A stretch of DNA of 64,000 bases from Octopus vulgaris (lineage: Eukaryota): positions 18,538,001-18,602,000 of the forward strand of contig OX597834.1 in NCBI GenBank assembly GCA_951406725.2, written 5' to 3'. This document shows positions 1 through 64,000 of this stretch, in pieces. Within the stretch, counting starts at the first letter, position 1. Every line of letters starts with the position of its first letter. Made by a program: the position numbers and the translations under genes. The notes under the pieces are model-generated. The model did no database searches. It saw only the letters and a list, made by a program, of their open reading frames with translations, and was not told the origin of the DNA.

Positions 1-1077
1 AGGTAACTCAGGATGGCTTGTGATATTGTTTTATTATGGACTGGCTGAGTACTTGAGTCGATATGCATCGACACCTTCCTCTACAAAGAGAGGGCGTGCT
101 ACTTCAGCATGGTTGCAGTCAATAACCGAAACTAGGAAAAAGGATTGTTAATAATCTTAATATCTATGTTTAGTGTACTTGAAACCTCAAGTACTGCATT
201 GTTTAGTTCTTATTTGCAGCTGATTTTATGACGTAAGGTTCGTCTTATAAAGTAGGTTAGTGGGATAATTTTAAGACAAGTGTGTGGTTGTTTAATGGAC
301 AGAAAAAAAAAAAAATCAAAGATACGGATATAATTCATGCTGTTTCTGTTTTAATATAGATTAATAATATGGATTATTAGACAAGCCTATTGAAACCCCC
401 TTACAATATGTTTATATATTAATGATTCCTGCTGAAGTTAGTATGATAAAGCTAAAAGTCACATGGAGACCGTCTGTGTTTACTAAAATTTTATTTTGCA
501 TACCTTTTTTACAGCTGTTGGAACTAAGAAGTTGCAGCCACAGTCAGAATAAGAAGTTGAAGATAGGTTTGACCATAGAACAATTTTATTTCACCAGTTA
601 ATACAATGTTTCATCCCAGATTACCATCATTGTAACTTTTTTATTTATTTATTTTTTTTTTTACGTATATGTAGATATGTATTATACTTGTAAATATATA
701 TATATATATATATCTGGAAAATATTTAATAAATTTTGTTATTGAAAATTACTGAAGCCTTTGATGCAAATCTCAAATTTTTACAGAAAAAGAAAGCAGTT
801 GTGAATTGTCTTTTTATGCCTTTTGGAAAAGCATGAAAATCATTCTTTAACTTTTTTTTTAAAAACTTGGTGTTTGTAATACTGTTTCAGTGTTGATGTT
901 GTCATTGTTAGAGAGAAGAAAAAGCGAGAAAAACTGACGATAAGTAGTTAATTATTTACATAAGATTATTAAAAACAAAAGGAAAATTTACAGGAATGCT
1001 AGATTCAAATTGAATGTTGATATGAAGACATGAGATTAATACATAAAGATTTAATATGAAGATGATGTAGATGCTTT

Positions 1078-1232
1078 TCATTTCTTTGGTCTGAAGACAT
1101 TGTCCTCAAACTTGCCAAGTACATTTCCGGCTGGTCTGTAATTGGCCACCACAAAGTAGCTGCCGTCTTCAGCACAGCCTCTGCCAATACCCAACTCCTT
1201 GCTGCCCTTCCACACCACTTGGGTGAAATGAC
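1078..1232 (-). CDS. GLIPR2: GLIPR2/GAPR-1-like CAP protein, last coding exon
   Basis: Acceptor ttttcag, then (G)HFTQVVWKGSKELGIGRGCAEDGSYFVVANYRPAGNVLGKFEDNVFRPKK*. Contains the CAP signatures GHFTQVVW and VANY.PAGN. Phase 1 matches the previous exon. Confidence 0.93.
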
Positions 1233-1300
1233 CTGAAAAAAGAAAATCTTTTAGTAATCATAAATTCAAAAAAAAAATCATCCGAAGATGTTCTGTAAAA

Positions 1301-1660
1301 ATCATCATCGTTTAACGTCCGCTTTCCATGCTAGCATGGGTTGGACGGTTCAACTGGGGTCTGGCAAGCTCGAAGGCTGCACCAGGCCAGTCAGATCTGG
1401 CAGTGTTTCTACAGCTGGATGCCCTTCCTAACGCCAACCACTCCGAGAGTGTAGTGGGTGATTTTATGTGCCACCAACACAGGTGCCAGACGAGGCTGGC
1501 AGACGGCCAGGCTCGGATGGTGTTTTATGTGCCACCGACACAGGTGCCAGACGAGGCTGGCGAACGGCCACGCTCGGATATTGTTTGTTACGTGCCCACA
1601 GCATGGAGGCCAGTCGATGCGGTACTGGCTATGGTCACGTTCGGATGGTTTTCTTATGTT
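1301..1660 (-). mobile_element. SINE-like element (family C) with (GAT)n tail and internal 61-bp tandem duplication
   Basis: Minus strand ends GGACGTTAAACGATGATGAT and contains GTTGGCGTTAGGAAGGGCATCCAGCTGTAGAAA. A degenerate plus-strand copy lies near 29100-29270. Tandem units start at 1462 and 1523. Confidence 0.7.
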
Positions 1661-2781
1661 CTTCTAAATCTGTGATTCCCTACATGGGGCACATGCCCCA
1701 CCAGTAGGGCATAGTAATATTTTGGCGAGGCATGCGTAGTGTCTTGTTGATTTTGTACACAATAAGAGAAAGGGGACAATTCACAAATGAGTTACTAAAA
1801 GAAATTCCTTACATCCATTTTCTGGCCAATTTTATCAAATTTGACACTTTAGAGACATCAAATCAGCATGTCATAACCAAAAGATCTGATGTCTCTAAAG
1901 TGGAAATCATGTAATTGCAAACCTGTGTGTGGGGGGTATAGAACTGTACAAATGAGTTACTAAAAAAAAAAATTCTTTATATCCCTTCTACTCTTTTACT
2001 TGTTTCAGTCATTTGAATGTGGCCATGCTGGAGCACTGCCTTTTGTCAGTTACCTAGGACCTTATTGAGCTTAGATAATCTATTTAATCCTGTGGTTTAT
2101 CTCCTTAAAGTTCTAAATTCCAATCAATGTTTCATTGGTTCCATGCAATGGTGGTGAATAAAATGTCATGGCTGTGACCCACTTTTGCTTCTATTCTTTG
2201 TATGTGTGACGAAATCAATGAAAATAAATTAAGATTAATAGGCCACTCACATTCCAACCCCCTACCTCTCACTACCATAGCTACATAACCCCCACCACCA
2301 CCACCACCACCACCACACACATTCATGCACTTCTCTACTTGGAGAAGCAAACCTGTAGATTATACATACATTGCAATTTATATATAGCCTAAGATGGACT
2401 CTACCTGGGATACAAAACCAAGTGACTGATCGTAGGTCTGTTTCTACAGGGGTAACTTGGGGCTAAACAACATAAATATATCAACTTGCATATATGTATA
2501 TACACGTGTGTGTGTGGGGGGGGGGGAGAAAACACGTGTAGATTATAGAAATATAAACTTTTAAATATGCCTTTGCTATTTATAAAAAGTTGAAATCTCT
2601 ACAAGCAGTTTGGTCAGTAAAATTGTCTTTACATCAAGCGAAATGCCTGCAGTGTTTAGCTCTGACTGTTTACATTCTTAATTCAGATCCCACCTAGGTC
2701 AACATTACCTCTTTTCCTCCCAGGGCTGATAAAGTACCAATCAAGAAATGGAGTTGATTCCTCTAAATTATCTCAGATATA

Positions 2782-3170
2782 GGCACAGGAATGGCTGTGT
2801 GGTAAGAAGCTTGCTTACCAACCACATGGTTCTGGGTTCAGTCCCACTGCATGGCACCATGGGTAAGTGTCTTCTATAGCATTGGGCCAACCAAAGCCTT
2901 GTGAGTGGATTTGGTAGATGGAAACTGAAAGAAGCCTGTCATATTTATATATGTGTGTGTGTGTTTGTATTTGTGTGTCTGTGTTTGTCACCCCACCATC
3001 ACTTGACAACTAATAGTGTGTTTACATCCCTGTAACTTAGCAGTTTGGCAAAAGAGAGAAATAGAATAAGTACTAGGCTTACAAAGAATAAGTCCTGGGG
3101 TCGATTTGTTTGACTAAAGGTGGTGCTCCAGCATGGCTGAAGTCAAATGACTGAAACAAATAAAAGAATA
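2782..3170 (+). mobile_element. tRNA-derived SINE family A, full length
   Basis: A-box-like TGGCTGTGTGG and B-box-like GGTTCAGTCC head, internal (TA)/(TG) tract, tail GACTGAAACAAxTAAAAGA. Many copies in the window. Confidence 0.85.
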
Positions 3171-3543
3171 TGGAGACCCGCTGAGGAAATTATGGCTGAA
3201 TCCCCATCTACAATCTGCAGGATGTGGCTGTTCCTCTTAAAACTCAAGTCTTTCACTTTTGTTGGAAAGTTGGCAGAGTTTTGAGTAACAAAATCAAAGT
3301 AATTGAGGTGGTGGGATGGGTCTATAAATAATCAACTATACCCAAACCTTAAATATTAGGGCCTTGTAGTGCCTACATTCAAATCTGACCAAGGGTATCT
3401 TTGTGTTTTATCCTTTTTAGAGTCAATAAAATAAAAATACCAGTCAAATATTGATATAATCAACTGTACAACACCCCATAAAATCTGAAGCCTTTGTGCC
3501 TCTAAGCAAGGAAACAATATTAATTAAAAGAAAGGTGTCCTAC

Positions 3544-3621
3544 CTGTGCCAGAAGACATTCCACCTTGATCAAAATTATAGGATTTTATTTCATCGTACC
3601 AATTGTCTGTAGCATTTTGAC
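3544..3621 (-). CDS. GLIPR2: GLIPR2/GAPR-1-like CAP protein, internal coding exon (78 nt)
   Basis: tttcttcag|GTCAAAAT...GGCACAG|gtagga, encoding (G)QNATDNWYDEIKSYNFDQGGMSSGT(G). Has the CAP WYxE motif; phase 1-1. Confidence 0.92.
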
Positions 3622-3734
3622 CTGAAGAAATTAGAGAAAAATTATTTTCAACATTGATTTTAATGCAGACATTTATTAATATATTTGCTGGTGTATAAAA
3701 TGTGCTTTTCTGAGCCAGATACTATGCCTACGCT

Positions 3735-4865
3735 GACTTATTGAAGAATCAAAAGCATTTAATCGCGATCTTGCAACGGTGTTTGTAGACTTTTCTAAAG
3801 CGTTCGACTCTGTAGATAGATACAAGATGTTTGAAATCCTTAAGCTCTATGGGATACCAGACAAAATCATTTCTGCCATCAAGGTCCTCTACACAGATAC
3901 GTCTTCAACCATCCTAACCCCTGACGGAGAAACATCATCTTTCTCAATCAAAGCCGGAATACTGCAGGGAGACACACTCGCCCCTTTTCTCTTCATCATT
4001 GTCGTTGACTATGTGCTACGTATGTCAGTTGATACCATTTCTGGCAAGGGCTTTGAAATAAAACCAAGAAGAAGTTCCAGACACCCAGCTGAATACTTGA
4101 CAGACACTGACTTTGCTGACGACATTGCTCTTATCAGTGATTCTCCAATGCCCAGTCTCTTTTACAATCTCTCGAACAAGCCTCAAATTGTGTAGGTCTT
4201 TTCCTCAATGAGGCCAAGACTGAATATATAAACGAGTGCCTGTCCAACAGTGATTGCATCATCCATACTCTCAACAATGCGCCCTTAAATATAGTTTCTG
4301 ATTACAAATATCTTGGGTCATACATATCATCATCTGGAAAAGATTTTCTAACTAGAAAGGGTATGGCCTGGTCAGCCTGTAATGACATGCATAAGATCTA
4401 GTCATCAAATCTAAGTAGAGACTTCAAACTTGAAATCTTCAAAGCCACAGTCGAACCAATTCTACTATATGGCTCAGAAACCTAGATGTTATCAAAGAAG
4501 CTTGAGAGGCGGTTGGATGGAACCTACACTCGCCTCCTTATGAGAGCTCAAAATCTCTCGTGGAAGCGTCATCCAACCAAAATGCAAATATATGGGAAAC
4601 CACCTGTGTCATCTCTTGTGAAAGGTAGAAGAGTCCAGTTTGCTGGACATTGTTGTAGAGCTGAAAACGAGGCAATTTCTACTCTTCTCCTCTGGAAGCC
4701 ATCTGTTCACAATACGAGAGGGCGCACACTCTCCTACCCTGATGTAATCTCCAGAGATACAGGTATCCAGCAACAGAACCTCTGTAATGCTATGATGGAC
4801 CGTGAAGCCTGGCGTAGCATGGTAAATTCCATTGTCTCGACCACGGTCAAAACAATGATGATGAT
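3735..4865 (+). mobile_element. 5'-truncated RTE-clade LINE (reverse transcriptase pseudogene) in a GLIPR2 intron, antisense to the gene
   Basis: FVDFSKAFDS, GILQGDTLAPFLF, DFADD, YKYLGS and LLYGSET motifs, with a frameshift and stops; (ATG)n 3' tail. Confidence 0.92.
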
Positions 4866-5834
4866 TTCTGTTTATTTTTAAATGTATCAAAAAATTGCCC
4901 TGCATCTAATGCCGTATTACAGACAAGGGACCAAATATTGTAAGTTAGGGAACTAAACAAGCATAGGTTCACTAAGTGCAATAATTCTTAATATTAAAAT
5001 AAAGAAAACGAGTCAAAATATAGTTTCTGGGCACAAGCATAACATGAAATTGCTTACAATACACTGACATTTATATGGAGAAGTCGCATCATCTCGTTAT
5101 ACCTCCTTCGTCAGTATGCAAAACCTACAGCTGATATATGACATTATTTAATGGCTGTGTTACCTTTAAGAGGCATTTAAAAAAATTATCTAAATAGAAA
5201 ACCCTCCTTGAAAGCTGGAAAGAAGCTTAAACTTTCATCCATCTGTCAATTATTTGCAATGAGTGGATGACAGCAAAACCAAAACATTGGTGCTCCACCC
5301 AGGTGGTTGATTGTGGTAACACAAAACATCACAACCAGAAGTAGGAGTTTTACATCCGGTGTGGGAATTCTCTCGACCAAAATATAAACATTTATACAGC
5401 TGAACTGAAAAAAGATAAAGATGAAATGCAACATCCCCATAGTTTTCCCCTACAAACTTATTACCACACAGGCATGGATGCATAGTAAGAAGTTTGCTTC
5501 CCAACCACATGGTTCCAAGTTCAATCCCACACCACAATGAAGAGCTGTAATGGATGAATGGAAATATTTTAGAGAGAATATGTTCATAAAACCCCTTTAT
5601 CTGGATGATTTTTCAATTTAAAAAAAAATTTTTTTATTTTATCTAGTTTCAGCTCACGAGCTGTGGCCATGCTGGGGCACCGCCATGTGAACTTATTTTA
5701 TCATACAATCTTAATCATAGACTGTTTTTATTTATCCCTAAGCTCCCTCACTCCATTGGTCAAGGGCTCTGATTCTCCTAACTTTTGGGCTTAAAAAAAA
5801 AAAGACAAGTAAAGGCAAAATAGCAAACACTGAC

Positions 5835-6153
5835 CTGTCAGAACTTCCCCATCGGATGTCCATTTGTAAGCGACATTCTCACCAACACTTTCTCCGTTCA
5901 GCTTGCAAGGACTGTGTTTTAAGGTCTTAATGGAAGCCAGATGATCGGCCCACTTCTGAGCCATCTCACACAGATCTTTAGACATCTTCAAGGTTGGCAC
6001 ACCGTGTTTGGCACGGTAACGGTTATGGGCTTTCAAAGCTGAGTCTTCGAGTTCCTTCTTTTGTTTTGCAGGTGAAACTTTGGTATCTTTTTTCGTCTTG
6101 TCCTTGGAAGGCACCGCGGAGATGGTTTCTGTGCGTGAGTGAATACAACCCAT
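5835..6153 (-). CDS. GLIPR2: GLIPR2/GAPR-1-like CAP protein, first coding exon of the 183-aa form (exon acceptor at 6249)
   Basis: MGCIHS...ALKAHNRYRAKHGVPTLK...AQKWADHLA...LKHSP...GENVAY...LTG, donor CAG|gtcagt. The three exons sum to 552 nt (183 aa plus stop). Acceptor ttattttgcag at 6250-6251. Confidence 0.92.
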
Positions 6154-7893
6154 ATCGTAAGTAGGGGTCCTACGTTCAAAAAGGGATTTCGATTCCGAAT
6201 TGGGAACTTTCTTGATTGATACAACTTGATTTCCACTTGGGATGCAAAACTGCAAAATAAATACAAATTTATTTGTAATTGGTCAGAGTTTTGATGATGG
6301 TTAAACGGAATTAAAATGGTGTTTTGGTCATTTTGTCAGAACAACACTTTTTATTTTATTTTACATCATGGTAGATTTTGCGTAAACCATCCCCAACGTT
6401 TTGTAAGTTGCTCCCTGTATTCCACCTTCAACCGTTTCCCTTGTAGCACATAAAGAAATCATCGATGTTATTGTATGTTATTGTTGTCTGAGCTCGGATT
6501 AAAAACAGAAACGGTTGACCTTCACAGCTCCTCAGAGATTTTGCGAGATCATTACAATTGATGCTTTTGAACGAAGTTGACGACTGCAAGAAACAAACAA
6601 ACAAACACACACACACACACTTTGAAAGAACAGTTCGACCCAATAAGTGAGCAATGTGAATATTAACCATCAACGTAGGTCACCAACAAAGTAGAGAAAA
6701 GAAAATCAATTTCAGCATTCTGACTTTGAAATGAAAGTCAGACGGTAAACTTTCTACATAGCAATGAGATCGATATAGAAAGCTTAGTGAGAAATATTTG
6801 TCCACATATGGTTATTGTTGGCGTTTAGCCACAGGTCATCTGTCGAGCAGATCTATTCCAACTGTCGCCATCAGTTTGTTTTGGAGATTTACATGTTTGG
6901 AAGATTTGAGGGAGATTTAGTTGCTATTTTTAGCAAAGAGAACGACCTTGTAGAGGCTCCCTAGTTGGCTTGTCTGTTCACTGAATCAAAAGATCAAAAG
7001 TAGAGGCGTAGTTAGATGTTGTGCGACACAACATCTAACTTTTGAATTTACCGACTTCCCCCGAGACCCCAATCCCGTTCAGGCTTATTTAGTATATCGA
7101 AAAGGATCGCCCTTGTAAAGCGACGCCAAGGCGGACCGCACCTAACATCCCACTGCTATCGACGCTGCTGATCAAAAGTTACGATCATCCCGTCATAACT
7201 TGTGATTGCTCTAGATCAGTCGTTTTTGTTTTAAGTAACTCTTCTGTGATGAAAATGTTATGGAAGAGTTGTAGGCACTAGCATACGTTACTGGAGTTAA
7301 ACCTGTATAGGTTTGAGGGTCTGGGTTGAAGGGGCGGCACACACTTTTGCTACGTCACTGAAGATTTGTTGAATATTTTTTTAGCAGAAAATAGAGTGAG
7401 AACTTTGAAATCGCAATATGGATTTCCAAAATCGCAGTTGCATTATAGATTCGCAAAACTGCAGTAACAGCTGTTCCAGGTACAGACTACGAGAAACAGC
7501 AGTTATGGCCTGAAGACAAAGCAATAACAGTAGTTTATCACAGCAGCAGCTGCGTTAGCGCTTTGAATAGAAAAAGCAGATGTCTAATGAGAGCAACTGG
7601 AATGCCATCAATGGTTTAAAGAGGGAATCGTGATTTAATACTGAAAAACCATTAAATTCCCCGAGAGAATTAGTTAAACCTCGTTGAGATCAACGTCCAC
7701 TTTCGTGAATGTTATAATATAAATTAGTAAAACCTATAATCAGGCTAATGAGCTTGGAAACAAATGACAAATTATATAATACTAGGTTTCGGCAGATTTC
7801 TGAAATGGACAGATGGTCACGAATGGAGGGTGTGACTGTTTTGGACGCTGGTGATCTGAAACGGTTCACTGAACAATGAGCCTATATAGGAGA

Positions 7894-8082
7894 CAGGCCC
7901 GTCGCCAGACTTTGGTGTCTGGGAGTGCTTTAAAATGTTCTGGGTGGGCACTGATTTGTAATAATGCTCAAGTGGAGTTTCGAAATAAGGGTATCACTGT
8001 AAATCTGAGGGTGCAATCATTGAATAGTAGGGGGTGAGGTGCGGTGTCGTCAAGTGCACCCCACCCCTTAGCGACGTGTGTG
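7894..8082. mobile_element. Degenerate hAT-like MITE
   Basis: Termini CAGGCCCGTCGC and GCGACGTGTGTG are imperfect inverted repeats. No clear TSD. Confidence 0.4.
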
Positions 8083-8509
8083 GTTGGCAACAGTGCTTTT
8101 TGGCAATAGAGGCAAATATGCATGCGCGCAGAACTAGAGAATTGGAGGGGTGGGTACAGGGAATGAGAGAAACAAAACGTCTGATGTGAAATAAGCTAGC
8201 GTCGAATCAATGGCGTCAAAGAGGCTGCGCCGAAACGTCTCGTACAGCAAAAGTAAATGGTGTGATTAAAGAAATATTACGAAAAATACATTTTACTGCG
8301 TCGAAAACAAATATTCTAAAACCAATTTAGATATCCCACCGCTGTCACAATATAATTTTAAAGGCGGTGCTCCAGCATGGCCACAGTCAAATGACTGAAA
8401 CAAGTAAAAGATAATAAAAGATTATACTTGCTGCGGCCATCTACTTTTGTTTTCAAGAGAGAGAGAAAGGGAGATAGAGAAAGAGAACAGAAATACCAGC
8501 AAGAAGGTT

Positions 8510-8829
8510 AAAAGAGTAGTGAATGCCAAACTGGCACTCCGTCGGTTACGACGAGGGTTCCACTTGATCCGATCAACGGTACAGCCTGCTCGTGAAATTA
8601 ATGTGTAAGTGGCTGAGCACTCCACAGACACACACACCGTAGTTCTCACGGAGATTCATCGTGACAAGGCTGGCCCCTTTGAAATACAGGTACAACTCAT
8701 TTTTGCCAGCTGAGTGGACGGGAGCAACGTGAAATAAAATGTCTTGCTCAAGGACACAACGTGCTGGGTATCGAACTCGTGACCATACGATCACCAGCCA
8801 GATACGCTAATCACTAAGCCACGCGCCCT
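8510..8829 (-). mobile_element. tRNA-derived SINE family D (CORE-like)
   Basis: Minus-strand head GGGCGCGTGGCTTAGTG...GAGTTCGATACC, then GTGTCCTTGAGCAAGACA. Related copies at about 36085-36310 (+), 36380-36540 (-) and 30340-30670 (+). Confidence 0.7.
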
Positions 8830-9169
8830 CACAGTCAATACCAAAGGAAAGGGGTTAACATTTCGGACCCAGTCCGATGATCGGGAATGCGAATTTAACC
8901 TTTTAGTCTGTACTCTATATACATTCGCTGTACTCTGCCAAGTAAAGAGCATTAAGTACAGTAAGAAAGGGAACCTGCATCGCTGAATATGGATAAGTAT
9001 CTCGGAGGAAATTTCCATCAAAAACATCCACATACTCTGGTGTGGGCGTGGGGTGGCGGGGGATGATGTTGCGCCGGGTACGAATATGAAATGGGGTTTG
9101 GTTGTCATAGTAAGCTGTTGCCTCAATAACGCATATCCCCCCACCACAAACGTAGTTTCCCCCACCCCC

Positions 9170-9392
9170 CCTCTCTCTCTGTTTCGCACACGAATTCAGC
9201 TCGTTCCAGTATGAAAAGTTTAAATCTTTTAATGTGGGTGGAGAGAGAGAGAAAGAGAGCGAGAGAGAAAGAGAGCGAGAGAGAAAGAGAGCGAGAGAAA
9301 GAGAGCGAGAGAAAGAGAGAGAGAAAGAAAGCGAGAGAGAGAAAGAGAGAGAGAAAGAAAGAGAGAGAGAAAGAGAGAGGAGGAGGGAGGGA
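9170..9392. repeat. Compound (GA)n microsatellite
   Basis: GA/GAAA/GAGC tract. Confidence 0.95.
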
Positions 9393-10011
9393 GACCGAGC
9401 AAACTCGAACAATTTCTCGAAGTATCAGAGCGAAACATTTCCTCCAGCTGTATGGCGAATGAATTTAAAAGATTCCATTTTATTTGTCGGAGTCGGTTAA
9501 ATGTAGCAAATCACTCATGAATCATAGCGAGGAGGGAGGGGAGGGGGAATGGGGCGAAGTAGGCTAATGTACTTAGGTATGAAGCGGGTAACCAGTGTTG
9601 AAGTATCTTGGTAAGAGGCGGGGGTGGGGCAGAGATTAACTCCCCCCTCCCGCCTCAGTGGGGTGTCATTTATATAACACCCGAATTAATGATAATTCCA
9701 TGTAATCTCCGAGAAACAGAGATAACAGGAACCCAGAGGAGCAACAGAATAAAACCTTTGCTTCAGTACATACATACACAGTTTGTTTTTATGTTCAATT
9801 ATAACCCTTTCTACTACAAAGTTGCTGTATAATGAAAAGCTGAAAATTTCCCCAAGATCATATCTCTAATATATATATGAGGAATCACGTTAAAGGTCGA
9901 TAAAATAAATACCAGTCAATGACTGAGTTGATTTTAAAATTCTATTTTCAATTCTTTGAAAGTTCGATGTCTTATACCGAAAACAATATCCGTTGACCAA
10001 TATTACATAAC

Positions 10012-10280
10012 TATTTCTTTATTACCCATTAACGGGCTACATAGAAGGGACAAAACAATCACGAATGATTAATACATAAATGTGTTTCTGGGGTCTGTTT
10101 AAAAATTGAATGATAAATAAAAGTTCGAATGATGAAACAATTACATTTAAACAAATTTACAAATGTAGTGGGGCGGGTCTACGGACCCCACGCTCCCCGC
10201 CACGACACTTAACCTTGTGTTTTTTTCCGGCCTATCTCGCAGTTGTGAGGGACCATTTATTCACCGCATTTTTCCACCTT
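10012..10280 (-). mobile_element. Putative LINE 3' UTR sharing the SINE-B long tail
   Basis: Homologous in opposite orientation to 57740-58006. The minus strand ends ...TGGGTAATAAAGAAATA, like SINE family B. Confidence 0.6.
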
Positions 10281-10769
10281 TCATTAAACACTTTCTTACT
10301 CAGACTCCTCCTCTCTAGTTCTATTTGCCTTTTCAGGTGGAATTTAAAATATTCCACCAGTCGTCGTCGAGAGAATTTGTAACGAAGTTTGGGGAGCAAT
10401 TCTTAATTTGTGTCAGTGAATCGTTCTCAACATTGATAGACTTTTCCCTGTCGTTTCAGGTGTTTTTAATATGAAACCCCGCACGATTTAAGTTATAAAT
10501 CCAGTCATTCAATAGGACAGAATGTGTTAAGATGTAGCCCAATATAAAGGTGAAATATAATCCATGAAACATCAATCAACTATCTAATCCTCAACTTAAA
10601 AATAATTACATTAAGGTTCATTATCAGTTGATGGATATCTCTGCTAACACAAAATTTAAGCACTTGATTCTATTAATCCTTAATGGTACGTAAATATCAA
10701 AACACTGTTATCACAGGGATTTTGGTTCCAAAACGCAATAACAAATGAACCAGTGATAAAAACGAATCA

Positions 10770-10985
10770 TCTCCATGCATTTCGGAAATGGAACGAATGG
10801 TAGATTCATTGACGCCAAACTTGCAGCCGACAGCGTCGAAGCTGCCACCATCGCATATTTCCTCAATCACTTCTACTTATTTTTTCTGTCGAGAATACAA
10901 TCGTCTGCGTCGTTCAGTAGGATCAAACGCCTTCCTATTGTTTTGGTTCACTAGTCCCTTGACGATAGGCAAAGTTGGTCATGGT
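10770..10985 (-). pseudogene. pogo/Tigger-type transposase N-terminal HTH remnant
   Basis: Minus-strand translation VEVIEEICDGGSFDAVGCKFGVNESTIRSI resembles the CENP-B/psq HTH. Disrupted by a stop. Confidence 0.55.
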
Positions 10986-11559
10986 GGACGCAGATGCACA
11001 ACCGTGGTGCAGTCTCAAACCACGGTTGAGAAAACACAAGCGATAGTCAATACATTCTGGGTAGCTGAGCATTGGGCGATCGCTGGGGAGCGTTTTTGCT
11101 GCTCAAGTAGAATCTTCGACTAATCGCCGACCCATGTTATCCCAAATCAATCCGTAATAAGCGTGACACGGCTCACAATTGTTATCCTGGATCAGTGATG
11201 AATGAGTAAGTGATAAAGTAAGCTACATATTGTATAGAAAAAAGCTGTAATATTAGCAGTAGCAAACGTACGCCAAGGACATTGCTAGTGAAAAGTCAGT
11301 TAATTTATATACATTCTGTTCTCGTAAATTATAACTGGTAAAATCGATTGTCTTGTCTAAGTGCCTTCTTGTTGCTGTTGCATTTGGATCAATTCACAAA
11401 TCTGTGCTTACAATCCTGTTTCAATTTCCAGTTGAGGTTCTTACTTTTGACTCGTGTAATTTTTTCTCAAACAGACGGTTTTGGCACGTTTCATGCAACG
11501 TGTGTTCTTTTCAGTCTTGAAATGAAATGCAAGCCAAGTAAATTGAATACTCAATAGCG

Positions 11560-12730
11560 TTCAGTACCAGTAAAAACTGGGGGCACATGGTATCGACTAA
11601 CATCCTTCTTTCTCAAATTGATGACTTTGAACCTAGATCAGAAGTGGCAGAATCGTTAGTATGCCGGACAAAATGCTTAGCGGTATTTCGTCCACCTGCA
11701 TGTTGTGAGCTTCGCAGGGGCAGTCTCTGCCTTTCATTCTTTCGGGATCAATTAAATAAGTACTTATTGAGTAGAGGCGTCGATGTAATCGACTTATCCC
11801 CTTCCCCCCCAAAATTGCTGGCTTTGTGCCAAAATTCGAAAACATTATTATTATGGTGATGGATTGTCAGAACCGTTAGAGAGTCTGATAAAACGCGTTG
11901 TGGCATTTTCTCGGACTCTTTGCGTTATTAAGTGAAATCCCACCACGGCCAACCTTGCTGATCATCCTTCCGGAATTGATAAAATAACATACCTAAAAAG
12001 TTGATGTAATCAACGAACCCACTCCACTCGAAACAATGTTGCATTTGTGGCAAATAAAAGAAATAATAATAATAATAATAATAATCATTATTATGGCGGC
12101 GAGCTGGCAGAATCGTTAGCACGATAGACGAAACGCTTAGTGGTACTTCGCTCGTCGCTACCTTCAGAGTTCAAATTCCGCTGAGGTTCACTTTGTCTTT
12201 CATCTTTTCGGGGTTGATAAATTAAGTACCAGTCGTACACTGGAGTCGATGTAATCGACTTATCTTCTTCACCAAAACTGCTGCCCTTGTGGCAAAATTT
12301 GAAACCATTATCAATATCAAGTCGGCGAGCTGGCACAATCATTAGCACGCTGGACAAAATGCTTTGCGGTATTTCGTCTGCTGTTACGTTCTGAGTTCAA
12401 ATTCCGCCGAGGTCGACTTTGCCTTTCATCCTTTCGGGGTCGATTAAATAAGTACCAGTTACGCACTGGGTTCGATATAATCGACTTAATCCGTTTGTCT
12501 GTCCTTGTTTGTCCCCTCTGTGTTTAGCCCCTTGTGGGTAGTAAAGAAATAGGTATTTCGTCTGCCGCCACGTTCTGAGTTCAAGTTTCGCCGAGGTCGA
12601 CTTTGCCTGTCATCTTTTCGGGTTCGATAAATTAAGTACCAGTGGAGTACTGAGGTCGATGTAATCGACTTAACCTCCTCCCGCAAACTTCAGGCTTTGT
12701 GCCTTAAATAAAAAGGATTACTACTCTTAT
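11560..12730 (+). mobile_element. Head-to-tail array of about 6 SINE family B copies (Meta-SINE-like core)
   Basis: Repeated GGCGAGCTGGCAGAATCGTTAGCAC...GAGTTCAAATTCC...GGTCGACTTTGCCTTTCATCCTTTCGGGGTCGATAAA...AGTACC, separated by (ATT)n/(AAT)n tails. Confidence 0.85.
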
Positions 12731-13379
12731 TATTGCCGTCGTGTTGTAGCGGTGAATATTGGCAGTCATATTTATTTGTCAAAGCACAGCTGCTTTCTCG
12801 CCCATTTTCAAATTGATGTCTATCTTCCACGCCTTACTCGATCGACCCACTTCAGGTTTAGATAAAACTGTTGACATTAATTACTGTTTTTCTCCGACTG
12901 TAAGAAACACGAGTTCGTTTCACTGCTCGTGATACTTTTCGTCTTTTCCCCTTTAATCTTTCATTTTCATGTTACGGCTGTTTAAAAATATTTTTTTTCA
13001 TTACTTGTCCCTCCTCACACACGACATTATACAATAGCCAAATTCAATATTAACTAATCGACTTAAATCATATAATCGTACGAGATTAATAAAATTCTTA
13101 GAGAATATTCTAGGTGCTGAAACGAGACAATGGTGTACTTTAACTGTGTCGCATCTAATAAACTGGCCTCATTAAAGATCATTAAAAATACGACTCGGTG
13201 ATTGCTGATATCAATCTAATCTTCGTATTTAGAGCAGAATATATGCCTCAACGAAATTAAATGTTTACATACACAAATCCAACAGTTTTTGTCCTATACA
13301 ACATCTGTTATTTATGTCAGTGACTTATTGTTAAACTTACTTTATTAGTGAGAAAGTCCAGGGACAGAAAAATGTAGAG

Positions 13380-13716
13380 CGGTGGTTTTCAACTGGGATC
13401 TATATGACTCCTAAAAGAGTTCATATAACATTTTTGGAGATCCACGCAGCAAAATAGTAAATTTGGGATTCACCGCATTTCAAGGACCTTTGAAATATTT
13501 TTTTAAACTTTAAAACAACTATGTTTCTTTCTCTAACATTTTCCATAGTTCAACCTACACAAGTTAATGTATTAAAAGCAAAATAGGAATTTTGAAAGAA
13601 GTTTCTATGAAACTAGTTTTTAAGCATCGAATGGCTTTGGGAGTCCACCAGAATAAAAGAGTAATCAAAGGGGTCCATTGGTTAAAAAAAGAAAAAAAAA
13701 TGGTTGAGAACCGTTG
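13380..13716. mobile_element. hAT-type MITE
   Basis: TIRs CGGTGGTTTTCAAC and GTTGAGAACCGTTG; 8-bp TSD ATGTAGAG/ATGTACAG. Confidence 0.75.
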
Positions 13717-15389
13717 ATGTACAGTGTTAACATTCAAGAAAGAGAATACGAAAATTCAGTGATATTGCAGTTAATAACCGACTTCAACAAGAATAGAAAA
13801 CGTTGACTTACAACTAATTTTATGTTCTCTCTTTACTTGGTAGTTAAGACCTCGTCTGCCTCTCATGTGGCCATTATTACAATCTATGGACATAGACTGG
13901 ACAGTGGAAAGAGTAAAGCATGTCCACAATGCAACACTCCACAATTATTGTATGTATTGTTTATGATCTTAATGTACAGTCTGACCCTTACCCAGACGAA
14001 GATGAGCTAGAGTATCAATACGCCAAGGCCCAAATGCATTATGTTGTCTCGTGAAAGAGGGAGAGAACAAAAGGGAGGGAGAAAGAGAGGGAGAGAGATG
14101 TGTCAATGACATGCGGTAGGGGCGAACGCAATATTTATCACGTGGTTAAAAATCTGGTTAATAGTAATAGATTATTTGGTTGACCTTATTAGAAACGTCG
14201 GCTTTGATTAAAAAAGAAAAAAAAAAAAAAAAAAACGTGCGAGAACCAAAAGAATTAGATCTTCAAATATTATTGGTGCTGCTTCTTTTGACGAATTTAA
14301 TCCTCGTTTTTTCTAATTACAGTTGAAGCAGCTGATAAATCTATCTTTAAACAACTTCTCCCGTTATCAAGGTATTATGATTACAAAATCATGAAAAAAA
14401 AAAAAAGGTTGAATAAATACTTGTCTGTTTTTTGAGATTAAAAACTGGACTACTGAGGGAATTTATAATTCCATGGAACCTTTCTTGGAACATCAAAGAA
14501 CTCCACGAAAGATCACCAAATCTCATCGGCTTTGCAAAGTGATAATAGTAACAGTAGTGCTATGACGGGTGAAAGAGTTGGTGTTTAACCCTTATCAAAG
14601 CAAACCGGTCCTTTCTCTTCTTGCACACAATTGACTTTCCAATGCAATGTACTTTTGTGCATCCAAGGATCGTTTCATAAGTAAGTAATTTTGAAGAATT
14701 AGAAAAAGTGTATATTTTCTAAACAGAATAAAGAGCTGAGGTGAATGCAAAGACTTTCAAATATTCGTTAATATTTATCAAAAAAATATTGCACGTTACT
14801 TGTACTCGGTTTTATTCCAGAAGGTCGTACAGGATTGTCTCAACGGTGACTTGCACTTTTCATATATTTTCCAACTCGACTTCGTCAGAAAATAATGTTT
14901 GCATGGCCTCTTACAAAAAGTCCTTTTATAAAAATTCACTTCGTATTCTTTGCATTTATATCGCCGGACGCAAATAGGCTCAGCGTAGAGTTTAAAGCCG
15001 AAAATATGAGACAGTGTAATCCCAAGGGGGTGAAGTGCCTTCAATACCATCCCTTCTGTTGCAAGCATTCGGGTCAAGTTTCCAGTCTGAGAATAACTTT
15101 TTTCCCTTCTCTTACCCCAACTTTCGACGCCCATTTTTGTGGCGTTCGTTTTTTTTTTTTCTCTTTTAAAAATTAATTGGAAGCAAAAAAAAAACTGAAA
15201 TGACTCATACAATACAGAATGAATAATAAAACAAAATAATGTAAGTCAATTTTGTTTGTGTCGTATGAGTCATTTGAGTGAGTAGTGTCTAAATTAAAAA
15301 CAAAACGAAGAGCATAAGCACTGATGTGTGTGTGAGTGTGTAATATTCGCAATTAAACGAATTCATACTAAAAAAGGCGAAACACTTAC

Positions 15390-15396
15390 CTTACAT
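15390..15396 (-). other. Candidate 7-nt microexon ATGTAAG of the GLIPR2-like gene
   Basis: cttttctattatgcag|ATGTAAG|gtaagtg: good acceptor and consensus donor. Confidence 0.45.
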
Positions 15397-15665
15397 CTGC
15401 ATAATAGAAAAGAAACGGTAACACACATACACACAACTAAAACATTACGAAAATAATGCTTCTATTTTCACCGAAATGTGTCTAATCTGTCCTACATTTG
15501 ATAGACGAGTTCATAATCAATAAAAAAAAGTTCTGTCAGAGACGGCTTAACAGGAATGTAACGAGTGTTTGTTTCCACAACCCCCACCACACACACACTA
15601 CTGGAGTTGATAGTATACCAGACTCACCACCAAAAGAACGGTGGTTCGTGTTCAAGTCGACTTAC

Positions 15666-15745
15666 CTTCAAATGGTTTCGTCAACAAATTTCCAATTCCT
15701 CAATCGTACACGAACAACAATTCATTGCTGTCAGCACGACAGCTG
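15666..15745 (-). other. Candidate non-coding 5' exon of the GLIPR2-like gene
   Basis: Consensus donor GAAG|gtaagtc at 15666/15665. The 5' boundary is uncertain. Confidence 0.35.
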
Positions 15746-16776
15746 TTAGTTGGGTAAATCTTACGTTTTAAGCTAGGTATTGGCGAATTGCCAATACCTA
15801 AAATCTTATGGGGTTGCACCTGGGATCACAGGTGTGATATTTGATTCCACAAATTTATACATATGAAACGGGTGTAAAATAACTATTTTGGTCTTAAAAT
15901 TTGTTTCTACAACACACACACAGCTACAGGAGTCACGAACTACAGCGCATTAGATTTCGTGTCTCAGTGGATCTAGATTTGATAACTCAGATTTCTACCT
16001 TCAAATATTGTTGTTTTGTCCCCTCATATCATACCTTAGCGTATTAACGATATCTGAGAGGTGAAATGATATCTACTGAGAACTGAAACCATATCATCAC
16101 ATTGGAAGTGATTATGCTGACAAAATTTCTACATTTTCGAAAAATCTAAACAAAACTTTATTTGTGCAGAATGGTGCCAAATTTTATCAACAAATCTGTC
16201 ATGTTTATCGTCTGCACGACAATCCCCACCCCCTGAACATGCAATTTAATTGAAATATTCAGTTTATCTTCAAAACTTTCGTAAACACCCTTGCAAGTAT
16301 TCACTGTCATCTATAATATACATGTTCGGTTACTGACTTTCAAATATAAATTATTTCCCTAAACAAACGTAGACTGCCTATCATACAGACAATGTTTACA
16401 ATAAAATATTTAAAACCTATTTTCAGCTTTGCTGCAAAAATAATTTGACTGAAATTACTCCTCCAAATATTTTAGGCAAACCACAAGGCGAGAGCTTACT
16501 GGTTCAGTTTTCCAACTGAAGAGTCAATAAACTCGTGAAACATGGAGAGATATTTTGTCTCTGTGCTCTTCCGAAAACTTTTAGAGTGTACTTTCAACAT
16601 CGTGGAATATCACAAATATTGACCCAAGATTTCTCATATTGAGATACTTGGTAAACACGCTGCAATGTTAGGTTTTATTTCATATAATTTGCACCCTAGA
16701 TGGAGGTGGGGTAGATTGGTCCAGCCCGCGCAACGCTTTTGAGGATGACATTTTTGGGCTTGCAGTACAAACAAAC

Positions 16777-16871
16777 CTATCTGGGGGCACGAAGTCCTGG
16801 AGGAGGCGAGCAGCAAACTCAAGGGCTACCGCGGGCGGAAAACACCTAAGCTTTTCGACTGTGTGCACCAT
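16777..16871 (-). CDS. Candidate alternative first coding exon (MVHTVEKLRCFPPAVALEFAARLLQDFVPPD)
   Basis: GC-rich unique island with an ATG, 95 nt open, donor AG|gtttgt. Phase 2 is compatible with the 7-nt microexon and the 6249 acceptor. Confidence 0.4.
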
Positions 16872-17402
16872 GTATTTTCGTTGTATTTCACGGAAGATAC
16901 CGAGAGCAAACGAGCTCCGGATCGACTAATTCTCTATTACTACAAGCATTATAAATTATAGACATAGGGGCAATAATCGTGAGTGGTAATATCGACAGAC
17001 GATCAAGAAACCCACACAACGAGCATTTTCACTGCCTCACACTGGCTTTGGCTAAAATTCCTGAATGTCAAAACTTTAATGGTTCGTGAGAATAAAAAAA
17101 TAATAATAATCTAAGAAACAACAACAACATGCCGTTACTTCAGTTTGTTCCAGATCATGACTTTTGATGAAAGAAAATTATTAATGGCCTGTAAATCCTT
17201 TCTGACTATGTTTGACTCAACCATGACCACAGCACAAACCTTTCCCACTAAACTGAAACATAGATCTACATTTATGTACACATTTGTAGCTGTAAGGAAA
17301 GCAAGAACTAAGGCTTTAAACTCTACGCTGAGGAGGAAGAGGACATGAGTTCTAACCGCTTTAACGAAAGGGTGAATGTGTTTCATCACTGGTCTAACTT
17401 AC

Positions 17403-17411
17403 CTTGACAGG
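17403..17411 (-). other. Candidate 9-nt microexon CCTGTCAAG (or 3' end of a first exon)
   Basis: Long pyrimidine tract ...cgttttttttattag|CCTGTCAAG|gtaagtt. Confidence 0.4.
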
Positions 17412-17793
17412 CTAATAAAAAAAACGAGGCGTGTAAAGCGTAAAAAGGAGAATAGGTAGATTTAAGTGGGTCGTATTGTTTCAGTTTGTTGGGTAACGGA
17501 GTGTTTATGCCAAATACTTTCAAAGAAAAACTAAGGGCTAAGAAAAAAAATGAACATTGAAATATAAAAGTTTCCTTGTTTTATTTTTAGGTAAGAGATC
17601 ATCTTGAGGGTCACTCGTGTCAAGTATTGAAAATGACAAGGCGAGACATAGATAAGTAATATAAACAACTACGGTTGATTGTTAAACAAACGTTCAGAGC
17701 AGCAGTCAAATGTCACATTTCTAGTTAACAATTGAAACAAGGAACTTTATCTTAAGCTGTGGCAAGAGATTCTCTATTTATGATATTTTTACT

Positions 17794-17825
<32 letters not shown>

Positions 17826-17989
17826 ACAAAATCCTGATTAAAATCATTTCCGCATCTAGACGATGTGCCTTAATTATCAAATGCTCATAGAGAACAGCCC
17901 CGTACGAGGAGGGAAGATCATCAAGAATCAAAAGTTTCCAAACTTATATACCGTTTTAGAAAAGAAGATTTATTATCTGCAAATATGAC

Positions 17990-18036
17990 CGACACGGACA
18001 CGCGTTTTCGCCTCACTAGGCGTCTTCAGTGTGACA
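17990..18036 (-). ncRNA. Degenerate minimal type I hammerhead ribozyme motif
   Basis: CTGAAGA-CGCCT-agtg-AGGC-GAAA-ACGCGT-GTC, with one extra A and an imperfect stem I. Confidence 0.5.
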
Positions 18037-18551
18037 ATTGTCCTACCTTCAGCAGCCAAGGGGCTTAGATGTACGAGTAGAATATATAATGTTTAGATTG
18101 CAGCACTACTTATTCCAGATTCTTTCAGACACGTTAAAGGATCTGAAGGACAAAATTCTGTTAAAGAGTCTAAAGTTGGAACCGAAATCATTTTTAGGAC
18201 TGACAATGCGGCTGTGTGTTAAGACGTTCGCTGCGCAATTTCTGATTAAAAAACACCATAGATAATCCTGGTTAAATATCTCTTACAAGAGGGTAGAGTC
18301 GACAAAAGCCTTGTACATCAAACTTGATTGACAGAAACCATTTGGAAATCCGCCAGAAAGGTCGTCTCTGTTCTAGGGTTACAGACATAAACCGTCGCCC
18401 GGCTGAACACCACCACACGACTCTCAGGTACTTCTGGCGGAAACTACTCTTTTGCATGTATTCAGGTCAGATTTCTGGTCAAAGGATAACTTTCTCTCCA
18501 TCACCCTCAGAGGCCCCTAAAAAGGTTTATGAGTGCTAAAGACCTTGTGTA

Positions 18552-18598
<47 letters not shown>

Positions 18599-18752
18599 TT
18601 CAACTTATGCCATACTTGGAGCCAACCGTGGGTCGGATTTGTAGTTCATATTGGATTTGGTACACACAGAGTTTACTACCAACAACTAAAGGGCGTTTTA
18701 CGTTACTGTTGTCTCAGTGCTAAGTAATCAGCCAATCCTGCAAACCCATCTG

Positions 18753-18814
<62 letters not shown>

Positions 18815-18939
18815 CAGAAGATAAAATAAATTTCGAACGCAGTGTTACTGTGAAAACTTAGAAGCTTGGGTAAATACCGTTAGAAAACCGAGAATCGAAC
18901 CAACCACCTCTCAGATATCGGCTACATAACAATCATTAA

Positions 18940-19247
18940 CCCCTTACCCAACAATTATTTTGAAAATAAATGTATTTTTTCAGACATATTTTTTAATTGT
19001 TTTATTTTACTATGTTTTGAATAGTGATTTCGAGGTATATTTCAAACCTTATTTATTATGAATTTTAATTCAATAATATTGATTTTAAATTACCACTTTG
19101 GGCAGAAACGAGTTAACCCGTTTTTAGACGAAGGAACTCGTTTGCTGTCGATTTTGGCGAGTCTATCTTTTGACGAGTTAACTCGCCAGAGATAGAAAAA
19201 AACGATTTCGGTCAAAATGAATATATTCGTTTCTGCCGGGTAAGGGG
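18940..19247. mobile_element. piggyBac-type MITE
   Basis: TTAA|CCCCTTACCC ... GGGTAAGGGG|TTAA. Confidence 0.85.
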
Positions 19248-19273
19248 TTAAGAATATGTTCTGGAATTTAGAA

Positions 19274-19513
19274 GGTAATCAATGATCAGTTGATTCGGAA
19301 ATTCCTGTATATGATGTGTTAGAGTAGAAATACTTACACACACAGGTCATACCTGGAAATTTCCTAACCAACTCAGCAATGATTACACACACAGACGTAC
19401 GTATGTGTGTATGTCAGGTAATCATTGTTGAACCGGATAGGAAATTCCCGTGTGTGTGTGTGTGAGTGTAGATTCTATCAGGTAATCATTAGTGAGCTGT
19501 TTCGGAAATTCCC
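19274..19513. promoter_or_regulatory. Four copies of composite GTAATCA-N15-GGAAATTYC (two carry exact kappaB sites)
   Basis: Copies at 19274-19306, 19355-19387 (inverted), 19417-19449 and 19481-19513. GGAAATTCCC is the reverse complement of GGGAATTTCC. Confidence 0.4.
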
Positions 19514-20691
19514 ATGTACAACCTTGCTGAATATTTTGTATTCATAGCTTCATGATAAGAAAGTAGGCAGTACCTATGCACTCGGTGCAGAGCCACCGAG
19601 ATTGGAAGGGGATGAGCCACGACTGTCGCGTTGTTGTTGAACCCTAGGTCGACATTTAACCCAACGATCAAAAGTTTTCCACCTATGACTAATCCTTCTT
19701 TTAGTGGCATTAAAAATTATTTACCGAATGTAATTTTCTTCCTTAAGATGTTAGGCAAGGTTGATTTGAGGGAAAGTTAGCTGCTATTTCTAGCAGGCTG
19801 AACAATCAGAAGCCCTTCGTAACTTTTGGGCTCCTACGACCGGAGTCGTGAGGATGTATGACCTGATTAGGACGTTGGGCTGAGGGTCATTAAGTTGTGT
19901 ATTTGGACCAGGGGGTGCATTGTGACATTTGGGGTGATAACCCTTTGATAAACTAGCATCCTGTTCAGCGGTGGTGGTGGTTTTTTACTTTCAGACCCCA
20001 AACTGGAAAACCTGGATAACTTCCTGAACCTTTTGCGTATAAATGACCAAAATCAGAACGTTGCCCCTGAACGGAAGGCCCGTCTGCTGCAGTGATCAAG
20101 GAAATCAGTTCTTGAAGAATAGATGGGGTGGGGGTGTTAGTTGATTACATCAATTCCAGTATTTGACTGATACTTTATTTTGCCGACCCCAGGGATGAAA
20201 GGTAGCGTTGACATTGGCGGAATTTGAACTCAGAACGTATAGAGTCAGAAGGAATACCGCTAAGCATCTTGTCAAACATGCTCATTGGAAATGAGCAAAT
20301 AAGGGAAATTGATTAATTTAAGGGTCGCGAGATCGAATCCCCTGAAATAGAATAAAAACACGACCGTGTTCATAGAGATGGTTCTGAATAGCGTCCTACA
20401 TCGAAACTCATTTATTTATATCTTCGACAAGGAGAGTGCACGTGCATCACTTGAAATTTCGTTATCTGACGACTACAACAAGTTGCACTTGAGTCAAGCA
20501 CGATGACAGACGCATCACACATCTTCCACCATCAATGTCCTAAGTGGGAAGAACTCCTTCGCTAATTGCTTTCATCTGGCGATGAGTGGTGTTGAGTGGA
20601 AAACCTCTATACACTCAAGTTTATAAACAGATTTTGTGTTAGTGACATACTTGATACACGAGTTAAGAACACTATTGTTTTACAAGAGTTG

Positions 20692-20768
<77 letters not shown>

Positions 20769-21720
20769 TATGTGTGTGCCCGCGCAACTGTTAGTCCAGA
20801 CGCGTTTTTTTAACTTCATTTTTTATTGTTTTCTTTCTTCATTCCTTTCTGTAGAAGAGCCTAGGTCCGAAACATCGAAGACTTACATTTTTCCTAAGCG
20901 TCAAACTAATACACCTTGTTTGTTGTTCCTTCACCTGTCTGTCTTTCGTACAATTTTGACCCCCCCCACCGCCCCCACCACCATACATCTATATTGAAGA
21001 GGGCGAGAGAAAGATAGAGATCTGTATCCTTAATATCTATTCTTTGGCCAAGTGATTTCACCTATTGTGCCGCATATAATCCGAACATGTGCCGCAAGTA
21101 GAGGCAAGCAGGAAATGTCAAAATTTTCATAAAACTTTGGCGTTTTAAAAGCACTCATCTCTTTTAAAACAACTGATTGTTTTTCCAATCATTTATTGAA
21201 ATAAACTTCAAAAAAGGCTGATGGTATTCCGTGGTACCCTTAACGTCTTAACCAGTGTCAATTTGACTGAAAAGATTTGAAGATAGTTGCTTCAGCAGTT
21301 TTAGAAATCTAACAATGATTATTGGAAATAAAACAATACGAAAGAAGGAGATCTACGCGGTCACATACCTTCCTAGAAGTAGCAGCTAAACTTTCCTAAA
21401 TTTCGTCCAACTGTCTTAAATCGTGAAAGACTTTGGATAATGTTTTCTATAACTTTATGTCCGGAAAAGAAAGAAAAAAAAAGCCAATGGAAAGAGCAGC
21501 TGGGACGTCTTTTATCATTGGTCAATTCCGCCGAGACTGACCAGCGACTACGCAGCGAGCGTAAAGTAAAGTATTGGTGGGCGAGAATTGTAGTGTTGGT
21601 CATCTCTCACTTTCACAGACACATATACAGGAATACTTAAGTACACACACACACGCACAGTACACTGTCATGCGTATACTGACAAGTACACACAGAACAC
21701 AATGAAGGTAAACAATATAT

Positions 21721-21955
21721 ATTTCTTTTACTACCCAAAAGGGGCTAAACACAGAGGAGACAAACAAGGACAGACAAACGGATTAAGTCGATTACATCGA
21801 CCCCAGTGCGTAACTGGTACTTAATTTATCGACCCCGGAAGGATGAAAGGCAAAGTCGACCTCGGCGGAATTTGAACTCGGAACGTAACGGCAGACGAAA
21901 TACGGCAACGCATTTCGCCCGGCGTGCTAACGTTTCTGCCAGCTATCCGCCTTCT
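21721..21955 (-). mobile_element. SINE family B, full length with TSD
   Basis: Flanked by the direct repeat ATGAAGGTAAACAATATAT at 21702-21720 and about 21957-21975. Confidence 0.9.
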
Positions 21956-22639
21956 ATGAAGGTAAACAATATATCAGAAAAAGAATTTCGAGAGAGAGAG
22001 AGAGAGAGAGAGAGAGTAATCTAATCGAAAGTTCATTTCACACAAAATATAAAAAAAAAAGAAAGAAAATATAAACAAAAATAAAAGACATAAATGCTGT
22101 TTATTAAGATTTCAAAGAAATAGTGAAACAAATAAATAAAAAAACCACAAACTGGAAATGCTGTTAATTAAAGAGGGAGAAATTGAGACATTTGAAGAGA
22201 AACCAACCTTAAACAAGACAAACGAATTATTTTAGGAAGGTAGATTAGGTCGGTGTGGCTGAGGTGGGAGAAGACAAACATGTTAGAAATGTTAGAGGAA
22301 GTCATTCCTGGAGGTCTGAACCTTTTTTTTCTTTTTTAGGAGAGGCAGATATAACCGTCTTAGATTATTGTAATCTTAGTATATCGTTACCATACCTGTA
22401 AGCTAACCTGCTGACTTTTGTTGCTTCAGATTGAAGGAGACAGCTCTAATAGCGCTTTGAACACATCCTATTAAACACTTTAAACACTGCTTGTTACGGC
22501 TGATTAATTTGCAGAATGCAATCGGATCGTGGAGACAATTTGGAAACAAAATTTTGAGTTAAACTGAGCAAAAACGTGACATTAGGTTCCCCAGACCGTT
22601 TATGGATTGACTTGTATGAACCGAACACCTATTTTTCGC

Positions 22640-23150
22640 TGGCACAAGAGGCCAAGCAAATTAAGTCCCCCGGGAATCTCAAGATGATCTTTTTTGACAA
22701 CCAGGGCATCAACATCCACTGAGTTTCCTCTGACCGGACGATCAACAAAGAGTGCTTAGAAGAGCTTTTTAGAGAATTCAAGAAGAGACATCGTCGCCAA
22801 AGACCAGAACACTTGCACCAAGACAATGCACCAGAACACAATTCCATCTTGGTAACCAGCTACCTGACAAAATGAGCATCAAAACTGTCCCTCATCCTCT
22901 CCACAGTCCAGATCTTGCTCCCCGTGAACTTTTGGTTGTTCTTAGGCAGAAGATGATGAAAGGACGCTGTGACAAGGGTCCTAGATACCTTCACTTTAGA
23001 GGACTTCCATGAGGTCTTCACGAAATAGCCGGAGCGATACAACAAACGTATTGAAGTCAGAGGGTTCTACTTTGAAGGAGAACAGAGTTTTGTATTTCTT
23101 TGAAATTAATAAATGTCGCTCCTTAAAAAAGTTTCAAGACTTCTGGAATA
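22640..23150 (+). pseudogene. mariner transposase C-terminal fragment
   Basis: MIFFDNQG, LHQDNAPEHNS and PHPLHSPDLAP motifs with stops and frameshifts. Confidence 0.85.
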
Positions 23151-23155
23151 CACAC

Positions 23156-23193
<38 letters not shown>

Positions 23194-23295
23194 AGATATT
23201 GATATTTTTGCCGTATTTACACGTGTAACAGTCACACCTCAGTTCTTTCAGTTAAGATTTAGTATAAAATAGTGCGACTATTACACGAGTTAATG

Positions 23296-23335
<40 letters not shown>

Positions 23336-26300
23336 ACATACATACATACATACACACATGTACTCGTATATGAGAGAGGAAGAGACATAGTAAGAGAGGG
23401 GAGAGCATACAATGAGAGGGAGAAACATATATAAAGAGAGGGAGCAGGGGGGAAATATATTTGGTTGAGGCGGTTGCCACCTCTCACTTGCAGGTGTTTC
23501 CATAATCTAATAGAAAAGAGAAAGTAGAGAAACCCCCCCAACGTCCGGCATGTTCTAATGACAAGGCCTTATACGAAGAAGCCAGGAAGAAAAATGAAGG
23601 GCCATTATCTTCAGGAACGAAGGATTAGCTAATCCGAAAAACCAAGTCTTTTACCGATACTAATAGACTAAAAGAACATTTAAAGTCGAAGCGAAATGTG
23701 TCAAATTTGAATCTACACACACTCACGTACATCCACAGACACAAGCATGCATGCACATACACACACGCACACGGGACCCAGAGTATTTTTAGAGTTGATT
23801 CGTGCTTCGTAGATTAGACAAATTGGGAATATTGGTGAATTGAGATAAGCCACTTATAGAAGATTGTTTGATTTACGACCTAAGCGGCCTTAGTAGTGGT
23901 TTATTTAGCCCCACACCCCACCTCCCTGTCATAAACACTATGTGTACTGAGTTTTGCAGCCATTAATGAAATGGTCCGTATGTTAATGCAATGAATATGT
24001 GCAGATAGAGCACGTACCTGTCCTCTCTCTCTCCTTTCTCACACATTCACATAGCAAGACATACATAGGAGTATTTATGTTGAAGCACGAAACACACACA
24101 CACACACACACACACAATACGACATATCTAAAAAAAATGATGATGATGAGAGAGAGAGAGAGAGCTCGATGTGAAAATGTGTGCGCTTGCGCGTGAGGGT
24201 TATATATATATGGAGAGAGAGAGTAAACGTTCACAACACCAATGGAGGAAGGTCCAGCAGAGTGCGCGCACGCACGAGAGAGAGATAGAGATATAGACAT
24301 AAGGGGAGAGAAACTGAATATAGAAAAACCGGGGAGTATCCTGAATATTAAAATAGTATACTTTACATATCAAGGATGAGGAAACCCCGCCCGCGGGTGC
24401 AATTGCGCCCGTGAGCCCACTTTATTGTGCCCGCAGGCTGATGTACTCCTATGTACAAAATATAGTAAATTTTTCAATTATAAAATTTATAGAATATTCG
24501 TATGTCTATTTGAGGCATAGGTCGCGTTTCCAATACGACTTGAAACGGTGAAACTCGAATAGAAAACCGTCCGGTAATTGCCATTTAAATGGAAACTTTG
24601 CTTTCTCTATAAAACGCTTATAACTGGGTTTGTATCACCCCCTTGAGACCCAACTATACTCTAGCTGAAAAATACAGAGTCCCTCATAAGTAATATAAAA
24701 TTCAGTGGCGGCGCTAATGAAGATGTTACGCGTTAATTTAATGTCTTAAAACTTATCTTTATTAATGTGTATCGAATTATACATAGATATATACAAGATT
24801 TATACAGATGTAAGAGTTAGAACTTGTGATCCTACCGAGGACCTTTTCCTTTGGAAATTTTTGCCTGTCTCACTAAAGTTACCCCGCCCCTGTTTTACAT
24901 TAATATATATATATTAATATATGTTCAATTGACATCACACACACACACACACATGCATTTCCTGCATGAATGCAAGACATGCAATGAATACCTAAAATGT
25001 AGAATAAATGCAAATAAGAAATCAGATTTAAGTACAAGTCTTTCATTTTTATGAGAAACATCTGGAAATTGGATGCATATAAATCTATGTACTATATTTC
25101 AATTACATATGGCTTGATGTACTAAATACTAGTGAATAAAATAAAACGGGCAGAAATATTACAGAAGTCTGCAAAAGAACTGTTCCAAATACTCGATAGA
25201 CATTGGACAGCAAGGAAGTGATGAGACTGCAAAACGTACAAAAGTGGTGCTATAGGAATTTGTCAGGAGGAAGAAAATAATGGCAATCTGATGAAAAGTT
25301 TCAAGAAGCCACTTGAAAGAAAGACAAGACTATTGAAAAGGTTGTAAGAGGCAACGAAAATTTTAGGAAAATAAAAATAAGGAATAAGTGGAAATTGTTC
25401 CGGTGAGTGTGTTACATTATAAGGCACAAAAAGAAAATGACTCTCCCCAGACACAACAGAACTTGAAAGAAATTTCTACAGAAATCAAATACAAGCTACC
25501 CTTACGCCTATATTTAAAGGGGTGGGGATACAAAGTTAGAGGAGATGTGGTGGAAGGAAAGTGTTTCTCAGGAGGTTATCATAAAGTAAAATGTGAGCGG
25601 AGTCTATGTGGTTCTTTAGAGCACTGGGTAAGTAGCTGAACAGTAATTAGTTCCTTAACTCTTTGCCTGTCCAAAGCATTTTCGTTAGGTCAGTCCAAAA
25701 CGTCCAGGCTTGTTTTTTGCACTTTTATTTAGCCTTTGTTTCGTACTTTCTGAGTAATAAGAAAGCTTTCTTTTCGTAAATTCTATAAGGCGGACTGACA
25801 AGCCTTCTTAGATATTTCTTTGCTAAAAGGAAGAGGAAAGATACGATGATTTAAGGCAGGACTCTTCGTCATGTTTAGAAAACTATTTCCTCTTGCTCTT
25901 AGTATCATACATGAAATCAAAGTTTTCTACAGCGACACAACAGCACGAAGTGGTTGCCAAGTTTGGTGGTCGGAAAAACAAAAACTAGGAATGTGCATCA
26001 TACTGCATGAAAGCCAGGGAAATATGTCCTGTGTATCATGTGATACAGAGGACAGGCAAATAATCAATCTTTTTGTTATCATATTTCACTGCCTTTCAGT
26101 TAGTTTTAAAAATAGCAAAAAATTTAGTAAAATGACTGTCAGTATTAAAATGGATTTAGAATATGAATTAACATGAAATTTTGATGGAAGGATTTATTTC
26201 AGAGCCTTTTAAAATGAAGCAAGAAGTTTATATCAAGGAACTAAGAGCTGTTTCAGGTGAGTTGATATAAAAAACGGTCAAAGGCTTATCTCCACTGACT

Positions 26301-26766
26301 GCAAGAAAAGGATTGGATAAATATAGAAGTAACAGTATCAGTCTGAATCATAAATGGTTTTGCTTGAGGCAAGAATAAATGAATGAGTTATTACAGGAAG
26401 CTCAATGAATAAATAGAATAAATTATTAAATAATACATGCAAGGATCCCTCTGTGAACAAAATGTTTAAAGTTAACAGAAATTATTGCTAGAATTCCAGA
26501 ATTTGATTAAGTGTTATCGTTTTTCTTTTCATTCTCAGGAATTTGTTATCAAAGACTTTCCTAAGCTTCGAGCGAGTTATTAGTTTTCATTTACTGTTTA
26601 GGTTTTGGTGCCAGATATATAAGAAAAGGGATGCAATTTCGAACCTAGTCTTGGGTATAGATTAATATCTTACAGGGTGGGAATTTTTAGAACAAATATG
26701 GTGCATGCACTTCTGTTTCTGAATTCTTTAAAACTTCAGTTCTTCAAGCACCGTCGCATCGATTTC

Positions 26767-27057
26767 TTATTGATTTTGTTCGTTATCGATTGAGTTTGTT
26801 TTCTCCAAAGTTCCTTCGTGGAATCGACGGGTCATCTCGCATAAATCCTCCTGCATTTTCTGCATCTGCTGTTCCAGGAGAAACAGGTCAGCGCTCGCAG
26901 AATCGTTCGAGTGCGTTGGCGGCGGTGGCATCTTACTGAACGTATCGTCCACAAAACTACCCATTTTGTCGGGTCCCCACATTGGAATGGCATCCGGATT
27001 GATCGGAGACGTTTGAAAGGGCTTAGGGTCGGCAGCAGAAAGTGTTGTAGTATTGTC
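26767..27057 (-). CDS. Terminal coding exon of an unidentified gene
   Basis: Acceptor catgttttag, then 96 codons DNTTTLSAADPKPFQTSPINPDAIPMWGPDK...DLFLLEQQMQKMQEDLCEMTRRFHEG...NQ*. Coding-like, GC-richer island with a C-terminal coiled-coil-like segment. Confidence 0.65.
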   Translation of the reverse strand, partial: DNTTTLSAADPKPFQTSPINPDAIPMWGPDKMGSFVDDTFSKMPPPPTHSNDSASADLFLLEQQMQKMQEDLCEMTRRFHEGTLEKTNSIDNEQNQ

Positions 27058-27813
27058 CTAAAACATGTATGAACAAAGTGGTATATTCTTAGCATAATCA
27101 GCGAAATGGGATTACAAAGGAGCCAGAATTAAAAAAAAAAATATTTAAAAAAACAAAATAAAAATATAAAAAGCAATATTGTAAATTTAAAAAATTAATA
27201 AAAACGAAAAAATTCCTAATACATATAAAATCATTGTTATACTGTAGTTATAAAAGATTTTGGTAGTGGCAGCGGTAGATTTCTATATTTCAGATAACAA
27301 ATAGTCTCTAAATAAACAACATAAGCTACTAATATTTTGAATTCATAATTACTGGATAATTATTTTGTAATTGAACATATGTATGCCGATAACAATACGA
27401 TTTTGTATTTTAGTAGTAATAAAGCGATATATTGCAACGATATAGAAATACAAAGATTATGCAATGGTAATTACACATGCTGACAATGCACATAATCGCT
27501 CTATACACGCAGCAGCAACAACAATACTGTAAACATACATGCTATCTAACATACATTTTGGGACGATAGGAAATTTAGGTTAAAGAGATAAGTCATCATG
27601 GTTACTTTATTGCAAAATTATGAAAGAAAAGACAAAGAAGTTTTAGTGTTATAAACAATATAATCTCATGCATAGTCAACCACAAGGGTTTGTTTGTGCG
27701 CATTATTTGTATAAGTACAAGTAAGGATATATAAACCTCAGACGGGCAGAAATATCCAAGATTGGACTGGTTGAATACCTTATAATATAGGCACACACAT
27801 ATTAGAAAAACCC

Positions 27814-28105
27814 AGAGAGAAGATGGAGATAAGATAGAGATAAGATTAATAAAAATTTACTAATACATTGACAAGACCTACAATTGTTTCACTTCATCGC
27901 TTATAGTATAAAAAAAAATCATTTTGGATTAATTTAAGTTTCTTTGTACGTTCTTCCCTGGTGATATTCTGGGTTATAATAATTAACCAAACTGATTTAA
28001 TTAAATCAAATTTGACTGATTTTATACGATAAGCAATGAATTGAAACAATTATAGGTCTTGTCAATGTATTAATAACATTTTATCGATATTCTCTCCATA
28101 TCTCT
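27814..28105. mobile_element. Foldback MITE-like element
   Basis: TAATACATTGACAAGACCTACAATTGTTTCA... (27861) pairs with ...TGAAACAATTATAGGTCTTGTCAATGTATTA (28072). Confidence 0.7.
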
Positions 28106-29275
28106 TGGTTTATTTATATATATATAGGAAAGAGAGAGAGAGAATACTTGGATTAGCAACATATTATGAAGGGGATGGAGGGAGGGGTATCTGCGAGCGA
28201 GATAGAAAGGCAATGAGAAAGAAGAGGCGATAAGGTAGTCTTGGGGTGTATTCTTTATTCGATACAGTCCCTCTCGATAACACACCAACGCCGGTTGTCA
28301 AGCGGTGATGGCGGGGGGGGGGGAGCAACAGACACAAAGACACACACATACACATAAATAAATGTATACAATAGGCTTCTTTTCAGTTTCTGCCTACCAA
28401 AACCATTCAAAAAACTTTGGTCAGCTCAAGGCTACAGAAGACCCTTGCTCAAGGTGCCACGCTGTGAGATTGAACCAAGAATTATATATTTGGGAAACAA
28501 ACTTCTCACTACACAACCACACCAGCGCCTAGTTGACGATTTTCAAAACTATTTAAAATCTAGCTGTTAAAGCTGTTTAGTGAGTAAAATTATGTAAAAG
28601 TAGATTTACTTATTTATAAATATAATTTTAAAAGCATGTTGCGTCTCTAGAGCATAAGCAATCCTTGTTTCTACTTATCAAACAATTTTACCATCCCTAG
28701 TCTGTTTGGTAGCTAGACCTGCTGAAAATAGCAACCAAATCTCACTCCCTCAACGCACATCCTATCGTATTAAAAGAAAAAAATTTGTTACACGTTGATA
28801 CCTCATCTCCACCATCCTCTCTCCCTTTTCTCTGCTGGGATAGCCATGTATTTTCCTCAACAGCCAGAGACCTGTTCTTGCCCCCAACCTTTCATACTTT
28901 AGCCTCTCAATATCTATTTCTTTATTACCCACAAGGGGCTAAACACAGAGGGGACAAACAAGGACAGACATAGGTATTAAGTCGATTACATCGACCCCAG
29001 TGCGTAACTGGTACTTAATTTATCGACCCCGAATCTGGCAAAAAGCTACCTACTCCAATACTGCAAACCCCAACTCAGTCAGGGGTCTTTGTCCTGCGAG
29101 ATAACCTGATGACCTCACAAGTACTAGTGCCACAAAATCAAAGAATAGCACCCAATACACATTGTGAAGATGTTGGAATTAGGAAAGGCAGTCAACTATA
29201 GAAACTGTACCAAAGCAGACCCAGGCTAGTCGACATGCCAGCACAGAATACGGATATTAAACGATGACATCATTA

Positions 29276-29346
<71 letters not shown>

Positions 29347-29773
29347 GGGTGGGGGGTAGTAGATGATCCTTACCAAAGTTGCTGATGGTAGGTCTTCCAG
29401 ATCAGAATTTGCATCAGACGTTCTTATTGCAATCAGGAAAAACATCCGGCTACATAGTAATGTTTTTTTTAAGTCGGTCTATTAAACAAATATTGTTAGG
29501 CTATAATAGTATTTGTATTTGATCAAGTGGAAACTCAGTGTTTTTTGTGTTTTATTATTTTATTTTTGTACAGTACACGCCTGTTTCTCTGTCTGTGTGT
29601 GTGTGTGTATTTCACGTGGTGAATTTACTGAAAAATAATGGAGACATTTTATAGTCACACTAGAGTCAAATTTGTTAATCGTGTTTGATTGGGACTTCAA
29701 GTTTTCCTTTAAAGAGCGGTTTAACTTGTGAAGTCACAATTTAAAAATCTAAAACTAAACTCCCAGTCAACTC

Positions 29774-29804
<31 letters not shown>

Positions 29805-29826
29805 AATTCATCTTTCGTAATGTACG

Positions 29827-30088
29827 GAATAGTACATTGGTTAGAACAAATGAAGTAACTGTTCCTTTATTTATATACAGGTATAGCAAGTCCTTAACTT
29901 AGAAAACACACACACACTCTCTCTCTCTTTCTCTAGTTAGATGAAAAGTTCTTAAATGTAAATAAAGTAAATATTCTACTTTTATTTCGTTTCATTAGAA
30001 AAATTAAGGACTTGCTATACCTGTATATAAATAAAGGAACAGTTCCTTCATTTGTTCTAACTTTATTATTATTACCAATGTATTATTC
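29827..30088. mobile_element. Foldback MITE-like element
   Basis: Near-perfect ~60-bp inverted arms at 29840-29899 and 30002-30061. Confidence 0.75.
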
Positions 30089-31239
30089 ACACACACACAC
30101 ACACACACACAATGTGTGTCCAGGAACAACTAGTCAGTCATAATACTTCAACTTGGAGTGCAACTCCTGGGGGTTAGACTCCCTCTAAGGGTCCACAGAG
30201 GGAAATGAAGCATCACTAATATATTCGTCATTTCAACACTCCTACGAGTACCGGTTCTTCAGGTGTGCCCCGACAACTTAACAGGCTTACAGGTGTGGGG
30301 TTTCATTCATGTCTACGCAGGTTGGTAACTACATGAATGGATGTAGCATTAGCTGAGTGGTTAAAGTGTTTACTTCGCAATACAGAGCTTCCATGTTCGA
30401 TCCCATAAAAGAGCAACCATAACCTCAGATCTACCCAAGTCTTATAAGTGAAAATGTGTAGACGGAAACTGTGCTGAAGCTCGTCGGTGGATTGAACCTA
30501 TAACATGAAAGGTCTAGCCTTGTCACACCAGACACCATCGCACTGATTCTGTGTGAAGATTATGTTACGCGTGTCTGCGGTCTACCCAGCCACTTGCACT
30601 AAAATTTAATTAGTTGATAGCTCAATCGAGTGAACATCTGATTATTCACTATCGGCTTCGACGGTGAACCATTTTTGCTTTTTAGGTGATGTATATAGAT
30701 GTATGGAAGTAACACGGTCAAGAGGTGAGGGGTGCCGAACCGCCACCCGTCAGGTCGGTCGAACCGCCACACGTCAAGCCGGAGAGCAGTAATTTAAATT
30801 ACCATTGGGCGTTTCCATGCAATTTTTATCAAAATATATACTGAAATATTCTTAGCAAAAAAAATTGAAAACATTTGGAATGGTAATTCTATGGAATAAT
30901 TATTTAATGAGATGATTGTTTTAGTTGGTAACAGAATGGGCGACTACAAGAAAATTTGGCGAATGTTTGTTAAGTAAATAACACGTTCGTACATTCATTT
31001 ACCCCACTTAATTCTAATTAATTAACAATGAACACCCCCCGCCCCACACACCACTGCACAGAAAATGTGAGAGTAAAAACATTGAAAGAAAATATTAAAA
31101 AAAAAAGCACGTAAAAGAAAAATAAAATAAATAATTAATTAATGTTACAATAATGCAGAAATGAAAAATAAATAAACAAACAAAAGAATGCAATAAGCAA
31201 ACAGACATTCTTTTAATGATTGGGTCCTGATAAACACGA

Positions 31240-31638
31240 GTATACCTCGACTTAAGTCACATGGTAATACCGACCTAACTCGAAAAGCGACGTAACACGA
31301 AAAAGCATCAAAAAGAATATTTATTAACGTTTATTCTGTTGAGTCTGGGGAGAGTCATTCTCTCTTAGTGCCTTATAATTTAACACACACACATACACCG
31401 GTAAAATTTCCACTCATTTCCTTCTTTATTTTTCTAAAATTTTCGTTGTCTTGCAACCTTTTCAATAGTCGGTAAATATGTTCGTCGAGACCGCCATAAA
31501 GTCGAATAAATTAACTGAGGTTGAGATTTTTTTTTCTATTAAGTTATTTAAAAGGAAAACAAAATGACAACGTAAAAAAAAGAAAACCCCCAAAAACAAG
31601 ACGTAACTCGAAACGGCGTAAGTTGAGGTTTGACTGTA
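31240..31638. mobile_element. Tigger/pogo-like MITE interrupted by repeat family E
   Basis: Ends AGTATACCTCGACTTAAG and CGTAAGTTGAGGTTTGACTG|TA. Internal 31345-31470 matches 25320-25460 and 57450-57690. Confidence 0.55.
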
Positions 31639-31947
31639 CTTTGAAACCATGCGACACAGCATTTCTACCTCAGCCGACCCTGCTTTATTCAAATATTATT
31701 CCGAAAGATACTAAAAGAAGAAAAAGACCACATAACATTCAGATGATACCTGGATAAATTCCTCCTCGAAATACCAGACAAACCACCGACCTTCGGGTAC
31801 ATCTCGGCAAAAAAACTCCCATTTCAAGTGCATTACGATGTCCTAAAACCTCACTTGAAAGACTGTGCCAAGTGGTGCTATTAAGTTTGACATGGTCTGG
31901 GCCAATAATAACCAAAACCTAGCTAAGCCATAATAAAAGAACTAGAA

Positions 31948-32178
31948 GGCGGCGAGCTGGCAGAAACGTTAGCACGCCGGGCGAAATGCTTAGCAGTATT
32001 TCGTCTGTTGTTACGTTCTGAGTTCAAATTCCGCCGAGGTCGACTTTGCCTTTCATCCTTTCGGGGTCGATTAAATAAGTACCAGTTACGCACTGGGGTC
32101 GATCTAATCGACTTAATCCCTTTGTCTGTCCTTGTTTGTCCTCTCTGTGTTTAGCCCCTTGTGGGCAGTAAAGAAATA
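31948..32178 (+). mobile_element. SINE family B, full length with 16-bp TSD
   Basis: TSD ATAATAAAAGAACTAG at 31930-31945 and 32179-32194. Confidence 0.92.
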
Positions 32179-32268
32179 ATAATAAAAGAACTAGTTCAAA
32201 GTACCATTGCAGTGGGATCGAACCCTAGACCTCATGACAACGAAATAAACTTAACCATTAGGCTATGC

Positions 32269-32427
32269 CAGTAGTTCCCAAACTTAGTGGGTCGCAAAAA
32301 ATTATAAAATTATGCATTAGCTTTGATTAACTGCTGTCTATCGCGATACTCAGTAGAGTTAAGTGGGTCGTCATAAACTGGTGTGATAAATAGTGGGTCG
32401 CGACTCTAAAAAGTTTGGGAACAAATG
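32269..32427. mobile_element. hAT-type MITE
   Basis: TIRs CAGTAGTTCCCAAACTT and AAGTTTGGGAACAAATG; 8-bp TSD GGCTATGC/GGATATGC. Confidence 0.8.
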
Positions 32428-34699
32428 GGATATGCTGACCCTGAATTTGTTTATATTATGTTCCCGAGTGTACACACACTATTTAACATCCTGCAATTGT
32501 GTTGAATATTACATAATTCTAGAAATGTTAAAATGAAACTATTTAAAACCATTTAAAAGATTAAACAGATCATATTGTTCTTTATCCTTTCCAATGATGT
32601 CTACACACAAATATTTCCTTCCCCCAATGTTGTCGTCTGTTGCCGAGAAGATGTCGGCTGCTCAATCAAATCATAAAACAGAATGAAAATATAAAATGAA
32701 ATAACGTAACGTACAACAACTAGGACTTGGGCGGAAATATGATATTTCCATTTTTCGGATCCTTAATCTTCAACCTAATTTATTCCCCCGAGATTCTTAA
32801 CTCACAAGTATTAGATACGAATGTACACGTTCTTTCACAGTTCCCTTTCGTTTACTGTACTGTGATCGCTTTTATCTTCCCTTCCTTCCTTTCTTAGACT
32901 CCACTCCCATTTCTTGCTTCATATTTTTCATCTTTCTTCACTAATGTTATGTCATCCAGCCTCAGCTTTGTGTACGTAGAGAGAGAGAGAGACAGAGAGA
33001 AAGAGAGCGAGAGAGAGAGATCGTATGTCCCCTGTAAGTCCGTCTTTTCCCTCAGTCTACTTTACGTTAACAGTATTCTTATCCACATGTACGATCCTCT
33101 ACGATCCTTTTTTTCGTTTGCGCCTTTGCTGGCTGTTTTATATAGTCCAAGTTTCGCCTCCCTTGACTTCCTCTCTATCTCATTATCTATCTATTTGTTT
33201 ATTTGTTTATCTTACTTATGCTATCTTAAAGTTGAGTCACACTTAACGCCTGCTGACGAGCCAGATAAGAACTGGAATTAAAGCATCAAATTTACTTCCC
33301 GTCTCATCCACTTGCTCTCTACACATTCACTGATCTTCAATGTTTTATTGCTACTGTCAGCTATCAACTATGTTGGCAACAGTTTATAGCAACAACAAAG
33401 CACATTACACCTCACAGGGACTCAAAGTATGTAGTGTGTGTTATCGAATTAAAAGTTAGGTGTGGCTTTATGAGCAAAACATGCGGCCCTTTAATGAGCC
33501 AAAGAGCACAATGTAGCGCAGGAGGTGTGCTACGACCATATCGTCTTACTACGATGTATATACGTACACACACACACACACACACACACAACAGTGAAGT
33601 CATCCAAAAGGGTAACACGAGAGGCTGTCACTCGAAGTATTCGTGAAAGCCTCCCACGTCTCGAGTTTAAATCTCGCAGTGGTCTCTTCGGTTATGTTCC
33701 CCATCCATCAGACGACCGCAGTTCGATTAAGTTTACACCCTCCATCCATTTCACGTGTGTAATATTCGCCTCTACATCCTTTAACTTTTTATCTGTTTTC
33801 AGCCATTAGACTGCGGTCATGCTGGGGCACCACCTTAGGTTTTTAGTCGAAAGAATCGACCCTAGTAATTATTTCTATTTGTAAGCCTGGTACTTAATCT
33901 ATCGGGGGTCTTTACCAGTTGTCAAACGGTGATGGGACAACACACACACATGGCGGGCTTCTTTCAGTTTCTATCTATGAAATCCATTTAAAAAGCTTTG
34001 GTCGGTCCACGGCTATCATAGATATTTTATAGATATTTCAAAATTATGATGCTAGGTGTTTCCATTATTTTGCCCAACCCCTGTATCTTGTCCGGCGTGC
34101 TAACGATTCTTATTTCTTTATTGCCCACAAGGGGTTAAACATAGACAGCCCACGGCTATCAAGGTGTCACGCAGTTGGGACTGAACCTGGAACCATGTGG
34201 TTGGGAAGCAAACTTCTTACCACACAGCCACGCCTGCGCCTATATATGAGAATCGACACCGATTTTCTTTAACACTATCCGCAGCTGGTGAGGCTGACAG
34301 TATCAGTGAAATCAGCTGCAATGATGTGAGTTGACACAACGATGTGTTGATAAAGTGATGAGGGGGAAAACATGACTAAAAACATTTTAATCATTTTAAA
34401 TACAAACTTGTTAGTAGTTAAAATATGCTCGAACCCGTAAGCCATTCACTGCATTTTGTCGCTGAGAGCTTACCCGGTGTATTTACACCTATATTTGTCT
34501 ACAGCGAATGGCCCTCTTGCAGGTTCGAATATGCCAGTCGCTCTATATTTTAATCATTTTGTCCTTAGAAATTCTCCTCTCTTCATTCCTGAGGTAACCC
34601 CGCCACCTCACGAGTTTGTCCTCTCATGCAATCTTCTAATATACAAAGCAATTATTATTACGGTGAGCTAGCAGAATCGTTAGCACGCCGGACAAGAAA

Positions 34700-35228
34700 C
34701 AGGGGTTGGACAAAATAAAGGAAACACCTAACATCATAATTTTGAAATATCTATAAAACCGTCAAAAGCTTGTTTATTTTTATGGTCCATGATTTATTAT
34801 TAGTGTTGCTTAATATGTTTTGCTAAAATTGCTTTTTCTTTTCAGATATCATCAGAAAAAGTTAATTAAAATTCATTAAAATGACAGATCTATTAGACTT
34901 TCAAAGACGTCAAATTATTGGTGCACGTATGGCAGGCGCTAGTGTAACGGAAACAGCCGAAATGTTTGGTGTATCAAGAAGTACTGTTTCGAATGTAATG
35001 ACAGCCTTTGAGAAAAAGGAAAAAAAAACCTCCTCGTCGAGACAAAACTCTGGGAGAAAACCAAAACTTTCAGACAGGGACCGTCGGACTCTTACGCGAA
35101 TTGTTAGAAAGGATCACAAAAGCACAGCTCCCCAAATTACTGCAGAGCGTAATGACCACCTCGAGAACCCTGTTTCCACAAAAACTGTTCGCCAGGAGCT
35201 GCACAAAACCGATTTTCAATGGGGATGA
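34700..35228 (+). mobile_element. Tc1-like transposon left end with N-terminal transposase (paired HTH) fragment
   Basis: TIR CAGGGGTTGGACAAAATAA. ORF 34881-35228 MTDLLDFQRRQIIGARMAGASVTETAEMFGVSRSTVS...GRKPKLSDRDRRTL...VSTKTVRQELHK is truncated before the DDE domain. Confidence 0.9.
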
Positions 35229-38200
35229 AATAAAAACCAGTCATGTATTGGCTGGATTTTATCCCACGCACCAACAAATTTAACGCTGACAAAAAATTTG
35301 ATATTCGTGATTATTGAACGCATTTAAACACACACACACACACACACACAGAGGAGAGAGAGAAAGAGAGACGTGAATAGTTCCCAATTTAGATGTAAAT
35401 TGATAACGCAAGTCTAATTGAAAAGGGTGGTGCTTTTTATTCTCTTCCTTTTTCCTATTTTTAATTTGTCAACTTAAAGTACTATATTTGTCCCAAAATA
35501 TTGAAATCAAAATTGTAAAAAGAGTCAAGTAGCCGATCCCTAGTTAAGCTTCCAAGATGAACTTACACATACACTCAGCATTATGCGGCTATTCTACGAG
35601 GAAAAGAGAGCTTTTTTAAAACAAAGGCACGCCTAACTTTAAAAACATACCACGTGTCATTTAATTTCACTTTAAATTTGGATATATAAAGAGAAGGAAA
35701 GAGATGAAGAGGGAGAGACAGACAAAGAGCGAGAGAGGGAGAGAGATAAAGAGAGAGAGAGAGAGAGAGAGAGTGTGTGTAACGTAATTTAAAGACCTGA
35801 ATCATCCTCAAATACGGGGATTTAGAAACGGTAAAGTTAACAACGTCTGGCATGTTGTACGATCGTAGAGATTGAAGCTGTTCTTCGCTTTTGCCTGAGC
35901 CACACTGTTAATGTAAGTAGTGCGGTGGTCTGGGTTCGGCAGCCTTGAAAGGCAGCCAGACCCGGAGAAGGGCAGCTAGGAGCGCACAAACCTTCGCTGT
36001 CTGTGAGTGTTTGTGAACATGAACTCTCATAACCTCTCAAATGTAGTAAAGTAACTCCACTGGTGGAGGTGCATAGTTAGTGAAAGCGCATGGCTTAGTT
36101 GTTAGGGTGTTGGACTCACGATCATAAGGCTGTGGTTCCGATTCCTGGACCGGGCAATGCGTTGTGTTCTTGAGTAAAACACTTCATTTCATGTTTGTCC
36201 ATTCCACTCAATAGGTAAAAATGAGAGACCCGGCCACGGACCGGCGTCCCGCCCAGAGAGGAATATATACGCCAGAGAAACTAGGAAACCGACTCTATGT
36301 TCCTTACAGATTAACGTGGACTAATCAAACCGTTTGCTGATTACTATGCCGGTTAGCTGATTTCCATAAGCGACCAAAATCGCAACATCCTTCTTGAACA
36401 GGACGCCAGTCTATCACAGGATTACTCGTCTACAACTGTGTGAACTGGAGCAACGTGAAATAAAGTGTTTTGTCCAAGAACACGATGCAGCGCCCAGTCC
36501 AGCCCTGGAATCGAAACAACACGGCAACCACTAGGCCAACATTACAAACACAACATTACTATATGACACTGAGCAATATTACAGTGCTACCACTGACTAC
36601 AGCAGTGAACTAGTGAATCATGTTACTATGTCAACAACAAAATGGACGAAGTTGTCAATATGATGACCAGAGAAACAGTGACTGGTTGATTGATTGAAAG
36701 ATATCTTGTAATTTCAGTAGTGCAGAGCTCCTGGCTTAAGAGGAAAATATGTTGAGAAATAATATTGCCAGACACGTTGGAATGAGGATTATAATCGAAA
36801 TATTTGTATTTTGGTTAATAATGTATCATATTTAGAAAAAACGGAATTGACATTTGTTTCTGCATCAATATGTTTACAACACCTCTCTCATTTATGTGGT
36901 GTGTGTATACACACACACACAGACTCGTACTTGTACATACGATATAGAGACACACACACACTTTACGCATATATATACACGCGCAGGCACACATTCATGC
37001 AGCCAGCATCTCAGCGTTGTCTATCTAATGCGCAACTAATGACGGTAACGACCATCGATTATTCCCGTTGGTAAAAATTTCATTTCCACTCCCATCACCA
37101 ACCGCCATGGTAAAGTAGCGGAAAATCGATTGCCTTCCATCCTTTCAGGATCGATAAAGTAAGTACCAGTCGAATACTGGGGTTGATGTAATCGACTTAC
37201 TCACCTCCCATGAAATTGCTGGCCTTGTACCGAATTTTGAAACCATTATTATATTGGGGAATTTATGACATTTCGAAACAGAAAGACTATATATGTTTTT
37301 GCAATATAGCATCACCAAGCCTCAATCCGGCAAAGGGGTGGGGCTCCTGGGCCCATATGTCGCAGAATTAGATTCGAATTTCACATACCCCGTTGTCATG
37401 GATACTTCGTTGTGCAACTTCTTTGTTTGTCTACTCTGTAGGAAATCGGTATCAGTTTTTTTGTCTGGAGAGTTAAGGTAACAGATTTAGGGTGTGGCAG
37501 GTGACTGGAGGAAATTGTCTTGTTGGTTTTGTAGAGATCTCTTTTACTGAACAAAAGAGGGGAGATTTTACGTGGTCGCCCAATGTGCTGGAAATGACAG
37601 TCAAATCTCCTACACATCACACCTTGCCATTTTATGATGTAGCTAATGGCTGAAGGACATTGTCTTGATATTGTAGAAAATACCTCTTTTACTGAACAAA
37701 AGAGGGGAGTTTCTAGGTGGTCGCGCAATGTGCTGGAAATAACAGTCAAAGGCAAAGCTGGTGACCTTGACAGGAATTGAAACCAGAATGTAAAGAGCTG
37801 CAACAAATAGCGCAAGACATTTTCATCTGCCAATCTAACGTTGCCTTACAAGAAAATACGGATCTTTTCCTTTTGATAACCAGATTTCAACACAATTTCT
37901 AGTTAACTAAATACTTTAAAACTTCGTATACTGGTAGAATGTGGCAAAAAAAGGAAAAGATCCGTACTCAGAAGAAACGAAGAATAACAAAGAGAAAAGA
38001 AATTCCTCCACCCCTCAAAACACAGAGACGAGATGCTTTTGAATTGCTTCTTCAAAGATTCAGTTTTATATTTTATGAAAAATTGAAGAGACTGCATCGA
38101 GTAGAGAACGTGACGTTAATAAATGCCATTCTCTTGTCATATTGTCATGAATCATGTTTGCTTATGGTGTTTTTGGGTGAATGTCCTTGATTTAAACAAT

Positions 38201-38633
38201 TGAATTAGCATGCCTTCTGTGTTACAGAAATATATTAGCGTCGTATTTGTTTTGTTTTGTTTTAACGTGCAGACGACAACGAGGACGACGCGAGCGCCAT
38301 TTTAGTCAAACATGAACAATAGCACTTTGAAAATTAATAAAATATAGGAAAAAAACTCGTTTTATCACACTTTTTTTTATGATAATAAAACGTCACAAAC
38401 TAGGCTTATTGATCGATTCTAGATCTTTTGAAAGGGGAGAATAATGAGGCAATGAATGATGAAACGTTGAAGTGATAGGCATGCAGACAGCTTGAAACTG
38501 AATTCTATGGCGTCTTGTTAGCATCACGATATTAATTGCCTCCAACATAGGCACACGGTCTGAAATTTTGGGTGAAGTATTAGTTGATTATATCGATCCC
38601 AGTATTTTATTTAGACTTTATTTTACCGATGTA

Positions 38634-38972
38634 GGATCTTTTCACTTTGACCGGCAGATTTTAAAAATAATTTCTTTGTAACTAAACACTTTTAAACTTC
38701 GTATACTGGTAGAATGTGTTACACAAAACATCTTTCTCTCTTGGCTTTGTTGAGAAAATTCTGTAGTTTTACTCTTTTACTTGTTTCAGTCATTTGACTG
38801 CGGCCATGCTGGAGCACCGCCTTTAATTGAGCAAATCGACCCCGGGACTTATTCTTTTGTAAGCCCAGTACTTATTCTATCGGTCTCTTTTGCCGAACCG
38901 CTAGGTGACGGGGACATCAACACACCAGCATCGGTTGTCAAGCAATGCTAGGGGACAAACACAGACACACAA

Positions 38973-39016
<44 letters not shown>

Positions 39017-39704
39017 GACGGGCTTCTTTCAGTTTCCGTCTACCAAACCACTCACAAGGCTTTGGTCGGCCCGAGGCTATAGTAGAAGACACTTGCCCGA
39101 GGTGCCACGCAGTGGGACTGAACCCGGAACCATGTGGTTGGTAGACAAGCTACTTACCACACAGCCACTGTAAGCTATTTCTTGCATTTCGGCAATTTCA
39201 ACCAATCAATGACGTCTATTGAGGTGAATACAATTCCTGCTGTTCGTTGTCAACAACATTTTCTAGCGGTGTCATATCAGTTTCTTAAACGAATATATAA
39301 TATGTAATGTGTGTATCTGTGCAACAGAGAGGGAAATTAAAACTGCATATGTTGTGAACTTAGAATATGCGTTTATTAAGAAAAGTTTAATAACGATAAT
39401 CTTTTATTCATACGAACGTAACTGATATGAAATATGTCATAAATAGCAGGGACAAACTGGTATGACACCGCATTGACAAACAACCGCAGAAATGTTATTC
39501 ACCTCAATAGACGTCATTGATTGGTTGAAATTGCCGAAATGCAAGAAATTTAACAAGAAATAGCTTACAAACTACAGGATTTTCTCAACAAAGCCAAGAG
39601 AGAAAGAGGTTTTGTGTAACACATTCTACCAGTATACGAAGTTTAAAAGTGTTTAGTTACAAAGAAATTATTTTAAAAATCTGTCAGTCAAAGTGAAAAG
39701 ATCC
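38634..39704. mobile_element. Long palindromic GGATC-TIR MITE with SINE A inserted (38770-39169, minus)
   Basis: Termini GGATCTTTTC and GAAAAGATCC, inverted arms over 200 bp, TSD CCGATGTA/CCGATCTA. Confidence 0.85.
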
Positions 39705-40149
39705 CCGATCTAATATAGAAGTAGAAAATTGATGTAAAGCTAGTAAAATAAACTGGCATACCCATTGTATGTCCACCCCGACGTCGCCTCTAATTTTTGG
39801 TCTTATGTCTGTGTGAGATATTATATAAACAACATCAAGCATAACTGTGTGGTTAGGAAGCTCGCTTTGCAACCATATGGTTTTGGGTTCAGTCTCGCTC
39901 TACGGCACCTTAGGCAATGATCTATTGTCCCGGGCTATCAAATACTTTGTGAGTGAATTTGATAGACAGAAACTCTGTGGAAGCCCGATGTGAGCGTATG
40001 CGTGTCCGAGTCTGTCCTCTTCCCACATCGATCGCTTGACAACCGGTATTGGTTTGTTTACGCTCCCGTACATAGCGGTTGGACAATAGAGACCGATAGA
40101 ATAAGAGACTTAACGTTATGGCTGAGGTCGATTTTGTGTGACTAAAACC

Positions 40150-40567
40150 TATTTCTTTATTACCCACAAGGGGCTAAACACAGAGGGGACAAACAAGGAC
40201 AGACATAGGTATTAAGTCGATTACATCGACCCCAGTGCGTAACTGTTACTTAATTTATCGACCCCGAAAGGATGAGAGGCAAAGTCGACCTCGGCGGAAT
40301 TTGAACTCACAACGTAACGGCAGACGAAATACCTATTTCTTTATTACCCACAAGGGGCTAAACATAGAGGGGACAAACAAGGACAGACAAAGGGATTAAA
40401 TCGATTACATCGACCCCAATGCGTTACTGGTACTTAATTTATCGACCCCGAAAGGATGAAAGGCAAAGTCGACCTCGGCGGAATTTGAACTCACAACGTA
40501 ACGGCAGACGAAATACCGCTAAGCATTTCGCCAGGCGCGCTAACGTTTCTGCCAGCTCGCCGCCTTA
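40150..40567 (-). mobile_element. SINE B dimer inserted into a SINE A tail
   Basis: TSD TTGTGTGACTAAAACCT at 40134-40150 and 40568-40584. Confidence 0.88.
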
Positions 40568-40921
40568 TTGTGTGACTAAAACCTGTCAAAGCATGGCCGC
40601 AATCCAATAACTGAAGCAAAAAAAAAAAAAAATCCTAAAATATGAAGGAGTGCCACGTGCTATGAAATATAAAGGAGCGACTGGAACGGTTTTGTAACAG
40701 AACTGAAAACTGCGAGTGAGGAGAAAATGTCGAAATATGATCAGGTCTCGTAATACAACTTGTGATAATAAATTATAAATATAATCGCATGCACTGGAGT
40801 AAGTTCAGTTCAGAAAATATTATCAGAAGCGTGGGAGTGACGGGTTTCCTTGAGAGGGCTGTGTGTATAAACGCATACACACACACACACACTATATGTA
40901 TACATATTCACAATATGTGCG

Positions 40922-40963
<42 letters not shown>

Positions 40964-41357
40964 TGTATGCACACATAGACAATGTATATATACGAACATA
41001 AGCACACACAGATTATCGTTTCTGGGTCGAGAATTACAGGAAATTGAAGTAACATGATACAGCGAATAACTAGTAAAGAAAGCACTAACCTACGTTACAC
41101 GGTAAGCTTGAAAATCTAATTAATCAAGAGTATAGTAATTAAGAGGAGAGGTAGACATTGTCGAACAACGATGAAATCAACCAAAGAAATGGTAAGGGTG
41201 ACAATTTGATGTAATATGCCGGAGTAGAATGGTTTGTTGCACCAAAGTCCCAATTCAGTTATCCTCCAGTTAGACGGTGGGGATATCTCCGGACAGGTTT
41301 CAGTCATATTTGACCTCTTCAGAGAAGTATAATCAATTACGTGACTTGTTAGATGGT

Positions 41358-41478
<121 letters not shown>

Positions 41479-42077
41479 ATACTCAGGGCAATGTGCATAT
41501 CTGCTGGTGTGACAACATAGCATGATGCCAAAAGTAAATATCTCAGGAACATCATCCATGTTACTGCTCAGGATGTTAGCTTTAAAGCAGGTCACCTGAA
41601 TTCACCTGGTTGTTTTATTTGTGCTTTAAAAAATTTTATTGATCGATAAAATTGTCACTAAAAAGATTCTGTAAACGAATTCTATTAAACAATTCAATTT
41701 GCTTTCACTAATCAGTGTTAGCATTAATTTACATTTACTTAGTGATTCATCATTACTTCAGTGAAAACGATGCGTCGCTGAGGAGGTCAGTAAAACCAAA
41801 ACTTGTCTGGAATTGTTTCCCTTTTAGCCAAATAAGATAATATAAGTCGCTTTTTTTCTTCATCTTACAATTATTTTTAGTTAGTCCCTTGATGCCCCCT
41901 CTATGTTAACACTAACTTTATTATTTACATGCAGATGGCACATCTGAATAAATATAAATTTGCTTAGTGAGCAGAAGAAGAAAAGTGTGTGTGTGTGTAT
42001 CCATCCAAAGTGTATGTTCATGTGTGTTGATCAGTTTTAGGAATTCTTTGACTGGCAAGAAGAAAGGAAGAGCTTAC

Positions 42078-42172
42078 ATTCAGACCGGAGACCTGGTCCG
42101 AATGCAAGCATTTGTGGTCAAGTCTGCTGTGTAGATCCCTCTGCGGGTATGTAGGAGTGAACCCCAATGACG
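42078..42172 (-). CDS. Candidate 95-nt internal exon (SLGFTPTYPQRDLHSRLDHKCLHSDQVSGLN)
   Basis: gtttaatag|CG...CTGAAT|gtaagc. Only one frame is open (phase 1 in, phase 0 out), compatible with the 11-nt microexons and the 27057 exon. Confidence 0.45.
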
Positions 42173-43089
42173 CTATTAAACAGGCTGACTAATTAAGTCT
42201 AGCAATCAAGAACAGGAACTATTCTTTCCTCCATGGGGCTTCTCCGGAGTTTCTGTCGACCAAATTTAAATTACAAGGCTTTGGTCCACTCAAGGCAATA
42301 ATAGAAGGCACCTGCTCAAAGTGCAGTAGGACCGAACCCTAAAAACCGTCTTAACCATGCAGCTGTTCCCATATTAATATTCATAATACTTTTGCACTAA
42401 ACGCACTGTATAGTAATTAGTTTCAACTCCATTATTTTCTGTATTGAAACCCCGCCAATATAGGACCTGCTTACCATTCCACTGACATCAATAAAATATA
42501 GCGAGAAATCCATTCAACCCGGTTTAGTACAATATTTGGCATTGTGCCTTTCAGCGAAAAGAAATCAATTTATTGACCAACGGAATTAACAGAATACATT
42601 TTCTCAAGAAATTTATACTATGTTACTGCTTATTCACATTTCAGCCCTGACTGAATCACATCCGTTTTCAAAAAAGGACCTATAAGACGAATTTGTCCAT
42701 TTTTGGACATATGAATGAGATTTAATGGAGGAGGGGGAAACATGAACCCTAACACAGTGAGAATGATATTCTAAAAATTGCCAGTTCCAAGTTTGGATAA
42801 TGTAGTCGAGAGAACAGAATCGTTGCTAAAAGAAAACTTGAATTGTTATGATTTGATTGCTTTTTACCACAAATCAGCTTGGTCAAGGCTAACCTTGGGC
42901 TAAAACAGCAATAGAAATAGCAGCGGCTTTAGTAATTATTAACACCGCCTGCTTATTAGAACATGGTAGGAACATGCTTGGCAGTTCAAGAGGGGTGTAC
43001 GACAGGGTTGAATGTTATCACCAGATCCGTTTTCATCGTACGGCGAAATAATTCTGCTAGCTAAAGGACATTTAGCAAGAAGGACAATC

Positions 43090-43815
43090 CATTAGTTATG
43101 CAGACGACACAGACGACGCAGACGACACAGACGACACAAAAAAAATAATCAAAGAACCCACCAATTTATGACATAAGAATGAATGGAACAACCTTGAAAC
43201 AAGTCGATAATTTTAAATATTTGGGAACCATTGTTACATCAAATGGGAAAAACGAATTAAATCAAAGATTGGACAGGCTGTAGTTGCTTTGTGTGAAAGC
43301 AAACATACATCGTCAAATAAATGGCTGTCTATAAAAATGAGGGAAAGAGTCCTTAAGGGATACGTAAAATTCATTTCTACATATTGGTGTGTGATGTGGA
43401 ACGTCAACTAACAAGTAGAAAAAGCTTCTCAATGCTGCACAAATGTGGTTCCTCAGATGAATGTAGAAAAGCAGAAAGTCTATACAGCAAGGATAACCAA
43501 ACGCGAAGTCTTTAGGCTGGTAGTAACCGGTAGAAAGCAACATAAACGGGGGGCATCAAGCAAAGTTTGTTGGATATCATGAGAATACATAGCCAGCAAC
43601 ACTTAATGGCAACCGGAAAACTTAAAGGAAGAAGCAGAGAGAAGAGGGCGAAAGAGAGAGAGAGAGAGAGAGAGAATAAAGAGAGACAGAAGATACTCGA
43701 TGGCTTTACCATCTGGTTGCAGAAAGACTGACCCAGTAATTTGCTGTGTGGGGACTAGAAGGAGTAGAGGACCATAATCACCTATGTTTGTAGGCCAGGC
43801 ACGAGGTAGAAGAAA
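43090..43815 (+). mobile_element. Degenerate RTE-clade LINE 3' portion
   Basis: YADDT, NGTTLKQVDNFKYLGTIVTSNG, LNAAQMWFLR and GKLKGRS motifs, heavily disrupted. Confidence 0.8.
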
Positions 43816-44013
43816 GCTATTTGCAGTCTATGCAATGACTAATATGAAATCTCGTTTAAGAAACCGAATTAAGTTTATTTCTGTTCCCATCATCTCCAGT
43901 TTCACTGAACGTTGTTCATGAACTTAAATATTTCTAATTTGTTAAACAAAGTATGTAATTTTAATGTCAACTATTAGAAAAAGTAGAAAAAAGAAAAAAA
44001 AAAAAAAAGACTC

Positions 44014-44416
44014 GGATCTTTTCGGTTTGAACGGCAGTTTTTTCTAGCGGTGTCATATGAAATTGTCACCCATAATTATGACCCTAGTATCGATCTATTG
44101 CATTTCTATCTGTTTTAGGGTTAGGGGGAAGGGTATCTTTTTTCTTCACAAATGTAAATAAACCCAATCTGTTTCTTAAACGAGGGACATATTCATACGG
44201 CACAGAATGGTTTTTTTTTTTTACCTCAATTGATTGGTTGAAATTGCAGAAATCGAAGAAAAAACAACAACAAATATCTTACAAACTATAGAATTTTCTC
44301 AATAAAGCCAAGAGAAAAAGATATTTTATAAACACATTCTACCAGTATACGAAGTTTAAAATTTTTTAGTTACCTAGAAATTATGTGAAAAACTGCCGTT
44401 CAAACCGAAAAGATCC
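44014..44416 (+). mobile_element. GGATC-TIR MITE (Merlin-like)
   Basis: TIR GGATCTTTTCGGTTTGAACGGCAGTTT; perfect 8-bp TSD AAAGACTC; internal TTAGGG motifs. Confidence 0.88.
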
Positions 44417-45226
44417 AAAGACTCTCAGAGAGAAACATTTTTCAATGTTTCACTGACCATCTTGTCTTTTATGTTTTTTTCTTTTTCGTATTCCAGTCGT
44501 CATCACCGGTTCGCGGTGGTTGGTCCAAGAAGGAAGTACAACAGAGGTGTGTACTATCACCAGACTTGTTTTCACTGTACAGCGAAATAGACAAAAGTGA
44601 GTTAAAGACTGGAGTTGATTTAATTTGCCAATCTCCTACACTGAAATCTCAAGTCTTGTACCTACGTTAGAAACGACTGTACAGGGAGATAGCTATGCGA
44701 TCAATTCATTATCCATGCAGTATAAAGACTGGAGCAGAGAGCTAACAATACCTATTATGAAGGCAACCAGCTGGCAGAATGGTTAGCACGCCGGGAAAAA
44801 TACTTAGCAGTATTTTGTCTGCCTTTACGTCCCGAGTTCAAATTTCGCCAAGGTCTACTTTACCTTTTACTCTTTCGGGGACGATAAAATATGTACCAGT
44901 TGAGCACTGGAGTCGATGTAATCGACTTACCTCCACCCCTCAAAATTGCTGCCCTTGTGCCAAAATTTGGAATCAATATCTGTTGTGAAGACGACAGTCC
45001 TCTGAGCAACAACAAAGAAAGAGTTAAAAATCAATTTGTTCTGTTAACGATGAATGTAAAAAGGTAGAATGTGGGTCTTAACCAGGTATGGGCAATCTTT
45101 TTCGAGAAACGGGCCACGCGCCCTCATTGCAACAGGAAAAACAGGGGATAACCCGAAGATACTTATTCCAAAGATATAAGAAAATACAACACCTAAATAA
45201 ATAAATAAATAAGGCGGGATGCTTAC

Positions 45227-45237
45227 AGCTTGAAATT
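45227..45237 (-). other. Candidate 11-nt microexon AATTTCAAGCT
   Basis: gtcttttaatcag|AATTTCAAGCT|gtaagcatcc; paralog at 46333-46343. Confidence 0.45.
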
Positions 45238-45672
45238 CTGATTAAAAGACACCACCAAAACCCCTGGCCCACACACTAACGCTTTTAATTTGCCCCTGGT
45301 CCTCAAGATCTGGCTGTTTTTCTGCCATCTTCACTTCCCTGCTTCCTCTCCTCCTCGTGTCCCTTATATTGACTCCCACCCTTATCCAGGCCTTGCACTT
45401 ACTATGTCAATGTCTTCCCACCCTGAACGTCCAACCGCTGTAATACCCTCCTTTCATATCTTCTTCCTGCAATCATTGATTTTCCACAGTTCAAGCGGAA
45501 CATAAACAGCATCAATCTCAACGGGGATGGCCTGCCAAAGTCACGAGCACAGCCCTTCCTCCACTACAAAAGATTAGAAAATGCAAAATAAATCCACAAG
45601 AGGAGCCTCTGCATTGTCGCTCGACCAGCTAGAATTAGCCATCAAATCTCCCTTTAACTACACCCTACCGTC

Positions 45673-46077
45673 GGATCTTTTCGGTTTGAACGGCAGTTTT
45701 TTAAAATAATTTCCACGTAACTAAACACTTTTAAACTTCGTATACTGGTAGAATGTATTTATAAAACATCTTTTTCTCTTGGCTTTATTGAGAAAATTCT
45801 ATAGTTTGTAAGATATTTGTTGTTTTTTTTCTTCAATTTCTGCAATTTCAACCAGTCATCTATTGAGGTGAAAACATTCTGTGCTGTATGAATATGTCCC
45901 TCGTTTAAGAAACAGATTGGGTTTATTTACCTTTGTGAAGAAAAAAAGATACCCTTCCCCCCACCCCTAACCCTAAAACAGATTGAAATGCAATAAATCG
46001 ATACTAGGGTCATAATTATGGGTGACAATTTCATATGACACTGCTAGAAAAAACTACCGATCAAACCGAAAAGATCC
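45673..46077 (-). mobile_element. GGATC-TIR MITE (Merlin-like), inverted relative to 44014-44416
   Basis: Same TIRs with the internal sequence reverse-complemented; TSD CTACCGTC/CTGCCGTC. Confidence 0.88.
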
Positions 46078-46332
46078 CTGCCGTCTTATATATGCCCACA
46101 GATAACCTTTGAAGTGCAGGATGGCTACTACTGGAATTACTACCCAGTCAAGGTTCCCTAGGACTAAGTAACGATAACAGATATGTCATAAAGAGAGCCT
46201 CTATGTGGAAGCCAAATCACTTTTGAACCACAAAAGCACAGCAGTTTTAAAACAAAGATACACGACATTCGATAAAAAAGACCAACTTCTAATGAACTAG
46301 GAAAAAAAAAAATAATAATGCAGGATGCTTAC

Positions 46333-46343
46333 AGCTTGAAAGT
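46333..46343 (-). other. Candidate 11-nt microexon ACTTTCAAGCT
   Basis: gtattttaatcag|ACTTTCAAGCT|gtaagcatcc. Confidence 0.45.
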
Positions 46344-48054
46344 CTGATTAAAATACTCCTTTAATGAGAGCTAACCTCAGGGCCTGTGAGAGTAGGGTTC
46401 AACAGGAACAGCGATTCATGGCTCAGAGAGCCAACTATCTGTTGGGTTTCTCCCATAAAAGAACTGAAGAAAACAAAATATGCTCAACATCTTCGAATTT
46501 TGAGGGCCACTCCGCTTCTTCATCCGGCGGCCCGAAAATAGTTTTGTTCCGCTTTGCCAGATTTCTCTTTGAAGCCCTGGTTGACCCGAGACTAAACAAT
46601 CAGACTATTGTTTTAAATTCCCCCCGGGCTGGGACCAAACAATAAGCCAGGAAAAATTCCTGTGGTGACAACACCAGCGACACTTCTGTAAAAAAAAAAA
46701 AAGACACTGTGCACCGCCTTCTTCCTATAACGACATCACAGACAGCAAAAACAACAGCAACGTGGAGTAATTCAAGCCCCTCTTTCGAAAAACCACCCAC
46801 GAGTAATTTACACTAAATTCAAAATCGTTACACGATTCCTCATCTCCTATTTTGCCCTCTTCCTCCTCCTCCTTTCTTCGTCCACATGGGAGTCAAAGAT
46901 TTTCTCACTGAAGGCTTTTTTTTCCCCCTCTTCACCAGACAACCAATCCCTTCTATCACACCCTAACGAAACCCAAACAAAATATTCAATGAAAGCTAAA
47001 TAAATAGATTAAAGAAGAAAAAAAATCTTCCAACTTTAAACCTTATATTATTAACATCGTTCGTTACCCATCTCTTACATTTCGGGCTGCAGAAGTAATT
47101 TAGGTTAAACACACACGCACACACACACTTTTTTTTAAGGACCAAGTCTTGGTTATGTAATGCAAACCGTCTTTGTGGCTAGGAAATATTTCAAAAGTCC
47201 GGGAAACATCTATAATTTTTCCGGATTGTTTTTGCGTTTTGGGGTTAAACCTTAAAAATAATAAACACCCACGAATCATAGAGCTACATTTATGTAAACA
47301 TTTGTTTATGTATTCCTTGGTGCACATATACAAATTCTTTCACATGTCACACATGCACACACATACATGTTTGCATATAAGTACACACACACACGCATCT
47401 CTATATAAGTACATGCACATACGTGCGCGCACTCACAAATTTGCATATAAGTACACGCACACATTTGCATATATATGCATATTCATAAATATTCAGACAA
47501 ACACGCAGACAGACACACACCCTCTGTTCACACGAAGGATACATTTCGCCAGAACCTAAAACTTTGCCAAAAATAAGCAATAAATAAGTAAATAAATGAA
47601 TAAATAAAACTAAAATATTTCAAAAAAAAAAAAAAAGATTTTCTTTTTTCAGTTTTTCTCATAAAATGTAACTTTTCTTTGAAATTGTGCTGACTTCTAT
47701 ATTTCATGTCTTCAACCCAGTCACCGTCGTCTTACACACACACACACACTATTCTTAAGCAACCCACCGCCACGTGCCTCTGTTGCATTTTCTGCTGTTC
47801 TTGTCTCAGTCTTACTTGCCCCCATCCCCACCCCCCCACTAAAAAAAAACAAACAAATAAAAGTAAAACAAAATCTTTAAAATGGGCGTAAATGAAGACT
47901 CCTGGAAATCATCTGAAAACCATTTCTCCAAGAATAGGACAAGATAGAGGAATGAAATATTTAAAATTTCTATATTTTTGCAAAGACTGCAAAAGGAAAC
48001 TGTGTAACGAGGAGCATCGGAAATAAAGATTATTATTATTATTGTTGTTGTTAT

Positions 48055-49040
48055 TAAGGTGGAAAACTGGCAGAATCGTTAGCATGCCGGCAGAAATGCT
48101 TAGCGGTGTTTTGTTTGTCTGTAGATTTCGAGTTCAAAGTCTGCTGAGGGGCCGATAAATTAAGTAACAGTTGTGTACTGGGGTTCATCTAATCGACTGG
48201 CCCCCTACCCCCAAATTTGTGCCTGGAGTAGAAAAGATTATTATTGTTATTATTAATGCGGCGAGCTGGCAGAAACGTTAGCACGCTGGGCGAAATGCGT
48301 AGCCGTATTTCGTCTGCCGCTACGTTCTGGGTTCAAATTCCGCCGAGATCGACTTTGCCTTTCATCCTTTCGGGGTCGATGAAATAATTACCAGTTACGC
48401 ACTGGGGTCGATATAATCGACTTAATCCGTTTGTCTGTCCTTGTTTGTCCTCTCTGTGTTTAGCCCCCTGTGGGTAGTAAAGAAATAGGTACTTTGTCTG
48501 TCTTTAGATTTCGAGTTCAAAGTCCGCTGAGGCCGACTTTGCCTTTCATCCTTTCGGGGGTCGCTAAAATAAGTACCATTCGAACACTTGTGTCATTAGT
48601 TGAAAGAATTATTATTAAGGTGATGAGCTGGTAGGACAAAATCTCGTTCAGTTAGCACGCCAGTTAAAATGCTAAGCGGTATTTCGTCTGCCTTTACGTT
48701 CTGAGTTCAAATTTCGCCAAGGTTGACTTTGCCTTTCGTCCTTTCAGGGTCAATAAAACAAAGTACCAATTGAACACAAGAATCGATGTAATCGGCTCAA
48801 CTTCTCTAAAAATTTCAGGCTTCGTGTCTATTGTAAGAAAGGATTATCATCATTGCCAGTAAGCACGTGGGACAAAATATTTCGCGGCATTTCACCTGCC
48901 TCTTTGTTCTCAACTCAAAGTCAATCGAGGTCGACTTTGCCTTTGGTCCTTTAGTATCAGTCAAGTACAGTGACTCGATTTAATAAAGTAACCCTCCCTC
49001 CACTTTGCTGGTCTCGTGCTTAGGTTAGAAAATTATAATT
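48055..49040 (+). mobile_element. Head-to-tail array of SINE family B copies
   Basis: About 5 copies of differing divergence separated by (ATT)n tails. Confidence 0.85.
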
Positions 49041-49820
49041 TGCAAATTTGGTAAGGAATCAGGGACACCGACTTGAAACTTTAGTTACCTATCTTGACGC
49101 TCCGAATTCAAATCTTGCTTTTCTCTCGCTGATTATTATAAATTACGACAGTCAATTCTAATTGAACAGACATGATCAAAAACGTTCCAGCCGTGACCAT
49201 ACCGTCAGGTCCCTCAGTATTACATTATCCAACGCGTTTGTTTTCCAAAACTAGATCCATAAACACTTGTCCCACCCCCTCATATAGCACCACTGCTTTT
49301 ACTAACCTATCCAGCAACAGAATAAAGTATGACCAGAACGAAAACCAAGAAGTGGATTTGAACTCATGACCTTTGAATAGGTAGTCAGGTATCTCAGTTC
49401 GTTCGACCATTACACTAGCGCACACAAATCGGTTCTGCTCCCAGTTAGGTTTTACAGTACTTAATTGTAAAACATTTTAGATTAAGTGCTGAAAAGTTCC
49501 TGGCTTTGAGTAAAAGAAAATACGAGAGGATCAGTTATGATTTTATTCAACAATTTCCTAATCTAAGTTCTTCTTAACTCGGAAGGCTGAACCACCCACC
49601 AGGCCTTACGCGACACCCTCGTAAAGTTTGTTCTGCTTGGGGAAACCCTTGAGTTTGCCCACCCCCACCTTCCGTCAGACAGCTTATACAGGCTTTTACA
49701 ATAGACTCAAATTCCCCATAAAAACGTCGCCTGGTGACCCCTCCTCATTCCGCTAACTACACTACTGTAGGTTAATTGAACCATGTTTAAGTCTTACGAA
49801 ATTACTATATCTAGAATAAC

Positions 49821-49851
<31 letters not shown>

Positions 49852-50566
49852 TGGGAGGGACTTGAGTTTTGGAGGTTTTTTTTCCTGTTTTGGCAAGACT
49901 TCTGCCCGTCCTCACCAAAAACCATCCTTTAAAAAATTTTTTTCTTTTTCGACACAAAACCCCCTTTCGGCTACGGGGGAATACGAATCTACAAAAAAGT
50001 TGGCAAAAATCGACATTTCTAAATTACCTCCTCCCCTTTTTTTTCATTTTAAACTTTTTTTCACAATTTTTTTTCCAAATATGCAGAAAAATACGGAGAC
50101 TATGATTCTGAAAAAAATTTCCAAAAATCTTGGTCAAATTTTTTTAAAGAATTTTTTTTCTAAATATGCAGAAAAATACGGAGATCATGATTCGGACAAA
50201 AATTTCAAAACATTTCTGTACTCACGGTTACGGTTAGTGTTGGGGGGTAAAAAGTCAAAATTGAAGTTGGTGGTGGAGGAGAATTTCACAATGCCGATTT
50301 TTGGCAATTTTCCGGAACCTCCGTATCCGAAAACGGGGATTTTTGGCAAAAATAAATTTGGGAGAAAATAGGGGAGGTGACGGACGGAAGTCTTTCCGTT
50401 TTTTTTTTTTGTGGCATTGATAAAGAGTTTATCAGCTTAAATAATAAAGCGGAGGGACTTCCACCGAGAACCGAAACAATAGTGATGACTCACCGGAAGT
50501 GTATATAAATGTAACGGAAGTTTCTTGTTGGAAAAAAAAACAAACAATTTTTCTTCTTTTTTTTTA

Positions 50567-51130
50567 ACGTTAGCACGCCGGACGGAATGCTTAGCGGTAT
50601 TTCGTCTGCCGTTACGTTGTGAGTTCAAATTCCGCCGAGGTCGACTTTGCCTTTCATCCTTTCGGGGTCGATAAATTAAGTACCAGTTAAGCACTGGGGT
50701 CGATATAATCGACTTAATACCTATGTCTGTCCATGTTTGTCTCCTCTATGTTTAGCCCCTTGTGGGTAATAAAGAAATAGAAATAGGTATTTCGTCCGTC
50801 TTGACGTTCTGAGTTCAAATTCCGCTGAGGGCGACCTCGGCGGAATTTGGTCTCAGAACGTGGCTACGGGCGGAATACAACTAAGCATTTCGTTTGGCGC
50901 GCTAACGATTCTGCCAGCTCGCCGCCGCCTTTTCAATGCTTTCTACTAACGGCACAAGGCCTGAAATTTTGGGGTAGGAAATTAGTCGATTGCACCGACC
51001 ACAGTATTTGACTAGTACTTAGTTTATCGACCCAAAAAGCATGAAAGGAAAAGTGAACCTCGCGCGGAATTTGAACTCAGAACGTAGCGACGGGTGAAAC
51101 ACCGCTAGGCATTTCGTCCAGCTCGCCATC
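50567..51130. mobile_element. SINE B cluster in both orientations
   Basis: Plus copies at 50567-50830 abut minus copies at 50832-51130. Confidence 0.8.
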
Positions 51131-51631
51131 CTATAAATGATAGTGGTAAGACCATAGGGAGTCTACTTCTAGCATATGGGTGTCCACTTAGTGTTCATCG
51201 CTCTTATATGTATGTAATATAATTTTCTGAATCTTCAGATTTTTCTATATGCTAGACCACTGGTTTTAAATTGATATTAATCAAATAAATATTTAATTTT
51301 TCACTCTTATTATTTAAAACCGATGATAAAAGTACTTTCTATTTCTTACTCAATATTTTGTTACTAACACCATAAAGAATTGTTTTTATCGTTCACACCT
51401 TATGCAGAATTTATTTCTCTTTCGAATGATGCAGACAATAACCATTTTTATACAGATTGAAGAATTCTAATGCTAAATTAATATAAAAGTTTCAAACTTA
51501 CCGGCAAAATTAGTTTAAGAACATGTATGCAATTTCTTTGTATGTATGCAATTTCTTTGCCAAAATGGGTGCTCACGCAACGAGCCTAACTGCACTAAAT
51601 AGTGTTATAGTTTAATGTTATTATACAATTG

Positions 51632-52370
51632 GGATCGTTTCCTTTTGAACGGCAGTTTTCAACACAATTTCTAGTTAACTAAACACTTTAAAACTTCGTA
51701 TACCCTTCCCCCACCCCTAACCCTAACTCTAAAATAGATTGAAATGCAATAGATCGATACAAGGGTTATAATTATGGGTGACAATTTCATATGACACCGC
51801 TACGGAAAATGGGATTTTTTCTGGCGGTGTCGTATGAAAATGTCACCCATAATTATGGCCCTAGTATCGATCTATTGCATTTCAATCTATTTTAGATTTA
51901 GGGTTAGAGTTAGAGGTAGGGGAAGGGTATCTTTTTTCTTCACAAATGTAAATAAACCCAATCTGTTTCTTAAAGAAGGGACATATTCATTATGCACAGA
52001 ATGTTAATTACCTAAATGGACTCCAGTGACTGGTTAAAATTTCCGAAATGCAAGTAATTTCAGACGAAATATCTTAAACTATAGAATTTTCTCAACAAAG
52101 CCAAGAGAAAATGATGTTTTATAAACACATTCTACCAGTATACGAAGTTTAAAAGTGTTTAGTTACCTAGAAATTATGTTACAAAGTGCCGTTCAAAAGG
52201 AAAAGATCCCGAAAAATTAAACTACGTTAAACTTACAAATTACAATTTTCTCAAGAAAGCCAAGAGAAAAAAATGTTTTATTTTGACACATTCTACCAGT
52301 ATACGAAGTTTAAAAGTGTTTAGTTAACTAGAAATTGTGTTGAAAACTGCCGTTCAAAAGGAAAATATGC
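51632..52370. mobile_element. Nested or rearranged GGATC-TIR MITE composite
   Basis: Outer left and right arms are complementary. An inner copy at about 51811-52209 is flanked by CGGAAAAT/CGAAAAAT. Confidence 0.75.
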
Positions 52371-52542
52371 TTTCTACTGAAGGGACAAAGTGTGAAATTT
52401 TTTGGGATTATATCGACCTCGAAAGGATGAAAGGCGAAGTCGACCTCAGCGGAATTTGAACTCGGGACGAAATACCGTTAAGCATTTTGCTGGGCGTGGT
52501 GACGATTCCGCCAGCTCGCTGTCTTTATAATAATAATTTCTC

Positions 52543-52747
52543 ACTCTTTTACTCGTTTCAGTCATTTGACTGTGGCCATGCTGGAGCATCGCCTTCAGTC
52601 GAGCAAATCGACGCCAAGACTTATTCTTTGTAAGCCTAGTACTTATTCAATCGGTCTTCTTTTGCCGAACCGCTAAGTTACGGGGGACGTAAACACACCA
52701 GCATCGGTTGTCAAGCGATGTTGGGGGACAAATACATATACACACAC

Positions 52748-52783
<36 letters not shown>

Positions 52784-52947
52784 CGACGGGCTTCTTTCAG
52801 TTTCCGTCTACCAAAATCCACTCACAAGGCTTTGGTTGGTCCGAGGCTATAGTAGAAGACACTTGTCCAACGTGCCACGCAGTGGGACTGAACCCGGAAC
52901 CATGTGGTTGGTAAGTAAGTTACTTACTACATAGCCACTCCTACGTC
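52543..52947 (-). mobile_element. SINE family A
   Basis: Full-length reverse-complement match to the other family A copies. Confidence 0.88.
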
Positions 52948-54340
52948 TATAATTATTATTTTCTTTAACAGTTACTGAACTACAAATTGAGTGTGGCAGG
53001 ACAGCGATAATAATTTGAATCGAATTCAGGTACTTAACTGGTATTTTGGTACTTCATTTTAACCTGGAAAAATAAAAACGGCAATGCTGCCTCCGCGTGC
53101 TGGATTTGAACTTGGGACATCGCTTACATAGCAGCCATGTGGCAAGTTATTCCGACACAGCAACGCGCGGCGAGATCTGAACACCGAACTGTGAAGTCTT
53201 CATTAACTGTTTCCTATCGATCGATTACTTAGGAATTAATTGGTTGACATATTTACTGAACACATGGTTGAATAAAGAAGGAAAGAAAATGTGAAGTTGC
53301 GATGTTCATGCATTTCCAACTTATTAAAAACAGCAAAAAGAAATTGAAACAAGTCGGACACAATCATTTCTAGTAAAAATACGGTTTTTGTATTGTTTAG
53401 AAATCCTGGTTTCGGGATTGTGGTAACAGAAAACGTTCGAACCGCTGCTATTCCAGCTTTTCTTTTCTTTAACTGTTAGCCTACCTAATTGGAACATTAT
53501 CCGATGCGTCTTTCAGGTTTTTGAGACAATAGTGAGTGATTTCAAGCAGTTTAGCTACTATCTCTAGCAGACTAAGCGACCACGTAGAGGTTCGGTTCCC
53601 TCATTGACTTGCAAAAGTCCCAGAAAAGCGGGTTGCTGTTATTATTATTATTATTATTTAGCTCCGGATCAGCTGTAATCGAGCAGAACTATCATAAAAA
53701 ATAATCCGACCGTGACCGTCCCGTTTTTTTTTCCAGAGAAAGGGAACCAAAACCGAAGACAACGTTAATCAACAAACGTAACATATTCAAAGTCGAGTGA
53801 GATCCGTGGGAGATTTGGCTGCTATTTCTATTAGATCGAGAGCCCACCCAACGACTCGCTCATAGGGTACATAATTACCCTAGAAAAAGCAAGCTTTATT
53901 TATTCATTATTAATATGTAAACAATGTCACAGCTCTTGTGGTAAACAAAGAATCGTTTCCTGAATTTGACGTAAGATTCATTCAAAAACATTCTTTATTA
54001 AAAAAATGAGAATAATTAATGAGTCTAAAGTTACACGTGTGCCGTTTCATTATTATAATGAGACAGACGATAATTTGTGTCTTATTTCACAGACAAACAC
54101 GAAATGTTGATAAAGATCGTTTGTTTCTGGAAGTTGTTAAAACACCGCGGAAAAACTGAATGGACAGTTTGCTCGCAGCATCAGTAGCCGCATCACCATC
54201 ACCATACCCGCTACCCATCACCCTTTATGCATGCCCTAAAAATCTCTGGCACCGAATCCCAGACAAAAGAAATATAAAAATCAATATATTTTGATTTCGG
54301 TACAATAAACAACATAGGATTTATTCATGGACAACAATGA

Positions 54341-54377
<37 letters not shown>

Positions 54378-54944
54378 GTTTTGTTTCTTTACGTCGAGGA
54401 AAGCGAAAATGATTTCATTTTAAACTGAAAGTTTTACTTGATACGTTCTGTAAAGTGCATATTTAATGGGTTTAAAAAAAAAAAAAAATTTTTGCTAGAA
54501 TAGTATATATATAATTAAGGCGAAAGTAAAGAACACGTACACGCGGTGGTTAGGGTGTAGGGCTAGGGTTAAGTTTTTGCTACGCCGAAAAAGAGGTGGT
54601 GTACATATTCTTTACCTCTGCCTATAATTATCGGAAAAGAATAACAAATATTACAAGAGAAAATAGAATAAATATTATAAGAAAAGAAAAAAGCCGAAGA
54701 AAGGGTAAGAATTAGAAGATTCCGAATAGACTTGAAATAACAACGGAAACTAATGTTATTAATTAAAAACACAAAAAAAAAACAAAACAAATTCATGTAT
54801 ATATTTGTTATCAGTCAGTTAAAAAAAATAACACTCTAAAATAAAATTCGAGCCGTTATACTTTATATTGCCGAATAGCCGGGAATATACTACTCAACAA
54901 TACAAAAGTATCTGTGTGTGTGTTTTTTATTTTTATAACAAGAG

Positions 54945-55050
54945 TACTAGAAAGCACCAGCGTTGCTAGAAATGAGAGTCAAAAGCGACTCAATTAGCCA
55001 CAATAGCGCTTTTGACTCTCATTTCTAGCAAACGTCGGTGCTTGCTAGTA
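54945..55050. other. Long hairpin with perfect 25-bp stem
   Basis: TTGCTAGAAATGAGAGTCAAAAGCG (54963-54987) pairs with 55007-55031; 19-nt loop; imperfect basal extension. Confidence 0.85.
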
Positions 55051-56547
55051 ACCGTGGTTTATAAATTTGCCTTTTGCTTTTTTTTCTTTTTTTTTATAAT
55101 TTGTATTATCATTAATATATCAACTTATAAATAAGTATGTATTGAAAGTAAGGAAATGTTTGTTTGACTTACCTAGGAAATAGAAAACCGTTTAATTTCG
55201 TTGATATGGAATGAAAAACGGACCGGCTTAAAGTAAGGCACTAAACTCCACTTGCGGAAAAGGAGGAATTAGAAATTTATACACAGACAGACAGATAAGA
55301 TTTCTGAGAAACGAGAAAAGCGAAGCCGATAGCACCAAGGACGGAAGTTTTAATAATTGTCACAGGGAGCGAAGCAAGATCTCTTTCTTTTTTTCTTCCT
55401 TTTTGTGTATCTCTCTGCGGCTCTCCTCCTTCTCTTTGGCTCATACACTCTCTTCTACAAATGTATATACATACATATATATATATACACACAGATGGAT
55501 ATTGTATGCTTCTCGACGGTGAACCAGCTGTCACTGCTGCTGCTACTGCTGTGTTATTCTCTCCTCCCCCCCACCTCATCCACTTATGTCATGTTGGCAA
55601 TAAAACTTACTTCTCTCACACACACACACACAGAAACACAATCACTTTAGTTCACACAGAAACACATACACACACACACACACACACACACCTATAGTAT
55701 AGATACATTGCCACCTTAGCTCTCTCTCTTTCTCACACAGCATACACACACACACACAGACACACACACACACACACACAGTATTGCAAAGACACCTTGG
55801 CTCACACGCACACACACACATACACACACATTTACATCATATACACACATCCACACGCACAAACACATATACACACACTATCGCAAAGACACAGCCATAT
55901 TAGCTCTCTCCCTCTCTCTCTCACACACACGCACACACACTCATACTTACACATAGACAGTTATACACACACTATCTTCTCTCTATCTCTCACACACACA
56001 CATGCACACGCACTGACACATACTTGCACAAATACATACACGCCTTATGCCCCCCCTCTCTCTCTCATACACACACACACACTATCCCCCCCCCCAAAAT
56101 CCATCCAGTCACTCATGACTGCCACCAAATCTATGACAACAAACATTTCCTTCTTTTTCTTTGTCTTTTTCTTCTCTTCCACCACTCTCTCTATCTATCT
56201 ATCTCTCTCTCTCCCACCTCTCTCTCTCTCTCTCCGCGACTGGGTTCGTAAGCAATGTATTTGTTGGAGTGTGGGCCTGAAGATGATAGGCAGAACGGGG
56301 AGTGTTAAGGAAAGATGTGAGCAGTTGTGAAGCGATGTTTTAAAAGTAGAGCATGTTCCACGTACCCCGGTACCCGCAATACCTACGTAACTTTATACAT
56401 AATCTAATATCTTCAATTTTTAACTTTTTTTCTCTCTCTGCTGGCACTGTGACACTATGTCGTCTGGTTCTAAACCAAGCATGCAACCATAGAACCTAGA
56501 ACAAACTAGGGATATACATACATACATATGCATATATATATATAAAT

Positions 56548-56660
<113 letters not shown>

Positions 56661-56715
56661 TATATATATATCTTTATACATATTATATATATTTTACTCT
56701 TTATATACATATTAT

Positions 56716-56920
56716 ACTTTACTTGTTTCAGTCATTTTGACTGCGGCCATGCTGGAGCACCGCCTTCAATCGAGCAACTCGACCCCGGGACTCATTCTTT
56801 TGTGAGCCCAGTACTTATTCTATCGGTCTCTTTTGCCGAACCGCTAGGTGACGGGGACATAAACACACCAGCATCGGTTGTCAAGCAATGCTAGGGGGAC
56901 AAACACAGACACACAAACAT

Positions 56921-56979
<59 letters not shown>

Positions 56980-57330
56980 TACGACGGGCTTCTTTCAGTT
57001 TCCGTCTACCAAATCCACTCACAAGGCTTTGGTCGGCCCGAGGCTATGGTAGAAGACATTTGCCCAAGGTGCCACGCAGTGGGACTGAACCCCGAACCAT
57101 GTGGTTGGTAAACAAGCTACTTACCATACAGCCACTCCTCTTTTATTCTTTTATTTGTTTCAGTCATTTGATTGCGGCCATGCTGGAGCACCGCCTTTAG
57201 TTGAACAAATCGACCCCAGGACTTATTCTTTGTAAGCCTAGTACTTATTCTATCGGTTTGTTTTGCCGAACCGCTAAGTTACGGGGATGTAACCACACCA
57301 ACATCGGTTGTCAAGCGATGGTGGACACAC
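56716..57330 (-). mobile_element. SINE family A, full copy plus adjacent partial copy
   Basis: 56716-57139 is full length; 57140-57330 is a 3' half. Confidence 0.88.
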
Positions 57331-57451
57331 CCATTGAATTTTCATTTTTACTTATTAGACATGTCTCCGCGTTCTTCTTAACAGGCACATATAGGAATTT
57401 AATTGTGTCTTTGGTTTGCAAGATTCTTTATGTGAGTTCGTGCGTTGAAGC

Positions 57452-57689
57452 ATATTCTATTGTGTCTGGGGTGAGTCATTTTCTTTTTGTGTCTTATAAT
57501 TTAACACACTCACCTGTAAAATTTTCACTTATTTCTTGTTTTTATTTTCTTAAGAGTCAAGACGATTGAAAAGGTTGCAAGGCGCAACGAAAATTTTAGG
57601 AGAATAAAAATAAGTGGAGATTTTACCGGAGAGTGTGTTAAATTATAAAGCACAAAAAGAAAATGTCTCCTCCCAGACACAATAGAATA
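57452..57689. repeat. Foldback of repeat family E
   Basis: TATTCTATTGTGTCTGGG... pairs with ...CCCAGACACAATAGAATA; arms about 95 bp. Confidence 0.75.
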
Positions 57690-57739
57690 CCAATGAAAAC
57701 CATGTGCAAAAATGACACCAATATATTTATATATTTATA

Positions 57740-58006
57740 AGATGGAAAAATGTGGCGAGTAAAAGGTCCCTCACAAATGCGAGATAGGACGCAAAAGAGA
57801 TCACAAGGCTAAGTGTCGTGACGGGGAAAATGGGGTCGCGGACCCGCCCCACTGCATTTTTGTAATTTTGTAAATTTGTCTTTGTGTAATCATTCGATTT
57901 TTATTGTTCATTCCGATTTTTAACTGACCCAAAAAGTTCAGAATTGTTTCATCATTCGTGATTGTATGTTTACTCTGTGTCGCCCCTAGTGGGTAATAAA
58001 GAAATA
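57740..58006 (+). mobile_element. Putative LINE 3' UTR sharing the SINE-B long tail
   Basis: Homologous to 10012-10280 (minus); ends CTCTGTGTCGCCCCTAGTGGGTAATAAAGAAATA. Confidence 0.6.
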
Positions 58007-58797
58007 CAATGTGAAAAGTACCTTCGATAAATCACATCAGTCGTTCAATGCTAATAATCAAATTGTGAAATTACATAGTCAGAAAATCTTTTTGAAGAAG
58101 GAAGTTGCCGAATGAGGAAAGATATCTCGAAGGCCGCAGAAAGTTTCTGGCAGTTAAGAGTGGAAATTATTAAACGTCGACTTAGAACTGTTAGAAAGGT
58201 TGTGAATTTTATGAAGATGTCGCCATATTGTATAAGAACAAAATTGATTGACTTGGGTTGTGAACGAAGAGTTGCAAGAAAGAGGTCAATGACTTCAAAA
58301 ACCAATAAAACAATGAGACCAAAAAAGTTCGACTATGATTAAAGTGTTCTGCAATAAACAAGCATTTTGATTGTCAATAGAATGGTCTGATGAAAGCAAA
58401 TTGCACCAGTTTTTCAATTTAAGATTCACATACACATGCGCGCATACACACACGCACAGAAATAGGTAGACAGACAAAGATAGATAGATAGATAGATAGA
58501 TAAATAGAAAGATGAAGAATCTACCCAGTATTCATTCTATATCGAGTGAAAAAACGATGGACGATATGTACGCCTATGAAGATTTACAAACATACTTTCC
58601 AATGAAACTCGGTTTTTTTCTCAAACCTTTTATAATGTGATACAAGTCTTTGGTGTAGCAATTGTACGCGGCTGAAGAAGGCTTTTGATCTATCTGTTAT
58701 ATCAATTATGCATTGATGTAGGAATAAGTTGTTCTTTAAAGCCCGAAACATATGTACCGCAAAATCCTTTCACTTATTTCATTTAATACATATATAA

Positions 58798-58905
58798 ATA
58801 GAAAGATAGATAGACAGACAGACAGACAAAGATAAATAGATAGATAAATAGAAAGACAGATAGATAGAGAGACAGAGAGATAGAAAGACAGGCTGACAGA
58901 CAGAC

Positions 58906-58966
<61 letters not shown>
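58798..58966. repeat. (GATA)n/(GACA)n microsatellite
   Basis: Tetranucleotide tract. Confidence 0.95.
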
Positions 58967-58967
<1 letters not shown>

Positions 58968-59460
58968 GTGTGTTTGTGGCGTAACTGAATCATGGGAGCT
59001 GGATTACTTTTAAGGAACACCGAACATGGAGAAGCTGGAGTTGTTGTACTGGTGGGGGGCAGTTTGAGAATTAGGGAGATTAAGGATCAGTTTTGTTGAA
59101 AATCATTTAAATGGTCCAAAGTCCTCATGGATAAATGAAAAGGATATATGAGCCATTCACTTCAATGCAGGAATTCATAAGAACCACAATCATTTTCGAA
59201 AAGTTGGAGTGCCATGCTATACAAGTCAGTCGTCACTAACATGGGAAAAAACTTCTGGGATTAAATCTTTGAAATGGGTTGGTCAAAACCGTAGTTTTAA
59301 TTCAGGGGAACATTATACATAAGAAAAGTGGGACAAAATAGGAAGTGAGAGTTTTAAGTTGTTGCTCGACTTGCTAGAAACAGCAGTCAAATAGATAACT
59401 TCACCTTTAATCATGTCTTCAAAAGAGGAAAAATGTGTAAGTAGGAAAATTCTGAATAAA

Positions 59461-59852
59461 TCTTTATATATAAAAGTGAGGTTGTGTGTCTGTCTCCTAC
59501 GATTTAGATTCCTAACTACTCCCACATTTTGCGGTGCAGTGTAACCAAAAGTGGGTATCTTATAGTCGTGATTCATATCGAGCCCTTCTGGGTATTAGCG
59601 CGCGTCTACGATGAGTCTACGATTTAAAAAAAAAATTACCATTAATTTTTCCCATTTGTAATGAATTTTTCTATTATATAAGGGAAGTAACTCTCTAAAA
59701 ATGTATTATTAAATCTCAGAACGTAAAAAGCTACAGTAACCCCTCCCTTTGTGATTAGCCATATTGAGATGGCTATTATACTTTACATCTCTAAAAATGC
59801 TTATATAGTTATTTCCCTTACAAACCCGAGCAACGCCGGGCGATACTGCTAG
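59461..59852 (+). mobile_element. Non-autonomous Helitron
   Basis: 5' end A|TCTTTATATATAAAAG, subterminal hairpin CCCGAGCAACGCCGGG (59825-59840), 3' end CTAG|T, no TSD. Confidence 0.9.
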
Positions 59853-60236
59853 TTATATCATAAAATAAAGCGGAGATTATCAGAACTTGGGACAATTTTG
59901 ATCCTAAGTGTGTCAAATCAGGGTTGACCCGGAAGAACAAGAGCAGAGCAACGATGGAGAAAAAGGCATTACCAATTGAAGACTTTTGGGTTTCGTCGTC
60001 GTTGTCGTCAAACAGTTGGTATAGCACCTCCTTATTACCACCTGCTAAAGAAGAATCCTGACTAAAAATATATACACTGATAAGCAAACAGCTGCTACTT
60101 TACCAAGTGTTAATAATAGCTGTCAACAACTGCAAATGTGCCAACACAGTCAACAACAACAACAGCAACAACTACGTCGACGACGATGACAACGAGCTCA
60201 AAAGTTGTAAACTGACTGCAAGATTTTTATTTATCG

Positions 60237-60401
60237 ACGACAGGAGTGGCTGTGTGGTAAGTAGCTTGCTAACCAACCACATGGTTCCGGGTTCAGTCCC
60301 ACTGCGTGGCATCTTGGGCAACTGTCTTCTGCTATAGCCCCGGGCCGCCCAATGCCTTGTAAGTGGATTTGGTAGACGGAAACTGAAAGAAGCCTGTCGT
60401 A

Positions 60402-60470
<69 letters not shown>

Positions 60471-60687
60471 TTGTGTGTCTGTGTTTGTCCCCCTAGCATT
60501 GCTTGACAACCGATGCTGGTGTGTTTACGTCCCCGTAACTTAGCGGTTTGGCAAAAGAGACCGATAGAATAAGTACTGGGCTTACAAAGAATAAGTCCCG
60601 GGGTCGAGTTGCTCGACTAAAGGCGGTGCTCCAGCATGGCCACAGTCAAATGACTGAAACAAGTAAAAGAGTAAAAGAGTAAAAGAG
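60237..60687 (+). mobile_element. SINE family A, young full-length copy
   Basis: tRNA-like head and (GTAAAAGA)n tail. Confidence 0.9.
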
Positions 60688-61039
60688 ATGAAACTTCCAT
60701 CTGAATTTCAACGCTTAACTAATTCCACCCAGAAATAATTTCAGCTCCACTGACTCCGTCGTGGTTGGGTGAAAGCCTATTGTATAAGTCAACACTCATC
60801 GTCATCATTATCGTATATAATAAACGTTGTAACAACGTTATATTAGGTTAATTAAAGAGTTACCCAAGGTGAACTTATGATTAAGCGTTTGAAATATCAT
60901 GTATACATGTTATAATAACGTTATCCTCGGCTAACTAAAAGTCAAAGCTAACCATATGAAATATCATATACAGATGTTAAAATATCGTTATCCTAGGTTA
61001 GAAATTAGAATTAAACTATGATATAACATGCATAATACG

Positions 61040-61349
61040 TATTCTATCGGTCTCTTTTTTGCCGAACCGCTAAGTTACAAGGACGTAAACACGCCAACAC
61101 CGGTTCTCAAGCAGTGATTGGGGACAAACACAGACACAAAGACCCCCTCCTCCACCACCACACACACACAGATATATACGTATATTTACGAAGGGATTCT
61201 TTCAGTTTCCGTCTACCGAACTCACGATGTTTTGGTCGGCCCGAGGCCATAGTAGAAGACACTTGCCCAAGGTGTCATACAGTAGGACTGAACCCGGAAC
61301 TATATATGTTTGAGAAGCAAACTTCTTACCACACAGCTACGTCTGCAGC
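61040..61349 (-). mobile_element. SINE family A, older copy
   Basis: Diverged reverse-complement copy. Confidence 0.8.
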
Positions 61350-61473
61350 TATGGTAGTTTAATTTGAGGGGTATTTAACTGCTATTTCAAGGGATTCCAT
61401 TGAAACTCTAGTCCGTGTTTTCGTGTCATTGTCTTCTTTATTTCGTTACTACTTAAAAGAAAATCTGTCAATA

Positions 61474-61871
61474 GGCGCAGGAGTGGCTGTGTGGTAAGTA
61501 GCTTGCTAACCAACCACATGGTTTCGGGTTCAGTCCCACTGCATGGCATCTTGGGCAAGTGTCTTCTGCTATAGCCCCGGGCCGACCAATGCCTTGTGAG
61601 TGGATTTGGTAGACGGAAACTGAAAGAAGCCTGTCGTATATATGTATATATATATATGTATGTGTGTGTTTGTGTGTCTGTGTTTGTCCCCCTAGCATTG
61701 CTTGACAACCGATGCTGGTGTGTTTACGTCCCTGTCACTTAGCGGTTCGGCAAAAGAGACCGATAGAATAAGTACTGGGCTTACAAAGAATAAGTCCCGG
61801 GGTCGATTTGCTCGACTAAAGTCGGTGCTCCAGCATGGCAGCAGTCAAATGACTGAAACAAGTAAAGAGTA
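61474..61871 (+). mobile_element. SINE family A, full length
   Basis: Nearly identical to 60237-60687. Confidence 0.9.
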
Positions 61872-62273
61872 ATCTACTTTAATTAATCATTGTAATTAAT
61901 TCTGCTGTGAGAGCCACGGGGGTTCTTCCTACAGACAGTGGTGACGTCATAGTTGATCAGATGAACCCCGAACCATAAATCCTGCGGTGGGAAAATGTGA
62001 ACAGAAGGAGGGGACTGATATCGAACCTTCTCCCTTTCATCTCCTGCCGCCACATTGATTCCATCCGCATCCTTTCTCTCTCCCTCTTCCTCTCCCACTC
62101 TCTCACTTTCCCCCTTGTACTTTCATGATATGTCTCTACACACATTTAAGTATACAATGATATATATATATGCATACACACACTCGCACATACACACGCA
62201 CACACTCATATATAAATGATATATATATTTATAGTAATGAATATAAATATATGATCTATCCAGCCATCCGTCC

Positions 62274-62407
<134 letters not shown>

Positions 62408-62422
62408 GTCAGGACTTCATAT

Positions 62423-62478
<56 letters not shown>

Positions 62479-62919
62479 AAGGAATAAAAGTTGCAGCTGT
62501 GATGATGCTGACTTGGCGAAGATTCTGAGAGTAGTAGTAGTAGTAGTAGTAGTAGTAACAACAACAAATGTGGTGAAGATGGAAGTAGCCTTAGCTTGGA
62601 TGCGATGACAACAATGGTGGCGATGTTGTTGTTGTTGTTGTTATTGGTGATGGTGATGGTGATGGTGGTGGTGGTGTTAATAATAGTTACGAGACAAACA
62701 AAAGAATATTGAAAAAATTAAACAACAAACAAATCAAGAAGAACCAAAAGCATAACAAATAACGAAAGCAACAACAACGACAATAACAACAATATTGGCT
62801 GCAAGAATAAGAAGAAGAACAAAAGTGTTGTTTGTGTATGAAGTGGATTGGTGAAGCGATAAAAGTTTTGAGAGGAATAGGAGTGGGGGAGAGGGAAAGA
62901 GAGGGTGTGTGTGTGATGT

Positions 62920-63390
<471 letters not shown>

Positions 63391-63716
63391 GATGGTCTAA
63401 TTGTCCAAATATGGTGGCAATAAATGTTGAAATGATGTTAATGTCGTATTTGAGTCAATTATTGATTTCCTGATATCAAGGATACATCATCGCCTCGGAC
63501 GGCGGAGTCGGTCAGGGGTGGGTGATGGTTATTCCTTATTTATTACTTGTATGCGTATATATGTGTGTGTGTGTGTGTAAGTGTGCACGTGTGTGCTGAG
63601 AGCGTTGAAATGAAATGGGAATCGAAACCCGATCGTAGAGACTCGGCTGGTCGAAGGCAAACATGTACTTTGCCGTTCACAAAAATACAATGACGACGAC
63701 GAGTCAAACAGAGGTG

Positions 63717-63807
<91 letters not shown>

Positions 63808-64000
63808 ATAAGCGGTCACTTGACTTTCCGGAATTACCAACCAAACACTCCCTCATACCACACCCTACTGTTTGAACACAGGAAACTAACGGGGAGGAGG
63901 GAAGGAGAAAGGAAGGGGAGTCCTGGTCCAGATTCTGACTCCAAAGAGAACTCTGCTAAAGGTATCAAAGAGCCAAGTGGTAATGTGAAAACCGGGTGAC

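Follow-up and report, generated by a model that had tools for sequence, protein, structure and literature searches.

Does a GAPR-1-like gene of Octopus vulgaris switch between a lipid-anchored and an unanchored product by changing what is spliced ahead of the sequence MGCIHS? An earlier note on this locus had proposed such a switch through a first exon at 16871-16777 and a 7-nt microexon. We re-examined the window (64,000 nt of contig OX597834.1; all positions refer to this stretch) together with public proteins and, around the acceptor at 6249, with the RNA contigs of four runs (X4, X7, X13, and X19), which were taken as spliced RNA from their own junctions and which omit rare variants.

A GAPR-1-like gene with a shared coding exon

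The gene product is GAPR-1-like and carries a PF00188 CAP domain (80-82 bits, Pfam cutoff 21.1) with the GAPR-1 fold; its best PDB matches, by sequence as well as by fold, are GAPR-1 (human, E 2.8e-45; target TM 0.91). The shared exon 3 (Table 1) is spanned entirely by a single contig in each of the four runs and matches CAI9738262.1 with 100% identity over 138 aa, and the proteins P0012 and P0013 could be rebuilt exactly from genomic exons. The ATG of the MGC frame has G at both -3 and +4, and the 96 nt that precede it in the exon contain no ATG at all. A paralog that lacks the MGC motif is located 144 kb from the gene.

Table 1. Gene features and exon candidates in the window
Feature	Position	Strand	Description
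Exon 3 (shared)	5835..6249	-	Acceptor 6249, then 32 open codons and the MGCIHS ATG at 6153; includes first half of CAP domain
Dual-use segment	6154..6249	-	Coding linker after exon E; predicted 5' UTR after exon F
Exon 4, CAP domain	3544..3621	-	Matched by loose ends at 5831 in X4, X13, X19
Exon 5, coding part and stop codon	1078..1232	-	Translation equals the P0013 tail
Exon F	55173..55441	-	Donor TAG/GTAAGT at 55173; span is the ATG-free stretch, not a mapped 5' end
Exon G (candidate)	26767..27057	-	96-codon frame ending in a stop, phase fits exon E
Microexon candidate	15390..15396	-	ATGTAAG, donor 9/9; no RNA support in four runs
First exon candidate of the earlier note	16777..16871	-	No support; single copy

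Exon E gives rise to long isoforms with a buried Gly2

In all four runs, spliced RNA contigs join the acceptor at 6249 to exon E, a 48-nt, phase-0 coding exon located 72 kb upstream and 14 kb past the window edge. The loose ends at this acceptor in X13 and X19 are exon E, and an X13 contig crosses the whole of exon E unbranched, without an extra junction contig (depth residue -0.1). The same exon is used by 12 of the 14 public Octopus proteins of the gene, through which the 6154..6249 segment is translated. Annotated long isoforms (268-391 aa) arise from distal first exons, arranged as A-B-C-E and D-E and located 14-71 kb beyond the window, and they carry MGCIHS internally, at residue 86-208. 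Alternative 5' ends are several: one 364-aa protein is common to three accessions and one 366-aa protein to another three. A coding role of the segment in N-terminally extended isoforms that bury Gly2 is supported by these data.

The entries CAI9738261-64 (O. vulgaris), XP_029649147/8 (O. sinensis), and XP_052831532-5 (O. bimaculoides), at 268-391 aa, all represent this gene; their models already include the 96-nt frame and an internal MGCIHS, whereas none contains the microexon and none is the spliced 183-aa form predicted from exon F. In the long form, residues 46-156 may form a beta-meander (predicted at pLDDT 47-74), which resembles only generic sheets among known folds (Z <= 7.2). Residues 14-175 gave no usable match in the ESM Atlas. 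A protein search with residues 1-215 returned only the gene's own cluster among 216 candidates, in a search insensitive enough to miss even the Argonauta protein.

Exon F is a likely second partner of the shared exon

A second partner at acceptor 6249 was decoded as exon F in two of the four runs, X4 and X7, from a two-contig consensus under an inferred tie rule rather than from a single contig. Among 675 donors, 55173 combined with exon E is the only pair that explains this consensus (30/30), whereas joins through the microexon account for 13-16 of the 30 letters. An equal reading emerges from the agreement value, for which a mix of E and F predicts 0.567 and 0.57 was observed. X19 also has a second branch at this acceptor, with partner letters that are not among the rows listed, and X13 lacks the F junction although its exon 3 depth exceeds that of X7. 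On the unique decoding in two of four runs, exon F is likely spliced to the shared exon.

The exon F sequence is single copy. Its terminal TAG creates, at the junction, an in-frame stop ahead of the MGC frame, and the 269 nt before 55173 are free of ATG, a run reached at 2.4% of positions. The short form predicted from the MGC ATG comprises 183 aa, as the earlier note had stated, and begins with MGCIHSR. Met-Gly-x-x-x-Ser at the N-terminus is the consensus of the myristoylation motif, and the predicted short form matches it. This spliced 183-aa protein is absent among the 14 Octopus cluster members. In our view, a short isoform that begins at MGC is probably made. A TATA-like word at 55281 offers a hint, and only that, of an exon F promoter.

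The most serious competing explanation is that 55173 marks a recursive (ratchet) site or the end of a 131-nt poison exon, in which case the F junction would be a splicing intermediate or an NMD substrate, and the short form would owe its origin to a different leader or to internal initiation. In long introns of Drosophila, ratchet points consist of an acceptor and a donor in tandem (PMC8605326), and a tandem pair of this kind is present at 55173, where a pyrimidine tract runs into TAG/GTAAGT within a 72-kb intron; only 6% of AGs have such a tract. A candidate internal acceptor at 55303 (14/16 pyrimidines) would delimit the poison exon. Against both versions, the site behaves like the end of an ordinary exon in that sequence upstream of 55173 is linked to exon 3, and the loose ends are long (medians 255 and 184). 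The ATG-free run fits a 5' UTR, the junction is missing from X13 despite its depth, and the same tandem motif also occurs once in antisense and once in control DNA. We regard this explanation as unlikely.

A proposed acylation switch

Our preferred reading, which we hold to be reasonably probable, is that the shared exon takes exon E, giving long forms with MGCIHS buried, and likely also exon F, giving a 183-aa form predicted to be myristoylated. Joining of exon E at 6249 places MGCIHS inside the long isoforms, while joining of exon F would have translation begin at MGCIHS, since TAG lies at the junction and no ATG precedes it for 269 nt. If exon F is, as we infer, an alternative first exon driven by a separate promoter, promoter choice would set the N-terminus. 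The short form is predicted to be myristoylated on Gly2, perhaps palmitoylated on Cys3, and held at the membrane in a fixed orientation; the long forms would escape co-translational myristoylation at the buried Gly2 and bind membranes loosely or be soluble. As in Hck or KChIP1, the choice of N-terminus likely switches acylation. The 7-nt microexon and the 16871 exon have no detectable part in it. Of the switch put forward in the earlier note, the long forms with buried Gly2 and, probably, the short MGC form stand, whereas the route through the microexon and the 16871 exon is not supported. Exon E lay outside the window available to that note, and exon F at 55173 was overlooked.

The 7-nt microexon is a strong-looking but unobserved splice motif

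The pieces of the earlier route lie and read as claimed: 16871-16777 (95 nt, 31 codons plus AG, then GT), 15396-15390 (flanked by a pyrimidine-rich CAG and GTAAGT), and 6249-6154 (96 nt, no stops, continuous with the frame of the 6153 ATG). Together with 3621-3544 and 1232-1078, they form a 249-aa ORF without internal stops. The splice sites around the microexon candidate look strong, with 13/16 pyrimidines plus CAG at the acceptor, and its sequence is single copy. With a loose filter, two such motifs were found against 2.3 +/- 1.7 in 30 shuffles, which is chance level; with a stricter filter, chosen after seeing the motif, two were found against a mean of 0.07 in 60 shuffles. Neither the antisense strand of 184 kb nor 200 kb of flanking sequence, scanned on both strands, contains the strict motif. 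Three perfect donors (15390, 15666, and 17403) cluster in essentially single-copy DNA, and 16 CpG fall in the 300 nt at 16777, near the 90th percentile.

Other features point away from use. The junction 15390-6249 was seen in none of the four runs, whose contigs omit rare variants; exon E, and in two runs exon F, occupies the acceptor instead. Neither the microexon nor the 16871 N-terminus occurs in any of the 14 public Octopus proteins of the gene, and a weak protein search for a separate 89-286-aa cluster gave only the paralog among 15 candidates. Neural microexons of the Srrm4/eMIC type have a length that is a multiple of 3 and an intronic UGC upstream. The present candidate has 7 nt and no separate upstream UGC; neither UGC nor CTRAY lies within 80 nt upstream, save a TGC overlapping the acceptor itself. 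The microexon phase is matched equally well by 42 ATG-to-donor frames that are 25 codons or longer, and the 16871 exon is just one of them; its donor at 16777 agrees with 6/9 consensus positions and is equalled by 530 GT sites of the intron, and T is found at -3 of its ATG. Its peptide has no match in Pfam. As for the open 96 nt at 6249-6154, 21.6% of stretches of that length in the intron are also stop-free.

The donor at 15390 might be real and serve another purpose, either as part of an AUG-UAA start-stop or poison microexon after E or F, or as a proximal first-exon end in a promoter cluster at 15.4-17.4 kb. The microexon indeed reads Met-stop after exon E, and the donor clustering, the rarity of the strict motif, and the several alternative 5' ends of the gene fit such a role. 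It nevertheless requires the 15390-6249 junction, absent from all four runs, and the donor word has a background in control DNA; we consider this use improbable. AG/GTAAGT occurs eight times in sense and never in antisense, and this strand bias was set aside as proof of extra exons, weakened by six copies in a 400-kb control strand and by two in-gene copies that lie in repeats.

A context-dependent microexon would restore the frame after a phase-2 first exon (249 aa), introduce a stop after E, and form a start-stop uORF ahead of the MGC codon after F; were this long shot true, a switch between acylated and non-acylated GAPR-1 that is common to coleoids would be tuned by one microexon. A genuine 249-aa isoform built from 16871-16777 and the microexon, be it scarce or confined to some tissue, is, despite the compatible frame, the rare strict motif, the clustered donors, and the CpG content, highly improbable given the missing junction, the missing proteins, the ordinary first exon, and the chance-level loose test. 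Unless reads support it, the claim of a microexon should go no further.

Conservation of the MGC motif

The motif MGC[IV]xS is kept in Octopus, in Argonauta, and in a cuttlefish cluster. Four of the five cuttlefish members begin with it (80 contigs), starts that could reflect contig ends. Ahead of MGC, gene models, which require open frames, have 33 open codons in cuttlefish and 37 in Argonauta. Since the motif depends on a free N-terminus, its retention suggests a short form. A caspase cut at the Asp before MGC was dismissed as an alternative: the cuttlefish residue is Asn, and such a cut would leave Met rather than Gly at the new N-terminus.

Comparison with known acylation variants

Human GAPR-1/GLIPR2 (PDB 1smb, 4aiw), like the octopus protein, has a single intracellular-type CAP domain (51% identity in the fold alignment) and, like the octopus short form, an N-terminal Met-Gly motif. 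According to excerpts of a study of the human protein (PMC13690689), in which the term "isoform" does not appear, myristate anchors and orients it and it is not palmitoylated; the octopus form differs by Cys3 and a longer charged linker, and its long isoforms are extended by as many as 206 residues, among which a beta-meander is predicted. The functional gap between anchored and unanchored forms may be modest, because human G2A GAPR-1 is still active on beclin 1 condensates (excerpts of PMC13690689).

The principle has precedents, each described here from excerpts of the cited study. In Hck p59/p61, a Met-Gly-Cys motif is N-terminal in the short form, and an in-frame form longer by 21 residues has a different acylation and location (PMC4599235). 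Both Hck forms arise from one mRNA through two start codons, and the longer one keeps its myristoylation, whereas the octopus gene would choose between upstream exons and its long forms are without Gly2. Variant N-termini likewise decide acylation and membrane binding in KChIP1a/b (PMC3973911) and in the sperm hexokinase HK1S (PMC4736023); there the motif belongs to the variant-specific N-terminus, whereas the octopus motif is part of the shared exon and would be either exposed or buried. The intracellular CAP protein SmVAL6 of Schistosoma has splice isoforms in membrane or cytosolic fractions (PMC7957364), although there the splicing affects the region 3' to the CAP domain, and palmitoylation is predicted.

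No published isoform report for the octopus gene was found in the literature on GLIPR2/GAPR-1, cephalopod CAP splicing, and octopus microexons. Since Hck, KChIP1, and HK1S already illustrate the principle and databases already contain the long forms, the gain is modest: one unannotated-looking exon (F) and a testable switch are new. Our analysis suggests that the short form, probably of the ancestral type, is missing from public Octopus models. Acylation governs the location and oligomerisation of GAPR-1, which ties it to mammalian autophagy control, and the octopus gene, in which the choice of upstream exon would expose or bury the same motif, would allow anchored and unanchored GAPR-1 to be compared in a natural setting.

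A candidate alternative last exon

In the X13 and X19 contigs, which omit rare variants, exon E does not branch at its 3' end. Exon G has no match in Pfam, and an ESM Atlas lead (0.77) was rejected. Exon G is 64% identical to residues 176-244 of Argonauta P0004 and, judged from its sequence, is a candidate alternative last exon that would yield a form without the CAP domain.

Splicing through exon E

The GAPR-1-like gene is spliced through exon E into long reading frames. Its exon 3 matches Octopus vulgaris CAI9738262.1 with full identity, and 12 of the 14 members of the corresponding cluster, all of which we examined, reach the acceptor at window position 6249 through exon E, a 16-residue exon that ends in DQDRK. 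The sources of these twelve are three annotated Octopus species and Logan records; the remaining two are unspliced exon-3 frames. Joined by coordinates, the exons give exactly the long Octopus proteins P0012 (268 aa) and P0013 (389 aa). Exon E is in phase 0 at both ends, so that the microexon proposed in the earlier note is not needed; exon E followed by that microexon would read Met-stop.

RNA contigs of four out of 20 runs (X4, X7, X13 and X19, from four studies) were compared over window 5600-7000, and these runs count as spliced because exon 4 sequence follows in the loose ends at 5831. The letters at the acceptor are those of exon E in X13 and X19; the X13 contig is unbranched through all 48 nt of the exon, with no further junction contig, and a second branch is present in X19. 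In X4 and X7 the acceptor is covered by two contigs per run, which give the same mixed consensus (agreement 0.57). Only one pair among the gene's 675 donors, exon E with the donor at 55173, explains 30/30 consensus letters under an inferred rule of alphabetical tie-breaking, with an expected agreement of 0.567 versus 0.57 printed; joins through the microexon account for 13-16 of the 30.

Features of the gene and of the window, G000:C21:18538001-18602000 (window numbering unless a contig is named)
Feature	Position	Strand	Observation
Exon A	from 135106 (beyond window)	-	joined exons rebuild P0012/P0013
Exon B	102830-102642 (beyond window)	-	joined exons rebuild P0012/P0013
Exon C	100103-99871 (beyond window)	-	joined exons rebuild P0012/P0013
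Exon D	from 89311 (beyond window)	-	joined exons rebuild P0012/P0013
Exon E	78372-78325 (beyond window)	-	joined exons rebuild P0012/P0013
Exons B-C region	G000:C21:18637865-18640864		loci L006, L007
Exon G	27057-26767	-	96-codon frame
Perfect AAG/GTAAGT donors	17403, 15666, 15390	-	inside 2 kb
Second microexon-like motif	17411-17403	-	9 nt, frame-preserving
Repeat with AG/GTAAGT donor	44931; 121379 (beyond window)		two copies
Tandem paralog	G000:C21:18683863-18688263		loci L002, L008, L010
Further CAP-domain genes	G000:C21:2258564-2267951; G000:C1:105093568-105119524
Reverse-transcriptase-like frames	3737-4881	+	broken
Transposase-like frame	34866-35228	+	one frame

Exon F and a putative acylation switch

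Exon F, whose donor is the one at 55173, ends in TAG/GTAAGT; this TAG falls in the reading frame of exon 3 and places a stop exactly at the junction. The 269 nt upstream of this end are ATG-free (such a run occurs at 2.4% of gene positions), as are the 96 nt between the acceptor and the MGC codon, which has G at -3 and +4. A transcript from exon F would therefore start at MGCIHSR. Exon F, whose region is single copy and which carries a TATA-like word, would serve as a first exon joined to the acceptor, selected by promoter choice. The main rival is that 55173 is a ratchet point of recursive splicing, which it resembles (PMC8605326), or part of an internal exon, for which there is an acceptor candidate at 55303.

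We consider an acylation switch by a route other than the microexon moderately likely to be real. By the known myristoylation consensus, Gly2 of the short form starting in this way is predicted to be myristoylated, and Cys3 palmitoylation is possible. The 389-aa form has its best matches in human GAPR-1; its model has a confident CAP domain, a tentative beta-meander and a low-confidence linker (residues 156-230, pLDDT <50) that contains the buried motif. In the human protein, orientation at the membrane and the formation of condensates are fixed by myristate, and the G2A mutant still affects beclin 1 (PMC13690689); the long forms would therefore be redistributed rather than inactive. N-terminal variants similarly determine acylation or membrane binding in Hck p59/p61 (PMC4599235), KChIP1 (PMC3973911) and HK1S (PMC4736023), as do splice variants in SmVAL6 (PMC7957364), and alternative first exons are common (PMC13082882). 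Our literature search found no paper on isoforms of this gene; bioRxiv 10.64898/2026.09.05.749416 covers O. bimaculoides, and its supplements may list octopus microexons.

The proposed microexon route

The earlier note had joined an exon at 16871-16777 through a 7-nt microexon, ATGTAAG (15396-15390), to the 96 nt before ATG 6153. Its coordinates and frames are right and give an uninterrupted ORF of 249 aa, with a length of 183 aa for the MGC form. Without the microexon, the 16871 frame (103 codons) is out of frame and crosses the MGC codon. The ORF and the open 96 nt are not far from chance expectation, because a 96-nt stretch of the intron is free of stops in 21.6% of cases, and the microexon is preceded by 42 ATG-to-donor frames of equally compatible phase. 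The 15390-6249 junction appeared in none of the four runs (contigs over 5600-7000, which drop rare variants), and neither the proposed N-terminus nor a spliced 183-aa form occurs among the 14 cluster proteins. The interpretation in the earlier note is thus partly supported: a long/short switch is likely, via exons E and F, but the route through the microexon and the 16871 exon is not supported, and we regard the microexon isoform as very improbable.

UGC is a feature of neural microexons. Under a loose filter, the microexon motif was found twice versus 2.3 ± 1.7, that is, at chance; under a strict, post hoc filter it was found twice versus 0.07 in shuffles and never in controls. AG/GTAAGT occurs eight times in sense and never in antisense within the gene, versus 6 per 400 kb of strand in flanking control DNA. 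The eight comprise three real donors (A, C and F), two in repeats and a cluster of three in essentially single-copy DNA. The microexon site may be used rarely, and nothing links it to the 16871 exon. The repeat copies have 87 (44931) and 16 (121379) blastn matches in 384 kb, and this donor-bearing dispersed repeat is a possible source of new exons.

Conservation and neighbouring features

The MGC[IV]xS motif is shared with Argonauta and with a cuttlefish cluster, in which four of five members begin with it (short starts could be contig ends); the fifth, modelled in Sepia pharaonis, carries 33 open codons, the first Phe, ahead of the motif. In the gene models, which are predictions, the motif is preceded by 32 open codons in this gene, compared with 33 for O. 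bimaculoides and 37 for Argonauta. Because the motif and the preceding open frames recur in Argonauta and cuttlefish, both uses of the 96-nt segment look old among coleoids. Among 149 further representatives, 21 have a Met-Gly start and four the full motif. A tandem paralog 144 kb away, adjoining the gene's distal first exon just upstream, lacks the MGC motif and shares 64% identity over exon 3.

The region encoded by exons B-C is Thr/Ser-rich, with a predicted five-strand beta-meander, and is kept in Argonauta; Thr-rich N-terminal segments also occur in several of the other matched CAP proteins from invertebrates. The acceptor of exon G is phase-compatible with exon E, and the exon has a stop at its end; it may serve as the last exon of a form that lacks the CAP domain. 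It gave no Pfam match and no usable Atlas match, and shares 64% identity with an internal segment of the Argonauta model. Reverse-transcriptase-like frames, which we take from their motifs to be LINE-type, lie in the intron that separates exons 3 and 4, and a further frame resembles a Tc1/mariner transposase N-terminus.

Follow-up and report, generated by a model that had tools for sequence, protein, structure and literature searches.

A GAPR-1-like gene with a 72-kb intron

The window analysed here, that is, the whole stretch of 64,000 nucleotides from Octopus vulgaris, carries on its minus strand the CAP-domain exons of a gene that, by sequence resemblance, is GAPR-1-like. The parts of this gene referred to below are the following.

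G000:C21:18616325-18616372, beyond the 64-kb window: annotated 48-nt exon upstream of 6249, ending in phase 0
26767..27057, minus strand: probable alternative last exon, phase 0, 96 codons followed by a stop, conserved in Argonauta
5835..6249, minus strand: internal coding exon with a 32-codon linker, a Met-Gly-Cys start at 6153 and the first part of the CAP domain
3544..3621, minus strand: CAP-domain exon
1078..1232, minus strand: final CAP-domain coding exon, which contains the stop

The CAP exon at 6249 lies inside a longer Octopus gene, as one of its internal exons. It matches at 100% a 377-aa Octopus vulgaris protein named "PRY1 isoform X2" (NCBI), and the protein cluster of the host gene has 14 members (O. 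vulgaris, O. sinensis, O. bimaculoides and Logan), two of which run into introns; all 12 spliced members join the upstream segment straight to 6249. The 48-nt exon sits 72 kb upstream of the 6249 exon, and the candidate microexon discussed below falls in that 72-kb intron. Two coding first exons are located further upstream of the 48-nt exon, and the first exon of isoform P0017 is coding and in phase 0. A single CAP domain was found in the host protein by Pfam search, and its best match among solved structures was human GAPR-1/GLIPR2 (PDB 1smb, E 8e-45), in agreement with the earlier note on this DNA, which had placed a GAPR-1-like gene downstream of the candidate. CAP proteins obtained from a homolog search at 75-240 aa were rejected as the host gene, since they were paralog-level or distant, and a search for longer proteins gave the true gene.

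A short form of the host protein starting at Met-Gly-Cys is plausible, given that Met-Gly-Cys starts are present in many homologs and that four Logan proteins of a cuttlefish-type relative (80 contigs; 49% identity for the named cluster member) begin there, although such Logan ORF calls may reflect incomplete 5' ends. No spliced Octopus protein beginning at Met-Gly-Cys was found among the 14 cluster members. Human GAPR-1 is described as anchored by an N-myristoyl group in the part of PMC13690689 consulted. Like human GAPR-1, which has a single CAP domain, the octopus short form would begin with Met-Gly, the N-myristoyl motif by which GAPR-1 is held at membranes; in the annotated octopus forms, on the other hand, the Met-Gly would be buried behind 85-206 additional N-terminal residues.

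Splice signals of the seven-nucleotide candidate

Within the long intron, the following candidate sites were recognized.

15390..15396, minus strand: candidate 7-nt microexon ATGTAAG, from reading of the sequence
15397..15435, minus strand: its candidate 3' splice site, with a 38-nt AG-free zone, 13 pyrimidines in 17 positions and TGCAG
15384..15389, minus strand: its candidate 5' splice site, GTAAGT after AAG
15666..15760, minus strand: likely a short 5' exon, closed by a perfect donor at 15666, with a 14-codon uORF from 15725
16777..16871, minus strand: weaker donor TAG/GTTTGT with an ORF
17403..17411, minus strand: second candidate microexon of 9 nt, frame-preserving (P-V-K), or the end of a first exon

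The sequence features of the 7 nt are confirmed as the earlier note had described them, i.e., splice sites enclosing exactly ATGTAAG at 15396-15390 on the minus strand. A T-rich tract ending in TGCAG lies directly 5' of ATGTAAG and the acceptor at 15396 is among the top 3% of 3763 YAG sites; a pyrimidine tract with AG on one side and GT on the other flank these bases in the manner of a microexon. The AUG is followed immediately by a stop codon, which makes the 7 nt a start-stop. A second GTAAG core is located 5 nt upstream of the 15390 donor, inside the candidate microexon, and is the source of the TAA; since the core of the candidate consists of AT followed by GTAAG twice (tandem GTAAG GTAAG), the stop falls within the repeated donor motif. 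Selection for the start-stop content is not supported, and this content may be a by-product of the repeated donor core. The probability of the four free bases being ATGT is 0.006 by chance, a figure that applies to bases picked in hindsight. The candidate region is single copy in the genome (G000).

Not all signals of an acceptor are present at the site. A YTRAY branch point was not found within 90 nt upstream of 15396, nor was UCUC or CUCU in the same 90 nt; YTRAY was present at three of the four annotated acceptors tested in the host gene, against 45 of 92 in the background. The only UGC near the candidate acceptor sits at -5, inside TGCAG. As TGCAG is more common at the annotated acceptors of the host gene (2/6) than among strong background YAG sites (5.4%), it fits a genuine acceptor and points to no special regulator.

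For this site the earlier note had pointed to the promotion of neural microexons by SRRM3/4-type factors through UGC motifs near the 3' splice site. The regulator itself is likely present: an exon at G000:C25:37317492-37317626 (L018) matches SRRM_C (eMIC, PF15230) with 32.6 bits (cut-off 27) and is likely that of the octopus Srrm234 microexon regulator, as judged from its sequence. The eMIC-dependent exons of the fly, in the part of the study consulted, have weak 3' sites with UGC close by, and they combine long AG-free zones with UCUC tracts and CUAAY branch points (10.1101/2021.02.24.432780 = PMC8797185). In human, as far as the source was available, the UGC is placed between the branch point and the AG and is no absolute requirement (10.1101/2024.09.17.613571). 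The acceptor at 15396 does not show this set of hallmarks, i.e., the CUAAY branch point, the UCUC tract and the weak 3' site. TGC as an SRRM signal was set aside as non-specific, being part of an ordinary TGCAG. Compared with the eMIC/SRRM3/4 neural microexons described in the parts of the sources consulted, the candidate is similar in its very short length, strong 5' site, AG-free zone and occurrence in a genome with SRRM_C, but differs in that its 3' site is not weak, its sole UGC is in TGCAG, UCUC and CUAAY are missing and its length does not preserve the frame.

The counts of similar patterns gave different answers at the two scales. Locally, by two criteria chosen after the candidate site had been seen, a strict microexon pattern had two matches in 164 kb on two strands, namely 15396-15390 and 17411-17403, both in sense and both in the host-gene intron, against an expected mean of 0.17 (12 Markov simulations), and the donor 9-mer AAGGTAAGT had four occurrences, three within 2 kb at the candidate region and one at an annotated donor. 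The three perfect donors (15390, 15666 and 17403) are all on the sense strand (P ~7e-5 given one site), and a comparable acceptor 3-30 nt upstream accompanies two of these three clustered donors and 11 of 471 (2.3%) GTRAG sites. A loose microexon pattern had 23 matches, compared with 16 in the simulations. Genome-wide, the 7-nt pattern had 19 matches, five of them from one repeat family, against 17 in the reversed control; the exact start-stop core YAG-ATGTAAG-GTRAG had 17 against 28; and a 9-nt pattern, which the local 9-nt candidate at 17411-17403 does not fit, had 9 against 20. The excess over chance is thus local only; across the genome there is no enrichment, and nothing in these counts points to start-stop microexons as a class. 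On present evidence the candidate is one of about twenty chance-level matches in a 2.8-Gb genome.

These counts bear directly on the possibility that splicing makes no use of the site, or that it is cryptic, with acceptor and donor matching by chance near a real donor at 15666. The lack of genome-wide enrichment favours it, as do the missing branch-point consensus, the absence of the 7 nt from every annotated isoform and the tandem GTAAG GTAAG, which yields TAA without selection. Against it stand three perfect sense-strand donors within 2 kb, an acceptor of such rank and a second microexon-like site 2 kb away, and we regard it as somewhat unlikely. The donor cluster probably marks an internal 5'-exon region of the GAPR-1-like gene. 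CpG profile and core-promoter motifs revealed no clear promoter, and no CpG peak was seen at 15-17 kb (o/e 0.69-0.87, median 0.845). Recursive splicing, as treated in the part of PMC8605326 consulted, was judged unlikely because GT is missing directly after the candidate AG.

Coding consequences, upstream partners and contig evidence

The effect of the 7 nt would depend on the exon spliced in front of them. The Met-Gly-Cys ATG lies 96 nt into the 6249 exon, and 97 nt would separate it from the end of the UAA in the spliced-in 7 nt. If joined to the donor at 15666 or 17403, the 7 nt would be a true start-stop with A at -3, so that an AUG-UAA about 100 nt upstream of the GAPR-1 ATG, as first proposed, is borne out by computation. 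This uORF reading does not extend to the annotated coding exon: since the 48-nt exon ends in phase 0, the 7 nt behind it would be an in-frame Met-stop, and the long protein would stop short of the CAP domain. Three junctions would then follow the stop, in keeping with a poison exon under the >50 nt rule. Nonsense-mediated decay (NMD) is expected for a stop with three downstream junctions.

If the 16777 donor precedes them, the 7 nt would encode R-C-K in an open frame, in line with the original proposal, and the ORF at 16777 shares the frame of the CAP exon only when the 7 nt are included. However, neither R-C-K nor any microexon was present in the 12 spliced isoforms, among which a stop-carrying form would yield no such protein, and the 16777 exon found no contig among four runs and no database isoform in its support. 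A truncated form of 95-305 aa was likewise not found with the N-terminal 174 aa as query, for which none of 62 candidates scored. The 17403 donor, taken earlier as that of a non-coding exon, is perfect but may itself close the 9-nt in-frame microexon at 17403..17411, which has a 103-nt AG-free zone and would place P-V-K between the phase-0 exon and the CAP exon; P-V-K was absent from the 12 spliced database isoforms.

Contigs of four of 23 runs were compared over 15300-17780, all 23 being assembled contigs and none being on record as RNA. Runs X15 and X19 had no contig on 15300-17780 and X7 had only a 32-nt low-identity piece. The remaining feature is as follows.

15458..15695: 238-nt contig of run X4 at depth 4, unspliced, crossing the 15666 donor into the 269-nt intron that would precede the candidate microexon

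No contig from the four runs spans the 7-nt exon and neither joints nor loose ends were recorded, which does not amount to absence, as contigs drop rare forms and 7 nt are too short to align alone. The X4 contig begins exactly 30 nt (k-1) upstream of the 15666 donor. A k=31 assembly graph would branch at that point if splicing from the donor also took place and trimming removed the short 5' tip. The start of the contig is therefore a hint that the 15666 donor is used, with the limit that the same picture would arise from a variant at 15696 or from an edge of coverage and that X4 is only guessed to be RNA. The contig as a whole is compatible with a microexon intermediate whose downstream intron is the first to be removed, with a longer exon, with pre-mRNA or with DNA. 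According to the part of PMC10250204 consulted, splicing begins with the downstream intron in 58% of human SRRM4 microexons. At 15608 the X4 contig (depth 4) has T>C on the plus strand, i.e., A>G on the transcribed strand, which could be an allele, an error or A-to-I editing.

The same contig enters into another explanation, by which the 15390 donor closes a longer alternative first exon or serves the 15666 exon as a distal donor. A 13-codon ORF from ATG 15428 would then end in phase 0 and give the protein a short Cys-rich hydrophobic N-terminus, and the AUG-UAA would be out of frame and incidental. The ORF is open from 15428 into the CAP exon, just as the annotated first exon of P0017 is coding and in phase 0; the X4 contig is unspliced from 15695 to 15458; and the missing branch point upstream of 15396 also agrees with a longer exon. 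Against it, 17% of positions are expected to have an in-frame ATG such as 15428 by chance, hydrophobic residues result from the translation of pyrimidine tracts and GT repeats regardless, and the X4 contig ends 68 nt short of the 15390 donor. Moreover, a start near 15760 would bring five other uATGs ending before or at the microexon, and the N-terminus from 15428 was in no database protein. We consider the longer exon somewhat unlikely as well, to nearly the same degree as an unused site.

The reading preferred here, to be taken as tentative and short of evenly probable, is that the 7 nt are a rarely included, unannotated candidate microexon, the inclusion of which would reduce the amount of CAP protein made. 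Transcripts with a start site just upstream of 15666 would encode the short form from Met-Gly-Cys, for which myristoylation is predicted, as in human GAPR-1. When spliced from 15666 to the 7 nt and on to 6249, they would contain an AUG-UAA that has A at -3 and lies 97 nt ahead of Met-Gly-Cys, and translation would be damped; this damping would add to that of the 14-codon uORF that may already lie in the 15666 leader. In long transcripts, the 7 nt would add a Met-stop after the upstream domain and act as a poison exon, with NMD as the likely outcome. A selected translation switch, which ends the long GAPR-1 isoform and gates the Met-Gly-Cys start, with a soluble long and a lipid-anchored short form and possibly neuronal through Srrm234-eMIC, appears improbable. 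The original interpretation of the site as a whole is partly supported, and its switch function stays putative.

A side observation concerns the 15725-15666 ORF on the minus strand (14 codons), which is Cys-rich and in frame with the CAP exon if the microexon is skipped. It is parted from the CAP frame by a single TGA followed by C, and the TGA is unchanged in the X4 contig. Readthrough or A-to-I recoding at that TGA would yield a new N-terminus, which is speculative.

Comparison with known systems and neighbouring exons

A neural microexon in Bak1 is reportedly of the non-triplet or poison type, with a role in NMD. The 28-nt microexon of C. elegans tnt-3, as described in the part of PMC13247117 consulted, resembles the candidate in being non-3n and in ending or shifting the frame of its host ORF. 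The candidate differs from such non-triplet or poison microexons in having a conserved ATG of lipid-anchor type 97 nt after the new stop. Like the start-stop elements of 5'-UTRs, as far as these are covered in the consulted parts of PMC13338717 and 10.1101/2021.07.26.453809, it would place an AUG-stop upstream of a main ORF, and it shares their A at -3 if spliced behind an exon ending in AAG. Start-stops repress downstream translation in human reporters and an isoform-specific start-stop is described in SMAD7/Mad (PMC13338717, in the part consulted). In contrast to those elements, the one considered here lies wholly within a putative 7-nt cassette exon and would be a uORF only behind a non-coding 5' exon.

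A cassette exon consisting wholly of a start-stop was not found in print, and each component is already a known kind. In a literature search with most subscription journals and supplements outside its scope, no work combined microexon, start-stop and uORF, none named the identifiers of the host gene, and few dealt with microexons together with octopus or cephalopods. The candidate exon could already be listed in the VastDB-type octopus exon tables on which 10.64898/2026.09.05.749416, a source consulted in part, is based. If real, the site would offer a testable microexon in a cephalopod, and if also regulated, it would unite microexon splicing and start-stop translation control in one 7-base unit.

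Firmer results are the donor cluster, which is unannotated, and an additional conserved exon of the host gene. The latter, at 27057-26767, shares 64% identity with a portion of the Argonauta model P0010, and none of the Octopus cluster members has it; from this resemblance it is probably an unannotated alternative last exon, leading to a form without the CAP domain. Pfam gave no match for the 27057 exon.

Some minor features were also seen in the window. An ATG ORF of 112 codons at 15134-14796 on the minus strand lies just downstream of the candidate and had no Pfam match. At 6583-6517 (minus strand), 330 nt ahead of the CAP exon, a GT repeat is followed by a strong TGCAG acceptor; the segment, which is in no database isoform, has an open frame, and its donor is weak. 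The stretches at 3737-4881 (plus), 34866-35228 (plus) and 10749-11123 are presumably broken pieces of mobile elements, resembling LINE reverse transcriptase, Tc1/mariner transposase and helix-turn-helix transposase.
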